From NCBI GenBank assembly GCA_963809895.1, contig CAWELD010000010.1:928001-992000 (forward strand): a DNA stretch of 64,000 nt. The letters are read 5' to 3'. This DNA is from an uncultured Gemmatimonadales bacterium (GTDB taxonomy: Bacteria > Gemmatimonadota > Gemmatimonadetes > Longimicrobiales > Gaopeijiaceae). Below the pieces are notes generated by a model that was given only the letters and a program-made list of their open reading frames with translations, was not told where the DNA came from and searched no databases. Position numbers and translations under genes: made by a program. Below are positions 1 to 64,000 of the stretch, piece by piece. Position 1 is the stretch's first letter. Each line of letters starts with the position of its first letter.

Positions 1-204
1 CTTTGGGACAAGGCCGGCATCAAGCTGGACCGCCTCGACGAGGCGGTGACCGTCGGGGAGCTGCGAACGCCGTCGAACCGTCTGGAGAAGCTGTCAGGTG
101 ATCGCTCCGGCCAGTATTCGATCCGGATCAACCGGCAGTACCGCATCTGTTTTCGGTGGTTCGATGGAGATGCCTGGGACGTCGAGATCACGGACTACCA
201 CTGA
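1..204 (+). CDS. higB: HigB (RelE/ParE family) toxin, 5' truncated by window edge
   Basis: Frame 1 translated by hand: [67 protein letters not shown]. The [19 protein letters not shown] and terminal DYH are typical of HigB. Lies directly upstream of an HTH antitoxin. Confidence 0.92.
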
Positions 205-211
205 GACCAAA

Positions 212-520
212 ATGTCGATTCCGGCAGGACCCAGAGTCCGTCCCCCCAGCCACCCCGGCGCCGCCGTTCGAATCGAGCTCGAAGATCTGGGGCTTTCGAT
301 TACGGAGGCCGCCAGGAGGCTCAGGGTTTCCCGTCGTACGTTGAGCGAGATCGTGAACGAAGGCCGGGGGATAAGTCCCGAGATGGCCCTTCGGCTCGGG
401 AGATTCTTCGGCGATGGCCCCGATATCTGGCTGCGCATGCAGATGGCCTGGGACAAGTGGCAGGTCGAGCACGACGCGGAGACCCTCGCGGAGATCGAGA
501 AGATCGAGCCTGCGGCGTAG
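212..520 (+). CDS. higA: HigA family HTH antitoxin
   Basis: HPG motif, then [42 protein letters not shown] and WLRMQ. ATG is 7 nt after the toxin stop. Confidence 0.92.
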
Positions 521-702
521 CGGCGTCGAACCCGCGATCGATCTGGTCATCAGGCGAGGGGCAGGCGGCTCGGGAGCGAACAAGTGGACCGAAGGAGTAC
601 TGTGACCGTAACGCCTCCGTGCTCGCGTTGCGTTGTCCGAGTCCGCACTTTGGATCCCGACCAACGCCCTCGCCAAAACACGCACCATCGGAGGTCGAGG
701 AG

Positions 703-3700
703 ATGTCCATCTGCTGCCGGCCCATCGCGGTCCTCGCCGCGTTCGTTTCACTGCTCGTTCTCGCGCCGTCCCTGCAGGCCCAACGCTTCGGCGGAGGCGG
801 GACCCAGTTGGATCGGGTCGGGCCCCTGAACTTTCAATACGTGGGCCCGCAGAGTGCGGGGCGCTTCGCCTCGGCGGCGGGGGTGGCGGGCCAGCCCGAC
901 GTGTTCTACCTGGGCGCGGCCTCGGGCGGCGTGTGGAAGACCAGCGACGGCGGCGAGACGTTCGCGCCGGTCTTCGACGAACAGTCGGTGCAGGCGGTCG
1001 GGGCGCTGGCGGTGTCGCAGTCCGATCCCGACGTGGTGTGGGCGGGCACGGGCGAGGCGTGGGCCATCCGCGACGCCGACATCATGGGCGACGGCGTGTA
1101 TCGGTCCACCGACGGTGGAGCCACCTGGCGCCACATGGGACTGACCGAGACGGGGCGCATCGGGCGCATCGTGATCCATCCCACGAATCCCGACGAGGTC
1201 TTCGTATGCGCCCTGGGGCGGACCACCGGACCGCAGCAGGAGCGGGGGGTCTACCGCACCATGGACGGCGGTGAGACCTGGGAGCGGGTCCTGTTCGTGG
1301 ACGAGGACACGGGTTGTTCGGGGCTCGCCATGGACGCCAACGATCCCGACGTGCTGTACGCGGGCACCTGGGACGTGGTCATGCACACCTGGGTCATGTA
1401 CAGCGGTGGCCCGGGGAGCGGCGTCTACCGGTCCACCGACGGCGGTGACACCTGGGAGCACCTGGAGAACGGCCTCCCGACATCGCCCTACGGCAAGGTC
1501 GACGTGGCGGTGGCCCCCACCAACTCCAACCGGGTGTACGCGCTCATCCAGACCGCGGCCCAGGGCTCCGTGTGGCGCTCCGACGACGCCGGGGCGAACT
1601 GGGAGGTGGTGAGCTGGGACCGGACGCTCATCGGGCGGGCCGGTTACTACATCCGCATCGCGGTGAATCCCGGGAACCAGAACGAGCTACTCATCATGTC
1701 CAGCAGCGCCCACCGATCGCTGGACGGCGGCCGGACGTGGACCACCGACGTGGGCGGGTGCGGAGACTGCCACGACGTGTGGATGGACCCGTACGACCCG
1801 AACCACTGGATCGAGACCGGTGACGGGGGCGCCGGCTCCACCACCGATCACGGCCGGAGCTTTCAGCGGGTGTCGCTGCCCATCGGCCAGATGTATCACG
1901 TGGCCGTGGACGACCGCACGCCCTACTGGATCTACAGCAACCGCCAGGACGACGGCACCATGCGGGGTCCCAGCGACGGGCCGGTCGCCGTGCCGAACGT
2001 GCCTTCCTACGCGCCCTATCGACCGAGCAGGCCGTGGAGGATTCGGAGGGTTCGGCGGCGGTGGCGGATCGGACTGGCAAGGGGGCCTCGGTGGTTGTGA
2101 GTCCGGCTTCACCCTGCCGGTGCACGACAACGCCGACATCATCTGGGCGTCGTGCTACGCCAACACGGTGACCCGTTTCGACGCGGACCTGGGCCGCGCG
2201 CGCTCGGTGAGCCCGTGGATGCACACCCTGGACGCGCCACCGGACGACCTCAAGTACCGCTGCCACTGGACGCCGCCCCTGGCCATCGATCCCTTCGAGC
2301 CCGAGACCGTCTACTACGGCTGCCAGGTCATCTTCCGCACCCGCGACCAGGGCCAGAGCTGGGACGTCATCAGCCCCGACCTCTCCACCCAGGATCCGTC
2401 GCGCATCGTGTTCTCGGGCGACGTGCCGGGCGCCGATCCCCCGGAGGTGCTCGGGGACAACCTGGGCCAGTACTACGGCGAGGTGGTCTTCGCCATCGCG
2501 CCCTCGAAGATCCAGCGCGGGCTCATCTGGGCAGGCACCAACGACGGCCTCATCTGGCTCACCCGCGACGGCGGGGACCACTGGACCAACGTCACCGACA
2601 ACGTGACGGGACTCCCGGAATGGGGAACGGTGCGGCGCATCGAGCCTTCGGTCTTCGATGCGGGCACGGCCTACGTGACGGTGGACTTCCACCTCATGGA
2701 CGACCGCGATCCGTACGTCTACCGCACCAACGACTTCGGTGAGACGTGGACGCGCATCAGCGACGGGCTCCCCCACGGGCACCCCCTGGACTACGCCATG
2801 TCGGTGGCGGAGAACCCCAACCGCCAGGGGATGCTCTTCGCCGGCACCGGGCACGGCTTCTACTACTCCATGGACGACGGCGGCAGCTGGACGCAGCTCC
2901 AGGCCGGGCTGCCCGCGGCTCCGGTGAGCTGGGTCGTGGTGGAGCCCCGCTACCACGACGTGGTGGTGTCCACCTACGGACGCGGCCTGTGGGTGCTCCG
3001 GGACATCACCCGCCTGGAGCAGGCCGATGCCGTGGACGAGAGCGCACCGGCCTTCCTGTACGCACCCCGGGACGCGATCCGCCACGCCCGCAACGGGAGT
3101 GCGGACTTCCTGTACCGGATCAACGGTCCCCAGACCGACGTCCAGCTTCGACATCCTCGACGACGACGGCACGGTCATTCGTACCCTCCGGGCCGATGGT
3201 CGTCCGGGGCTCAATCAGGCGAGCTGGGATCTGCGTTACACGGGTCCCGACCAGATCGCGCTGCGCACGCTGGCGCCCTACAACCCCCACATCTGGGACG
3301 AGCCTCGTTTCCGGGGTGACACCCGGCCCATCATCCACTGGGGCATCGGCCAGCCGCAGCGGGTGGGGCCGCTGGCGGCCCCCGGCGACTACTCGGTGCG
3401 CATGACGGTGGCGGGCCGGAGTTACACGCAGCCGCTGGCCGTCATCAAGGATCCGGACATTCCCTCGCCCACCGAAGACCTGGTGGCCTCCACCGAGGCG
3501 CAGATCCGCATCCGCGAGGGCATGAACCGCGTGGTGGACATGACGAATCGGCTGGAGATCATGCGCCATCAGATCGAGGAGCTGCAGGCCGCCCACGAGG
3601 GCGATGCCGACGTTCTGTCTGCGCTGGACGGGCTCGACGACGCCATGCTGGACGTGGAGCTGCGCTTCCTGACCAGGACCGAGATGAATTCCGACGACAA

Positions 3701-3956
3701 GTGGTACGTGGAGATGTACCGCTTGTACCTGCAGTACGTGTGGCTGTCCGCCGAAGTCGGGACCGGTGGCGGCGACGTGCAGGGTGGCGCCGAGTACCGG
3801 CCCACCGATGCGGCCATGGCGTGGTTGAGGGATCTGGAGGCGGGTACGACCGAGGCCGAGGAAGCGTTCCGAGCGCTTGTGGAGGAGACGGTGCCGGCCT
3901 TCAACGCACGCATGGGCGATCGCCTCCCGGACATCGAGGTGCCGCCGGGGGGATGA
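703..3956 (+). CDS. Secreted sortilin/VPS10-like BNR (Asp-box) beta-propeller protein with two frameshifts (~2015, ~3142)
   Basis: Signal peptide, VGPQSAGR, GGVWKTSDGG, repeated S/T-x-D-G-G-x-T-W Asp boxes, C-terminal WDLRY region and helical tail. Spans ORFs 457-2100, 1820-3319 and 3027-3956. GAGGAG RBS before ATG 703. Confidence 0.88.
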
Positions 3957-4075
3957 ATTTGTGATCACACGACTGAGACCGTTACAAAGACACGGTCGGC
4001 CCTTTCCGCCAGGTCGACCCGCGCCTCGTTCTCGATGGAGCGGATCGGCCGTGCCGGCCTGACCTCGCTCACGAG

Positions 4076-4336
4076 CTACACGGACGGCTCGGGTCCGGGG
4101 GATTCCAACTCGGCCAAGGCCCGAGCCTCCAGGGCCGCGTGCGCCAGGGCCAGGGTGTCGTAGACCGCTGCGGCGTCGACTCGGGGTCCGCGGCGGCCGT
4201 CTGCGAGGCCCGCACGAGCGCCAGCGTGGGCGTGGAGTCCGCGGGCGGAGCGCTGTCCCCGGGCCGTGGCCGGAGACAGCGCCGCCGCCAGCAGGAGACC
4301 CCGCAGCAGCCGACCTGCCGGGGATCCCCCGATCAC
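4076..4336 (-). CDS. Small hypothetical secreted protein, possibly frameshifted
   Basis: GTG overlaps the stop of the upstream gene (GTGA). Signal-peptide-like LLRGLLLAAALSPATARGQ. No recognisable domain. Confidence 0.3.
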   Translation of the reverse strand: MIGGSPAGRLLRGLLLAAALSPATARGQRSARGLHAHAGARAGLADGRRGPRVDAAAVYDTLALAHAALEARALAELESPGPEPSV

Positions 4337-7300
4337 CCGCCGGCCCGCGCCCGGACGGCCTCCCAGCGAGCCATGACGTCTTCGTATTGCCGGCGAGCCT
4401 CGGCACACGCCGCCACCTCGCGCTCGGTGGGCGCCACGTCGGCGTCCTGCATGCCCATGGCCGCGCTGAGCATGGTGCGGCTGACGCCGTTCAGGGTCGG
4501 CGGACCCGAGGGGGACGCGCGGAAGAAGCGGAAGCCGCCTCCGCCACCACGCTCTTCGGGGGCCAGTGCCTCGAGATCCTCGCGCAGCGCCCGAGCGTCG
4601 GCGTCGTTGCGCGACGACAGCCGGTCCATCAGGGCCCGCGCATCGTCGTACGCGGCCTGCAGGGCCACCGCCCCGTCATACATCTCCCGCGACAGGTCGG
4701 CGAGGCGCGCCAGATCGGCGGCGGGGTCTCGACCCGCGGATCCAGGCGCAGCGACAGGGGCTGATCGAAGGACTGGCCGTTCACCGTGAGCCGGACCGTG
4801 TACTCGCCCGGCGGGGCCCATGGGGCGTTCACCGACGGATAGGTGTGGCCGGGCACGGCGCCGGTGCTGCTGGCCGCCCGGGGCTCCTCGCCGATGACGG
4901 GGTCGAAGCGCAGGTCCCAACTGAAGCGGTGCATCCCCCGCTGGGTGGAGAGCACCATCTGGGGAGCCGGCCAGTAGAGGGGCTGGTTGCAGTCGGGTGC
5001 CGACGGGATCGTTGCGGCAGATCTGGTCGTAGGCCTCCGGGTTCAGCGCAGGGTCGGGCTCGATCACCGGGTCGTCGCTGCTGTAGGAGCGGATCACGAC
5101 GCCCTGGGCGTCCAGGACGTCCAGAGTCACCGGCCCGCCCACGTTCCGCGGCAGCCAGTAGTCGATGAGCCCGCCGGGCGGGGGATTCTCACCGTGGGGG
5201 AGCTCCGGCGGCCACTCCGTGGGGTCGTTCATGCCGAAGCGCACGCGCACGGCGGTGACCGGCTCGAACAGGTAGGCGTCGGTGGCGGCCTGCGCTTCGG
5301 ACATCTGCCGGAGCGGGGTCACGTCGTCCAGGATCCAGAAGCCGCGCCCGTGGGTGCCGGCCACCAGGTCGGCGCACAGGCAGCTGTCGTCGTCCTTGAC
5401 CTGGATGTCCCGCACCGACACGGCCGGCATGTCCAGCCTGAGCGAGTGCCAGTGGTCGCCGTCGTCGAAGGACACCCACACCTGGGTCTCGGTGGCGGCG
5501 TACAGGAGTCCCTCCTTGCGCGGGTCCTCGCGGATGGAGTTGGCCACCGCGCCCGGCAGCATCCCGGTGTTGATCTCGGTCCACGTCCGGCCGCCGTCGT
5601 GGGTGCGCCAGAAGTGGGGGTTCATGTCGTCGATGCGCATGGTGTTGGCCGCGGCGTAGGCGGTGCCCGTGTCGAAGTGGCCGGCTTCGATGTTGAAGAT
5701 GCGCGTCCACGGCTCGATCTCCGGAGGCGTGACGTTGGTCCACGTCGTGCCGCCGTCCATGGTCACCTGGATGTTGCCGTCGTCGGTGCCCGCCCAGAGC
5801 ACGCCGACGTCCAGGGGCGACGCCGACAGCGCCGTGATGGTGCCCTGGGGGCTCACCGTCGACGTCGTCGGCGTACTTGCCGGCGGTGGCCGGGACCTCC
5901 CAGCTCTGCCGCGCCAGATCCGGGCTGATGCGCGTCCAGGAATGCCCCCGATCCGTGGTCTTCCACACCGCGTTGGAGGTGTAGTACAGAACGTCGGGAT
6001 CCACCGGCGACCACAGGATCGGCATGGTGCGCACGTCGCGGTTGTAGGGTCCGCCCCGGGGGCCCATGTCCGGGCCCGACGTTGGTGGTCTGACCCGTGC
6101 GCCGGTTGTAGAGGGACACGTCGCTGCGGGAGCTGCCGTAGACCATGTCCGGGTCGCGGGGATCGGGCGCGGCGATGCCGTACTCCTGGATGTTCACCGG
6201 ATGCCAGTCGTGGAAGGTGATCATGCCGTCGTTGGAGCGGCTCTGCACGCACGCCGAGCCCGAGTCCTGCTGGCCGCCGCACAGGCGGTAGGGGAAGGCG
6301 TCGTCGGCGGTGACGTGGTACATGGCCGCCGTGGGCTGGGTGTACCAGTTGCTCCACGACTCGCCGCGGTTGGCCGAGACCACCGCGCCCTGGTCCGAGA
6401 CCGCCAGGATGATCTTCGGGTCGTTGGGGTTGATCCAGATCTTCTGGTAGTCGTCGCCGCCGTAGGCGCCGCGGACCGCGGACCAGTGCACGCCGCCGTC
6501 GTCGCTTCGCCACATCACCACCGTGGCGCTGTAGACCACGTTCTCGTCCATGGGATCGACGGTGATGGTGGGCAGGTCGCCTCCGCCGATGCGCCGGAGC
6601 GGCCGCGTGTCCACGAGGGCGGTGGCCGCGCCCACCGGGCCCTCGGGCACGTCGACCGGGGTCCAGTGCTCGCCGGCGTCGGTGGACTTGTAGAAGCCCA
6701 CGATGCCCGTGGTGCCGCCGTCGCGTCCGGCGCCGGCCTCGTCGCTGGCCTGCGGCGTGCCCGCCACCATGGCGTACAGCAGGTGAGGATTGCTGGGCGC
6801 CAGGGCCAGGTTGGCCTCGATGACGCTGGGCAGGCCCTCGGTGAGCGGGCGCCAGGTGGTGCCGCCGTCGGTGGACTTGAAGATGCCGTTGCCGGAGCCG
6901 CCGAACTCGCCGCTCTCGCGGAAGCTCTGCTGCTGCTGCCACAGGGTGGCGTAGACCACGTTCGGGTCCGACGGGTCGATGCAGGACGTCGTTGCCGCTG
7001 GTGTACTCGTCGCGGTAGAGGACCTTCTCGAAGGTCCGGCCGCCGTCGGTGGAGCGGAAGATGCCCCGCTCCTCGTTGGGTCCGTAGGGATGGCCCAGCG
7101 CCGCCACGAAGAGGCGGTCGGGGTTGGTGGGATCGACCACCACGTCGGCGATCATCTGGGTCTCGCGCAGGCCCAGGTGCTCCAGGTCTCGCCACCGTCG
7201 GTGGACTTGTACATGCCGTCGCCGGTGGACAGGTCGGGGCGGATGATCCCGGCGCCGCTGCCGACGTAGATGATGTCCGGGTTCGGACGGGGCCACGGCG

Positions 7301-7579
7301 ATGGCGCCGATGGAGCCCGTGGGCTGGTCGTCGAAGATGGGCTCCCAGGTGGAGCCGTAGTCGGAGGAGCGCCACACGCCGCCGTTGTCGAAGCCGATGT
7401 AGAAGACGTTGCGCTGGCTGGGCACACCGTCCAGCGCACGGGTGCGACCGGCCCGGGTCGGGCCCGATGGAGCGCCAGTGCATGTCGCCCCACATCTCCG
7501 GGGACTGCGCGTGGGCGGGAGTGGTCGACGCCGCCAGGACCAGCAGCATCATGACGAAGAAAAACGAGATCTTGCGCAC
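4333..7579 (-). CDS. Second secreted sortilin/VPS10-like BNR-repeat protein with about 8 frameshifts
   Basis: AAGGAGG RBS, signal peptide, WRSIGP, GGVWRSSDYG, KSTDGG repeats, GGQQDSGS, AGTDDG, GTHGRGFWILDD, FSWDLR. Frame changes at about 7460, 7283, 7183, 6983, 6075, 5858, 5005 and 4725. Confidence 0.85.
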
Positions 7580-7787
7580 GGTAACGCCTCCTTGAGCCCG
7601 GTCGTCACGGCCGGGGCGTAACGATCATCCGACCCGAACAGTCTGGGGTGTCGCCGGCCCCGGGGCCAGCGCCGGGCCGCCGACCCGCGCTTGACCGGCG
7701 GCCCTCGGCGGCTGACCGTTAGCTGTGCTCGTCTCCGACTCCGCAGGCGCGGGGCCGGAGCGTTGTCCGCCTCTCTCCTGTGAGACC

Positions 7788-9251
7788 ATGCCAACCGCCT
7801 TCGTGTCCCGCGTCCTGATCGCGGCCGTCGCGAGCGCCGGTGTCGTCGCGTCGTCGCCTCCGCTTCTCGCCCAGGCGACCCAGGACCCCGCCAGCGCCAT
7901 CCAGGTGCCCTTCGAGCGCTACAACCTGCCGAACGGGCTCACCGTGATCCTCTCCGAGGACCACTCCACCCCCACCGTGGCCGTGAACGTCTGGTACCAC
8001 GTGGGCTCCAAGAACGAAGAGCCGGGCCGCACCGGCTTCGCGCACCTCTTCGAGCACGTGATGTTCACGGGCTCGGCGCACGTGCCCTACGGTGTGCACG
8101 ACCGCTACACCGAGGGCGTCGGCGGCAGCAACAACGGCTCCACCACCAACGACCGGACCAACTACTACGAGACCGTGCCCTCCAACTACCTGGAGGACGC
8201 CCTCTGGCTGGAGTCCGATCGCATGGGGTGGCTCCTGGACGCGCTGGACATCGACAAGCTCAACGCGCAGCGGGACATCGTGAAGAACGAGCGCCGCCAG
8301 AGCTACGACAACCGCCCGTACGGCCGCGCCAGCGAGATCATCAGCGCGGCGATCTATCCCGAGGGTCATCCCTACCATTGGCCGGTGATCGGGAGCATGG
8401 AGGACCTGAGCGCGGCGTCGGCGGACGACGTGAAGAGCTTCTTCCGACTCTACTACGCGCCCAACAACGCCACCGTGGCCATCGTCGGCGACTTCGACCC
8501 GGCGCAGGCGAAGGCATGGGTGACGAAGTACTTCGGGGAGATTCCCCGCGGGAACCCCATCACGCGGCCCACTGCCCCGCCGGTGACGCTCCAGTCCGAG
8601 ACGCGGTTGGTCTACGAGGACCGGGTGCAGGTGCCCCGCCTCTACATCACCTGGCCCACGGTGGGCGTGAAGGACGGTGACCACTACGCGCTGGACATCC
8701 TGGGGGACATCCTGTCGGGCTCGCGCACCGCGCGCCTGACCAAGGGCCTGGTCTACGATCGCCAGACGGCGGCCCAGGTATCGGCCCGGCAGGGCGACGA
8801 CGAGCTGGTGGGCCAGTTCTCGGTGACCGTCACACCCCGGCCGGGCAGCTCGCTCACCAGCCTGGAGCTGGCGGCCGACTCCATCCTGGAGCGAATGAAG
8901 GCAGAGGGGCCCACGGCCGAGGAGCTTCAGAAGGTGAAGGCCGGGCTCGAGCTCGGCGCCATCAGCCGTCTGCAGTCGAACCTGGCCCGGGCCGACGCGC
9001 TGGCCGAAGGCAGTGTGTTCCACGACGATCCGGGCGCGTTCCTCACCGACCTGCAACGTCTGCAGGCCGTGACGGCCGCCGATGTCCAGCGCGTGGCTCG
9101 GCACTACCTGACCAGCGGGCGCGTGGTGTTGAGCATCGTGCCCATGGGCAAACCCGAGCTCGCATCCAAGCCTGGTGAAAACACGCGCGTGAGCGCGCTC
9201 GATTCGAACCCGACCTCCAGAGCCGGCGCCGCCGGGGAGGTTTCCCGATGA
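7788..9251 (+). CDS. M16 (insulinase/pitrilysin) zinc peptidase, catalytic subunit
   Basis: Signal peptide, LPNGL, inverted zinc motif GFAHLFEH, NGSTTNDRTNYYE, LESDRM, YYAPNNA. Confidence 0.95.
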   Translation: MPTAFVSRVLIAAVASAGVVASSPPLLAQATQDPASAIQVPFERYNLPNGLTVILSEDHSTPTVAVNVWYHVGSKNEEPGRTGFAHLFEHVMFTGSAHVPYGVHDRYTEGVGGSNNGSTTNDRTNYYETVPSNYLEDALWLESDRMGWLLDALDIDKLNAQRDIVKNERRQSYDNRPYGRASEIISAAIYPEGHPYHWPVIGSMEDLSAASADDVKSFFRLYYAPNNATVAIVGDFDPAQAKAWVTKYFGEIPRGNPITRPTAPPVTLQSETRLVYEDRVQVPRLYITWPTVGVKDGDHYALDILGDILSGSRTARLTKGLVYDRQTAAQVSARQGDDELVGQFSVTVTPRPGSSLTSLELAADSILERMKAEGPTAEELQKVKAGLELGAISRLQSNLARADALAEGSVFHDDPGAFLTDLQRLQAVTAADVQRVARHYLTSGRVVLSIVPMGKPELASKPGENTRVSALDSNPTSRAGAAGEVSR

Positions 9252-10717
9252 AGATCCGCCGTCGAATCCATCTCCTCCCGGCCGTCGTCGCCCTGACCCT
9301 GGCGCCGGCAGCGCTCCGCGCGCAGGCGGGACCCAGCAGCTTCGACCGCTCGACTCCGCCGGAGCCCATGGCGCCGCGTCCGTTGCACGTGCCGTCCTGG
9401 AGCGAGCAGACCCTGGCCAACGGCGCGACGCTGGTCGTGTCCGAGAAGCGCGACCTGCCCCTGGTCTCGTTCACCATCAACTTCGTCGGCGGCACGGACC
9501 AGTACGAGCCCGCGGACCGCACGGGGCTGGCCGACATGACCGCGTCCATGATGAGCGAGGGCACCCGCTCCCGGACCGGCGACCAGCTCTCCGACGATCT
9601 GGACCTTCTGGGCACCTCGGTGAACGTGCGCGTCGGGGGCGAGTCGGGCTCCATGGGCTTCACGTCCACCACGGAGAACTTCCCGGCGGTGCTGGCTATC
9701 CTGGCCGACATGCTGGAGAACCCGACCTTCCCGGACGCCGCGCTGGAACGGCTCCGGGCCAGAACGTTGGTGAGCCTCACACAGGCCGAGGACCAGCCGA
9801 CCTTCATCGCCCGCAACGTCTTCGCCCGTGTTCTCTACGGCGAGAACCACCCCTACGGCCGCTTCGCCACGAGCGATGCCGTGCAGGCCATCACCCGCGA
9901 CGACGTGACGGCCTTTCATCAGGCCTATTTCCGGCCCGGGCACGCGGTGATCACGGTGGTGGGTGACGTGGACGCCTCGGCCGTGCGGGCCACGGTGGAC
10001 GACGCGCTGGGTGGCTGGGCCGGGGGCGGTGAGGCGCCGTCATTCGACTATCCCGCGCCGCCCGCGCCGAAGGCCACGACCATCTATCTGGTGGACAAGC
10101 CCGGCGCCGCGCAGTCGGTGTTCGCCATCGGGCTGCCGGGCCCGGCACGCGACACACCGGACTACGACGCCATCGAGGTCATGAACACAATCCTCGGTGG
10201 GCTCTTCCAGTCGCGTCTCAACCACGACATTCGCGAGGTGAAGGGCTACAGCTACGGCGTGCGCTCCAACTTCGCCTTCGGCCGGGGCCCGGGCGCCTTC
10301 CAGGCCGGGGGCTCCATCGTCACGGCCAAGAGCGACAGCGCGCTCATCGCCTTCATGGCCCACCTGCGGGGCGTGCGGGGGAGCGAGCCCTTCACCGACG
10401 ACGAGATGGCGCAGGGCAAGGCGGCCATCATCCAGAGCCTACCCCGGGTGTTCGCCTCGGTGAACGCCACCGCGGGCGCCATCTCTGCGCTCTATCTCGA
10501 GGACCTGCCGCAGGACTACTACCAGTCCATCGCGGGTCGCATCGATCAGGTGACCAAGGACGACCTGGTCCGGGTGGCGAACAAGTACATCGACATCGAC
10601 CACCTGGCCATCGTCATCGTGGGTGACCGTTCCGTCATCGAGGAGCCGCTGCGCCAGACGGGGATCGCGCCCATCGTGCATCTGGATCTGCAGGGGCGCC
10701 CGCTGCCCGAGGGCTGA
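9248..10717 (+). CDS. M16 peptidase partner subunit, non-catalytic
   Basis: ATGA overlap with the previous gene. M16 fold motifs (LANGA, GGLFQSRL, REVKGYSYG) but HxxEH is replaced by DMTASMMSEG. Confidence 0.92.
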   Translation: MKIRRRIHLLPAVVALTLAPAALRAQAGPSSFDRSTPPEPMAPRPLHVPSWSEQTLANGATLVVSEKRDLPLVSFTINFVGGTDQYEPADRTGLADMTASMMSEGTRSRTGDQLSDDLDLLGTSVNVRVGGESGSMGFTSTTENFPAVLAILADMLENPTFPDAALERLRARTLVSLTQAEDQPTFIARNVFARVLYGENHPYGRFATSDAVQAITRDDVTAFHQAYFRPGHAVITVVGDVDASAVRATVDDALGGWAGGGEAPSFDYPAPPAPKATTIYLVDKPGAAQSVFAIGLPGPARDTPDYDAIEVMNTILGGLFQSRLNHDIREVKGYSYGVRSNFAFGRGPGAFQAGGSIVTAKSDSALIAFMAHLRGVRGSEPFTDDEMAQGKAAIIQSLPRVFASVNATAGAISALYLEDLPQDYYQSIAGRIDQVTKDDLVRVANKYIDIDHLAIVIVGDRSVIEEPLRQTGIAPIVHLDLQGRPLPEG

Positions 10718-10730
10718 CGCCCGGGAGACG

Positions 10731-10769
10731 GCCGCCGGGGGAGGGCCGAGGTCGGCTCCCCCCGGCGGC
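10731..10769. terminator. GC-rich hairpin between convergent genes
   Basis: gccgccggggga ... tccccccggcggc inverted repeat between the M16 and GH92 stop codons. Confidence 0.5.
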
Positions 10770-10775
10770 TGCCTG

Positions 10776-13207
10776 TCACCCTCCGGGCGGGAAGGAGGGG
10801 GGCGCGTCGTCGGAGCTCCTGGCCCATGCCGTGTCCGGGCTCGCCGACAGGTCGAAGCGGAGCGTGCCGCCGTCGGCCACGAACGAGTCGGGAAGCCAGG
10901 CGCGTGAGCTGGCGCTGCCGTTCACGGTGACGCCCCGGATCCACGCCAGGGAATCCGCGCCCGGGGCCTCGACGGCGATGGTCGTCCCGTCCGCGCGCCG
11001 GATCTCGCACCCGGTCGAAGGCGGGCGTCGACAGCAGGAGCTCGGCCCGGCCCGGAATCCCCGGGTACATGCCGCTGGCCGTCCAAACGTACCACGCCGA
11101 CATGGCGCCCAGGTCGTCGTTTCCGGGGATGCCGTGCGGTCGATCGCCCCACAGGCGGTGGAGGATCTCGCGCAGCGTCTCCTGGGTCCGATCCGGACGC
11201 CCGGCCCACGAGATAGAGCCAGGGCGCGCCCACCGAGGGCTCGTTGTCCATCTCGGCGTGCTCGCCGCCCAGGCCCGTGAGGGCCCAGCCCCCGTCGGGC
11301 AGGTGGAAGAAGGCGTCCAGGCGCGCCAACGCGACCGCATCGCCTCCCATGGCGTCGAAGAGACCCTGCACGTCGAAGGGAATCATCCAGGTGTACTGTG
11401 CGCTCGAGCCCTCGGCGAAGCCCCGGGTGGAGGCGGGCCGGAAGTCGGTCCAGGTGCCGTCGGCCTCGCGGTCCTGGATGTACCCTCCCTCGGGCGTGGC
11501 GTCGGGGTTGAAGACGTTTCGCCAGTAGCCGGCGCGCTCCAGGAATTCCTGGTGGGCCTCGTCGTCGCCGAGGCGGGCCGCGAGCTGAGAGAGCGCGAAG
11601 TCGGCCGTGACGTCTTCCAACGTCTCGCCGGCGCCGCCCCAGGCGTTGCCGTCGGCGGGGACGTAGTGGAGCGTGAGCCACTGGTCGAGGGACGGACGCT
11701 GGCCGGGACACATGACGGGGCAGCCTTCGTCGCTGAGATCCAGCTCGGTGGGCACGCGAGCTGCCTGGGCCAACGAGGCGAGGGCCGCCGGCGCGTCGAA
11801 GCGGGTGCCCCCGAAGGCGTGGATGCCCGCCACCGCGGCGGCCGACGCGTCGCCCTCCATGACGTGGGTGGCGCCGGTATTGTGCGTCCAGCGGTCCCAC
11901 ACGCCGCCGTTCTGATTGGCCTGGTTCAGGAAGGACTGGGCGATGTCGCTTCCGACCCCCGCGTCCAGGAGCGTGACCAGCTGAAGCTGGGACCGGTAGA
12001 CGTCCCAGCCCGAGAAATTGGCGTACTGCGCCACCTGGGGATCCTCGACGGCGTGCACCTGGCCGTCGAAGCCGGCGTACTGGCCGTTCACGTCGCTGAA
12101 GAGGTTGGGGTGGAGCAGCGCGTGGTAGAGGGCGGTGTAGAAGATGGTACGCTGCGCGTCGGTGCCGCCGGCCACGCGCACCTGTGCCAGGCGGTCGTGC
12201 CAGTCGGCCCGGGCCCGGCGGCGGGTGGCCTCCAGCGTGGCGTCGGCAGGGCTCTCGGCCTCCAGGTTGGCGCGAGCGTTGTCCAGGCTCACGTAGGAGA
12301 TCCCCACGCGCACGTCGACCACGGCGCCGTCGGCGGGATCGAAGGCCACCCACACTCCCGAGCCGCGGCCGCTCTCGGGGTAGCCGTCGTCGCCGTAGCC
12401 GGTGCCGCCGTGGGCCTCGGTCTCGCCGGGGCTCAGACGGTCGTCCTCCCAGGCGCCGGTGGCCTGGAAGTCGCGATCGAACACGGCCACGAAGTAGAGC
12501 GTGTAGTAGTCGTGACGGACCACGGGATGGATGTAGCCGCAGAAATTGCCGCTGGAGACGTGGCCGCTGACGGTGCGCGTGGCGGCGTCGACCGTGGTGA
12601 CGGCATCGCCCGAGCCGACCTCGGAGTCGGACGTGCGCACGAGCAGAACCGCGCTGGTGTCCGGAGGAAAGGTGAAGCGGCCCACCCCGGTGCGGCTGGT
12701 GGCGCTCAGCTGGGCGTCGATGCCGGAGCGCATGCGCACCTGGTAGTAGCCGGGCTCGGCGTGCTCGTTGGCGTGCTCGAAGGGCGTGGCGAAGAAGCGA
12801 TCGGTGGTGTCGGCCGAGGGCGAGGAGCGTACTGCCCCGAGCACCGGCATGAACGGCACGTCTCCCGAGGCTCCACGGCACCCGGTGCCGGAGAGATGGG
12901 TCAGGCTGAAGCCTCGGATGCGGGTGGCGTCGTACTGATATCCCCCCGGCGCCGGACGGCGGGTGGGATCACCCCGCGTGGTCTCCGGACTCCACTGCAC
13001 CATGCCGAAGGGAACCACGGCGCCCGGCACCGTGTTGCCGCCGTTGGCGGTACCGATCAACGGATCGACCCAGACCACCGGGTCCTCGACGAGCGCGGGT
13101 CCGGGTTCCGGGGCGCAGGCGACGGTCAGGGCGCACAGGGTGGCCAGGGCGAGCGCCGAGGGCATTCCGATCCTGCACGCCGTTCCGTTCGTTTTCGTGC
13201 TGGTCAT
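10776..13207 (-). CDS. GH92 alpha-1,2-mannosidase lipoprotein with frameshifts (~11205, ~11010)
   Basis: VDPLIGT, PGAVVPFGMVQWSP, GFSLTHLSGTGC, FSGWDVYR, FAEGSSAQYTW, DNEP, GIPGNDDLGAMSAWYV. Lipobox LTVAC. Confidence 0.92.
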
Positions 13208-13683
13208 GGTTGGTAGGTCGTGGTGAGAGTCTGATGCTTCGTCGGTCCCCGGACATCCCATCGGACCTCCAGGCGGTCCTGGTACGCGCGCACCCGCGCT
13301 CGATACAGGTCGTCGCCGCACCGATGGGGTTCGGGGGATTCCCATCGGTCGTCGCCGTCCCGTACGAGGACGACGAGCGGGACTGGCCGGTCCGGACCCC
13401 GCCGTAGATGGGCCACGGCGACCTCATCGGGGCCGAGATGCTCCCAGCGGTACGCCGCGCGAAAGCGGAGCGGCTCGCCGGGGTGCGGCTCCCAGCGCCC
13501 GGATTCCTCGACGACGACGGATCCCGACCCGCCACCTCGCGCCAGCACCGTGCCCCGACCCCGTCCGGCGCGCATCTCGCCCGCCGCGTCGGTCCATTCC
13601 ACGCGCAGGTCCAGGGCCCGCGCTTCCAGCAGAGCTCGCAAGAGACCGCCCGCCGGGTCCGTCGCCCCGTCAGTCGGCGTCAC
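13204..13683 (-). CDS. DUF6314-like protein
   Basis: H-x-C-G-D-D-x-Y (HRCGDDLY) and C-terminal WDVRGPTK...TTY. Stop overlaps the GH92 start. Confidence 0.7.
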   Translation of the reverse strand: MTPTDGATDPAGGLLRALLEARALDLRVEWTDAAGEMRAGRGRGTVLARGGGSGSVVVEESGRWEPHPGEPLRFRAAYRWEHLGPDEVAVAHLRRGPDRPVPLVVLVRDGDDRWESPEPHRCGDDLYRARVRAYQDRLEVRWDVRGPTKHQTLTTTYQP

Positions 13684-13714
13684 GGGTCGCGAGCCCTCCG
13701 AACTCCAGGACCGC

Positions 13715-14650
13715 TCATGCGCCCGGACCCCAGCTGCCGGTACGCTCGTCGGCGTCGGTGGCGACCAGGGCCCGGGATTCGCCTCCGGTCGCCGGAACCA
13801 CGAACAGGTCGTTCCGGCGCCCCCCGTCCAGGGGCGAGCCGGTGAAGAGCAGCCATCGTCCGTCGGGCGACCAGGTGGGTTGGTAATGGAGCCCGCCCGA
13901 GGTCAGCCAGGCCAGTCCGGTGCCATCGGCGGAGATCACGGCGATGCGGGATTCCTCACCGGACTGGGCATGGAAGGCCACGCGGGTGCCGTCGGGGGAG
14001 AAGCGGGGGCCCCCGTCACTCCCGTCACGCCGCAGCAATCGGCGCTCCGTCCCGCTGACCATGTCCAGCAGGTAGATGTCCGTGTCGCCCTCCGGAGCGA
14101 TCCGCGTGAACACCACCGTGCGCCCATCCGGGGCCCAGGCGCCTCCGAACGAGGATTCGAGCGGTCTCCGGGTCAGCCTTTGGAGGCCGGTGCCATCGGC
14201 ATTCATGACCCAGAGGTTGCCCACGAACTCTCCCTGGGGGCCCCTCTGCTCACCTCGGGTGGAGAAGAACAGGATGCGGGTGCCGTCGGGCGACCATTCC
14301 GGGAGAATGTCTTCGTCCCGGTGTTGCGTCAGGTTGACGGGGTGGGCTCCGTCTGCGTCCATCGCGTAGATCTCGCGATTTCCGTCACGCAGCGTCTGGA
14401 AGACGATGCGCCGGCCGTCCGGCGACCACCGGCCCCAGTGGTCCTGGCCCGGGGTGTCGGTCAGGTTGACGGGTGTGCCCGCGCGACCCCGCTGTACGAA
14501 GAGATCTGCCTCTCCCCCCGGCGAAGCCGTGAACAGCACCATCGCCGTCTCGGGCGACCAGGCCTCCTGCGCCCACCAGCCGCGAGCCTCGGGCGGCCAG
14601 CCGAGCGTGGCCGCGACCACGAGCGCCAAGGCTGCGACGAGGCCCGTCAC
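13715..14650 (-). CDS. TolB-like PD40-repeat beta-propeller, secreted
   Basis: Five WSPDG/FSPDG/WAPDG repeats and a signal peptide. GTG overlaps the DUF1761 stop. Confidence 0.85.
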   Translation of the reverse strand: MTGLVAALALVVAATLGWPPEARGWWAQEAWSPETAMVLFTASPGGEADLFVQRGRAGTPVNLTDTPGQDHWGRWSPDGRRIVFQTLRDGNREIYAMDADGAHPVNLTQHRDEDILPEWSPDGTRILFFSTRGEQRGPQGEFVGNLWVMNADGTGLQRLTRRPLESSFGGAWAPDGRTVVFTRIAPEGDTDIYLLDMVSGTERRLLRRDGSDGGPRFSPDGTRVAFHAQSGEESRIAVISADGTGLAWLTSGGLHYQPTWSPDGRWLLFTGSPLDGGRRNDLFVVPATGGESRALVATDADERTGSWGPGA

Positions 14651-15048
14651 GGCCACACGCCGAGGATCAGACCCATGGCGAGGAAGGCCACCACGTGGTA
14701 GCCGGCGTTGACCATCCAATGGGCCAGCGGACGCTGCTCGAACAGATAGACGACGCCGAACGCTGGAGCGACCCAGAACACGCCCACCGCGCCTGCGACC
14801 ATGAGGGCGTATACGGTCGTCGGGTTGCCGCCGAGAAACTGCGCCAACACCGCGGCCGCCACCAGCTGCAGGATGAACGAGAGGCCGAAGATCTTGCCCT
14901 TGTTGCCCTGATTGACCTGCTCCTCGGTGACGCCGGCGCTGCTCATCCAGAGCTTGCCGAACAACGGTCCGTACCAGATGCCTCCGATGACGAAGCTGCT
15001 CAGGGCCGCCACCAACACCGCCAGCCAGTTGACGCTCTCGGTGCCCAT
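14647..15048 (-). CDS. DUF1761 family membrane protein
   Basis: [29 protein letters not shown] and NAGY; four hydrophobic segments. Confidence 0.88.
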
Positions 15049-15133
15049 CGGTCGCTACCTCCTGGAGAGGGGAAGGATCGAATCCGACGGGCATGATAAC
15101 GTCGGAGGCGGCTCCAGGCTCGTTTCCGGGGCG

Positions 15134-16000
15134 TTACCCGGCGCCCTCGCCGCACAGGACGCGAGCCAGTTCGGGAAGCACCTGGCCCAGTCGCCCTTCC
15201 ACCTTCAGGGCGGCGACCTCGTCTCCGCGCGTGGGGCCCAGGTTGACGATGGCCACGGGCTTGTCGTCGCGCTGCGCCCGGAGAACGAAGCGACGGCCGG
15301 AGAAGACGGCGAGGGACGATCCCACGACCATCAGGACCTCTCCTTCCTCGTAGAGCTGCCAGGCCCGTTCCACCCGCTCCGCCGGTACCTTTTCGCCGAA
15401 GAAGACCACGTCGGGCTTGAGGATTCCCCCGCAGTGCTCGCAGGAGGGGACCCTGAAGGAGGATTCGGCGCCGTCCTGCAGCTCGGCGTCACCGTCGGCC
15501 GTGAAGGTCCGGACCGCGGATTCGAACCCCGGGTTCAGCGCCGTGAGGCGCGCCTGCATCGCCCATCGCTCCAGCGCCGTGTCACAGGCGGTGCAGCGCA
15601 CGCGTGCCAGGTCGCCGTGGAGGTCCACCACCCTGCGGCTGCCTGCCGCCCGGTGGAGCCCATCCACGTTCTGGGTGATCACGCCCGCGACGATTCCCGC
15701 GTCTTCGAGGCGGGCCAGCGCCCGGTGGCCCCGGTTCGGGCGGGCGGAGGAGAACCTCGGCCAACCCACCATGCTTCGGGACCAGTAGCGGGCTCTGGCC
15801 GGGCCGCTCCCCATGAACTCCTGGTAGCGCATGGGCTCGCTCGTCCGAAGACTGCCCCGGGGGCCGCGGTAGTCGGGAATGCCCGACTCGGTGCTGCACC
15901 CGGCGCCGGCGAGCACGGTGATGCGACGTCCCGCCAGAAAGCGTGGGAGTTCGGCCGACGAGGCGCCGACAGTGGTCGGAACGGCGTCCGGGAGGCTCAT
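15134..16000 (-). CDS. NAD-dependent deacylase (sirtuin, class II/SIRT4-like)
   Basis: [33 protein letters not shown], two CxxC motifs, [23 protein letters not shown]. Confidence 0.95.
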
Positions 16001-16015
16001 GGGAACGGCTGCGCG

Positions 16016-16453
16016 TCAGGCGGTCTCGCCCACCGCCTCGCGCACCTGGCGCTTGAGGCGGGCGAGAATGGCGCCCATCCCCCGCAGCCTGAGTGGCGAG
16101 ACCACGGACTCCAGCCCCATGCGGGCGTAGAAGTCCGGGGGGACCTCCAGCACCTCTCGCCAGGGCAGGCCCTCCAGGCCCTCGCGCAGGATTCCGGCGA
16201 ATCCCCGGACCGTCGGACTCTCCGCGGGGGCGTCGAAGAAGAGGTGCACGTGGCCGTCGTCGTCCAGGCGCGTGGCCAGGAAGAACGGTGTCTGGCACTC
16301 GTGCACCTGCTCCAGCTGCGAGCGGTCGGCCGCGAGGTCGTCGGGAAGGGGTGGCACCTTCTTCGCGAAGTGCAGGAGGGCTTGCACGCGGAAGTCCTTC
16401 GGGGACTTCTGGAACCGGTCCACGATGGTGGAGAGACTGGCGGGCATGGTCAT
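16016..16453 (-). CDS. sufE: SufE family sulfur acceptor protein
   Basis: VHECQTP with the acceptor Cys, ESPTVRGFA, SPLRLRG. Confidence 0.9.
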   Translation of the reverse strand: MTMPASLSTIVDRFQKSPKDFRVQALLHFAKKVPPLPDDLAADRSQLEQVHECQTPFFLATRLDDDGHVHLFFDAPAESPTVRGFAGILREGLEGLPWREVLEVPPDFYARMGLESVVSPLRLRGMGAILARLKRQVREAVGETA

Positions 16454-16582
16454 GGCGAGGTGTACCGGCGCCCCGTGCGGGGGTTCCGGTGAACCGTGGC
16501 GCCCCCCGCGGGTAGGCCAGACTCGGTCCCCCGGCCCACGAAGCCGGCAGCTCGCACATCACGACGCACCGGGAGCAGCCCC

Positions 16583-17458
16583 ATGCCCGCCCCCTTCGAT
16601 CCCGATCCGCGTTTTCAGCAGTACGCCAATCCCCACATGCTCGTCTCCACGGAGTGGTTGGCCGCGCACCTGGACGATCCTGACGTGGTGGTGGTCGAGT
16701 CCGATGAAGACGTGCTGCTCTACGACACCGGCCACATCCCGGGTGCGGTGAAGGTGGACTGGCACATGGATCTCAACGATCCGGTGACCCGGGATTACGT
16801 CGACGGCGAGGCCTTCGCCCGGCTCATGTCCGCCAAGGGCATCACCCGGGACAGCACCGTCGTCTTCTACGGCGACAACTTCAACTGGTGGGCCGCCTAC
16901 GCGCTCTGGGTCTTCACCCTGTTCGGCCACCCCGACGTGCGACTGCTGGACGGCGGGCGCCGCAAGTGGATGGACGAGGGCCGGCCACTCGCCGACGACG
17001 TGCCCGACCGCCCGCGCACCGAATACCCGGTCGTGGAGCGGAAAGACGCGGACATCCGGGCGTTCCGTGACGAGGTCATGGAGCACGTGCAGGACGGAGG
17101 TCGGCTCGTGGACGTTCGCTCACCGCAGGAGTACAGCGGCGAGTTGCTGCACATGCCGGACTATCCCCAGGAGGGCTCGCTCCGTGGTGGCCATATTCCG
17201 GGGGCCAGCAACATTCCCTGGAAGCGCGCGGCGAACGAAGACGCCACCTTCAAGGGCATGGAAGAGCTCAGGGCAATCTACGAGGGTGAACAGGGCCTCG
17301 TCGCGGACGATCCGGTGGTGGCCTACTGCCGGATCGGGGAGCGCTCCAGCCACACCTGGTTCGTGCTCCACCACCTTCTCGGCTATCCTCGGGTCCGCAA
17401 CTACGACGGATCGTGGACCGAGTGGGGGAATCTGGTGAGGGCGCCCATCGAGCGCTGA
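16583..17458 (+). CDS. Tandem-domain rhodanese / thiosulfate sulfurtransferase (SseA/CysA type)
   Basis: LVSTEWL, GHIPGAV, LLDGGR, active site [18 protein letters not shown]. Confidence 0.95.
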
Positions 17459-17838
17459 AGCGCCGTGCGCACGCTCATCGTCGGCGGAGGCGTGGCTTCA
17501 TGGACGAGCCGATCTGACCCATTCGCCATCGCGGTAGGGGATGGCGGCCCGTGGCAGCGTGTTGCACTATGTCGACAGACGTGGCTCCGCAGCAGCACGC
17601 TCCAACGCGTTCCCTTGAAGTGCGAGTCGGTCAAGATGTTGTGACACAATCACTTACGATGCCGCTTCTCCGCGTCGGCGCTGTGAGAACGTCCTTTGCG
17701 GTGACAGGGGTGTGTGCCCCGTCACGGGGGCGCGTCCGGACGGAAGCCTTCCGGACCCGTCCCGCGGCCCGACCTGCCCGGCGAGTCGCGGAGCGACGTC
17801 ATGACCGGGTAGTGCCGTTCAGGGACGCGGACCCCACC

Positions 17839-19206
17839 ATGCATCGGTACGCCACGCGCGAGAGCCTCGCTCCACCCGAGGCCGATCCCCGGGATCGGGT
17901 GTCGGCGGACAGCCGCCGGCTCCAGCGACGGGCGCACGCGCTCATCCCCGGTGGTTGTCACACCTACAGCAAGGGCGACGATCAGTATCCGCGCTCGGCC
18001 CCACCTTTCATCGAGCGGGGTCTCGGGTGCCACGTCTGGGACACGGACGGCCGCGAGTTCATCGAGTACGGCATGGGTCTGCGGGCCGTGGTCCTCGGGC
18101 ACGCGTATCCGGAGGTGGTGGCGGCGGCGGCGGCTGCCCTGGCGCGGGGCTCGAATTTCACCAGGCCCTCTCCCCTCGAGGTCCGCTGCGCCGAGACCTT
18201 CCTGGAGCTGGTCCCCACGGCCGAGATGGTGAAGTTCGCCAAGAACGGCTCCGACGTGACCACGGCGGCGGTGAAGCTGGCACGTGCCTGGACCGGCCGC
18301 GACCTGGTAGCTGTCTGCGCCGATCAGCCCTTCTTCTCCACCGACGACTGGTTCATCGGCGTCACGCCCATGAGTGCCGGCGTGCCCGAGGCGGCGCGGG
18401 AGATGACGCTGAGCTTCCGCTACAACGACCTGGACTCGTTGCGCGACCTGTTCGCGCGCCACCCGAATCAGATCGCCGCGGTGGTCCTGGAACCGGCCTG
18501 CGCCGTCGCTCCGGAGCCCGGCTATCTCGAGGGGCTTCGGGAGCTGTGCACGGCCGCCGGCGCCCTCCTGGTCTTCGATGAGATGATCACGGGGATCCGC
18601 TGGGGGCTCGGCGGCGCACAGGGCCATTTCGGTGTCACGCCCGACCTGTCCGCGTTCGGCAAGGGTATCGGCAACGGCTTCGCCATCGCCGCGTTGGCGG
18701 GGCGCAGGGATGTCATGGAGATGGGCGGACTCAGCCGTTCGGCCGAAGAGCGCGTGTTCCTCCTGTCCACGACGCACGGGGCCGAGACCCACAGCCTGGC
18801 CGCTGCCATCGCCACCATGAACGTCTGTCGCCGCGAGGGGGTCCCCGAGGTGCTGGCCCGGCGGGGAGAGGAGCTGCGCGCCGGGGTGCGGGCCGCCGCC
18901 GAAAGTCGCGGGCTGGCCGACCATGTCCACCTGAAGGGCCATCCGGCGAACCTCGTCTTCGTCACGCGGGACCGCGAGGGAGTCCCCTCGCAAGCCTACC
19001 GCACGCTCTTCCTCCAGGAGCTCATCCGGCGCGGCGTCCTGGGCCCGTCGTTCGTGGTGAGCTATTCGCACTCGCCGGCCGATGTGGCGCACACCCTCGA
19101 GGCGGTGGAGGCCGCCCTGGAGGTCTATGCCATGGCGCTGGTTCACGGGGTCGAGCCGTTCCTCGAGGGCCCGCCGTCGCGGCCGGTGTTCGGGAGGGCT
19201 CACTGA
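17839..19206 (+). CDS. Class III PLP aminotransferase (GSA-aminomutase-like), probably acting on a sugar
   Basis: IPGGCHTYSKGDDQ, KFAKNGSD, FDEMITG, PLP lysine in FGKGIGNG, LSTTHG. First gene of a sugar cluster. Confidence 0.88.
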   Translation: MHRYATRESLAPPEADPRDRVSADSRRLQRRAHALIPGGCHTYSKGDDQYPRSAPPFIERGLGCHVWDTDGREFIEYGMGLRAVVLGHAYPEVVAAAAAALARGSNFTRPSPLEVRCAETFLELVPTAEMVKFAKNGSDVTTAAVKLARAWTGRDLVAVCADQPFFSTDDWFIGVTPMSAGVPEAAREMTLSFRYNDLDSLRDLFARHPNQIAAVVLEPACAVAPEPGYLEGLRELCTAAGALLVFDEMITGIRWGLGGAQGHFGVTPDLSAFGKGIGNGFAIAALAGRRDVMEMGGLSRSAEERVFLLSTTHGAETHSLAAAIATMNVCRREGVPEVLARRGEELRAGVRAAAESRGLADHVHLKGHPANLVFVTRDREGVPSQAYRTLFLQELIRRGVLGPSFVVSYSHSPADVAHTLEAVEAALEVYAMALVHGVEPFLEGPPSRPVFGRAH

Positions 19207-20483
19207 TGACCGGCGCGGTGGCTCCAGTCGAGGAGCGCTCCGAGGCTTCGACGCAGGCGACGCCCTGCCGGTTCTGCGGCGCCCCGTTGCAGCACATGGT
19301 GGTGGACCTGGGCATGTCCCCCCTGTGCGAGAGCTATCTGGGGCCGTCCGAACTGGACTCCATGGAGCCCTTCTACCCCCTGCGCGTCTTCGTGTGTGAC
19401 TCGTGCTTCCTGGTGCAGCTCCGCGAGTACGTCGGTGGCCAGGACATCTTCCGGGATTACGCGTACTTCTCGTCGTATTCCGACTCCTGGCTCGCCCACT
19501 CTCGCGCCTTCGTGGACCAGGTCTCGGCGCGTTTCGGGCTGGGGTCGCGAAGCCGGGTCGTGGAGCTTGCGAGCAACGACGGGTACCTGCTGCAGTACTT
19601 CGTCGAGCGCGGCGTGCCGTGCTTCGGCGTGGAGCCGGCACGCAACGTGGCGGCCGTGGCCGAGGAGAAGGGGATCCCGACGGTGACCGAGTTCTTCGGC
19701 CTGGAGTTGGCCGGGACCCTGGCGGCCCAGGGCCGCACCGCGGATCTGGTCGTGGCCAATAACGTCCTGGCCCAGGTTCCCGATCTCAACGACTTCGTGG
19801 CCGGCATCGCTCGCATCCTGGCTCCCGGCGGGGTGCTCACGCTGGAGTTTCCGCACCTGGTGCGTCTGATCGCGGAAAACCAGTTCGACACCATCTACCA
19901 CGAGCACTACTCGTACTTCTCGTGGGTCACCGTGGTGCGCATCCTCTCTCGCCACGGCCTGGCCGCCTTCGACGTCGAAGAGCTGCCCACGCACGGGGGC
20001 TCCCTGCGGGTGTACGCGTCGCACGTCGAGCAGGCCCGGCCGGTGACGCCCCGGGCGCGTGAGCTCGCTCGGAGGGAGCGGGCGGCCGGTGTGGAGACGC
20101 TCGACTACTACCAGGACTTCGCGCGCCGGGTCGAGGCCACCAAGCGGCGGCTGCTGACCTTCCTGATCCAGGCGCGCGAGCGAGGCGAGGTCGTGGTGGG
20201 CTACGGAGCCCCGGGCAAGGGCAACACGCTGCTCAACTACTGCGGCGTCCGTACGGATCTTCTGGCCTACACTGTGGATCGCAGTCCCCACAAACAGGGC
20301 CGATTCCTTCCGGGAACGCACATCCCGATCTACGCCCCCGCGCGCATCACCGAGACCAGGCCCGACTGGGTCCTCGTCCTGCCGTGGAATCTCGAAGACG
20401 AGATCGTCGCGCAGATGGGCCACATCCGGGAGTGGGGAGGACGTTTCGTGCTGCCGATTCCCGAGGTGAGGGTACGCCCGTGA
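19206..20483 (+). CDS. NDP-hexose C-methyltransferase
   Basis: Zn-binding CRFC and CDSC, ELASNDGYLL, FDTIYHEH, HGGSLR, YGAPGKGNTLLNY. Confidence 0.93.
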   Translation: MTGAVAPVEERSEASTQATPCRFCGAPLQHMVVDLGMSPLCESYLGPSELDSMEPFYPLRVFVCDSCFLVQLREYVGGQDIFRDYAYFSSYSDSWLAHSRAFVDQVSARFGLGSRSRVVELASNDGYLLQYFVERGVPCFGVEPARNVAAVAEEKGIPTVTEFFGLELAGTLAAQGRTADLVVANNVLAQVPDLNDFVAGIARILAPGGVLTLEFPHLVRLIAENQFDTIYHEHYSYFSWVTVVRILSRHGLAAFDVEELPTHGGSLRVYASHVEQARPVTPRARELARRERAAGVETLDYYQDFARRVEATKRRLLTFLIQARERGEVVVGYGAPGKGNTLLNYCGVRTDLLAYTVDRSPHKQGRFLPGTHIPIYAPARITETRPDWVLVLPWNLEDEIVAQMGHIREWGGRFVLPIPEVRVRP

Positions 20484-21013
20484 TCTTCACCGGCACGGCC
20501 GTGGAAGGCTCCTTCCTCCTCGATCTGGAGCCCCATCGGGACGAGCGCGGATTCTTCGCCCGCACCTTCTGCGCGGAGGAGTTCCGCCGCCACGGCCTGG
20601 AACCGGCGGTGGCGCAGCGGAGCGTGTCGGTGAGCACGCGCCGGGGAACCCTGCGCGGACTCCACTACCAGCGTGCTCCGTACGGCGAGGCCAAGCTCGT
20701 ATCCTGTGTGCGAGGGGGGATCTGCGACATCGTCGTCGACCTGCGGAAGGACTCTCCGACCTTCCTGGCCCACGTCACGGCCGAGTTGACGGCGGCCAAC
20801 CGGAGGGCGCTGTACGTGCCGCCGGGGTGCGCCCACGGCTTCCAGGCGCTGGAGGACGACACCGAGGTACACTATCAGATGTCGACGCCCTACGTGCCCG
20901 AGGCCCAGGACGGCGTGCGCTGGGACGACCCCGCCTTCGGGCTGCAGTGGCCGATCGCCGGCCCGTTCATGAGCGAGCGGGACCGGTCCTGGCCGGACTT
21001 CGAGGTCCCATGA
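20480..21013 (+). CDS. rfbC: NDP-4-keto-6-deoxyhexose 3,5-epimerase (RmlC family)
   Basis: DERGFFAR, GTLRGLHYQ, VDLRKDSPT, GCAHGFQAL, RWDDP. Confidence 0.93.
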   Translation: MIFTGTAVEGSFLLDLEPHRDERGFFARTFCAEEFRRHGLEPAVAQRSVSVSTRRGTLRGLHYQRAPYGEAKLVSCVRGGICDIVVDLRKDSPTFLAHVTAELTAANRRALYVPPGCAHGFQALEDDTEVHYQMSTPYVPEAQDGVRWDDPAFGLQWPIAGPFMSERDRSWPDFEVP

Positions 21014-22296
21014 GCGCGGAGGCCTGTCCGGGCGCCCGCATGCACGGGCTGATCACGGAGCTCTATCCGATCTGCCGCAGCATCACGGGCGACGGCGTGC
21101 GCCGCACCCTGGAGCGCGTGGGCAAGGCGATCCCGCTGGAGGTGCGCGAAGTCCCCTCGGGCACCCCCGTGCTGGACTGGATCGTGCCCGACGAGTGGAA
21201 CGTGCGTGAGGCCTGGATCCAGGACGGCCAGGGACGGCGCCTGGTCGACTTCGACGAGCACAACCTGCACCTGATGAGCTATTCGGTGCCGGTGGCGGCC
21301 CGCATGGACCTGGACGAATTGAGGCCGCACCTGCACACGCTCCCCGAGGCGCCCGACCGGATCCCCTATCGCACGAGCTACTACCGGAGGGACTGGGGCT
21401 TCTGTGTCACGGAGCGCCAGCTGGAGTCGTTCCCGGACCGTGATCTCGAGGTGCGCGTCGACACCACCCTGGAGCCGGGCTCGCTCACGTACGGGGAGTG
21501 CGTCCTGCAGGGCGAGCGGCCCGAAGAGATCCTGGTGTCGGCGCATTGCTGCCATCCTTCGCTGGCCAACGACAACCTCTCGGGAATCGCGGTGGCGGTG
21601 GAGCTGGCGCGGGCGTTGGCGGCGTCCCCTCGTCGCTGGACGTACCGGTTCCTGTTTGCGCCGGGCACCATCGGTGCCCTCACCTGGCTGGCGCGCAACC
21701 GGGACGCGGTCGGCCGTATCCGCGGAGGTCTCGTGCTGGCGGGCGTCGGCGATCAGGGGCCGCCCACCTACAAGGCCAGCCGGCGGGGCGACGCTCTCGT
21801 GGACCGGGCCGCCCGATGGGTGGTCGCACGGCGGGGGGGCACGGTGAGGCCCTTCGCGCCCACGGGATACGACGAGCGCCAGTACGGCTCACCGGGCTTC
21901 GACCTGCCGGTGGGGTGCTTCATGCGCACGCCCCCAGGGGAGTATCCCGAGTATCACACCTCGGCGGACGATCTCGCGTTCACGCGCGAGGACAGCCTGG
22001 CCGACTCGCTGGACTGCTTGCTCGAAGTGGTGGAGATCCTCGAGCACGAAGGCACCTGGGTCAACCTGAGCCCCTTCGGCGAACCGCAGCTCGGAAGGCG
22101 CGGCCTCTACTCCCAGACCGGCGGGGATCCCGGGACCCCGGCCACTCAGGAGGCCGTGCTCTGGGTTCTCAATCAGTCCGACGGACGCCGCGGGCTGCTG
22201 GAGATCGCCGAGCGCGCGGGCCTGTCGTTCCGCGACGTGCGGGCCGCCGCCGCGGCCCTGGCCGAAGCGGGGCTGCTGGAGCGACGAGAATCATGA
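21010..22296 (+). CDS. DUF4910 family protein (M28 aminopeptidase-like with C-terminal winged helix), polysaccharide-locus associated
   Basis: [53 protein letters not shown]. Confidence 0.9.
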
Positions 22297-22342
22297 CGAC
22301 CACGAGTACTGGAACGGGAATCCCCGGGATCCGGGAGGTAAC

Positions 22343-23404
22343 ATGCGCGTCCTGATGACGGGACACGACGGCTACGTCGGCACGGTCATGTCCGAGGTGT
22401 TCGCACGGGCAGGACACGACGTCGTGGGGTTGGATACGGGGTTCTTCAGCGATTGCGCCTTCGGCCCGCCGGTGGAGGCTCCGGTCCAGGAGGCGCGCTG
22501 GCTCGACGTGCGCGACGTCACGTCCGACTCACTGGAGGGATTCGACGCCGTGGTGCATCTGGCGGCGCTCTCCAACGACCCTCTGGGCAACCTGGATCCC
22601 GAGCTCACGTACGCCATCAACCACCGCGCCAGCGTGCGCCTGGCCCGGGCCGCCAAGCGTGCCGGCGTGCCGCGGTTCCTGTTCGCTTCGTCGTGCTCGT
22701 TGTACGGGGCCCAGGGGGATGCGGTGCTGGACGAGTCGGCCCCGCTCCGCCCCATCACGCCCTACGGCCGCTCCAAGATCATGGTGGAGCGTGACCTGTC
22801 GTCGTTGGCGGGCGACGCCTTCAGCCCCACCTACCTCCGCAACGCCACCGCGTACGGCGTGTCACCGCGACTCCGTGGAGACGTGGTGGTGAACAACCTG
22901 GTGGCGTACGCCTTCACCACCGGTGACGTGCTGATCCAGAGCGACGGGACACCCTGGCGGCCCCTCGTGCACGTGCGCGATTTCAGCGCGGCGTTTCTGG
23001 CGGCCCTGGAAGCGCCGAGGGAGGACGTCCACGACCGGGCGTTCAACGTCGGACGCACCTCCGAGAACTACCAGGTGCGGGATCTGGGGGAGATGGTCGA
23101 GGCAGCCGTCCCCGGCAGCACCGTGCGGTACGCCGAGGGGGGAGGCCCCGACCCCCGGAGCTACCGGGTGGATTGTTCGCGCCTCGAATCGACGCTGACG
23201 GGTTACCGGCCCGAGTGGACGGTGGAGCGGGGCATCCACGAGCTGCTGGAGGCCTTCCGCGCCGCGGGCCTCGATCGGGACGAGTTCCTCGGCGGGCGGT
23301 ATTTTCGCCTGAAGACCATCGACCGCCTGCGCGCCGCCGGCCACCTGGCCGACGACCTGCGCTGGAGCCGACCGACGTCACCCGCGCTGTTGGGGGTGTC
23401 ATGA
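22343..23404 (+). CDS. NAD-dependent epimerase/dehydratase (extended SDR)
   Basis: [23 protein letters not shown], catalytic YGRSK. GGAGG RBS. Confidence 0.92.
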
Positions 23405-24204
23405 AGGTCGTGCTCTTCTGCGGCGGACTCGGGATGCGCCTGCGGGAGTATTCGGGCAACGTCCCCAAGCCCATGGTGCAGATCGGTCAGCGCCCGATCC
23501 TCTGGTACCTGATGAAGTACTACGCCCACTTCGGGCACAAGGACTTCATCCTGTGTCTCGGATATCAGGGGCACGTCATCAAGGAGTACTTCCTCAACTA
23601 CGAGGAGTACACCACCAACGACTTCGTGCTGTCCGACGGGGGGCGCACCCGAGAGCTTCTGGGACGGGACATGGAGGACTGGCGCATCACCTTCGTGGAC
23701 ACGGGCCTGGAGTCCAGCATCGGCCAGCGCCTCCGTCGTGTGCGGCACCATCTCGACGGTGAGGAGACGTTCCTGGCCAACTACGCCGATGGGCTGTCGG
23801 ACCTGCCGCTGTCGTGTCAAATCGAGGACTTCGAAGCACGCTCCCAGGTCGCCAGCTTCATCTCGGTGAAGCCCAACATCAGCTATCACTTCGTCGAATC
23901 CGACGAGAGCGGGGCCGTCACCGGGTTCCGTGACATCGCGCACTCGGGGATCCGCGTGAACGGCGGGTTCTTCGTCTTCCGGCAGGCCATCTTCGACTAC
24001 GTCCACGAAGGCGAGGACCTCGTGGAGGAGCCCTTCGACCGTCTCATCGCCGCCGGCGCGCTCAGGGCCTATCGCTACGACGGGTTCTGGCTGCCGGTGG
24101 ACACCGCCAAGGACAAGGAGCGCGTGGATCGGCTCTATGCCGCCGGCTCGCCTCCCTGGGAGGTCTGGAGCGGTCCGGCACTTGGAGGGGCGTCCAGCAC
24201 ATGA
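23401..24204 (+). CDS. rfbF: Glucose-1-phosphate cytidylyltransferase
   Basis: [44 protein letters not shown]. Confidence 0.9.
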
Positions 24205-24857
24205 TCGAGCTGCGGCTGTCCGGGGACGACTCGCGACCGTTGGATCTGCTGTGCGTGGGCGCCCATGCCGACGACATCGAGATCGGCTGCGGAGCGACGG
24301 TGCTGTCTCTCCTGGCGGCCCGACCGGTGCGCGTTCGCTGGGTCGTGCTGAGCGGCTCACCGGAGCGGGCGGCGGAGGCCCGTGACAGCGCCGCGGTCTT
24401 CCTCGCTGAAGCCCTGGGGTCGGAGGTGGCGGTGCACCAGTTCACCGACGGGCTCTTCCCGGTCGAACGCGCCGACCTCAAGGCCGTCTTCGAGGCTCTC
24501 AAGGCGGAGCGCGCTCCAGACGTGATCCTGGCCCACGAGGAGGCCGATCTCCACCAGGACCACGCGCTGGTCGGCGCGCTGGTGCGGGAGACCTTCCGCG
24601 ATCACCTGATCCTCGGATACGAGATTCCCAAGTTCGATGGCGGCCTGGGCGCACCCAACTGCTTCGTGCCCTTCGGCGAGGCCGTGCGCCGGCGCAAAGT
24701 GGATGCGTTGCTCGAGCACTTCCCCAGCCAGCGGAGTCGGCGCTGGTTCGCGGCGGAAACCTTCGACGCCCTCATGCGTCTGCGCGGTGTGGAGTGCGCC
24801 TCACCCACGGGGTACGCGGAGGCGTTCCACGCGAGGAAGCTCCGCCTCGTGCCATGA
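24201..24857 (+). CDS. PIG-L/LmbE family de-N-acetylase
   Basis: GAHADDIEIG and HQDH zinc motifs. Confidence 0.9.
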   Translation: MIELRLSGDDSRPLDLLCVGAHADDIEIGCGATVLSLLAARPVRVRWVVLSGSPERAAEARDSAAVFLAEALGSEVAVHQFTDGLFPVERADLKAVFEALKAERAPDVILAHEEADLHQDHALVGALVRETFRDHLILGYEIPKFDGGLGAPNCFVPFGEAVRRRKVDALLEHFPSQRSRRWFAAETFDALMRLRGVECASPTGYAEAFHARKLRLVP

Positions 24858-25826
24858 GCGCCGCGCCCGTCGTCAGCGTGGTCACGCCGTTCTACAATAC
24901 GGAGCGCTACCTGGCCGAGTGCATCGAGAGCGTGCTCGAGCAGACCTTCACCGACTTCGAATACGTCCTGGCCGACAACGCCAGCACGGACGGGTCGCTG
25001 GAGATCGCGCGCAGCTATCGCACGTCGGGACCCACGGGTGCGGGTCCACGCCTTCGACGAGCATCTGGCGCAGCACGCCAACTACAATCGCGCGTTGGGT
25101 CTGGTCCGGCGGGAAGCGCGCTACTGCAAGGTGGTGCAGGCGGACGATGCCCTGGTGCCAGCCTGTCTGGAGGAGATGGTGCGGCTGGCCGAAAGCGATG
25201 ACCGGATCGGGATGGTGGGCGCGTACACGGTGCTCCAGGACTCGGTCTTCCTCGACGGGTTGGACTTTCACGAGACCGTGGTGAACGGCCGCGAGCTGTG
25301 TCGGCGTTATCTTCTGGGCGGGCCGTACATCTTCGGGAATCCGACGACCTGCCTGTACCGGATGAGCGAGGTGCGTACGCGTCCCGACTTCTATCCCACC
25401 CACACGGTCATGGGCGACACCGAGGTGGCGGTGCAGATCCTGGACGGCGCGGACTTCGGCTTCGTGCATCAGGTGTTGAGCTTCGTGCGCACGGAGAACG
25501 ACTCGGTGAGCACGCGCCTCACGGGCTTCGGCATCGATCCCCTGACCCGGCGCATCCTGCTCGAGAAGTACGGGGAGCGGTTCCTGGAGCCCGACGAACT
25601 GGCCAGGGAACGTCGCCGTCTACGCCGCCGCCACTACCGGGTCCTCGGCGAGGGGCTACTGCTGCGGAAACCGCGGCGATTCTGGGCGTTGCACCGCGCC
25701 GAGCTCGCCCAAGCGGGCTTGAAGATCCGTCCCTTCCTGGTGGTGGTGGGCGCGCTGGTCATGGCCGTGCGCCTGTCGCTGAACCTGGAGGGAGCGCTCC
25801 GCGGCACCTGGCACTGGCGGTTCTGA
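24854..25826 (+). CDS. Glycosyltransferase family 2, frameshift at ~25028
   Basis: VSVVTPFYNTERYLAECIESVL and DNASTDGS, continued in the next frame by NYNRAL and ADD. Confidence 0.88.
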
Positions 25827-25829
25827 CCT

Positions 25830-26945
25830 ATGCCGCTCGCCAGATACTCGGGTCTCATGCGTGAGGCGTCGCGCCGGTTCGGTGTGAGCCGCGTCCGTCA
25901 GACCAGCGACCTGGTCCGCCTGCGTGGGGGCCGCTCGCGGCTGGGGGTGTCCGACTACTTCCAGTTCCGCCTCTTCGACCGGGAATTCACCGGCGGCTGG
26001 CATCCGGAGCGGTACGTCGGGTGGCGCGACCAGCAGCGCCTCGCCGCCCTCATGAACGACCGCCGGGGCACCACGGCGGCGTGGGACAAGCTCACCTTCT
26101 ACGCGCTGTGCCGCACCCTGGGGCTGCCCCATCCGGAGGTGCTGGCCGTGTTCGATCCGTCCGGCCGCCGGACGCAGCCCGGGATCCCGACCCTGCGCAA
26201 CCTCGTCGACGTGGAGGGCTTCCTCGCCGAGGCACCGCTCCCGATCTTCGGAAAGCCCAGCTACGGACAGCAGAGCCTCGGCAACTTCCAGGTCCTCTCC
26301 TACGACCGCGCGGCGCGGCGCGTGCAGCTGGACGACGCCGGCTGGGTGGAGCTCGACGGGCTGTGCGGTGCGCATCTGGCGCCCACCGGCACCGAGCTCC
26401 TGCGTCCCGAGCTGGGTGTCCTCTTCCAGGTCACCATCGACCAGCTTCCCGAGATCACCCGCATCACGGGGCACGAGACCATATCGGGGCTCCGGGTCGT
26501 GTATCTGAACACACCCCGTCACCGAGGGGTGATCCGCGTGGTGTGGAAGATCATCGGCGGCGACGCCCGCACCGACAACTTCCGCGAAGGCCGACTCGGG
26601 AACCTGGTGGCGGCCGTGGATCCGGGGTCGGGTCGGGTGGAGATGGCCATCGACGGGCTGTGGCCGTGGGGGCGTGAGGTGAGCCACCACCCGGTGACCG
26701 GCGAGCCGCTCACCGGCCGCGTGCTCCCCATGTGGGACGCGGTCCTGGCGCTGGTGGAGCGGGCCGCCGGCGCGTTCCCCATGATGGGGCTCCAACACTG
26801 GGACGTCGTGCTGGGCCGGGAGGGTCCGCTCCTGTTGGAGTTGAACGACCCGGGGGGCACCGCGTGGCTGCAGTTCTTCGGTGAGGGCCTCCTGGTGCCT
26901 CCCCTCAGCGACGAGTTGGACGGGAAGCTCCGAACTCGCGCGTGA
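25830..26945 (+). CDS. Sugar-transfer-associated ATP-grasp protein
   Basis: DYFQFRLF, WDKLTFY, FGKPSYG, LRVV, TDNF, HPVTG, WDVV and LLELND fit the ATPgrasp_ST pattern. Confidence 0.82.
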   Translation: MPLARYSGLMREASRRFGVSRVRQTSDLVRLRGGRSRLGVSDYFQFRLFDREFTGGWHPERYVGWRDQQRLAALMNDRRGTTAAWDKLTFYALCRTLGLPHPEVLAVFDPSGRRTQPGIPTLRNLVDVEGFLAEAPLPIFGKPSYGQQSLGNFQVLSYDRAARRVQLDDAGWVELDGLCGAHLAPTGTELLRPELGVLFQVTIDQLPEITRITGHETISGLRVVYLNTPRHRGVIRVVWKIIGGDARTDNFREGRLGNLVAAVDPGSGRVEMAIDGLWPWGREVSHHPVTGEPLTGRVLPMWDAVLALVERAAGAFPMMGLQHWDVVLGREGPLLLELNDPGGTAWLQFFGEGLLVPPLSDELDGKLRTRA

Positions 26946-27045
26946 GCTGTGATGGACTGGCGGGTGGGGGTGGTTCACATCGTCTCGCAATGCGCGCGTA
27001 CGCGCCACTGGCGCCGCCACCCTTCGGAGATGTTATCCTTTTCCG

Positions 27046-29421
27046 ATGCTGACTCTCCTTCTCGCGCTCCAGCTCGCCGCCGCCCCACCTGCATCTCGCC
27101 CGCTGGGCGAGGTCGGTGCCGCGGCCGATACCAGTTCGGTCTATCGCGGCCGTGACGATGCCATCGCGGTGGAGCCGCCCCGCCTGGAAGCCGATGCGAC
27201 GATCGACGGGGTCCTGGACGAGGACGTCTGGTCCCGGGCCGCCGTCCTGACGGGCTTCTCCCAGTATCAGCCGGTGGACGGGCTGCCTGCCGACGACGAC
27301 ACCGAGGTGCTGGTCTGGTACTCGCCGGACGCGCTCTATCTCGGCGTCCGGGCGCACGAGCCCCATGCCCCGGTGAACGCCACCCTGGCGGACCGTGACA
27401 AGATCTTCGGTGACGACTACGTGCAGATACTGCTGGACCCCTTCCACGATGGCCGGCGCGCGCTGCTCTTCGCCGTGAATCCCCTGGGGGTGCAGGCCGA
27501 CGGGACGCAGACCGAGGAGGAGCGCGCTCGTTCGGGGATGTTCAGCGCCGAGGAGGCCAGCGCCAGGATCGACCTGAGCCCCGACTATCTCTTCCAGTCG
27601 AAGGGACGTCTGGTGGACGGCGGCTACGAGGTGGAGATCCGGGTTCCGTTCAAGAGCCTGCGCTTTCCGTCGGCCCAGCCCCAGACCTGGGGCATCAACG
27701 TCCTGCGCCGCGTCCAGCATGCCGGACAGATGCAGAGCTGGACCCGCGTCCGGCGGGGCGAGACCTCGTTCCTGGCTCAGGGCGGCACCCTGGAAGGAAT
27801 GTCGGGCATGGACCGGGGATTGGTGGTGGACGTGAACCCCGTGGTGACCAGCCAGACGCTGGGCACGCCCGATGCCACGGGGGCGTGGGACTACGACCGT
27901 CAGGCCAGCCAATGGGGACTGAACACCCGCTGGGGGGTGACCACCGACCTCACGCTGAACGGCACGGTGAATCCCGATTTCTCCCAGGTGGAGGCCGACG
28001 TCCAGCAGATCCAGTTCGATCCGCGGGCCGGGCTCTCCTATCCGGAGAAGCGTCCGTTCTTCCTGGAGGGCGCCGAGCAGTTCTCCGCACCGGGAGGGCT
28101 CATCTACACGCGTCGGATCGTGGACCCGTCGGCCGCGGTCAAGCTGGCCGGCAAGATGGGCGGCATGGACGTGGGATTCCTGTCCGCCGTGGACGACCGG
28201 TCGCTGTCGGCCTCCGGTGAGGACCGCCCGTTGTACAACATCCTGCGCGTACGCCGGGGCGTCGGGGAGCGCTCCACCCTGGGGCTCACCTACACCGACC
28301 GCGTGGCCGGAAGCGACTACAACCGTGTCGCGTCGGTGGATGGCCGGCTCATCTCCGGGGCGTACACGCTTACCGGACAGTTGGCCGGGAGTCGCACGCG
28401 AGCCGGCGACGAGGTGACGACGGCCCCCATGTGGAGCCTCCAGCTCCAGCGCGCGGGGCGGGAGTTCGGCTGGTCGCTGTCGGGGTCGGCCATGTCGCCC
28501 GACTTCCAGGCAGGGAGCGGCTTCATCCGCCGTCCCGGGATCGCCAGCTTCAGCTTCAGCCCGCGCGTGACCCGCTTCGGATCGGCGGGATCACGCCTGG
28601 AGAGTTGGGGCACCAGCCTTCTGCTCAACGGCGTGTGGCTCTACGACCGGCTGGGGGAGAGACAGGCCGACGAGGCCAAGCTCCATATCAACAACACGCT
28701 CACCTTCCGCGGCGGGTGGACGTTGGGCGCTTCCTTCCTGCTCGAGGCATTCCGCCTCCCGCCGGACCTCTACGACGGCTACGCCATCGATCTCGGGTCG
28801 GACACGGTGCCCTTCGTCGGGCGTCCCACCATCAACAACTACGACTTCGTCCTGAACCTCTCCACGCCCCAGTTCCCCACCTTCTCCATGAACGGGTTCG
28901 TGATCCTGGGTCGGGACGAGAACTTCTCCGAGTGGGCGCCCGGATACCTGCTCTGGACCGAGACCACGGCGAACTGGCGGCCCACGGAGCGGGTGCGGGT
29001 CGAGGCCCGCTACAGCGAGAACCGCGTGATGAGGCCCGCCGACTGGAGCGACGTGAGCCTGACCCGGGTGCCGCGCCTCAAGGTCGAATACCAGCTCGCG
29101 CGGCCCGTCTTTCTGCGGTTGGTGGGACAGTACGTGTCGCGGGAGCAGGACGATCTGCGCGACGACGGGCGGACGGATCGGCCACTGTTGCGGCCCGACC
29201 CGGACACCGGCGAGTACGTACCCATCACCGGGTGGAGGTCCAACGGCCTCAGGGTCGACTGGCTGTTCTCGTATCAACCGAGCCCGGGCACGGTGATCTT
29301 CGCCGGCTACGGGAGCACGATGGAGGAGGACCGGGCCTTCCGCTTCGACGGACTGACCCGGCAGCAGGACGCGTTCTTCGTGAAGCTATCGTACTTGTTC
29401 CGCACAGGGGGGGGAGGATGA
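27046..29421 (+). CDS. DUF5916 outer-membrane protein with N-terminal CBM9-like domain
   Basis: IDGVLDEDVW, EIRVPFKSLRF, TVNPDFSQVEAD, EKRPFFLEG, YTRRI, C-terminal FFVKLSYLF. Confidence 0.9.
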   Translation: MLTLLLALQLAAAPPASRPLGEVGAAADTSSVYRGRDDAIAVEPPRLEADATIDGVLDEDVWSRAAVLTGFSQYQPVDGLPADDDTEVLVWYSPDALYLGVRAHEPHAPVNATLADRDKIFGDDYVQILLDPFHDGRRALLFAVNPLGVQADGTQTEEERARSGMFSAEEASARIDLSPDYLFQSKGRLVDGGYEVEIRVPFKSLRFPSAQPQTWGINVLRRVQHAGQMQSWTRVRRGETSFLAQGGTLEGMSGMDRGLVVDVNPVVTSQTLGTPDATGAWDYDRQASQWGLNTRWGVTTDLTLNGTVNPDFSQVEADVQQIQFDPRAGLSYPEKRPFFLEGAEQFSAPGGLIYTRRIVDPSAAVKLAGKMGGMDVGFLSAVDDRSLSASGEDRPLYNILRVRRGVGERSTLGLTYTDRVAGSDYNRVASVDGRLISGAYTLTGQLAGSRTRAGDEVTTAPMWSLQLQRAGREFGWSLSGSAMSPDFQAGSGFIRRPGIASFSFSPRVTRFGSAGSRLESWGTSLLLNGVWLYDRLGERQADEAKLHINNTLTFRGGWTLGASFLLEAFRLPPDLYDGYAIDLGSDTVPFVGRPTINNYDFVLNLSTPQFPTFSMNGFVILGRDENFSEWAPGYLLWTETTANWRPTERVRVEARYSENRVMRPADWSDVSLTRVPRLKVEYQLARPVFLRLVGQYVSREQDDLRDDGRTDRPLLRPDPDTGEYVPITGWRSNGLRVDWLFSYQPSPGTVIFAGYGSTMEEDRAFRFDGLTRQQDAFFVKLSYLFRTGGGG

Positions 29422-30222
29422 GGATGACGATGAAGACTGGATGGGTCGCGGTGCCGGTTCTGGCGGTGCTGTTCGCGGCACCGCTGAAGGGCAGGGCCCA
29501 GCGAGCGGCCATGGCGCCGGCGGACGGCCGGGACGGTGATCCGGAGGATGCACGATCGCTACGCGGGGCAGTGGTATCCCCACCTCACCTTCCGGCAGCG
29601 GAGCGACTTCTACGCCGAAGGCGCGGTGAGCCGCACCGAGACCTGGTACGAGGCGCTGTCCGTGCCCGGGCGCCTGCGGATCTCCATCGGCGACGTGTCC
29701 GGCAAGAACGGTATCCTCTTCCGCGCCGACAGCCAGTACGTCTACCAGGAGGGCGCCCTGGCGGCGGCCCGGCCCACCATCCACCCGCTCCTCGTGCTGG
29801 GCTTCGACGTGTACGGCCAGTCTCCCGAGCGGACCGTGGAGCAGCTTCGGCGGCTCGGCATGAAGCTCGACCAGGTCGGAACCACCTCGGACGAAGGCCA
29901 CACGTATTGGCGGGTGGGAGACGCCGACGAGGGTGGGGAGTTCTGGATCGACCCCGAGACGCTGACCTTCGACCGGCTCATCCGCATGACGCCGGCGGGA
30001 GCCCGCACGGTGACGCGCTTTCTCGACTACGAGCAGATGGCCGGTGGCTGGGTGGCGAAGCGCGTGGAGTTCACCACCGACGGGGCGCTGACCCTGGTGG
30101 AGACGTACCACGAGCTGGAGACGCCCACGTCGCTCCCGGCCGCGATCTACCAGCCCTCGGGCTCGCTGTCGGCCGACGTGGTGCCGTGGACTCCCGGCGG
30201 TGGAGGCGGCGAGGGGCGCTGA
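29418..30222 (+). CDS. Secreted hypothetical protein (LolA/DUF2092-like beta-rich), frameshift at ~29533
   Basis: Signal peptide from ATG 29418 joins the frame MHDRYAGQWYPHLTFRQ...TWYEALSVPGRLRI. Confidence 0.65.
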
Positions 30223-30245
30223 GGGTCAAGGGCGGGAGCTCGACC

Positions 30246-31436
30246 TCAGGACAGGGGCGTCAGCCGCAACATCACGACGCCGTGTGACGGGACCATGGCC
30301 TGGTACCGGCCGGCGTGCACTCCCCGGTCCTCGTGGGCCCACAGATCCCGGACGCGCACCGAGTCGCTGTCGAGCCCCGTGCGCCCGAAGCTCACCGTGA
30401 TGGGTGTCGGCACGGTAGCGCGGTTCAGGAGCGCCACGGCGCGGGATCCATCGGCCAGCGGCCTGGACCAGACCTGGAGCTCGGGCGGGTAGTTCTGGAC
30501 GATTCGGCCCTGCACGCCCAGGGAGTCCTGATCCACCGCGATGACCTCCTGGTTGGTGAGGATATCGCGGGTGGCCGCGGTGCGGCGGCCCTCGTCCATG
30601 AGGTCCCGCAGGTCGTTTCCGGCCATGAGCGGGGCGGCCATGATGGCCCACATGCTGAAGTGGGCGCGGTACTCGTCGTTGGTCATGCCACCGTTCCCGA
30701 CCTCGAGCATATCCGGATCGTTCCAGGCGCCGGGTCCGGCGGCGCGCCAGTACTGGGACGAGCGATCCAGGATCGACAGGACGCTCTCCCAGCGATCCGA
30801 GATGTCGCCGGTGGTGCGCCACAGATTGCCCGTCGCGGGACCCCAGTCCCAGGGCTCGTTCGTGCCCCATTCGCAGATGCTGAAGGCGATATCGCGGCCC
30901 GACGCCAGCAGGGCGTCGCGAACCACGGCGTAGCGTTCGCGGGCGTCAAGCCCCTGGGAGTTGCACCAGTCCACCTTCACGTAGTCCACACCCCACTCGG
31001 CGTAGGTGCGCGCGTCCTGCATCTCGTGCCCGTAGGAGCCAGGGCGCCCCTGGCAGGTACGCCGTCCCGCGTCGGTGTAGATCCCGAACTTGAGCCCGAG
31101 CCCGTGCACGTAGTCGGCCAGGGCCTGCATGCCCTCGGGAAAGCGCTCGGGATCGGGTACGATGCGACCGTCGGCGTCGCGCGCCACCTGCCAGCAGTCG
31201 TCGATGACCACGTACTCGTATCCGGCGTCGCGCATTCCGCTCTTCACCATGGCGTCGGCGGTCTCCCGGATCAGCTCGGAGCTCACGTCGCAGTGGAAGT
31301 GGTTCCAGCTGTTCCAGCCCATGGGTGGCGTGCGGGCGAGCCCGTTGTCACCGGGTGCGAAGCGGGCGCCCAGGAGCGCCGCCAGACCCACGGCGGAGGT
31401 CGCGAGGATCATGGACAGCGGTCGGACGCGAAGCAT
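30246..31436 (-). CDS. Alpha-galactosidase, GH27
   Basis: NGLARTPPMGWNSWN, IDDCW, YVKVDWC, WRTTGDI, WNDPDMLEVGNG. Confidence 0.96.
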   Translation of the reverse strand: MLRVRPLSMILATSAVGLAALLGARFAPGDNGLARTPPMGWNSWNHFHCDVSSELIRETADAMVKSGMRDAGYEYVVIDDCWQVARDADGRIVPDPERFPEGMQALADYVHGLGLKFGIYTDAGRRTCQGRPGSYGHEMQDARTYAEWGVDYVKVDWCNSQGLDARERYAVVRDALLASGRDIAFSICEWGTNEPWDWGPATGNLWRTTGDISDRWESVLSILDRSSQYWRAAGPGAWNDPDMLEVGNGGMTNDEYRAHFSMWAIMAAPLMAGNDLRDLMDEGRRTAATRDILTNQEVIAVDQDSLGVQGRIVQNYPPELQVWSRPLADGSRAVALLNRATVPTPITVSFGRTGLDSDSVRVRDLWAHEDRGVHAGRYQAMVPSHGVVMLRLTPLS

Positions 31437-31677
31437 GGCACTCCCTCTCAGCTTCCACCGGAGCAGCCCGGCAGCTGGAACGCTCCGATGCGGGTGGAAT
31501 AGGTCTCGGCGCCTTCTCGGCGGGATTGCGTCCGAACGGGCGAGTCATGCGCCGACCATAGAGGAGGGAGCGACAGCGGGCAACCGCATCGCATCGGCGA
31601 CTGCGCTACCGGGCGTCATGAATCGGGGCGCTCGATCGTTCGATGGTCTCGACAACGCTGATCATGGAGAGGACCTC

Positions 31678-32568
31678 ATGCCATACATCCGTCGGGCTGC
31701 CGTCATCGTCGCGGCCCTCATCCCGTTTCTGGCCGACGCTGCGCCCGCATTCGCGCAGATCCGCGCGAGCGAACGAGCTTCGGTATCGCAGACGCTGGAC
31801 GGTACGACCCTCACGTTGACCTATTCCCGACCCTCCGCCCGCGGAAGGAAGCTGTTCGGTGCCCTGGTTCCGTGGGGCGTCGTCTGGACGCCGGGGGCGA
31901 ACTGGGCCACGACGCTGGAAACGAATCGCGATATCCGAATCGAAGGTACGGCGGTGCCAGCGGGCCGCTATTCGGTGTGGATGATCCCCCGTGAGGATCG
32001 CTGGACGGTGAGCCTCGACCCGGACCCCGACCTCTTCCACTTCCAGAAGCCGGACTCCAGCGACCAGGAGATTCACGTCTCTGTGGAACCCGAGACGGCT
32101 GCCCACGTCGAAATGCTGACCTGGACCTTTCCCGCCGTCACCGGAGACGGCGCGGTGGTGGCCATGCGCTGGGGCACCGTCTCGATTCCGCTGCGGGTGG
32201 TGGCCCAGCCCACCCAGGCCCCGGAGCTCAGTGACGAGGCCAGGCGGCCCATTGTCGGACGATACGACATGAGCTTCGCTCCGGGTATCGGATGGCCCCC
32301 CGAAGGGGTGCTCGAGGTCGTGGAGCGCGACGGCCGCCTGCGGGGCCGGCTCCCGTTCTCCATCCATCCGGGAGACGAGCTCGAGTTCGACCTGGTGCCC
32401 GCGGGCCGCGACCGTTTCAGCCCGGGACTCTATCGAAACGGTGCACTCTTCAATATCGAGATGAGCATCACCTTCGAATTCCAGGTCGACGACGGCCATC
32501 GGGCCGCCGCGGTGATTCTCCGGGGCATCGAGGGCTCCACCTTCGCGGAGGGGGCACGCGCCCGCTGA
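31678..32568 (+). CDS. DUF2911 protein with a C-terminal extension
   Basis: SQTLDGT, YSRPSARGRKLFGALVPWG, WTPGANWAT, VPAGRYS; signal peptide. Confidence 0.88.
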   Translation: MPYIRRAAVIVAALIPFLADAAPAFAQIRASERASVSQTLDGTTLTLTYSRPSARGRKLFGALVPWGVVWTPGANWATTLETNRDIRIEGTAVPAGRYSVWMIPREDRWTVSLDPDPDLFHFQKPDSSDQEIHVSVEPETAAHVEMLTWTFPAVTGDGAVVAMRWGTVSIPLRVVAQPTQAPELSDEARRPIVGRYDMSFAPGIGWPPEGVLEVVERDGRLRGRLPFSIHPGDELEFDLVPAGRDRFSPGLYRNGALFNIEMSITFEFQVDDGHRAAAVILRGIEGSTFAEGARAR

Positions 32569-32591
32569 CGGGAATGGCTTGCTTCGGCGGC

Positions 32592-32607
32592 TGGTACGGT
32601 TCTAGCA
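32592..32607 (+). promoter_or_regulatory. Sigma54 (-24/-12) promoter
   Basis: TGGTACG-GTTC-TAGCA against consensus TGGCACG-N4-TTGCW, with GG and GC at the correct spacing, just upstream of the riboswitch. Confidence 0.65.
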
Positions 32608-32640
32608 TCGAGCAGGGCCTCGAAGGTCGGGTACGCCGAC

Positions 32641-32728
32641 CTCGCTCCCGGTCAAAGGCACACCCGGCGTGAGCCGGGGCCGCAAAGTCAGGAGTCTCGC
32701 GCACGAGATCGTCCGGCTGCCCGCGAAG
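32641..32728 (+). ncRNA. Cyclic di-GMP-I (GEMM) riboswitch
   Basis: GGCACAC-CCGGC-GTGA-GCCGG-GGCCGC-AAA-GTCAGGA-GTCTCG(cgca)CGAGAT-CGTCCGGCTGCC. P2 has a GNRA loop, GCAAAG forms the junction, P3 carries a CU:AG receptor, and the 3' end is GCC. Located in a 5' UTR. Confidence 0.88.
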
Positions 32729-32800
32729 TGAAGTTCCGGGCTCGGGAGTGTGCCGCGCGAACGCGCGGGCCGCATATCACTCCAGATGCAGGAGTTCGTC

Positions 32801-33793
32801 ATGTCTCATCTGACGTTTCGCCGTACCGTCGCCGCGGCGGCGCTCGCCGTTGTGGGTCTAACGGCTTGCGACAGCGGCGACCCCGTGGTTTCAGGGGATT
32901 CCACGACCTCGCTGTCCATTCTCCTCACGGACGCGCCCGGGGCGGTCGAAGCGGCCTGGGTCGACATCGACGAGATCTACCTTCAGGGCGGGGGCGGAGG
33001 TCGCCTCACGCTTCTCGACGAGCCCACGGGACTCGTGGAGCTGACCAGCCTGGCCGGGACCACGCGCACGCTCGTCCAGGACATGGACGTTTCGGCCGCC
33101 ACCTACGGACAGCTGAGAATGGTCGTGTCGGCAGCCGTCCTCGAGACCAAGGACGGCGACGTCTACACCATGGGCGGCGCGGAGCACCCCGATGGGCTGG
33201 AAGCCACCGGCGACCTCCAGTGCCCGAGCTGCTCTCAGAGCGGGCTCAAGGTCATCATCCCCGGCGACGACGTGCCGTTGGAAGAGGGCGCCATGGCAGT
33301 GGTGCTGGACTTCGACGTGGCCCAGACCTTCGGCCACAAGGCCGGCAACTCCGGAAAGTGGGTCATGAAGCCGACCATCCACGGCACCCTCGTGGACGAC
33401 GTCAACGGGGACGGCGTCCCCGACCTGGACCAGACCGGCTCGCTCGAGGGGACCGTGGTCCTGGGCACGGACGTCGTGATCCCCCAGTGCCCGGCCGGCA
33501 CCGATCGGAGCCTCACCGACTTCATTCCCATGGCCGTCGCGCAGACGCTGACCGACGGTGACGGCCAGCCCGTGGTCCGGACCGGCGCGGTGAACGAGAG
33601 CGGCGACTTCGCCATCCCCTTCCTGTCGGCCGACACCTACAGCCTGGACTATCAGGCGCAGCTCGACTTCGAGGGCGCTTCGCTGGTGTTCGGCGCCGAC
33701 GTGAGCCCGGCGCAGAGCGCCGTCGCGGACGGACCGGTCACCGGGATCGCCTATACCATCACGTCGGCGACCTGCCAGGTCTCGGGCGGCTGA
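32801..33793 (+). CDS. DUF4382 family lipoprotein
   Basis: Lipobox LTAC, LSILLTDAP, YGQLRM, SQSGLK, VVLDFDVAQTF, WVMKP. Confidence 0.88.
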   Translation: MSHLTFRRTVAAAALAVVGLTACDSGDPVVSGDSTTSLSILLTDAPGAVEAAWVDIDEIYLQGGGGGRLTLLDEPTGLVELTSLAGTTRTLVQDMDVSAATYGQLRMVVSAAVLETKDGDVYTMGGAEHPDGLEATGDLQCPSCSQSGLKVIIPGDDVPLEEGAMAVVLDFDVAQTFGHKAGNSGKWVMKPTIHGTLVDDVNGDGVPDLDQTGSLEGTVVLGTDVVIPQCPAGTDRSLTDFIPMAVAQTLTDGDGQPVVRTGAVNESGDFAIPFLSADTYSLDYQAQLDFEGASLVFGADVSPAQSAVADGPVTGIAYTITSATCQVSGG

Positions 33794-33808
33794 ATATTCA
33801 GGAGCGAC

Positions 33809-35344
33809 ATGGCCCACGATGGCCCGGACCTGGATAACCTTCCGGACCTGACCGCGGGGCTCCCCCTGGACGATCTCGTCGAGGGGGAGCCGGTGCGGGG
33901 CGTGGTGGACGACACCCTCGTGCTGCTCGTCCGGCAGGGAGACGACGTCTTCGCCGTGCAGGGTGAATGTCCGCACTACGGCGGCCCGTTGGCCGACGGT
34001 TGCGTGGGCGAGGGGACCATCCACTGTCCCTGGCATCACGCGGCGTTCGACCTCGCCAGCGGCGCACTGGTGCGGCCTCCCGCGCTCGATCCGCTGCGCC
34101 GCTGGGTCGTCCGCGTCCAGGACGGTGTGGTTCGTGTGGGTGAGGAGATCGACGACACGCCCACCCCCTCGCCGCGCCGGGATCCCGGCGACGTCGTCAT
34201 CGTCGGCGGCGGAGCCGCCGGCACGACCGCGGCTCTGACCTTGCGCCGCCAGGGACACCGGGGCCGGGTGGTGGTGGTGGATGCCGATGCCGATGCGCCC
34301 TACGACCGCCCCAACCTCTCCAAGGACTACCTGGCGGGGTCGGCGCCCGAGGAATGGCTGCCCCTGCGGTCACACGAGGATCTGGCGGGCATGGACATCG
34401 AGTGGGTCCGCGCGCACGTGTCTGGACTACACCTCGATCGTCGTGTGGTCGGGCTGGCCGACGGCCGCGAGCTCGGCTTCGGCGGCCTGGTGCTGGCCCT
34501 CGGGTCGGACGCGCGCCGGCTGTCCCTGGGCGGTTCCGGAGCCGCACGGGTGCGCACCCTCCGGTCGCTGGCCGACTGCAGGGCGTTGCGCCAGGCGGCC
34601 GAGAAGGCGGATCGCGCCGTGGTGGTGGGCGCCGGGTTCCTCGGCATGGAGGCGGCTGCCGCCTTGCGCGCCAGGGAACTGGAGGTCGACGTCGTGGCGC
34701 CGGAGCGCGTGCCGCTCGCGCGGGCGTTGGGTGAGCGGCTCGGCCGCTTTCTCCGCTCGGTGCACGAGGACCACGGCGTTCGCTTCCACCTGGAGCAGAC
34801 GGTGACGGAGGTGACCGAGGACGCGGTGTTGCTCTCGAACGGTGAGCGACTGCCCGCGGACGTGGTCCTGGTCGCCGCGGGAGCCATACCCCGGACCGGA
34901 CTCGCCGAGTCCGCCGGCCTGGCGGTGGAGGGTGGCATCGTCGTGGACCAGAACCTGGAGACGTCCGTCGCCGACGTGTACGCGGTAGGCGACGTCGCCG
35001 CGTACCCGGATCCCGAGGAGGCGTCCCGCCGCATCCGCGTCGAGCACTGGGCCGTGGCCGAGGCCCAGGGTAGACAGGCGGCGCTCAATCTCCTGGGTGC
35101 GGATCGCCCGTTCCATCACGTCCCCTTCTTCTGGACCCAGCATTTCGACGTCGTGGTCGCCCGCTCCGGATTCCCGGGTCCCTGGGACGCGGTGGAGGTG
35201 GACGGGCGCCCGGAGGACGGCGACGGCGCCGTTCGGTACAAACGGAAAGACAGGGACCTCGCGCTGGCTACCGTCTTCCGGGACCGCGACAGCCTGCGCT
35301 GGGAGATGGCTCGGGCGCGAGCGTTGCAGGCGGCGGGCAGGTAG
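33809..35344 (+). CDS. Rieske [2Fe-2S]-FAD/NAD(P) oxidoreductase fusion (AIF/ferredoxin reductase-like)
   Basis: CPHYG and CPWHH Rieske motifs, GGGAAG, YDRPNLSK, GAGFLGME, AVGD, RVEHW, PFFW. Confidence 0.93.
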   Translation: MAHDGPDLDNLPDLTAGLPLDDLVEGEPVRGVVDDTLVLLVRQGDDVFAVQGECPHYGGPLADGCVGEGTIHCPWHHAAFDLASGALVRPPALDPLRRWVVRVQDGVVRVGEEIDDTPTPSPRRDPGDVVIVGGGAAGTTAALTLRRQGHRGRVVVVDADADAPYDRPNLSKDYLAGSAPEEWLPLRSHEDLAGMDIEWVRAHVSGLHLDRRVVGLADGRELGFGGLVLALGSDARRLSLGGSGAARVRTLRSLADCRALRQAAEKADRAVVVGAGFLGMEAAAALRARELEVDVVAPERVPLARALGERLGRFLRSVHEDHGVRFHLEQTVTEVTEDAVLLSNGERLPADVVLVAAGAIPRTGLAESAGLAVEGGIVVDQNLETSVADVYAVGDVAAYPDPEEASRRIRVEHWAVAEAQGRQAALNLLGADRPFHHVPFFWTQHFDVVVARSGFPGPWDAVEVDGRPEDGDGAVRYKRKDRDLALATVFRDRDSLRWEMARARALQAAGR

Positions 35345-35390
35345 TACGGCGGTCCGGCAACGGCTTCGGTACGGCGGCCCTGCAGACGAC

Positions 35391-36632
35391 TCAGCCGCGC
35401 ACCAGCACGAACGAGCTCACCGCCAGCCACGCGAAGATCAACACGGAGAGGAGCCACACCTCCAGGGCGGAGATACGCTGTGTCCCGCGCTCTCCGTGGA
35501 ACCAGGCGATGATCAGGGTGGCCAGCATGCTGGCCGCGAACAGCACCAGGCCGAGCTTGTAGACCATGGGAGGCAGCAGGCCCTGCTGTACGAACTGATC
35601 GATGGCGCTCACTGCCACCCAGCCGGCGGCGATGATGGCCACGGCGAACTGGGGCATGCGCTTGCGGCGCAGAACGTGAAACACGCCTTCCTTCTCGGGC
35701 GCTGACGACGAATCCGGGGCCGCAGAGTGATCTGCGGACGTTGCTCCGCCCGGGGAACTACCGGCTCCGCGCAGGATGGCCCGGGCTTGCTCCGCCACCG
35801 TGCGCGCCGCCGGCCGGTGCGAAGCTTCCGGCGCCATGCAACGGGCGACCAGCTCGTCCAGGGCGGCCGGTACCTCCCGACGCACAGTGCCGACGTGTGG
35901 AGGGCCCTGCGTCCGCAGCTTCTGGAGCGCCCCGATGGCGGTGTCGTTGGCGTAGGGATGGCGCCCCGCCAGGAGTTGGAAGGCGACCACGCCGAGACTG
36001 AAGATGTCCGCGCGGTCGGTGACGGGCTCGCCGAGCTGCTGCTCGGGGCTCGCGTATTCGGCCTTGCCCAGCACCATTCCCGCCGTGGTCAGACGCTCGG
36101 CAGGCGTATCGCCCGATTCCAGGAGTCCGGTGAGGCCGAAATCCGCCAGCATGGCCCGATCGGTGCCCGAGTCCCAGAGCACGTTTCCGGGGCGCACGTC
36201 TCGATGAACCAGCCCCCGTTCGTGGGCCGAGGCCAGCGCTGACGCCAACTGCTCGAGGATGCGGAGCACCTCGTCGACGCCCAGAGCGCCTTCAGCACGG
36301 AGGCGCTCGTCGAGGGTCGGACCCTGCACGTACTGCATGATGAGGTAGGGCAGGCCGTCGGAGAGGGTCGCCACGCCATGCACCGGAACCACGTTGGGAT
36401 GGCTGAGCCGCCCCGACGTCTGCGCCTCTCGCGTGAAGCGGGCGCGGGCCGTGTGATCCTCCGCGAGCTCGGGGTCCAGGACCTTGACGGCCACGAGCCG
36501 CTTCAGGGCCGGTTCGCGGGCGAGGTAGACGCTCGCCACCGCACCGCGTCCGAGCAGGCGTATGACCTCGAGATCCGGGGCCAACTCCTCTCGGACCCGC
36601 TCTTCGAGATTCTCGCTGGAGCCGCGGTCCAT
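35391..36632 (-). CDS. Hanks-type Ser/Thr protein kinase with C-terminal membrane segments
   Basis: LGRGAVASVY, VAVK, HPNVV, HRDVRPGN, DFG, YASPEQ, DIFSLG; three hydrophobic C-terminal helices. Confidence 0.93.
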   Translation of the reverse strand: MDRGSSENLEERVREELAPDLEVIRLLGRGAVASVYLAREPALKRLVAVKVLDPELAEDHTARARFTREAQTSGRLSHPNVVPVHGVATLSDGLPYLIMQYVQGPTLDERLRAEGALGVDEVLRILEQLASALASAHERGLVHRDVRPGNVLWDSGTDRAMLADFGLTGLLESGDTPAERLTTAGMVLGKAEYASPEQQLGEPVTDRADIFSLGVVAFQLLAGRHPYANDTAIGALQKLRTQGPPHVGTVRREVPAALDELVARCMAPEASHRPAARTVAEQARAILRGAGSSPGGATSADHSAAPDSSSAPEKEGVFHVLRRKRMPQFAVAIIAAGWVAVSAIDQFVQQGLLPPMVYKLGLVLFAASMLATLIIAWFHGERGTQRISALEVWLLSVLIFAWLAVSSFVLVRG

Positions 36633-36737
36633 GCGAGTCTTCCCCTCCTGTCCACGTTGATGCTCGCCGGGCCGGGGACGCCGGGGGGCTGCGGCAAGCT
36701 TGTCAGGAACATGCCGGAATGGCGACCCGAACGGCAA

Positions 36738-36769
36738 GCGCCCCGGCGAAGGAAGTTCCGCCGGGGCGC
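36738..36769 (-). terminator. Hairpin downstream of nirK
   Basis: Perfect 11-bp stem gcgccccggcg/cgccggggcgc about 30 nt after the nirK stop. Confidence 0.55.
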
Positions 36770-36798
36770 GTCGCCCTTCTCCGATTCGGCGGCCGTCG

Positions 36799-37890
36799 TC
36801 AGTGGACGCCCTCCGTGCCGCCGGCGGCGAAGATGGCCCCTTCGGGCTCGCCGGTGACGTGCAGGATACCCGCCGCGCCCCGATCCGTGGCCCGGAAGAT
36901 GGAGTGGTCGACGAGCTTGTAGTCGCCGGGGACGTCGACTCGAAGCTCGACGATGGCGGCGCCGCCCGCGGGGATGAGCGTGGTCTGCACGTTGTGATTG
37001 GCCGTGCTGCCGGCCTCGGTGTAGACGTTGTCCATGATCTCGCCGATGACGTGGAAGCTCGAGACCAGGTTGGGGCCGCCGTTGCCGACGAAGAGGCGGA
37101 TACGCTCGCCGGTCTTCGCCTGCAGGGCGTTGTCTCCGGTGAGGGACCCGACGCGGCCGTTGAAGATCACGTACTCGGGCCGCTCGGAGACCGCTTTGTC
37201 GTAGTCGAAGTCCTGATGACCCCGTTCGCCGTTCTTGCCGGTCGTGTAGACCTCGCCCTGCATGACGTAGAACTCCCGGTCCACCTCCGGCAGGCCCTCC
37301 TTGGGCTCCACGAGGATCATCCCGTACATGCCGTTGGCGATGTGCATGCCGACGGGCGCCACCGCGCAATGGTAGACGAACAGGCCGGGATTGAGCGCGC
37401 GGAACTGAATCGTGCTCTCCTGCCCGGGGCCCGTGAAGGTGGCCACAGCTCCGCCACCCGGGCCGGACACGGCGTGGAGGTCGATGTTGTGGGCGGCCAT
37501 GGAGTTGGGCGCGTTCTTCAGGTGCAACTCCACCAGATCACCTTCCCGCACGCGAATGAAGCGGCCGGGAACCGTGCCACCGAAGGTCCAGAAGGTGTAG
37601 TCCACGCCGTCGGCCAGGGTGCGCGTGACCTCCTGGGTCTCCAGCTCGACCACCACCTTGGTGGCGTGGTCGCGCGTGATGGGAGCCGGCACGGTGGGCG
37701 GGGCGGTGGGCTCCTCGATCTCCACGCCGACGAGCTCGGGCAGCGCAGGCGCGGCGAGCTCCCGCTCGTTCGCGTTCGCGACGGGGTCGGACGCGCCTCG
37801 GGCGAAGGCTACCAGCGCCGTGGCGGTGAGGGCGATGACGGAGAATGCGGTCGCCAGGCGAAGGAGCCCGGCGCGGTTCTTGGTGCTCAT
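36799..37890 (-). CDS. nirK: Copper-containing nitrite reductase (AniA-like, no cytochrome tail)
   Basis: [19 protein letters not shown]...[20 protein letters not shown] copper ligands; signal peptide. Confidence 0.96.
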
Positions 37891-38315
37891 GATGCTGCCT
37901 CGAGGGTCGTGGTATCGGAGTCGTCGAGAAGGTCGGCCAGGGTTGTCTCGTGGAAGGGCGCTCTGGCCTGGGCGAGGACGGCCACCCAGCGGGCGTGAGC
38001 CGCGCAGGGACGGGTCTCGTCGCAGGGTCGGTCTCCCATGAGGCAGGTCGTTCGGGGCGTCGGCTCGTCGAGCCGATCCAGGATGTCCGAGACGCGTACC
38101 TGTGCGGGCGCGGACCGGAGGCGATAGCCTCCAGAAGGTCCTCTGCGCCCCTCCAGCAGCCCCCGTGCAGCCAGGATCTGAAGGGTCTTGCCCAGGTAGT
38201 TCCGGGGGGCGCCCAGCGCCTCTGCGATCACGTCGACGCTCACCGGACCGCCATCGTGCTGGCGTGCCAGGTAGAGGACGGCCCGGAGTGCGTGATCAGC
38301 GGTGCGATTCAGCAT
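37887..38315 (-). CDS. Rrf2 family Fe-S transcriptional regulator (NsrR-like)
   Basis: [19 protein letters not shown]-x6-C-x5-C-AAH. ATGA overlap with nirK. Confidence 0.92.
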
Positions 38316-38381
38316 GTTGCGCCTGTTCGTCTGTCGTGGGTGCCGCGTTTCGGTCATTTCGCATGTGGATATGATACAATT

Positions 38382-38406
38382 GTCCCGACCCTGCTTCTGT
38401 CGGGAC
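38382..38406. promoter_or_regulatory. Inverted repeat, candidate Rrf2 operator
   Basis: GTCCCGAC-N9-GTCGGGAC next to an AT-rich patch (ATGATACAATTGT), about 65 bp upstream of rrf2. Confidence 0.45.
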
Positions 38407-38571
38407 GAATCCATAGGTCGCGGTGGGGAGATTCCCCACGATCTTCTCGCACGAGGACGTCGTTGCGGGACCCCGGACGCGACGGCCGCACGGCGCAAGG
38501 AACGGTGGACCGGCGACGGGGTGTGAAGAGCCACTTCCAAGTCCGAAACACGCACCCCAGGAGGGGACCCG

Positions 38572-39000
38572 ATGGCGGAAGCCAAGCAAGGCGACAAGGT
38601 GCACATCCACTACACAGGCAAGCTGGCGGACGGTACGGTGTTCGACAGCTCGACCGATCGCGATCCGCTCTCGTTCACGCTGGGCGAGGGCCAGGTCATT
38701 CCGGGCTTCGAAGATGCCGTGAGCGGGATGACCGAAGGAGACAACAAGACGGCCACCATCCCGTCGGATCGTGCGTACGGCCCCCGGCGTGACGAGCTGG
38801 TCCTCACCGTTCCCAGGGAGCAGCTCCCGGACGACATGGAGCCCGAGGTGGGCCAGCAGCTCCGCATGCAGACGGCCGACGGTCAGACCTTCGTGGTCAC
38901 GGTCACCGACACCGACGATTCTTCGCTCGAGGTGGACGCCAACCATCCCCTGGCCGGTCGTGATCTCACCTTCGACATCGAGTTGGTACGGATCGGCTGA
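38572..39000 (+). CDS. slyD: FKBP-type peptidyl-prolyl isomerase (SlyD/FkpB type, no His-rich tail)
   Basis: GDKVHIHYTGKLADGTVFDSS, IPGFE, AYG, DANHPLAG. Confidence 0.9.
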   Translation: MAEAKQGDKVHIHYTGKLADGTVFDSSTDRDPLSFTLGEGQVIPGFEDAVSGMTEGDNKTATIPSDRAYGPRRDELVLTVPREQLPDDMEPEVGQQLRMQTADGQTFVVTVTDTDDSSLEVDANHPLAGRDLTFDIELVRIG

Positions 39001-39102
39001 TCCGGATGCGCACCGTCCGGGTCCTCGCGCCCGGCCCCGAGCGGCACGGCGGTTGCATCGAAAGGGGTGGCAGCACCGTCGCCACCCCGATCGTCGGACC
39101 GC

Positions 39103-39519
39103 ATGGACACCTGCATTTCCGCGCCGAACAGCATCCACTGGAGCCACACGCCCGATGGCATCCTGGTGCTGCGGTACAGTCGTTTCTGGCCGTCTGCGGT
39201 GGATTTCGCGCGGGTGTGGGACGAGGTCGAGGCCCGGTCCGCCTTCAGCGAGGACGTGCCACTCCTGGTGGATCTGCGTCAGGTGCGCGGCGACGAGTCG
39301 GCCGGCACGGTGCGTCGTTTCGTGGCAGGGCTTCCTGCGCTGGCGCGGCGCATCCCCCAGCGGCGGGCCTACCTCGTCGCGCGGCCGGTGCAATACGGGC
39401 TCGCGCGCATGATCCAGTCCCACGCCGCGCCCCTCCGCCTCGAATCCCGCATCTTCGAGAGGTGGGACGACGCCGTGGACTGGTTGCGGCGTCTGGACGA
39501 GGCGGCGGATCCAGCATAG
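39103..39519 (+). CDS. Hypothetical protein (STAS/SEC14-like fold suspected)
   Basis: LLVDLR, RRAYLV, YGLARM, IFERWDDAVDWL pattern. Confidence 0.55.
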   Translation: MDTCISAPNSIHWSHTPDGILVLRYSRFWPSAVDFARVWDEVEARSAFSEDVPLLVDLRQVRGDESAGTVRRFVAGLPALARRIPQRRAYLVARPVQYGLARMIQSHAAPLRLESRIFERWDDAVDWLRRLDEAADPA

Positions 39520-39586
39520 GCTTCCGGGCCTTTTCATTCCGCCGCCCCCGCCAGCGGCTCGGTGTCCGCGACCGGGAGCGATCGAC

Positions 39587-41080
39587 GTGAGCGTGGAGCT
39601 GGAGCGTTACAGGCCCATCATCGACGATTGGGCCTCGTTCGTGGCGGCCGTGAATCGACCGGAGCCCACCACCCTGCGGGTCAACCGCACGCGACTGACC
39701 CGCGACGACCTCGCGGAGCGCCTCCGGGAGCAGGGATTCGAGGTGGCCGCGCTCCCGGGCCAACCGGACTTCTTGCGGGTCCTGCGCGAGCCGTTCGGCA
39801 TCTCCGATACGTTGGAGCATTGGGCGGGCCTGTTCTACATCCAGCAGGCCACCACCGGGTTGGCGGCGCCCCTTCTGGATCCGGGGCCCGGGGAGCGTGT
39901 CCTGGACCTGTGCGCGGCGCCCGGCGGCAAGACCACGCACCTGGCGGAGCTCATGCACGGTCGTGGACCGCTGGTCGCGGCCGAGGTCAACGACGGGCGC
40001 ATCCGGGCGCTCCTGGGCAACCTCTACCGCCTGGGCCACACCAACGTGATGGTCGTGGGAGCCGACGGCCGCACGCTCCCCACCGAAGCCCGCTTTCAGC
40101 GGGTCATGGTCGACGTGCCGTGTTCGGCACAGGGCACGATCCGCAAGAAGGGTGGGCGTCTACCTTCCCGTTCGCGCCGCTTCATGAAGCAGGTGACGCG
40201 GGCTCAGGAGAAGCTCCTGCGGCGGGCCGTGGACCTCACCCTCCCGGGCGGCACCATCCTCTACGTCACCTGCACCTTCGGACCGGAAGAGAACGAGGCG
40301 GTGGTGAGCCGCGTGCTGGCCGACGCTCCGGTGGAGGTGGACCCGTTGGAGCCCCCGGTGCCCCACGCCCGCGGGGTGACGCGTTTCGAAGATGCTCGCT
40401 ACGATCCCCGCCTCGAGGGGGCGGTGCGCCTCTATCCCCATCACCTGGATTCCGGGGGACTTTTCCTGTGCCGACTCCGCCGCCTCGACGATGGCGATCC
40501 CGTGGCGGGTGATCCGGCGGCCGGCTGGCGACCCGTTCCCGACACCTTTCCCGGTGATCCGGCCCCGGACGACCCCTCGCGCGACGTGTCCGCCACCCTG
40601 GAGCTGCTGGCGTCCCACTACGGGGTCGCAGGTGACGTGCTCGCCGATCGCCACTGGATTCGGCGAGGCTCGAACCTGTGGCTCCACGGGTGCGATGCCT
40701 GGCCCATCGAGGATTGGACCCCGGGTGGTCACTGGCGTCTGGTGGCCATGGGGCTGCGAGCCGTGGACCTGGGCGGCGATGGCCCGCCCCGCCCGACCAA
40801 CGATCTGCTCCAGTGGCTCGACGACGCCGTGGTGAAGAATCGCGTGGAGCTTGACGAGCGCGGTTGGCGCGCCCTCCTGGACGGTCGCGGGCCGAGCCTG
40901 GAGGGCGTCGAGCGAGGTCACGTCGCGCTGGCCTTGCGTGGACGAGTCGTGGGATGGGGATTCGTGCGCGACGGTCAGCTCCACTCCCACGTGCCCCGGG
41001 GGCGGGCGAGTTGGCTACGATCCGTGGTGGCGGAGCCGTCGGAGGAGCGTGCGGGCTCCCACGCCGAGGGAGCAGACTGA
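39587..41080 (+). CDS. RsmB/NOP2/RsmF family RNA m5C methyltransferase
   Basis: VLDLCAAPGGKT, DVPCSAQG, YVTCT, ENEAVV. Confidence 0.93.
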   Translation: MSVELERYRPIIDDWASFVAAVNRPEPTTLRVNRTRLTRDDLAERLREQGFEVAALPGQPDFLRVLREPFGISDTLEHWAGLFYIQQATTGLAAPLLDPGPGERVLDLCAAPGGKTTHLAELMHGRGPLVAAEVNDGRIRALLGNLYRLGHTNVMVVGADGRTLPTEARFQRVMVDVPCSAQGTIRKKGGRLPSRSRRFMKQVTRAQEKLLRRAVDLTLPGGTILYVTCTFGPEENEAVVSRVLADAPVEVDPLEPPVPHARGVTRFEDARYDPRLEGAVRLYPHHLDSGGLFLCRLRRLDDGDPVAGDPAAGWRPVPDTFPGDPAPDDPSRDVSATLELLASHYGVAGDVLADRHWIRRGSNLWLHGCDAWPIEDWTPGGHWRLVAMGLRAVDLGGDGPPRPTNDLLQWLDDAVVKNRVELDERGWRALLDGRGPSLEGVERGHVALALRGRVVGWGFVRDGQLHSHVPRGRASWLRSVVAEPSEERAGSHAEGAD

Positions 41081-41102
41081 GACGGCGGGAGCTGGATGGC
41101 TG

Positions 41103-41501
41103 TCAGGTTCGCAGCAGCTCGGCCACGAAGCGCGCGTCGGAAGGCGCCAGCGGGAGCTTGGCCAACTGTCGCGGATCCAGCCAGGCGACGGCGTCGTGCT
41201 CGCGGGGCTCGGGCTCGCCGTCCACTTCCACCTCGAGAAAGTGGATGACGAAGGGGCTCCCGGGGTCGGCGGCGTCGAAGAGCGTGCCCCCCACGGCCCT
41301 CACCCGCAGTCCGAGCTCTTCGGCCAGTTCCCGCCGCGCGGCGGCCGCCAGGTCCTCGCCCGCCAGGAGCTTGCCTCCCGGGAACTCCCAGAGTCCGCCG
41401 TGACGCTTGTGGAGCGGCCGCCGGCCCACGAGGAGTCGCTCGTCTCGCCGGATGACGGCGGCCACCACCAGGATCGGGTCGGAGCTGTCGGGGTAGGGCA
41501 T
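41103..41501 (-). CDS. NUDIX hydrolase (MutT/NudG-like)
   Basis: WEFPGGK...GEDLAAAARRELAEELG Nudix box. Confidence 0.92.
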   Translation of the reverse strand: MPYPDSSDPILVVAAVIRRDERLLVGRRPLHKRHGGLWEFPGGKLLAGEDLAAAARRELAEELGLRVRAVGGTLFDAADPGSPFVIHFLEVEVDGEPEPREHDAVAWLDPRQLAKLPLAPSDARFVAELLRT

Positions 41502-41569
41502 GGGCCGCAGGGTGGTGCTTTCCGCGCCCCGAGGCAAGAATCAGGCAGGGATCAACCAAAGGAGCCAGC

Positions 41570-41923
41570 ATGCCGGTCCGCCACGCAAACGAGATCGCCC
41601 GCGAGCCGGTGAACGCCGGCTCGGGCACGGAGCGCCAGATCCTCATCGGGCCGGATCAGGGGCCCCATTTCGCGCTGCGCCGCTTCATCATGCAACCCGG
41701 GGGAGGGATGCCCCGGCACACCAACGAGGTGGAGCACGAGCAGTACGTGATCCGGGGTCGCGCCACCATCGGCATCGGAGACGAGACCTTCCAGGTGAGC
41801 GCCGACGACGTGGTCTACATTCCCGCCGGGGTGCCCCACTGGTACCGGGCGGAGGGCGAGGAGCCCTTCGAGTTCCTGTGCGCGGTGCCCAACAAGGCGG
41901 ACCGGATCCAGGTCCTGGAGTAG
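41570..41923 (+). CDS. Cupin domain protein
   Basis: PRHTNEVEHEQY and IPAGVPHWY. Confidence 0.9.
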   Translation: MPVRHANEIAREPVNAGSGTERQILIGPDQGPHFALRRFIMQPGGGMPRHTNEVEHEQYVIRGRATIGIGDETFQVSADDVVYIPAGVPHWYRAEGEEPFEFLCAVPNKADRIQVLE

Positions 41924-41944
41924 CGCTCGTCGGCGTGACTGCCG

Positions 41945-43918
41945 CTACTCCTCTTCTCCCGACGCACCCCGAAACGCGGGATCCAGGACCACGGTGGCTC
42001 CGCCGAGCTCCACCGGCCAGTGCAACACCTGGGTATGGCCCTGCAGCTCGTGGGCCCAGCCCTGCTCGGTGCGGCTCGATGTCAGAATGCGCTCGGCGGT
42101 GTGGGCGCTGGGCTCGGGATCGGGCTCGAGGCGCACCTCCCAGGCGCTGGAGAGCGCACAGGCGAGCTCCGCGCCCCGGGTGTAGGCCCGCCCGTCCCAG
42201 GCCAGCTCCACCTCGAGTCGGCCACTGGCCTCGAACCGATACCGCTTCATGAGCCACGGGGCGGGGGAGCGGGCCTCGAGGACGATGTCGAGCCGGTTCT
42301 CGCTCTGCTCCACGCGGGCGTCGAAATCCGCCCGCCACCACATGGCCTCCACGCCGTAGGGGTCCACCCGCGACGGGAACCCCACCGCTTCGCTATCGAC
42401 CACGGCCTCGACGAAGGCGACTCGCTCGACCGGGTCCACGTCCGGCAGGCTGTCCAGCCGCAACGCCCTTTCACGCTCGTGGATGGAGCCGCCGCTGGCT
42501 CCTTCCGCGACGGGCTCCTCCCCTGGGGAGCCGTGCTGCTCCACGGCCCGGCGATGGTAGCTCTCGCGCCGTCGCGTGAGGACGTCCAGCAGGTTCCGAC
42601 CCGTCGCGAACAGGGTGAGCTCCTCCAGCGCGCCACCGCGATGCGGAGCGACGACGGCCGAGAAGTGCGACGAATGCACCCAGATCTCCCGTCGGCCGTC
42701 GCCGTCGAGGTCCACAATCTCGGCTTCCAGTCCCTCGTTCCGGCGTAGAGCCCCTTCGGCGGCGGCGAGGTTCCGCCACACGGCTGCGCGCAGGGGGCGC
42801 ACGTAGAGGCCTCCGAACACGCCGTGCCAGTAGGCGTCGTTGCACTGTGCCCGTCCCACCGCGGCCCTCACCTCGGGCGGGTCTCCCGCGGCCCGGCACA
42901 TGCGCGACAGCGCGGCCGCCTTCTTGTGCATGCGGTTGGATTCGGGATAGCGCGTCAGGAAGTTGCGCCACTGGCCACCGCGGACCCACAGCCGTTCGCC
43001 GGCCGGTGCGTCCTCCAGTCGGCGTTCGGCGGCGGCGCGCCGCTCCTCGGCCTCCGGCGGCAGCGTCCAGCCCTCCATCTCACGATAGGACGCCGTGGGC
43101 AGGTAGACGGGACCACCTTCGTCGATGCGGCCCTCGAGATCGCCCACCGTCGCGAGCTGGATCTCGCCCGCATCGGACAGGCTCCTCAGGGTGTCGGTGA
43201 AGCGCTCCATCCAACCCTCCTCCCACACCCACCGACGCGTGCCCGGCCAGCCGCCGAACTTCTCGCCGTCGTCGGCCAGCAGCGCCATGCGGCGTCCAGC
43301 GGCCCGGTATCCGGCGAGCCGGTCGGCGATGGCCTCCACCGGCTGGAAGGGCACCAGGTAGCGAAGGTGCTCGTCGATGCCCAGCGTCCACACCCCCCGG
43401 CCCTGGTCCTCGGTCCGCCAGCGCCGGTGCGCCGCGCTCTCGCCCAGACCCGCCAGATGGAGGTGCCGGTCGTCCAGCAGCACCGTCTCCACGCCGGCGG
43501 CGGCGAGGTCGCCGGCGAGGCTGGGCTCCCACACCCGTTCCGTGAGCCAGAGCGTCGTGGCACTGGACCCGAACCGGCCGTGGAGGCGCTGGCGCATGCG
43601 GGCCACCTGATCGACGCGGTCCTCGCGGTCCAGGGCCGCGAGGATCGGCTCGTCACGTCCCGACGACAGGAGCTCCACCCGGCCATCCGCTACCAGGTGC
43701 CCGATGACGTCCACCAGGGGGTGGGCGTCTCCTTCGAGCCAGTCCAGGAGCGGACCGGACACGTGGAGCAGGAAGGGGCCCACCTCGCGCTCCGACAGAT
43801 GGCCGAGAAGGGGGAGGTACACCTGGTCGGCGTGGTCCCGGAACACGCTGTCGAGGTTCCCCACCGGCTGATGGAGGTGCAGGCCGAAGAGGAAGAGCAG
43901 GGGAGGGCGCTCGCTCAC
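41945..43918 (-). CDS. GH57 alpha-amylase / 4-alpha-glucanotransferase
   Basis: HLHQPVGN, WLTERVW, DDGEKFG, SYREM, YPESNRMH, QCNDAYWHGVFGGLY. Confidence 0.92.
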   Translation of the reverse strand: MSERPPLLFLFGLHLHQPVGNLDSVFRDHADQVYLPLLGHLSEREVGPFLLHVSGPLLDWLEGDAHPLVDVIGHLVADGRVELLSSGRDEPILAALDREDRVDQVARMRQRLHGRFGSSATTLWLTERVWEPSLAGDLAAAGVETVLLDDRHLHLAGLGESAAHRRWRTEDQGRGVWTLGIDEHLRYLVPFQPVEAIADRLAGYRAAGRRMALLADDGEKFGGWPGTRRWVWEEGWMERFTDTLRSLSDAGEIQLATVGDLEGRIDEGGPVYLPTASYREMEGWTLPPEAEERRAAAERRLEDAPAGERLWVRGGQWRNFLTRYPESNRMHKKAAALSRMCRAAGDPPEVRAAVGRAQCNDAYWHGVFGGLYVRPLRAAVWRNLAAAEGALRRNEGLEAEIVDLDGDGRREIWVHSSHFSAVVAPHRGGALEELTLFATGRNLLDVLTRRRESYHRRAVEQHGSPGEEPVAEGASGGSIHERERALRLDSLPDVDPVERVAFVEAVVDSEAVGFPSRVDPYGVEAMWWRADFDARVEQSENRLDIVLEARSPAPWLMKRYRFEASGRLEVELAWDGRAYTRGAELACALSSAWEVRLEPDPEPSAHTAERILTSSRTEQGWAHELQGHTQVLHWPVELGGATVVLDPAFRGASGEEE

Positions 43919-45966
43919 GACGGTCCTCCCTCGTCGGGCTGGAGGCCGGCACCCTCGAGCAGGGGCTGGAGGCTGGCACGCGACGATGCGTCGAAGCGCT
44001 CCCAGCATGCCCACACCGCGTGCTGCACCGGCGCCGGCAAGGCCTCCTGCAGCTCGGGGTCGTCCAGCAGCGGACGGAGCTCCGCCACCCGCGCCTCCAC
44101 ATGCGGGTCCTCGCCGTCCAGCGCGTCGAGGGCCCGGATCAATGCGTGACCCCGGGCCATGGCCAGGGACCAGCGGCCGGACAGCAGCGCGTTGTGCTGG
44201 GCCGGCGTCAGGAGCTCGCGCAGGGTGGACGCGCCCAGGGAGTCACCGATGCGCACGTCCCAGGGAAACGGAAGATCCTTCGCCGCGACGAGCTCGGGGG
44301 ATCCCGGAGCCGCTCCCCCCACATTCTCTCGCAGGGCTCGAACGCGGGGCCGCTCCTCCCCTTCGTCCAGGGTGGCGGTCCAGCGCTGGCGGCCCCCGGT
44401 GCGGGTATCCGTGACCTCGGTCAGGTCGTCCGCGGCGGCCACCCTCCAGGCCCCGACCTTCGAGGGCCGCGGCAGCGAAGCGTGGCTGGTGAAGGCGTCG
44501 ACCGCCGCCACGCGGGCACCTGCCGACGGGCCGGAGCGGACGTGACGCCCCCACACCCGGGCCCCGTCGCCTTCCGTAGGGTCGTTGCTCGAGGCGCCAC
44601 GCAGGGTACTCACCAACTCGTCCTCCAGGGGGCGGGCCTGCGGTCCGGCGAGGTCGAGGGCCCGCGCGGCGCTCCGGAGCGCGAGGATGGGCTCCAGGCG
44701 CGCCAGGTCGTCGAAGAACCAGGCGCACGAGGTGAACATCCGCAGCCCCTCTCGCGCCATCTCCAGCGCCTCGAGGGCGGTGCGACGCTCCCCCTCGCCC
44801 AGACTCCGGCCGGCTTCGCGGTCCAGGAAGTCGATGCGCGCGGGCAGATCGGCCTCCGCTACCTCCACGTAGCGGCCCAGCGACGCGCCCGGGTCGGGCA
44901 CGAGCGGTGCCATGGTGTCGGCGTACCTGCGGGCGAGCTCCTCGCCCAACCGCGCGAGGCCGCGGCGCAGAGGCCCTCGCCAGGCCTGGCTGGTGGGGAC
45001 CGACGGATCGGTGCGGCAGCCGCAGTCCCGTCGCCAACGGTCGACCCCGTGGGGGCAGCTCCACGAGCTGGGCGCCACGACCTCCACCGGGTGCTCGGCC
45101 CCTCGCTCGGCCAGCACCGCTGCGAAGTTCGTGACCCGCACGTGAGGCTCGGCTTCCAGCCGCACCAACACGTTCGCCAACGCCATCTCGCCGAAGGTGT
45201 GATGATGGCCGAAGGTCTCGCCGTCGGTGGCCAGGCTCGCCAGCGCCGGTCCGTCGGCGCTCCGATGAGCCATCAGGGCATCGGCCCAGGCCGACGCGTC
45301 GCGCAGGAGTCCCCCGAAAGACACGCCGTGGGACAGCGCCCCGTCGTAGACGAAGACCGCCATGCTCCGGTCCCCACCCAGCGAGACACGACCGGGAAGG
45401 CCCCGGGGCGGCGCCTCCAGCACCTGGGAGGAGCCCAGGACCACGAAGGCCAGTCCCTCGTCCGCCACCGCCTCCAGCGTCGGGAGATCCACGGCGGCCT
45501 CGGGCAACCAGAACCCTTCCGGGTCCCGACCGAAGCGGCGCCGGAAGTCCCGCACGCCCCAGCGGATCTCGGTGCGGCGGTCCCTGGGAGAGGCCAGGGG
45601 GAGGATGACGTGGTGATAGGAGGTGGCGAGGGCGTTGCCGTGTCCCGTGCGTCGCATCCCGACGCGGTCCGCGTCGAGGAAGGCCTGATAGGTTGCGGGG
45701 GTTTCCCGCTCCAGCCAGCGCAGGAGGGTGGGCGCGGCGTCGAAGCTCATGCGCCCGAGCGTGTTGAGGAATCCTCGCACCCGGCCGTCGGAAGCCAGGA
45801 GGCGGGCCGCGGTCACGCTCCGATAGCACTCCTCGTGGATACGCTGGTTCCAATCGTGGAAGGGGGCGGCCGTAGGCTCGGCCGGGACCGTGTCCGTCCA
45901 GGGATCCTCACGAGGCGGCTGATAGAAGTGGCCATGGAGAACCACGTCCAGCGGGGGCACGCTCAT
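43915..45966 (-). CDS. GH57 family DUF3536 protein
   Basis: HGHFYQPPRE, WLPE, TDGETFGHH, SWSCPHGVDRW, MFTSCAWFFD. Confidence 0.92.
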   Translation of the reverse strand: MSVPPLDVVLHGHFYQPPREDPWTDTVPAEPTAAPFHDWNQRIHEECYRSVTAARLLASDGRVRGFLNTLGRMSFDAAPTLLRWLERETPATYQAFLDADRVGMRRTGHGNALATSYHHVILPLASPRDRRTEIRWGVRDFRRRFGRDPEGFWLPEAAVDLPTLEAVADEGLAFVVLGSSQVLEAPPRGLPGRVSLGGDRSMAVFVYDGALSHGVSFGGLLRDASAWADALMAHRSADGPALASLATDGETFGHHHTFGEMALANVLVRLEAEPHVRVTNFAAVLAERGAEHPVEVVAPSSWSCPHGVDRWRRDCGCRTDPSVPTSQAWRGPLRRGLARLGEELARRYADTMAPLVPDPGASLGRYVEVAEADLPARIDFLDREAGRSLGEGERRTALEALEMAREGLRMFTSCAWFFDDLARLEPILALRSAARALDLAGPQARPLEDELVSTLRGASSNDPTEGDGARVWGRHVRSGPSAGARVAAVDAFTSHASLPRPSKVGAWRVAAADDLTEVTDTRTGGRQRWTATLDEGEERPRVRALRENVGGAAPGSPELVAAKDLPFPWDVRIGDSLGASTLRELLTPAQHNALLSGRWSLAMARGHALIRALDALDGEDPHVEARVAELRPLLDDPELQEALPAPVQHAVWACWERFDASSRASLQPLLEGAGLQPDEGGPS

Positions 45967-47456
45967 GTGCGCTGACGGCCCGCCCGCTCCACGAGCGCCC
46001 GCTGGTAGACGTGGTCGTATTCCTCCACCCGCCGCGGCCAGCTGAAGTCCCGGGTCATGGCCTCCCGCACCATGCGCCGCCACGCCGGCGGATCGCCGTA
46101 GCGTTGCACCGTTCGCTCCAGGGCACCGTCCAGCGCCTCGGTGCCGTACTTGTCGAACATGAAGCCCGTGACCTCGTCCTGGACGGTGTCGGCCAGCCCT
46201 CCGACCCGCCGCACCACGGGCAGCGTGCCGTAGCGCTGCGCTCGCATCTGTGTGAGCCCGCACGGCTCGTATTGCGAGGGCATGAGCAGGGCGTCGGCCC
46301 CGGCGATGAGGCGATGCTCTCGGGTCTCGGTGAACTCGAAGCGCACCACGACGCGGTCCGGCGCCTCGCGGGCCAGCGCCGCGAGCCCGGCCTGGTAGCG
46401 GGGCTCCCCTTCGCCGATGAAGACCCACTGGGCCGGGAGCCGGGGAAGCAGTCCCGATCCGAGGATCAGGTCGAAGCCCTTCTGCTCGACGAGTCGTGCC
46501 GCCATGCCGAAGAGCGGCCGCCCCGACTCCGGGGGCAGCCCGACCGCTTCCTGCAGCCAGCGCTTGCAGGCCCGCTTTCCGGACAGGTGGTCCCGGTCGT
46601 ACGCGGCGGTGATGGCCGGGTCCAGCGCCGGATCCCACACCTCCTGGTCGATGCCGTTGACGATGCCGACGAGACGATCGCCCAGGTGCTCGAAGGCGCC
46701 GTGCAGCCCGAAGCCGCCGTCCGGCGTGGTGAGCTCGCGGGCGTGGCTGGGGCTCACCGTGGTGACCATGTCGGAGAAGACCAGGCCGCCCTTCAGCACG
46801 TTGACCCGGTCGTACCACTCCAGGATGCGCCAGTCGTACAGGCTCTCGGGCAGCCCGAGCTCGGTGAGCACGTCGTGGCCGAAGTGGCCCTGATAGCCCG
46901 CGTTGTGCACCGTGAGCACCGTGGCGGCCTCGCGGGCCAGGCGGGAATCCGCGAGCTCCGTGCGCAGGTAGAGGATGGCGAGGGCGGTGTGCCAGTCGTG
47001 GGCGTGCAGCACCAGGGGGCCCGTCACCAGCTCCGGCAGCATCTCGAGCACGAAGCGGCTGAAGAAGGCGAAGCGACGGTGGTTGTCGGGATAGTCGGCA
47101 CCGTGCTGGCCGTAGATGCCCGGTCGCCCGAAGTAGCCGTCGTGCTCCACGAAGAAGACCCGCACGTCGCCGTCGGCCACAGGCATGTGGTGGAGGCGGC
47201 CCTGTTCCTCGCGCGGCCCGACGCGGACGGAGCGGGGGTCGCCGAGCGGCTCGATGTCGGGAAAGCGTGCCTGCACCGAGGCGAACAGGGGCATGACGAC
47301 CAGGGTGGGTCGCGTGGCGGCCGCCTGGTAGGTGGCGATGCCCCGCACGGCCTCGGCGAGGCCGCCGGTGCGGGCGAAGGGCCAGTATTCCGCGCACAGG
47401 TGGACCGCCGGCACGATGCCGGGATCGGGGACCTTGGAACGGCGTGCAGGCGTCAT
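45963..47456 (-). CDS. glgA: Glycogen synthase (GT5)
   Basis: RTGGL, HAHDWH, TVHNAGYQG, TVSP, NGID, QKG, PSQYEPCGLTQM, GGLADTV. Confidence 0.95.
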   Translation of the reverse strand: MTPARRSKVPDPGIVPAVHLCAEYWPFARTGGLAEAVRGIATYQAAATRPTLVVMPLFASVQARFPDIEPLGDPRSVRVGPREEQGRLHHMPVADGDVRVFFVEHDGYFGRPGIYGQHGADYPDNHRRFAFFSRFVLEMLPELVTGPLVLHAHDWHTALAILYLRTELADSRLAREAATVLTVHNAGYQGHFGHDVLTELGLPESLYDWRILEWYDRVNVLKGGLVFSDMVTTVSPSHARELTTPDGGFGLHGAFEHLGDRLVGIVNGIDQEVWDPALDPAITAAYDRDHLSGKRACKRWLQEAVGLPPESGRPLFGMAARLVEQKGFDLILGSGLLPRLPAQWVFIGEGEPRYQAGLAALAREAPDRVVVRFEFTETREHRLIAGADALLMPSQYEPCGLTQMRAQRYGTLPVVRRVGGLADTVQDEVTGFMFDKYGTEALDGALERTVQRYGDPPAWRRMVREAMTRDFSWPRRVEEYDHVYQRALVERAGRQRT

Positions 47457-47478
47457 CGGTCGTGGCGGGATGCGCGCT

Positions 47479-49638
47479 TCAGGAGGTAGGAGGGATGTCT
47501 CCCTCGCTCTCGCCCCGCAGCGCGGGTGCGTAGTACTGGCGGGCGTACTCCTCGACCATCCTGGCCGTGGTGAAGTGGCGGCCTGCCACCATGATGGCGT
47601 TCTTCATCATGCGGATCCAGGCAACGGGCAGATCGCGTTCGTCCCGCTCGTAGAACCGCGGGACCACCTCGCGCTCCAGGAGGGTGAACAGCTGCTCGTG
47701 ATCGTGCGCATCCACCTCGTTGTCCTCTCCGTCGGCCAGAGGGAGAGCCCAGCCGTTTCCGCCATCGAAGCCTTCGGCCCACCACCCGTCCAGTGTACCG
47801 AGCTGAGGCACGCCGTTGAGCGCCGCCTTCATACCGCTCGTGCCCGAGGCCTCCATGGGAACGCGCGGCAGGTTGAGCCACAGGTCGACGCCCTGCACCA
47901 ACCGGTGCGCCACGTGCAGCTCGTAGTCTTCCAGGAAGGCGATGCGGCCGTGGAAGCGGGGATCCCGGGTGGCGTGGTAGATGCGCTGAAGGATGCGCTT
48001 GGCCTCGTCGTCGGCGGGATGGGCTTTGCCGGCGAAGACGAGCTGAACCGGCCGGTGGTCGTCGGTGAGAAGCTCCCGCAGCCGATCGGGGTCTCGCAGC
48101 AGCAGGTCGGCCCGCTTGTAGGTGGCGAAACGGCGCGCGAAGCCGATGGTCAACGGCTCGGGGCTCAGCAGAGTCCCGGACCCGACCAGGTGGGCCGAAT
48201 CCCACTGCAGGCTCCTCCAGCGCCTCCGCGCCTGCTCGCGCATGAAGTCCAGCAGGATCTGCTTCTGCTCCACGTGGACGCCCCACACCCGCTCGTCGTC
48301 GAGCTCGAGGACGACATCCCAGATCCCCGGCTCACGGGCCCGCTGCTCCCAGCCGTGGCCGAGCTTCTCGTCCAGGAGCGACATCCACCGGTGCGACATC
48401 CAACTGGTGAGGTGAACGCCGTTGGTGATGGCGCCGATGGGGAGCATGTCCGGCTCCCGCTCCGGCCAGAGACAACGCCACAGTTCCCGTGTCACCTGGC
48501 CGTGGCGACGCGAGACGCCGTTCACCCAGCGCGACAGGCGAATGGCCAGCGCTGTCATGTGAAAGCGTCCGCCGTCGAGCTCCGGATGCCGTCCGAGCTC
48601 CAGGATGCGGTCGCGCTCGATGTCCGACTCGTCCCAGCTCCCGTTCACGCACTCCTCGATCTGCTCGCGGGTGAAGACGTCGTGGCCCGCAGGGACCGGG
48701 GTGTGGGTGGTGAAGATGCTCCGAGCCCGGACGTCGGCCACGGCGGTGTCCCAGTCGGTTCCGGCCTGGAGCTTCTCGAGCAGCCGCTCGGTGAGCATGA
48801 AGGCCGCATGGCCCTCGTTGGCGTGCCAGGCTCCCGGCTCGATCTGAAGTGCCCGCAGCACGCGCACACCCCCGGTCCCGAGAAGCCACTCCTGCCTCAA
48901 TCGGTACTCCGAGCCTCCGCCGTAGAGCCGGTGCGTGAGCTCCCGGTCCGCGGGGTCGTTCTCCGGCAGGTTGGCGTCCAGCAGGTAGAGCTGGACACGG
49001 CCCGCGGTCAGGCGCCAGGCGCCGAGATGGACGTCGCGTCCCCAGGCGCGCACGCGTGCCAGGGCGGCTCGTCCCCCGCTGTCGGTGAGGCGCACCAGGG
49101 GCATGATGGTGGGATCGAAGGCCTCGTCGGAGTCCTCCTGCCAGCCGTCCAGCGTCACCTTCTGATCGAAGTAGCCCTTGCTGTACAACAGTCCCACGCC
49201 CACCAGGGGCACACCCAGGTCCGAGGCCGCCTTGCAGTGATCCCCGGCCAGGACCCCCAATCCCCCGGAGTAGATGGGAATGGAGTTGTGGAGCCCGAAC
49301 TCGGCGCAGAAGTAGGCCACGGGTCTCGCGTCGAGCCCGGGAAAGGCCTGGTTCCACCAGGTCTCCACGGAGGCCTGTTCGCGGCGGAGCGCCTCCACCG
49401 TGGTGTCGTACAGCTCGAGGAACTGCGGATCCTGAGCGCGAGCTGCCAGGCGCGCGGGATCTACCCTGCGAAGCATCTCGACGGGGTTGTGGCGCGTGAG
49501 CGACCACAGGATGGGATCGATCTGGCGCAACATGGCACGCGCGTTCCTGTGCCATCGCCAGGAGAGGTTCAGGGCGATCTCGCCGAGGGCCTGAAGGCGC
49601 TCGGGAAGGTAGGGGATCTTGCCGGAGGCGAGGGGCAT
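47479..49638 (-). CDS. glgP: Alpha-glucan phosphorylase
   Basis: AEFG, YSGGLGVLAGD, NEGH, TNGVH, ARRFATYKR, EASGTSGMK. Confidence 0.96.
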   Translation of the reverse strand: MPLASGKIPYLPERLQALGEIALNLSWRWHRNARAMLRQIDPILWSLTRHNPVEMLRRVDPARLAARAQDPQFLELYDTTVEALRREQASVETWWNQAFPGLDARPVAYFCAEFGLHNSIPIYSGGLGVLAGDHCKAASDLGVPLVGVGLLYSKGYFDQKVTLDGWQEDSDEAFDPTIMPLVRLTDSGGRAALARVRAWGRDVHLGAWRLTAGRVQLYLLDANLPENDPADRELTHRLYGGGSEYRLRQEWLLGTGGVRVLRALQIEPGAWHANEGHAAFMLTERLLEKLQAGTDWDTAVADVRARSIFTTHTPVPAGHDVFTREQIEECVNGSWDESDIERDRILELGRHPELDGGRFHMTALAIRLSRWVNGVSRRHGQVTRELWRCLWPEREPDMLPIGAITNGVHLTSWMSHRWMSLLDEKLGHGWEQRAREPGIWDVVLELDDERVWGVHVEQKQILLDFMREQARRRWRSLQWDSAHLVGSGTLLSPEPLTIGFARRFATYKRADLLLRDPDRLRELLTDDHRPVQLVFAGKAHPADDEAKRILQRIYHATRDPRFHGRIAFLEDYELHVAHRLVQGVDLWLNLPRVPMEASGTSGMKAALNGVPQLGTLDGWWAEGFDGGNGWALPLADGEDNEVDAHDHEQLFTLLEREVVPRFYERDERDLPVAWIRMMKNAIMVAGRHFTTARMVEEYARQYYAPALRGESEGDIPPTS

Positions 49639-49720
49639 CGGTCGGGGGTCTGGTGCGGAGAAGTCCTGCGTGGAGCACCCGGAGGATACCGGGTTCACCC
49701 GTCCGGGTGGAAGGGGCGGC

Positions 49721-52054
49721 TCAGACCAGCCGCACGATCTGCGTCAGGAGGAAGCAGACGGTGAAGCCCATCGCCAGGGGCATGAGCGCCGCCACGGCGG
49801 TCCATTTCCAGCTTCGCGTCTCACGGTAGATGGTGTAGAGGGTCGTAGAGCACGGATTGTGGAGCAGGCTGAACAGCATGACGTTGACGGCCGTGACCAG
49901 GGTCCAGCCACCGGCCCGCAGGAGCTGCTCCACATCGCTGGCGCGGTCCAGCTCGAACATGACGCCCGCCCCCTGGCCCACTCCCGCGATTCCCGCCGTG
50001 AGCACGGTGAGCATGAGGATCGTCGGGATCACGATCTCGTTGGCCGGGATCGCCACCACGTAGGCCAGCAGGATGACGCCGTTCAGCCCCACCAGGAGGC
50101 CGAAGGGATTCATCCACCCTACCAGGTGCTCGGCCACGCTGGTGCCGCCGAGGTGCACGTTGGAGACCAGCCAGATGACTGCGCCCGCCGGCATGGCGAA
50201 CACCACGGCGCGCCACAGCACGATGAGCGTGCGGTCGATGAGCGAGGTGTAGAGGGTCTGGAGGATCCGGGGCGGACGATAGGGCGGCAGCTCCAGGCTG
50301 AAGGTCGTGGCCTCGCCCTTCAGCACCGAGCGCGACAGGACCCACGAGCTCACGAACGTCGCCAGGATTCCCAGAAGCGCGACCCCCACCACCGCCGAGG
50401 CCGACACCAGCCCCGCGAGGTGCGCCGGCGCCAGGGCTCCGATGAAGATGCTGGCCAACAGGATCTGGGTGGGCCAGCGGCCGTTGCAGAGGCTGAAGTT
50501 GTTGGTGATGATCGCGATGAGCCGCTCACGGGGCGAGTCGATCACCCGCGTCGCCACCACCCCGGCGGCGTTGCAACCGAAGCCCATGGCCATGGTGAGC
50601 GCCTGTTTTCCGTGCGCGCCGGCCCTGCGGAAGAGCGCGTCCAGGTTGAACGCGACCCGGGGCAGGTACCCGAAATCCTCCAGGAGCGTGAAGAGAGGAA
50701 AGAAGATGGCCATGGGGGGCAGCATGACCGCCACCACCCACGCCGTGGCCAGATACATGCCGTCGAAGAGCAGTCCGTTCAGCCAAGCGGGCAGGCCCAC
50801 CGAGGAGCCCAACCCCTTGAGGGCGGGATGGAGGTGCTCCACCAGGAGCGTCGACAGCAGGCCCGAGGGCACGTTGGCGCCGGCGATGGTGATCCAGAAG
50901 ACCGCCATGAGCATGAGCAGCATGACGGGAAACCCGGTCCAGGGGCTCGTCACCAGTCGGTCCAGCGTGCGGTCGAAGGTGCGCTTGGCGCGGGCGCGGA
51001 CGGTGCCCCCGGCTGCCGCGGCGATCTCCTCGGCCCTTTGGAAGAGCGTGGCGACGATGGAGTCGTGGAAGTCGGGCGGCAGCGACCAGCGCAGCTCAGA
51101 GGCACGTTCCAACACGGCCTCTCGTGAGGTGCGCGCTTCAACGGACGTGCGGGTGTCCGCCAACGGCGAGGTCAGAACGGCCGCGCCGCCCCGCGGCGTC
51201 CGCGGGCGCGCTCCGCCTTCCGTGCTTCCCACCACCGTGATGCCGGTAACGGGCGGGGGCGCGGCGTCGACGGTGAGCTGGCCGATCTCGCCGGTGCGCA
51301 CGGCTTCTTCCACGCGCTCGTCGGCGTTCAGGAGGCGAAGGGCGACCCAGCGGGCGTTGGGAAGGCCCGGAAAGGCCTCTTCGATGAACGGGACCAGTGC
51401 CGCCACGGCCTCCTCCACCGGCGGGGCGTAGCCCTCGACACGCACGGGCCGGGTGCGGACCGCGCCCGTGGCCACCTCGTGGATGGCCTTCTGGAGCTCG
51501 GGCACACCTCGCTTCTCACGGGCCACGGCGGGGATCACCGGTACACCGAGCTCCCGTTGCAGCTTGGCCGCATCCACCACGACGCCGTGGCGGCGGGCCT
51601 CGTCCATCAGGTTCAGGCACACCACGACCCGGTCGGTGATGGCCAGGATCTGGAGGAGCAGGTTCAGGTTCCGCTCCAACCTGCTGGCGTCCAGCACCAC
51701 CACCGTCACGTCCGGCCGTCCGAACAGGATGAAGTCCCGCGCGACTTCCTCGTCGGCGCTTCCCGCCTGCAGCGAGTAGGTGCCCGGCAGATCCACGACC
51801 TTCACCTGACGGCCCTGGTACGTGTACGCGCCCTCGGCCCTCACCACGGTCTTGCCGGGCCAGTTGCCGGTGTGCTGGCGCAGACCCGTGAGGGCGTTGA
51901 AGACGGTGCTCTTGCCCGTATTGGGGTTGCCGGCGAGCGCCACCAGCAGGTCCCATCCGTCGGCGCTCAGGCCGAGGCGGTCCAGGTTGCGGCGGCGGTG
52001 CGCGCCCAGACTCTCGTCCGGGGGGGACGACACGGTGGGAAGGCGTACGGACAC
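49721..52054 (-). CDS. feoB: Ferrous iron transporter B
   Basis: GNPNTGKS, GNWPGKTV, DLPGTYS, NLMD, LEDFGYLPR, GFGCN, ELPPY; many TM helices. Confidence 0.96.
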   Translation of the reverse strand: MSVRLPTVSSPPDESLGAHRRRNLDRLGLSADGWDLLVALAGNPNTGKSTVFNALTGLRQHTGNWPGKTVVRAEGAYTYQGRQVKVVDLPGTYSLQAGSADEEVARDFILFGRPDVTVVVLDASRLERNLNLLLQILAITDRVVVCLNLMDEARRHGVVVDAAKLQRELGVPVIPAVAREKRGVPELQKAIHEVATGAVRTRPVRVEGYAPPVEEAVAALVPFIEEAFPGLPNARWVALRLLNADERVEEAVRTGEIGQLTVDAAPPPVTGITVVGSTEGGARPRTPRGGAAVLTSPLADTRTSVEARTSREAVLERASELRWSLPPDFHDSIVATLFQRAEEIAAAAGGTVRARAKRTFDRTLDRLVTSPWTGFPVMLLMLMAVFWITIAGANVPSGLLSTLLVEHLHPALKGLGSSVGLPAWLNGLLFDGMYLATAWVVAVMLPPMAIFFPLFTLLEDFGYLPRVAFNLDALFRRAGAHGKQALTMAMGFGCNAAGVVATRVIDSPRERLIAIITNNFSLCNGRWPTQILLASIFIGALAPAHLAGLVSASAVVGVALLGILATFVSSWVLSRSVLKGEATTFSLELPPYRPPRILQTLYTSLIDRTLIVLWRAVVFAMPAGAVIWLVSNVHLGGTSVAEHLVGWMNPFGLLVGLNGVILLAYVVAIPANEIVIPTILMLTVLTAGIAGVGQGAGVMFELDRASDVEQLLRAGGWTLVTAVNVMLFSLLHNPCSTTLYTIYRETRSWKWTAVAALMPLAMGFTVCFLLTQIVRLV

Positions 52055-52055
52055 G

Positions 52056-53091
52056 TCAGGCCGCCTCTTCGCTACCCGACGGACGGACGCGAATCCAGCG
52101 CTGCTGCTCCCGCCGCAGCGCGATCAGGGCACCCCGGATCGAATAGGCCACCGGATCGCCGGCGGTGGCGGAGAGCTCGGCGGTCACCCGGGTGCCCGGG
52201 ACCACACCCAGATCCAGCAGGCGTCGACGCTGGATGCCCTGGCAGGCCGGCGCCAGTCCCAACACTACCGCGCTGTGGCCGGTCTCGATGTCTTCCAGGG
52301 TCGCGGCGCCCGAGAGCGGATCGCCCTCGCCCGCCGACTGGCGCTGGACGGTGACGTTGCCGGCCGCGAGCGGGTCGAGCTCCACCTCGCGCCCATCCAG
52401 GGCGAGTTGCAGCCCACCCCCGCGGCGTCCCAGGAGCCGTACCGACATGGCGGGCGCCAGGCCGGCGCTCACGAGACGCTCGTACAGCTCGGGGGGCTCG
52501 TCCTCCAGATGCAGGACTTCGGCCTCGTCGCCTGGCTCGAGGCGGGTCAGGGGGATCCCGGTCGGGAGCGGGAATCTCACCGCTGGCCGTGGGGATCGGA
52601 TCACCGTGGGGGTCGTAGCGCGGATGCCCCAGGCGCGCAGCGAGACGCTCCACGTCGTCGTCGCTGAGGCGATGCTCCCGCTCTTCGGCCGACGTGTGCC
52701 AGTCGCGGGGCGCCACGCCCGTGCGATCGGCCAGGTAGCGCTCCCAGAGGCGGTGCGTGCGGATGACGCGGAGCGCGTAGGATTGCCCGTCGGCGGTGAG
52801 GACGAGCGGTGCGTCTTCCTGGACCAGGCCTGCCGCGCGCAACTGGCCCAACACCCGGGCCGCGTGATGAAGGCCGCTCCCGAGCGCTCCCGCGAGGCTC
52901 TCCATGGAGGCCTCCACCCCACGACGCTCGCACTTGTAGAGGTGCTTGAGGGCGTCCTCCATGGATACGCGCTGGCCGGCGCGGCTCCAGCGGAGGAGCT
53001 GCGCAACCAATCCCCGTCGCGGCCAGAAGAGCGCGGCCACGAGAAGTACCAGGAGGCCGAAGACCCCCAGCGCCAAGCGTGGGTCGGGCAT
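52056..53091 (-). CDS. DtxR/MntR family metal regulator with N-terminal TM helix and two FeoA domains, frameshift at ~52565
   Basis: EDALKHLY, RTHRLWERYL, EEREH, DPHGDPIP, then FeoA-like LTRLEPGDEA and RRRLLDLGVVPG...GDPVAYSIRGALIALRR. Confidence 0.88.
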
Positions 53092-53114
53092 GGAACGATT
53101 CCCAGGAAGACAAA

Positions 53115-53132
53115 ATTTAGCCTATCCTAAAT
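53115..53132. promoter_or_regulatory. DtxR-family operator palindrome
   Basis: ATTTAG-CCTATC-CTAAAT, AT-rich, resembles TTAGG/CCTAA DtxR-family boxes, 23 bp upstream of the regulator start. Confidence 0.7.
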
Positions 53133-53241
53133 ATGGTATTCGTCTTTCCAAACACAAGCCCCCTGACGACGCGCTGGCGCCGTCGGGGGGCTGGCGGTCC
53201 ACCGGTTGGTGGCCTGGCGTTGCCCGGAACCCATGTTCCGG

Positions 53242-53403
53242 TCAGACCCTGCGCCGACCCATGAAGAAGCCGAGGATCGCCAGGATCAGAAAGACGAAGA
53301 ACGCGATCTTGGCCAGTCCGGCGGCCGTACCGGCGATTCCTCCGAAGCCGAGCACGGCGGCGATGAGAGCGACGATCAACAGGGTCACGGCGAGACCGAG
53401 CAT
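53242..53403 (-). CDS. DUF1328 (YtjA-like) small membrane protein
   Basis: [51 protein letters not shown]. Confidence 0.93.
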
Positions 53404-53483
53404 GAGGCACCTCCTTGGGTTCGATGTCTGTTCGGCCGGGCGGCTCACCGTCCGGCGGGACCCGGGGGTCCGCCCCTTCCACT

Positions 53484-53499
53484 CGCAAGCCACGTGCCG
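53484..53499 (-). promoter_or_regulatory. Sigma54 promoter for DUF1328 gene
   Basis: Minus strand reads CGGCACG-TGGC-TTGCG. Confidence 0.7.
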
Positions 53500-53507
53500 G
53501 GACCGCG

Positions 53508-53523
53508 CGGTACGACCGTTGCA
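53508..53523 (+). promoter_or_regulatory. Sigma54 promoter for pfpI
   Basis: CGGTACG-ACCG-TTGCA. Confidence 0.65.
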
Positions 53524-53573
53524 TCAGTTTAGGATCGAGCGAGAACAGACACACGCACGCCCGGAAGGACACC

Positions 53574-54137
53574 ATGTCTTACGATCTCAGCAACAAGCGC
53601 ATCGCCATCCTCGCCACCGACGGGTTCGAGATGTCCGAGTTGGTCCAGCCCCTCGACGCCCTGAGGGCCTCGGGCGCGAAGGCCGACGTGGTCTCACCGG
53701 CCGAGGGTACCATTCGCGGATGGTCCGGTGGATCCTGGTCGGACCCCGTATCGGTGGACCGCACCCTGGACGAGGCGTCGCACGACGACTACGACGCGCT
53801 CCTGCTCCCCGGCGGTGTCATGAATCCCGACACCCTGCGCATGAACGAAGACGCCGTGCAGTTCGTGCGCGAGTTCTTCCGCGACGGAAAGCCGGTGGCG
53901 GCGATCTGTCACGGGCCCTGGCTCGTCGTCGAGGCCGGCGCGGCGGATGGACGCACCATGACGTCGTATCCTTCAGTGCGAACCGATCTGGAGAACGCCG
54001 GCGCGAACTGGGTGGACGACGAGGTCGTGGTGGATCAGGGGCTGGTGACCAGCCGCAGCCCCCAGGACCTGCCCGCCTTCGTGGACAAGCTCCTCGAGGA
54101 GATCCATGAAGGCGTCCACGCGGGTCAGACGCTGTGA
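53574..54137 (+). CDS. pfpI: PfpI/DJ-1 family (YhbO-like) deglycase/protease
   Basis: IAILATDGFEMSEL, LPGGVMNPD, AICHGPW, TSRSPQDLPAF. Confidence 0.92.
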   Translation: MSYDLSNKRIAILATDGFEMSELVQPLDALRASGAKADVVSPAEGTIRGWSGGSWSDPVSVDRTLDEASHDDYDALLLPGGVMNPDTLRMNEDAVQFVREFFRDGKPVAAICHGPWLVVEAGAADGRTMTSYPSVRTDLENAGANWVDDEVVVDQGLVTSRSPQDLPAFVDKLLEEIHEGVHAGQTL

Positions 54138-54141
54138 CCTG

Positions 54142-55410
54142 TCACAGATAGCCTTCGATGACGCCCACCGCGCCGCCGGCGATCCGTTCCAGCGCGCCGC
54201 GCGCGGCCACCGCTGGGCCGTCCATGGGCTGCGCCTCCGCGACATCGTCGTCGAAGGCGCCGTCCATGGCCGCCACCAGCACCGGGTCGTCCACCGCGAA
54301 GCTGAACTCGAAGCTGAGCCGCAGGGAGCGATGGTCGACGTTGTGCGAGCCGAGCAGCGCGAGCCGGCCGTCGACGGTCACGCTCTTGGCGTGCATCATG
54401 CGCGGTTGGAACTCGTACAGCTCCAATCCTCCCGCCAGGTAGTCGGCGTAGCGGGCCCGGCTTGCCAGCCGGACCAGTCGCGAGTCGTTGGACGGGCCCG
54501 GCAGCAGGACCTGCACGCGCACGCCGCGTGCGACGGCATCGGCCATGGCCCGACGCAGCTCGACGCCGGGGAGGAAGTAGGGAGTGCGGATGCGGACCTG
54601 CTCTCGGGCCGCTCGCAATCCCATCCACAGCGCCAGTCGAAAATGGGAGATTCCGCCACCGGGGCGGTCCAGGAGTGGCACGGCCCGCGCCGAGCCCTCC
54701 GGTGCCTGCCGTGGCGGCGTGCCGAGGAGCAGGACGTCGCCGGTCGCCTGCCGCCAATTCTCGGCAAAGGCGCCCAGGAGGTCGGCGACCGCCGGACCCG
54801 TGACGCGATACTGATCCTCCCGCCAGGGCGGGCCCTCGGGGCCTTCGGCCCATTCGTCCGCCACGCCGACCCCGCCCAGGAACCCCACGGTGCGATCCAC
54901 CACCAGCACCTTGCGGTGGGTGCGCTGATTGAGGCGGTCCAGGGACGGCCGCCCCAGAGGGTGGAAGCGTGCCACCTGGGCCCCGGCCTCCTCGAGGCGG
55001 ACGAGGTCTTCCTGGGCGCCGAAGCTTCCCAGACCGTCCACCAGGACCCGGACCGCCACACCCCGGCGTGCGGCCCGCTCCAGGGCGTCCACAACCCTGG
55101 ACGCCACCCGTCCTCTCCGGAAGAGGTAGGTGAGGAAGTCCACCGACGAGGTGGCCTCCGCGACGGCCGCACCCATGGCCGGAAAGATCTCTCCCGCGTC
55201 ACGCTTGAGCTCGAAGTGGTTGCCCGATCGCACGGGGGCGATGAGGTGCCCTGCCAACGAATCGAGGAGGGTGGCTCCAACCGGGGGATCCCGGGGTATG
55301 ACACGGTCCAGCGCGGGTGGATCGACGCCGGGGCGAGCCACCCAGAACGCGGCGACGACCAGCGCTGCGCCGGCCGCGCCGGCCACCAGCAGAATCAGGC
55401 TCGGCGTCAC
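54142..55410 (-). CDS. cls: Cardiolipin synthase / phospholipase D family
   Basis: Two HKD motifs (HRKVLVVD, HAKSVTVD), TPYF, N-terminal TM helix. Confidence 0.88.
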   Translation of the reverse strand: MTPSLILLVAGAAGAALVVAAFWVARPGVDPPALDRVIPRDPPVGATLLDSLAGHLIAPVRSGNHFELKRDAGEIFPAMGAAVAEATSSVDFLTYLFRRGRVASRVVDALERAARRGVAVRVLVDGLGSFGAQEDLVRLEEAGAQVARFHPLGRPSLDRLNQRTHRKVLVVDRTVGFLGGVGVADEWAEGPEGPPWREDQYRVTGPAVADLLGAFAENWRQATGDVLLLGTPPRQAPEGSARAVPLLDRPGGGISHFRLALWMGLRAAREQVRIRTPYFLPGVELRRAMADAVARGVRVQVLLPGPSNDSRLVRLASRARYADYLAGGLELYEFQPRMMHAKSVTVDGRLALLGSHNVDHRSLRLSFEFSFAVDDPVLVAAMDGAFDDDVAEAQPMDGPAVAARGALERIAGGAVGVIEGYL

Positions 55411-55502
55411 GCGCCGCCTCCGGTTGGCATTACCCTTGCGGGATTCAGCGAGCGTCGTTCAACCAGGTATACCCGTACCCGATTCCAGATGGAGCGCACT
55501 CC

Positions 55503-56189
55503 ATGATTCATAGACGTCCTCGGCTGGCCTCGTGTTCTGCCGCACTGCTCCTTGTGACCCTCGTGGCCGGAGGCTGTGCCAGTTGGAGCAACACCGAGAA
55601 GGGTGCGGCCACCGGCGCCGGCGCCGGTGCCGTCGTGGGCGGGGTCATCGGCAAGGCGGCCGGATCGACGGCCAAAGGAGCCATCCTCGGCGCCGTGGTC
55701 GGAGGCGCCGCCGGCGCCGCCATCGGGCACCAGATGGACGAGCAGGCCGACGAGCTCCAGGACAGCCTGGACAACGCCACCGTGGAACGCGTGGGCGAAG
55801 GCATCCAGGTGACCTTCGATTCCGGGATCCTCTTCGACTTCGATTCCTCCACGCTCCGCCCCGAGGCCAGAGACAACCTCCGAAATCTCGCCGAGAGCCT
55901 GGTGGACTACGAGGGCACCAGGGTTCTCGTGGTGGGTCACACCGACGCGCGGGGCACGGACGAGTACAACCAGGCCCTCTCCGAGCGGCGTGCCACTGCC
56001 GCCCGGGTCTACCTCATGGAGCAGGGCCTGCAGCCGGATCGGATCGAGGCGGTGGGCCGTGGCGAAGCCGAGCCCGTGGCGTCGAACGAGACCGACGAGG
56101 GGCGCCAGCAGAACCGGCGTGTCGAAGTGGCCATCTTCGCCAGCAAGGACATGCAGGCCGAGATGCAGCGTCGCTACGGCGGCGGCTGA
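55503..56189 (+). CDS. OmpA family lipoprotein with glycine zipper
   Basis: Lipobox AGGC, glycine zipper, FDFDS, GHTD, LSERRA, NRRVE. Confidence 0.94.
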   Translation: MIHRRPRLASCSAALLLVTLVAGGCASWSNTEKGAATGAGAGAVVGGVIGKAAGSTAKGAILGAVVGGAAGAAIGHQMDEQADELQDSLDNATVERVGEGIQVTFDSGILFDFDSSTLRPEARDNLRNLAESLVDYEGTRVLVVGHTDARGTDEYNQALSERRATAARVYLMEQGLQPDRIEAVGRGEAEPVASNETDEGRQQNRRVEVAIFASKDMQAEMQRRYGGG

Positions 56190-56238
56190 CGCCAGGAGCC
56201 GTGGGGGGGTCCCGGTGGCGACGCCGGGGCCCGCCGCG

Positions 56239-58476
56239 TCAGGCGCGACTGGACCCGTGGAGAGTCCGTGCCGCCGCCACGATGTCGGCGGTCCGCATCA
56301 GCACGGCATCGGCGGCGGGACCCAGGGGAACGAAGGAATCCCGGGAGCGTACGGAGGCGAGCTGTCCCGCATACCCGGCTTCGGCCAGGTGCGCGATCAC
56401 CGCGTCGGCGATGCCGCCTCCGGTTTGCCGGCACTCGTCGACCACCAACACGCCGGCCGCGCGGGCGGCTTCTCGTCGAATGGCGGTCAGCGGGAGGGGA
56501 TTCAGCCACCGGACGTCCATCACTCGCGTCCTGATCCCGTGATCGCGGTCCAGAATGCGCTGGGCCCGGAGGCTCATGCGCAGACCGTTGGCGTAGCTCA
56601 CCACCAGGATGTCGCCCTCGCCGTGTAGCCCCACCTCGCCGGGCAGGAGGGCTTCACCGGGCGGAGGGTAGTCGCTCAGCCAGGCCCCGTCGCCCTCTTC
56701 GTGCAGATCCTTCTCGTGGTAGAGCGCGATGGGCTCCAGGAAGCACACGACGCGCCCGCACTCCCGGGCCATGGCCAGGGCCCCCCGGAGCAGTCGGACC
56801 GCGTCGTCTCCCCGCGAGGGGGCCACCAACACCAATCCCGGAATGTCCCGCAGGCCCCCGATGCTGTCGTCGTTGTGGAAGTGCCCGCCGAACCCCTTCT
56901 GGTACGCGAAGCTGGCGATGCGAACGACCATGGGGTTCGTGAACTGTCCGTTGCTGAAGAAGGACAGGGAGGCTGCTTCGCCTCTGAGCTGGTCCACGGC
57001 GTTGTGGACGTAGGCCAGATACTGGATCTCCGGAACGGGGAGAAGCCCGAGCAGGCCGGCGCCCTGGGCCAGGCCGAGGATGCTGGTCTCGTCGAGATGC
57101 GTATCCACGACGCGGGTGACGCCGAAGCGCTTCTGCAGCCCGGCCGTGACGTAGTAGACCCCTCCCTTGCGCCCCACGTCCTCGCCGAAGACGAGGATCT
57201 CGGGCCGTCGGAGCATCTCGTCGGCCAGTGCGGCGCTGATGTGGGCGGCCATGGTGCGGCGAACCGGCGAGGTGACTCGCTCGGGAAGCTCTCCCTTCCA
57301 GAACGCCTCGCGGCGCTCGGCGTCCACCGTGGCCGTGGCGGAGGCCCGGACGCGATCCGGATCCCAGGGTGCCAGGGGCGCCATGATCTCCTCGGCCGAC
57401 TCGAGGTGCTCTCGCCCGACGGCCTGGGCGCTGGCCTCGGCCACTCGCTGCTGAACATGGGTCCACAGCAGGCTCAGCGCGTGAGGCGTGGCGGCGCCGG
57501 TCGCCACCAGTTGGCGGGCATTCTGCAGGATGGGGTCTCTGGCCTCTGCGGCCTCGATCTCGGACTGCGTACGGTAGGCGGTTTCGATGTCACTGCCGGC
57601 GTGGCCCCACAGTCGCACGCACACCAGTCTCAGGAAGACCGGCATGCGCAGCGACCGGCAGGTGTCCACGGCCTCCCTGGTGACGTCCCAGATCCGATCC
57701 AGCGAGCCTTCGGCCTCGAAATAGCGCATGTGCGGGAACGACGAGAACGTCTCGCGGATCCAGCGGCGCGGCGTGTCCACGCTGATCCCCAGCCCGTTGT
57801 CCTCGCACACGAAGAGGATGGGCATGGGATTGCCCCGGCGACTGCCGTACCGGGCCGCGGAGAAGCCGCTCAGCGCAGTGGCGTGGTTCGCCGAGGCGTC
57901 GCCGAAGGAGCACATGACGATGCTGTCGTTGGGCAGGCCGGTGTCCACTCCCATGCGGCGGGCGCGGGCGAGGGCGAACGCGGTTCCCACGGCCTTGGGC
58001 AGATGCGAGGCGATGGTGCTCGTCTGCGGCGGCACCCACAGCTCGCGGCTCCCCCACACCTTGTGGCGCCCCTGGCCCACGGGGTCGTCCTTGGCCGCGC
58101 ACAGCGACAGGAGCGTGTCCAGCACCGGATCCGGCGTGTGGCCCCGCCGCGCTCGCGCCATCATGAATCCCCCGGAGCGATAGTGGAGGAAGCAGGGGTC
58201 CGTCGTCTGGAGGAGGGTGCCCACCACCGCGTTCTGCTCGTGCCCCGCGGAGGAAATCGTGTAGAAGCTCTCGCCCAACGCCTTGAGCCGCCGGGCTTCG
58301 GCATCCAGGGCCCGACTGAGGAGCTGGTCTTCGAAGATCTCGAGCGCCTGGCCCACCGTCAGACCGGCGTCGTCGACGAGAGACTCCTGGTGACTCCGTT
58401 GACGAGCCGCTGGCGCGGCCTCCGCCAGGAACCGTTCGAGGTTGCGTTCGGTGACGTTGACGCGTTCGATGCTCAA
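56239..58476 (-). CDS. Fused 2-oxoacid dehydrogenase E1 alpha/beta (ThDP enzyme)
   Basis: HYRS, FGDAS...EDNG ThDP motif, GHAGSD, FGEDVGRKGGVY, EIQY, GGHFHN. Confidence 0.9.
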   Translation of the reverse strand: MSIERVNVTERNLERFLAEAAPAARQRSHQESLVDDAGLTVGQALEIFEDQLLSRALDAEARRLKALGESFYTISSAGHEQNAVVGTLLQTTDPCFLHYRSGGFMMARARRGHTPDPVLDTLLSLCAAKDDPVGQGRHKVWGSRELWVPPQTSTIASHLPKAVGTAFALARARRMGVDTGLPNDSIVMCSFGDASANHATALSGFSAARYGSRRGNPMPILFVCEDNGLGISVDTPRRWIRETFSSFPHMRYFEAEGSLDRIWDVTREAVDTCRSLRMPVFLRLVCVRLWGHAGSDIETAYRTQSEIEAAEARDPILQNARQLVATGAATPHALSLLWTHVQQRVAEASAQAVGREHLESAEEIMAPLAPWDPDRVRASATATVDAERREAFWKGELPERVTSPVRRTMAAHISAALADEMLRRPEILVFGEDVGRKGGVYYVTAGLQKRFGVTRVVDTHLDETSILGLAQGAGLLGLLPVPEIQYLAYVHNAVDQLRGEAASLSFFSNGQFTNPMVVRIASFAYQKGFGGHFHNDDSIGGLRDIPGLVLVAPSRGDDAVRLLRGALAMARECGRVVCFLEPIALYHEKDLHEEGDGAWLSDYPPPGEALLPGEVGLHGEGDILVVSYANGLRMSLRAQRILDRDHGIRTRVMDVRWLNPLPLTAIRREAARAAGVLVVDECRQTGGGIADAVIAHLAEAGYAGQLASVRSRDSFVPLGPAADAVLMRTADIVAAARTLHGSSRA

Positions 58477-58682
58477 GGGGACTCGTTGCGCTCGGGAAAA
58501 CGGTCGACAGCCGGCGCACTACACTATGCGCACCCGCGCGGCAGGCAACCTCCAGAGGCGCGCGAGGCCGGCGTCTTGACGCCTGGGTCTTGCTTCCGCG
58601 CCGCCGTGGAGCAGAATTGAGGATCGAAGAGAAAGTCGGCCCGCGGGTCGACCCCACCCTCGCTCCGGCCGGCAGCTCCGCG

Positions 58683-59132
58683 ATGACGAACCTCACGACC
58701 CCCGAAGATTTCGAGACGGTTCTTCGTTTCGCCTTCGGCATCGCGGACCGCGGCGTGCCCCTTACACTCGTCTCAATGGCCATGGTCTCGCTGGCCGTGG
58801 ACGGCTCCGAGCCCAGCCCGGTGCTCGAGGAGCGCTTGCGGGAGCTGGTGGCCGGCCGTTGCCGGCGCACGGACCGGGTGGCGGCATTGGGCCAGGGCCG
58901 CTTCCGGGCGCTCCTGGCCGTGTGCAACCGCCAGGGCGCCCTCATCTTCGCCGACCGCGTCGTCGAAGCGGTGGAGGACATCCTCGCCGACGCCGGCGTC
59001 ACCCTCGCGTGCGGCGTGGCCACCTGGACACCGGACATGAACGCGCCGGACGAGCTCGTCACGGCGGCGGACCACGCCCTCGAGAGGGCCCGCGAGCTCG
59101 GCGGTGACCGCATCGAGGTCCACGTGGGATGA
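58683..59132 (+). CDS. Stand-alone degenerate GGDEF-domain protein
   Basis: RRTD-RVAAL-GQGRF in place of RxxD-x5-GGDEF, TLACGVA, ADHALERARELGGDR. Confidence 0.72.
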   Translation: MTNLTTPEDFETVLRFAFGIADRGVPLTLVSMAMVSLAVDGSEPSPVLEERLRELVAGRCRRTDRVAALGQGRFRALLAVCNRQGALIFADRVVEAVEDILADAGVTLACGVATWTPDMNAPDELVTAADHALERARELGGDRIEVHVG

Positions 59133-59183
59133 GCGCGCTCCCGGGCTGAGCCCGGCGTGTGAACCGGTCCTGAGGTGAGGTAG

Positions 59184-59215
59184 GACGGCCGACGCTCATC
59201 CGGGCGTCGGCCGTC
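59184..59215. terminator. 12-bp GC hairpin after the GGDEF-like gene
   Basis: gacggccgacgc-N8-gcgtcggccgtc, no U tract. Confidence 0.4.
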
Positions 59216-59329
59216 GTCGTAGCTGGAGCCCCGGAAGGCAGTCACCTGAAATCCCTGGTCGGCATCAACGTACAAAGCTTCAAAGGTTGACGAGACCGAA
59301 GTTCAATCTTCCTCCGACCGGGAGTGTTC

Positions 59330-59803
59330 ATGAATCACCTTCGTTCGATGACCTGGCTCGCCCTCTTCCTGGTGGGCGCCTTCATGGTGGCTTGCGGCGA
59401 CAGCGGAACCGGTCCCGGTGAGGGTGGCGGTGGCGGCGGCGGAGGTGGTGGCGGAGGTGGCGGCGGCGGACCGGTGGTCAAGGCCGATCCGTCGTTCGCC
59501 AACGACATCCAGGAGATCTTCTCCCGACGCGGGTGCACGGACAGCGGTTGTCACGGCGCGGCGCAGTCGGCGGGGCTCGATCTGCGCACCTCGGTGGCCT
59601 GGGAAAACCTCGTCGGTGTCGATGCCATGTCGGAGGACGCCGTGCGGGTCATTCCGGGCAACGCCCAGGACAGCTACCTGGTGATCAAGCTGGAAGGGCG
59701 GCAGTCGGTGGGCGTGCGCATGCCCAATGGGCAGGCGCCTCTGAACGACACCGACCTCACGAACATCCGCAACTGGATCAATCAGGGTGCAAAGAACAAT
59801 TGA
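59330..59803 (+). CDS. Lipoprotein c-type cytochrome with CX4CH motif and poly-Gly tether
   Basis: Lipobox MVAC, 16 consecutive Gly, SFANDIQEIF, CTDSGCH, PGNAQDSYL, RMP, WINQGA. Confidence 0.8.
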   Translation: MNHLRSMTWLALFLVGAFMVACGDSGTGPGEGGGGGGGGGGGGGGGGPVVKADPSFANDIQEIFSRRGCTDSGCHGAAQSAGLDLRTSVAWENLVGVDAMSEDAVRVIPGNAQDSYLVIKLEGRQSVGVRMPNGQAPLNDTDLTNIRNWINQGAKNN

Positions 59804-59810
59804 GGTCGCG

Positions 59811-60449
59811 GTGACCGAGAGACCGTCAGCGGCGATGCGCCGCTGCCCGGGGAGGCTCGTGGTGGTGGCCGCTGTGCTGATGGCGGCCGCCGCCCAGCCC
59901 AGCGGTGCGTCGGCGCAGGAGTACCACGTGGACGTGAATGCCGACAACGTGGTGCGTTTCATCTCCCATGCGACCATCGACGACTTCGAGGGTGTCACGG
60001 GCAAGATCGACGGCTACGTGCTGCTCGACGGCCAGGGGGTGCGCTCCGCCGATACTCCCATCGACGGATCGGAGCTCTACTTCGAGGTCGACCTGGCCTC
60101 TCTGGACACCGGAATCGGCCTACGAAACCGGCACATGCGGGACAACTACCTGGAGGTGGACGAGCATCCCTACGCCTCGTTCAAGGGCACGGTGGACCGG
60201 ATCGAGTCCACCGCCTCGGGCTGGCGCGTCACCTCGTCGGGCACCTTCGGCGTCCACGGCGTGGACCGGGACCGGACGCTGACCTGCGACGCCGCGCCCG
60301 AGGGCGACGGATTCCACGTCCAGTGCGGGTTCCAGGTCCTTCTGTCCGACCACGACATCGAGATTCCCAAGGTCATGTTCCTCAAGCTCGCCAACGAGAT
60401 CCAGCTCGAGCTGGACTTCCACATCGAACTCGCGGGGGCCCAGCCGTGA
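59811..60449 (+). CDS. YceI family lipid/polyisoprenoid-binding protein
   Basis: Signal peptide, LDTGIGLRNRHMRDNYLE, YPYASF-like HPYASF, GTFGVHGV. Confidence 0.88.
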   Translation: MTERPSAAMRRCPGRLVVVAAVLMAAAAQPSGASAQEYHVDVNADNVVRFISHATIDDFEGVTGKIDGYVLLDGQGVRSADTPIDGSELYFEVDLASLDTGIGLRNRHMRDNYLEVDEHPYASFKGTVDRIESTASGWRVTSSGTFGVHGVDRDRTLTCDAAPEGDGFHVQCGFQVLLSDHDIEIPKVMFLKLANEIQLELDFHIELAGAQP

Positions 60450-61309
60450 TGAAGATCCGAGTCCTTCCAGTCCTGTCGAGCGCCCTGGTGGCGGGCATGC
60501 TCCTCCTGCCCCGACCGGCCCGGGCCCAGAACCCCAACTGGCAGCGGAGCGGCGGGCCGACGCAGCCCCGGCTCGCCCTCTTCCACTCGACGCAGGCGGT
60601 GAACCTCCCCACCGCCGAGACGCTGTCGAAGGGCGAATGGCTCTTCGAGATCGCCCATCGTTTCGCGCCCCGTATCTCCGACGCCCAGGACGCGCTCTTC
60701 GGCCTCGACGGGCCGGTCTTTCTGCGGCTGGGTCTGTCGTACGCGTTCTCCGATCGGGGGATGGTCCGTGTAGAGCGCAGCAACCTGCAGGACAACTACG
60801 ACTTCAACCTCAAGCTGAGGGTGCTCGAGCACGCCAGCGACGCGCTTCCGGTCATGGTCGCCGTCTCCGGAGGGCTGGGTTGGAACACCCAGGTGGGCGA
60901 CCGCGACAAGACGGACTCGCGCAACCTCCAGTACTACGGCGAGTTGATCCTGAACACGATGCTGGGTGAGCGCGTGGGCATCGGTCTCGTGCCCTGGGTG
61001 CTCCGCAATCCCGACGTGGAGGCCGAGACGGCGAGCACCACCGCCGGCGTGGGGATCCACGGACAGGTGTACCTGGGCGAGCAGTTCTCCGTGCTCGGCG
61101 AATGGAACGTGAGCGAGTCCGTGGCGGGGATGAGCCACGATGCGGGCACGCTGGGCATCGAGCTCGAGACCGGAGGGCACTTCTTCAAGATCGTGGTGAC
61201 GAACTCGCTCAGGCTGAATCCGTCTCAGTTCCTGGTTGGAGCGGAAGATCCCTTCGAGCCCGACCAGTGGCGCTTGGGCTTCAACATCACGCGGCTGCTC
61301 ACCTTCTGA
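60446..61309 (+). CDS. DUF5777 family outer-membrane beta-barrel
   Basis: FEIAHRF, FGLDG, IELETGGHFFKIVVTNS, C-terminal LGFNITRLLTF. Confidence 0.85.
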   Translation: MMKIRVLPVLSSALVAGMLLLPRPARAQNPNWQRSGGPTQPRLALFHSTQAVNLPTAETLSKGEWLFEIAHRFAPRISDAQDALFGLDGPVFLRLGLSYAFSDRGMVRVERSNLQDNYDFNLKLRVLEHASDALPVMVAVSGGLGWNTQVGDRDKTDSRNLQYYGELILNTMLGERVGIGLVPWVLRNPDVEAETASTTAGVGIHGQVYLGEQFSVLGEWNVSESVAGMSHDAGTLGIELETGGHFFKIVVTNSLRLNPSQFLVGAEDPFEPDQWRLGFNITRLLTF

Positions 61310-61343
61310 GGTGCCGGCGAGGCGCCCGTCGGCGGCCGAATCG

Positions 61344-62297
61344 TCAGCGCCCGCCAGGGCGCCCGGCAGGGAGCTGGAAGACGTCCACGCGGTTCAGGCC
61401 GATGTAGGGTACCGCCACGCGGCGGCGTCGCGTGTCCACGGCGATGTCCGCGGGCGGCCCCGGCAGGCGAACGAACGGATGGCCCGTACCGCCGACGACC
61501 ACCTGCAGCGTGGAGTCGGCCTGGCTGGCGACCACGAGGGCGCCGTCCACGATCTCCACGCCATCGAAGCGCCCACCCGGGGTGCGCGCCGCGGTCACCA
61601 CGTCCGGGGCACCGGGTCGCCAGGCCCGGATGGAGTCCCCTCCCGCCCACGGCACCAGCACCAGGACGCCGGTGCCCGGGTCCCAGGCGATGCCGTTGGG
61701 GCTTCCGAGCTCGGGTCCTTCCAGCGCAACGGTGGCCGCTCCTCCGGCGATCCGATAGACCCGCGAGCGGCCGGTGTCGGTCACGTAGAGCGCGCCGTCG
61801 CCGGCCACGATCAGATCGTTGATGAATCCGGGTTCGAAGGCGGTGAGATCCACGAAGTCCAGGTGCTCACCGGTGCGCCGGTGGAAGGCGTGCACCCCCG
61901 CGGCGTCGGCCACCCACAGGGTGTCGCGGATGAGCGCCATCCCCCTGGGCTCCTGGAGGGGCGCGGACTCGGGTCCGGTGGCCCATTTGCGCTCCTCGAT
62001 GGCGCCGGTCGCGGCCCCGACCCGGGCGATGTAGCCGTCGTTGGCACCTTCCTCGTCGCTGCTGCCGAAGTTGCTCACGAACCAGACGTCCTGATCCGGG
62101 TCGTACTTGACCGCCTCGGGACCCTCCAATCCCTCCACGCTCATGAGGCGGTCCTCGGGCGACTGAAGCTGGTCCCAGCCGGACCCGTCGCCGGTTTCGG
62201 AATCGGCGTCGGACGTGGGGCCACACGCCGCCGCGGCGAGTGCCGTGACGAGGGCCGCCCCAACGGCGATGCGCGCGCTCCGTGGGTTCACGTCCAC
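61344..62297 (-). CDS. SMP-30/gluconolactonase-like beta-propeller lipoprotein
   Basis: Lipobox AAAC, GPEAV, PRGM, FINDL, YVTDTG, PNGI, FDGVE, PADI. Confidence 0.8.
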   Translation of the reverse strand: MDVNPRSARIAVGAALVTALAAAACGPTSDADSETGDGSGWDQLQSPEDRLMSVEGLEGPEAVKYDPDQDVWFVSNFGSSDEEGANDGYIARVGAATGAIEERKWATGPESAPLQEPRGMALIRDTLWVADAAGVHAFHRRTGEHLDFVDLTAFEPGFINDLIVAGDGALYVTDTGRSRVYRIAGGAATVALEGPELGSPNGIAWDPGTGVLVLVPWAGGDSIRAWRPGAPDVVTAARTPGGRFDGVEIVDGALVVASQADSTLQVVVGGTGHPFVRLPGPPADIAVDTRRRRVAVPYIGLNRVDVFQLPAGRPGGR

Positions 62298-62305
62298 CTC
62301 CGGGC

Positions 62306-64000
62306 TCAGGCGCCTGCGGCGGGGTCCAGGATCGCGTCGATGCGCGCGATGACGTCGCCGAGGTGAGCACGGGTGACCCGGTGCTGGATGCGCCGCGAGG
62401 CGGCCCGGGCCTCATCGCGGATCTGCACGAGCTGAGCCCGGGCCAGGGGCCGGATGTCGGATCGGCCCACATCCGGGCCCGATCCTCCGAACGGGCTGGA
62501 GGCGGGCTCCTCGGTCATGAGGGCGGCGATGCGCTCGATGTAGGCGCGCTGAAGCTCTCGGCGGTAGGGATCCACCACCGGCGCCGCCTCGAGCTCGCTC
62601 CAGATGGCGTCGTGAAGGTCGTCGAAGAACTCCGCCAGCTCGTAGGCGTCGTCGCGTTGGAGCACCTCCAGGTCGGTGAGGCGAGCCAGACGCTGCGGTG
62701 CGAGCAGGCTGCTCAGGACCTGCACCTGCCGACTCCCGAGTCGCTGCACGGCCCCCACGGGCCCGATCCGGTCCAGGATCTCCGGGTCGTTCAGCCAGGC
62801 CGGCGTGCGGAACACCTCGTCCCGGAGAAAGCCCATGGCCTCGCGCTGCTTCGCGCGGGGCACGCCGTCGTAGACGACACCCTCCTGTTCCGTGGACTTG
62901 AGGTCCACGTAGGCGCCGCCGACCAGCGACGCCACGTGGTTCACGTAGCGTGTCCATTGTCCCAGCGCCTCTCCGTACAGCTCCTCCAGGTCCGAGTAAT
63001 CCTCACCCTCGGTGGCGGTCCACTCCCGGAGGTTCGGCAGGATGCGGCGGAGATTCTCCATTCCGTACGCGCTGGCCCGGACGGGATCGTCTCCCATGTC
63101 CTCGGTCTGGGCCCGGGGATCGATGGCGGCGGGTCCACCCTGGGGCAGATAGCGGTACATGGGGTCACCGGCATGCTCCAGGATCCAGCCGTTCAGGATG
63201 GGCCGCTCGCCGTCGGCGTCGCCGGTGCGGATGAGGCGATAACCCCAGTTGATGGCGTACAGGTCGTAGGGGCCGATCTTGCGCAGGAAGTCCAGGGGCT
63301 GGAGTCCGTCGCCCGGCTGGGCGATGTAGTTCTGCCGGGCGTAGTCCATGACCGATGGGGCGACCCCCATGCGGCGCGAGAAGTCGGGGCTTCGCAGCGA
63401 GTCCACCGGGTAGGCCGAGCTGCTGATCATGTTGTGGGGCAGGCCCAGGGCGTGGCCGATCTCGTGGGCCACCACCTGGCGCATGGCTTCGCCCATGAGC
63501 TCCATGGGGATGTGGAGGCTACGGGCCTCGGGGTTGGCGGCCCCGGTCTGGACCATGAGCCAGTTCCGGTACGAGCGCAGGTGGTTGTGATACCAGACGA
63601 TGTCGCTCTCGATGATCTCGCCCGTGCGAGGATCCGACGTGCTCGGACCCTGCGCGTTCCGGGTCATGGACGCGGCCCAGCGCACCACCGAGTAGCGCAC
63701 GTCTTCCGGATCCCACTCCGGATCTTCGTCGGGTGACGGGGGATCGCGGGCGAGGATGGCGTTCCGGAATCCCGCTGCCTCGAACGCGCGTTGCCAGTCC
63801 TCGACCCCTTGCTTCACGTAAGGGCGCCACTCGGCGGGCGTGGCCGGGTCGACGTAGTAGACGATGGGCTTCACCGGCTCCACCAGCTCGCCACGCCAGT
63901 ACGCCGCCGAGTCCTTCGGCTCCAGCCGCCAGCGTCGAATGAAGGTCTGGGTGGCGGCCTTCTGCTCGTCCAGGCCGAAGTTCACCCGGTCGACGCTGAA
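62306..64000 (-). CDS. Zinc-dependent metalloprotease (EcxA/DUF5117-DUF4953 type), 5' end outside window
   Basis: RWRLEPKD, KPIVYY, DPRTGEI, HEIGHALGLPHN, SVMDY, IGPYD. Confidence 0.93.
   Translation of the reverse strand, partial: FSVDRVNFGLDEQKAATQTFIRRWRLEPKDSAAYWRGELVEPVKPIVYYVDPATPAEWRPYVKQGVEDWQRAFEAAGFRNAILARDPPSPDEDPEWDPEDVRYSVVRWAASMTRNAQGPSTSDPRTGEIIESDIVWYHNHLRSYRNWLMVQTGAANPEARSLHIPMELMGEAMRQVVAHEIGHALGLPHNMISSSAYPVDSLRSPDFSRRMGVAPSVMDYARQNYIAQPGDGLQPLDFLRKIGPYDLYAINWGYRLIRTGDADGERPILNGWILEHAGDPMYRYLPQGGPAAIDPRAQTEDMGDDPVRASAYGMENLRRILPNLREWTATEGEDYSDLEELYGEALGQWTRYVNHVASLVGGAYVDLKSTEQEGVVYDGVPRAKQREAMGFLRDEVFRTPAWLNDPEILDRIGPVGAVQRLGSRQVQVLSSLLAPQRLARLTDLEVLQRDDAYELAEFFDDLHDAIWSELEAAPVVDPYRRELQRAYIERIAALMTEEPASSPFGGSGPDVGRSDIRPLARAQLVQIRDEARAASRRIQHRVTRAHLGDVIARIDAILDPAAGA

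Follow-up and report, generated by a model that had tools for sequence, protein, structure and literature searches.

A riboswitch of the c-di-GMP family and the DUF4382 lipoprotein gene behind it form a conserved unit. Strict aptamer matches number 28 in 301 genomes of the order, and 24 of the 28 stand immediately in front of a DUF4382 homologue; a survey of DUF4382 upstream regions in relatives had been proposed in the initial annotation of this DNA. Our preferred reading of the locus, to which we give a probability of roughly 55%, has several parts. The aptamer would bind c-di-GMP during a brief stretch of transcription, binding would turn translation of the lipoprotein on, the transcript would start at a sigma-54 promoter that took the place of an ECF-type one, and the Rieske gene that follows would be a passenger.

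The aptamer occupies positions 32648-32725 (forward strand) of the window, i.e. the whole 64-kb stretch of DNA that was analysed. It lies on the gene's strand in the 5' leader, with 75 nt between its end and the ATG at 32801. cmscan matches RF01051 over the full model length (50.3 bits against a gathering threshold of 35, E 1.4e-8), confirming the complete c-di-GMP-I/GEMM-I aptamer that had been annotated, which is a genuine member of this known riboswitch family. The best-scoring Rfam model over the same positions is RF03167 (c-di-GMP-I-GGC; 60.9 bits against 59, E 6.7e-12), a match that is the sole one in the window among the matches listed. That the GGC variant rather than RF01051 ranks first counts against the preferred reading. 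The aptamer has A at 32684, at the A47 position, where the RF03167 consensus has G (the meaning of 'GGC' in the model name is presumed from the model line). Read from the sequence and the folds, the pocket bases are G20 (32657), A47 (32684) and C92 (32720). A47 is a ligand-pocket position of c-di-GMP-I aptamers. According to PMC6140456, G20 and C92 contact c-di-GMP and cGAMP switches are marked by A20; here position 20 is G, not the A of GEMM-Ib cGAMP switches. Because all three bases are present, c-di-GMP is the likely ligand, in line with the earlier prediction of c-di-GMP over cGAMP. The GGDEF domains of the genome are canonical: all five with a readable position carry Asp and not the Ser/Thr given as the Hypr mark in PMC6456294, and no Hypr GGDEF enzyme was found among them. 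One SMODS nucleotidyltransferase is also encoded in the genome, and we count it against the preferred reading.

The P2 loop reads GUGA (32669-32672) and the CU:AG pairs lie at 32696-97/32706-07, as had been noted. The CU:AG receptor docks GYRA loops, and its columns are unchanged in 27 of 27 aligned leaders. Across these 27 homologous leaders 94.2% of 729 cells are paired, and for helices 2-4 the share is 100%. Eight pairs show two-sided changes over the whole structure, a number reached in none of 500 shuffles but inflated by kinship among the leaders and by the choice of loci through a pattern that covers P2. The architecture is that of Vc2 and RF01051, with P1-P3, the G20 and C92 contacts and A47 in common. 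It differs from them in having a GYRA loop with a CU:AG receptor and a three-pair P1, from the Rfam consensus in having C instead of A at two internal-loop positions, and from Vc2 of Vibrio cholerae in host phylum and target gene.

The target gene (32801..33793, forward strand) encodes 330 amino acids: a lipobox (LTAC, Cys23), a DUF4382 beta-sandwich and a CnaB/transthyretin-like domain. PF14321 matches at E 7.8e-22 (78.4 bits against a cut-off of 25), and the cysteine is kept in 98% of 112 rows. The lipobox indicates a lipid anchor and does not tell the membrane face, which leaves the 'surface protein' of the initial annotation a putative label. Predicted structures reached pLDDT values of 93.4 and 89.7. 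The DUF4382 model aligns with 4qb7 (Z 7.8, rmsd 3.3, 129 aligned residues), the second domain with SdrD/PitA-type domains (Z 7.3-7.8), and the best type V pilin-type match covers one domain only (Z 7.8-8.1); a Z below 8 may mean just a common fold. All adhesin fold matches stay at or below Z 8.2, which is counted against the preferred reading, and other folds match too: MbnP (7l6g) at Z 5.2 over 136 aligned residues, and PUD-1/2 at Z 6.6. Foldseek gave no match at E<=0.001 for the DUF4382 domain, and for the whole model pilin matches with TM 0.13-0.22. A sequence search of the PDB returned SdrD alone (E 0.04), ESM Atlas gave one lead (at 0.79, with CarboxypepD_reg in 26% of members), no NCBIfam family for the lipoprotein was among the matches listed, and no pilus gene cluster was seen. 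The type V pilin/adhesin lipoproteins of Bacteroidota (BVU_2522, BF1861, BF1858), which we compare along with CnaB-type stalk domains, share with this protein the plan of a lipoprotein with two beta-sandwich domains. The protein is probably of an adhesin or scaffold type and sits in the envelope.

Ahead of the aptamer, a sigma-54 match spans 32592..32607 (forward strand), with GG at 32593-94, GC at 32605-06 and ten bases between. The sigma-54 consensus is GG-N10-GC in a TGGCAC/TTGC context; nine of 11 consensus positions agree, and the two mismatches are counted against the preferred reading. The pattern YTGGYACGN4TWGCW matches once in the window and in none of 100 shuffles, a lenient control since the pattern was devised after the site was seen. 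Across the 5.3-Mb genome 575 sites score 9/11 or better, and such sites turn up in 0.37% of random 115-nt windows. The closest homologous locus, L007, has a near-identical 17-mer (one change), and the genome encodes one RpoN (one Sigma54_DBD match) and 23 Sigma54_activat matches, 19 of them full-length. The -24/-12 promoter first proposed here is plausible, and from its spacing the transcript is predicted to start near 32618, about 12 nt past the GC. Comparison with L007 revealed no convincing activator site, which also counts against the preferred reading: the G+C words in common are short, the longest being 10 nt and lying within the upstream DUF2911 gene.

Promoters differ among relatives. 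All 23 aptamer-DUF4382 loci outside this genome stand behind an ECF-like motif and none behind a sigma-54 motif; 'ECF-like' is a label we presumptively give from the -10 CGTC, and a paper search did not tie the motif to any sigma group. ECF-like motifs precede 17 of 18 distant homologues, and sigma-54-like motifs 18 of 33 close ones. A single one of these 18, L275, has the switch, and its sigma-54-like motif sits within an ECF-like one. Among 74 homologue rows, sigma-54 and riboswitch are clearly together in this genome alone. Since close relatives with the sigma-54 motif nearly all lack the switch, the predicted dual control is lineage-specific; the idea of joint sigma-54 and second-messenger control remains plausible at this locus and is not supported as a conserved arrangement. 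This lineage likely acquired the sigma-54 promoter as a replacement for an earlier one of ECF type. One lipoprotein behind the same leader (L168) compares with the DUF4382 alignment at a probability of 21% (E 0.0011), and a lipoprotein pattern search of genome contigs gave 131 matches, none confirmed as a related locus.

All elements of the putative expression platform lie on the forward strand. A predicted 5' hairpin, P0 (32624..32642), precedes the aptamer and recurs with changed pairs in L007, L011 and L275. Next to it, a switching strand (32643..32651) contains the 5' arm of P1 (32649-32651) and the partner of an anti-P1 strand (32743..32750), which is predicted from folds, length series and duplexes to pair with 32643-32650 when ligand is missing. 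A G+C hairpin without a U tail follows (32753..32768; 84% of cells paired in a noisy alignment), and then a predicted 5-bp blocking hairpin (32778..32795) between an anti-Shine-Dalgarno word (32778-32783) and the Shine-Dalgarno (32790-32795). An intrinsic terminator as expression platform was rejected, there being no terminator-like site in 32400-35600. A kinetically gated translational switch appears likely. The transcript would start at the predicted sigma-54 promoter and c-di-GMP would be bound during a brief stretch of transcription. Without ligand, pairing of 32643-32650 with 32743-32750 would disrupt P1, so that 32779-32783 could mask the Shine-Dalgarno. Bound ligand would keep P1 closed; 32745-32750 would then sequester 32778-32783, and the opened ribosome site would likely turn translation of the lipoprotein on.

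In length-series folding, P1 is favoured solely in transcripts ending at 32726-32738 (probability 0.47-0.96), and its formation costs 8-12 kcal/mol in those reaching 32750 or beyond; short ligand-binding windows are reported for GEMM switches in PMC9262584. The anti-P1 pairing is the minimum-energy fold in 21 of 21 end-point choices. Its duplexes beat shuffles (p<0.05) in 8 of 27 leaders, and the anti-Shine-Dalgarno word occurs in 15 of 27 leaders and is absent from 12; both low shares are counted against the preferred reading. Among hand-defined folds, the blocked state is the more stable one if P1 is absent (by 5.6 kcal/mol), and the open state if P1 is formed (by 2.5 kcal/mol). Ensemble folding, which also counts against this reading, showed no ON switch: opening of the ribosome site costs 5.5 vs 5.4 kcal/mol in this leader and averages 6.3 vs 6.3 kcal/mol over 28 leaders. 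Equilibrium folding tests of switch direction give inconsistent answers, and in a fragment test of 27 leaders nine became easier to open, nine harder and nine were unchanged.

The leader studied here is among the harder ones (7.1 vs 3.4), L275 behaves alike (11.0 vs 5.1), and with the aptamer locked, opening the Shine-Dalgarno costs 4.3-5.2 vs 3.6 since the site is blocked anew by 32730-32737 or by the old hairpin. These values would suit a switch with the same aptamer, ligand and target that turns the gene OFF, locked P1 letting 32730-32737 pair with 32791-32797 and bury the Shine-Dalgarno deeper. We consider this rather unlikely: the additional helix is weak (-6.0 kcal/mol as a duplex) and closes a long nested fold, and in L165, L166, L211 and L185 the folds predict a relay of strands by which the site is freed. 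Action on transcription or RNA stability instead of the ribosome site (through a pause at the G+C hairpin, loading of Rho, or decay) would fit the retention of that hairpin in homologues while the anti-Shine-Dalgarno word is absent in 12 of 27, and also the uninterrupted run from the lipoprotein gene into the Rieske gene. If it were true, expression of the Rieske gene would go with that of the lipoprotein, and the earlier reading of the whole operon as regulated would be right for this genome. The missing U tail and the position of the Rieske gene in relatives (below) make it decidedly unlikely.

That the aptamer is a vestige being lost since sigma-54 control took over, and has ceased to regulate, strikes us as highly improbable. 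The sister row L007 does keep promoter and P0 with no aptamer, and L275 is the one close homologue with a sigma-54-like motif to have the switch; against this, nothing is missing here from the ligand contacts, the two helices, the loop with its receptor or the anti-P1 strand, and differences from relatives preserve pairing.

The Rieske [2Fe-2S]-FAD/NAD reductase fusion (33809..35344, forward strand; 511 amino acids) was correctly annotated, with PF00355, PF07992 (Pyr_redox_2) and PF00070, the Rieske CxH/CxxH and the FAD and NAD Rossmann motifs in its translation, and no NCBIfam equivalog over its cut-off among the best 25 listed; 'AIF-like' is a label we take to suit it. Its start at 33809 follows the lipoprotein stop at 33793 by the 15-nt gap first described, with no terminator-like site between. 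As a conserved partner of the lipoprotein it is not supported: the two genes are adjacent in none of seven relatives that have both, nor in any of 52 homologous loci, four of which are flanked on one side by less than 1 kb. The gene, a local neighbour with its own Shine-Dalgarno, probably rides along as a passenger on the lipoprotein transcript, outside direct riboswitch control.

The initial annotation knew of no described GEMM regulon with this target set, but a target outside such regulons is not supported. Gm0241, a cGAMP GEMM-I riboswitch of Geobacter metallireducens, lies upstream of Gmet_0241, a 'DUF4382 domain-containing protein' (PMC12285248 Table S2). Both aptamers stand right before a DUF4382 gene, a likeness at the level of gene annotation; Gm0241 is cGAMP-selective, whereas the switch here has G20 and its genome no Hypr synthase that we could find. 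A GEMM-I switch, GSUR3007, likewise precedes the lipoprotein gene GSU1556 in G. sulfurreducens (PMC6456294, PMC10599522). Riboswitch class, ligand rule and kind of target are already known, and the surprise is modest. New with respect to the literature searched are the order-wide c-di-GMP-DUF4382 pairing and the apparent promoter swap, on which we found no paper in main texts (supplements may hide more). Among those main texts a single one names DUF4382, and neither a sigma-54 and GEMM-I combination nor a c-di-GMP riboswitch of this kind in a Gemmatimonad was found in them.

The uncharacterised DUF4382 family thereby gains a regulatory clue: its presence behind cyclic-dinucleotide switches in Geobacter and in this order suggests that it serves life attached to surfaces. 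A bolder proposal, which we hold to be doubtful, is that DUF4382 proteins are an unrecognised type V pilin-like adhesin class wired separately in two phyla to such switches (cGAMP in Geobacter, c-di-GMP in this Gemmatimonadota order), and that this genome has kept a rare intermediate, with an ECF promoter converted on the spot to sigma-54 and the switch retained, giving a two-input AND gate, sisters later losing the aptamer. The leaders can be lined up as a natural series (ECF only, ECF and switch, sigma-54 and switch, sigma-54 only) in which the swapping of promoters and riboswitches could be followed.

RNA contigs of one run (0.24 of words) miss the leader and the lipoprotein gene, the latter bar a 38-nt foreign match. 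As neither a missing transcript nor its start or strand can be read from such contigs, no conclusion was based on them; they cover two pieces of the Rieske gene and the upstream DUF2911 gene (31675..32568, forward strand; PF11138, E 4.2e-39). The latter lies outside the unit and is a neighbour solely in this genome's own loci.

The leader of the DUF4382 lipoprotein gene (32801-33793) holds a genuine GEMM-I aptamer, as the initial annotation had proposed: the only cmscan match listed for the window was RF03167 at 32648-32725 (60.9 bits), and RF01051 scored 50.3 bits at the same place against a gathering score of 35. That RF03167 scores higher is no ground for calling the aptamer a GGC variant, because at position 47 that model's consensus calls for G and the aptamer reads A (A47, 32684). 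The annotated GUGA tetraloop (32669-72) and CU:AG pairs in P3 were both present, as were G20 (32657) and C92 (32720), the bases that contact c-di-GMP in the account of PMC6140456, where A20 marks cGAMP switches. Among seven GGDEF matches in the genome (four full-length), the five domains with a readable position all carry Asp, not the Ser/Thr that PMC6456294 gives as the criterion for Hypr enzymes. Judged from sequence, c-di-GMP is the likely ligand, as annotated. The genome also has one SMODS nucleotidyltransferase (G000:C3:1561787-1562251, minus), possibly part of an anti-phage system.

The target set had not been recognised among described GEMM regulons, but it has a published precedent: Table S2 of PMC12285248 lists the cGAMP-selective riboswitch Gm0241 upstream of Gmet0241, a 'DUF4382 domain-containing protein', and PMC6456294 and PMC10599522 have lipoprotein GSU1556 behind riboswitch GSUR3007. 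Ours is a canonical riboswitch whose target family has a precedent in Geobacter, although Gm0241 responds to cGAMP and the window aptamer probably to c-di-GMP. In main texts we found no paper on a Gemmatimonadota version of the DUF4382 riboswitch, nor on sigma-54 with GEMM-I; supplements may contain either. PMC12564702 and PMC8835794 contributed no further specifics. The new content is the order-wide c-di-GMP link to DUF4382 and a series of promoters.

Named homologues of the lipoprotein belong to Gemmatimonadota, some to Longimicrobiales, which points to the latter as the probable order of the host. A strict aptamer pattern, which overlooks variants such as the homologous locus L275, had matches in 28 of the order's 301 genomes (related genomes, so not independent counts): the window's own, 1/156 in its family, and 22/71 and 4/73 in the other two families. 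Of these aptamers, 24 are immediately followed by a DUF4382 homologue (23/27 without the unpublished genome G128). In this survey of relatives, as had been suggested, none of the 23 DUF4382-linked aptamer leaders of other genomes had a sigma-54 motif. Instead, a regex for an ECF-like motif (GTGAC or GTTAC, 16-17 nt, CGTC) matched upstream of 22 of these 23, the last (L182) having a one-letter variant; among random windows, 0.5-1.5% contain the relaxed motif. At six of the 28 aptamer loci linked to DUF4382 (L164, L165, L166, L175, L181, L203) the alignment shows U in the C92 column and the 5' junction is shortened, to be explained by register shift, by decay or by a ligand change. The same leader type precedes lipoproteins at L168, L265 and L155 that resemble DUF4382 weakly at most and are possibly a distant branch.

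The annotated -24/-12 promoter (32592-32607) is plausible: ten bases separate GG (32593-94) from GC (32605-06), 9/11 consensus positions agree (0.37% of random 115-nt windows have such a site), the 17-mer recurs with a single altered base in L007, the closest homologue (proteins 65% identical), and the genome encodes RpoN and 19 full-length sigma-54 activator domains. Transcription would start near 32618. Comparing the upstream region with that of L007 revealed no activator site.

Among 33 close homologues (>200 bits), 18 had a sigma-54-like motif upstream by a score looser than in the background test (-12 GC in 13/18). A switch was present in two, L011 and L275 (cmscan covered 30/33), each time 3' of an ECF-like motif, within which the sigma-54-like match of L275 falls. 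Among 18 distant homologues, 17 had the ECF-like motif and two the switch. L017 was excluded for insufficient upstream DNA. On a quick, unfinished 74-row tree (omitting duplicates, G128 and six loci too short or without match) the switch label changed 9 times vs 22.1 in shuffles, and the window's gene paired with L007 (support 97), whose leader lacks the aptamer. Leaders of the window's genome, L007, L011 and L275 share the P0 hairpin, which in the window lies 5' of the aptamer, and the place taken by the sigma-54 motif is also that of the ECF-like motif. The simplest reading would be an older ECF-plus-switch leader, then sigma-54 in this family, then repeated aptamer loss; with a midpoint-rooted tree, that order is an inference. 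At L027 and L030 the DUF4382 gene has 5' of it a divergent ORF with an ECF-sigma-like start (by eye), and a variant of the ECF-like motif separates the two; the product of this ORF is a candidate for the sigma reading that motif. L111, on a contig labelled Armatimonadetes, clusters with this order's proteins (support 99), suggesting binning error or transfer, and several family members have tandem copies or repeats of the DUF4382 unit (G323:C146, G201:C2, G290:C28, G327:C65).

The lipoprotein and redox enzyme proposed to be under dual control were correctly observed, but dual control by sigma-54 and riboswitch is a local feature, and so is the reductase. The Rieske gene (33809-35344) encodes an intact Rieske-FAD/NAD reductase fusion and does start 15 nt after the DUF4382 gene; as it has a Shine-Dalgarno of its own and no terminator was found between the two genes, co-transcription is plausible but local. 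Orthologues occur in 9/160 family genomes, seven of which also have the DUF4382 gene, adjoining in 0/7, and tblastn across homologous loci found the gene only in the window genome's own. Nearby (36799-38330, minus) a multicopper oxidase, which we take to resemble copper nitrite reductase, lies behind an Rrf2 regulator.

In the predicted ligand-free fold, the anti-P1 strand (32743-32750) would take 32643-32650 while 32779-32783 blocks the Shine-Dalgarno (32790-32795). Folding by length favoured P1 only in transcripts ending at 32726-32738, and P1 costs 8-12 kcal/mol once anti-P1 is out; the decision would therefore be kinetic, falling while the transcript is still short, as PMC9262584 reports for other GEMM switches. 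Control at the level of transcription is an unlikely alternative to this blocking of the ribosome site. Anti-P1 recurs in homologues with matched changes (e.g. GCUCC/GGAGC to GCCCC/GGGGC), yet its duplex beats shuffles in only 8/27 leaders and the anti-Shine-Dalgarno word (32778-32783) is in only 15/27.

The alternation of four strands points to an ON switch, which hand-defined folds also favour, and we give translational ON a probability of about 0.55. Ensemble calculations lend it no support: one test showed no change in ribosome-site opening, a second split 9/9/9 over 27 leaders, and in a third the window's site was slightly more blocked. An OFF switch is a doubtful reading, somewhat better placed than transcriptional control, and that the aptamer is a relic seems very improbable.

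Structure models of the lipoprotein are confident and almost all beta. Its lipobox Cys is followed by Asp, and four Cys are invariant in 112 close homologues (CPSC 141/144, 230, 325). For the modelled DUF4382 domain, fimbrial proteins of Bacteroidota came out best (4qb7, Z 7.8; 3sy6 and 3t2l, Z 6.0), with PUD-1/2 (Z 6.6) and MbnP (Z 5.2) matching too, and the second domain matches CnaB/transthyretin-like folds (Z up to 8.2). Such scores may indicate a common fold only, and an adhesin role is a lead.

Pairing of sigma-54 with GEMM-I is in itself common: it was found, among the matches listed, upstream of 15/120 distinct aptamers from named genomes and of 24/50 metagenome aptamers, many of them close kin. 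Downstream genes mostly encode secreted-looking proteins without Pfam family, DUF4382 occurring at only 4/82 metagenome loci. A large group of metagenome contigs (L187-L263) combines sigma-54 motif, aptamer and a common strand-relay layout with diverse proteins of this kind. The window's genome has a second such pairing at L003 (G000:C10:830290-830377, minus; 61 bits): position 20 is A, a sigma-54 match lies 65 nt 5' of the aptamer, and the gene downstream encodes a lipoprotein of 824 aa containing Big_1 and Big_2 domains. Despite this A20-type aptamer, no Hypr GGDEF was found among the genome's readable GGDEF domains. Three further aptamers are G20-type. L002 (G000:C3:577666-577745, minus) has a hairpin ending in a U run 3' of it, then genes for a membrane protein and for products rich in CxxCH motifs (multihaem cytochromes), an arrangement that recalls the GEMM targets of Geobacter. 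Of L001 and L005 (G000:C3:2404384-2404463 and G000:C3:1379316-1379400, both minus), one lies 5' of a short ORF and an M50 peptidase-CBS gene, the other 5' of the gene for a lipoprotein of 554 aa, of which the first 494 residues match no Pfam family.
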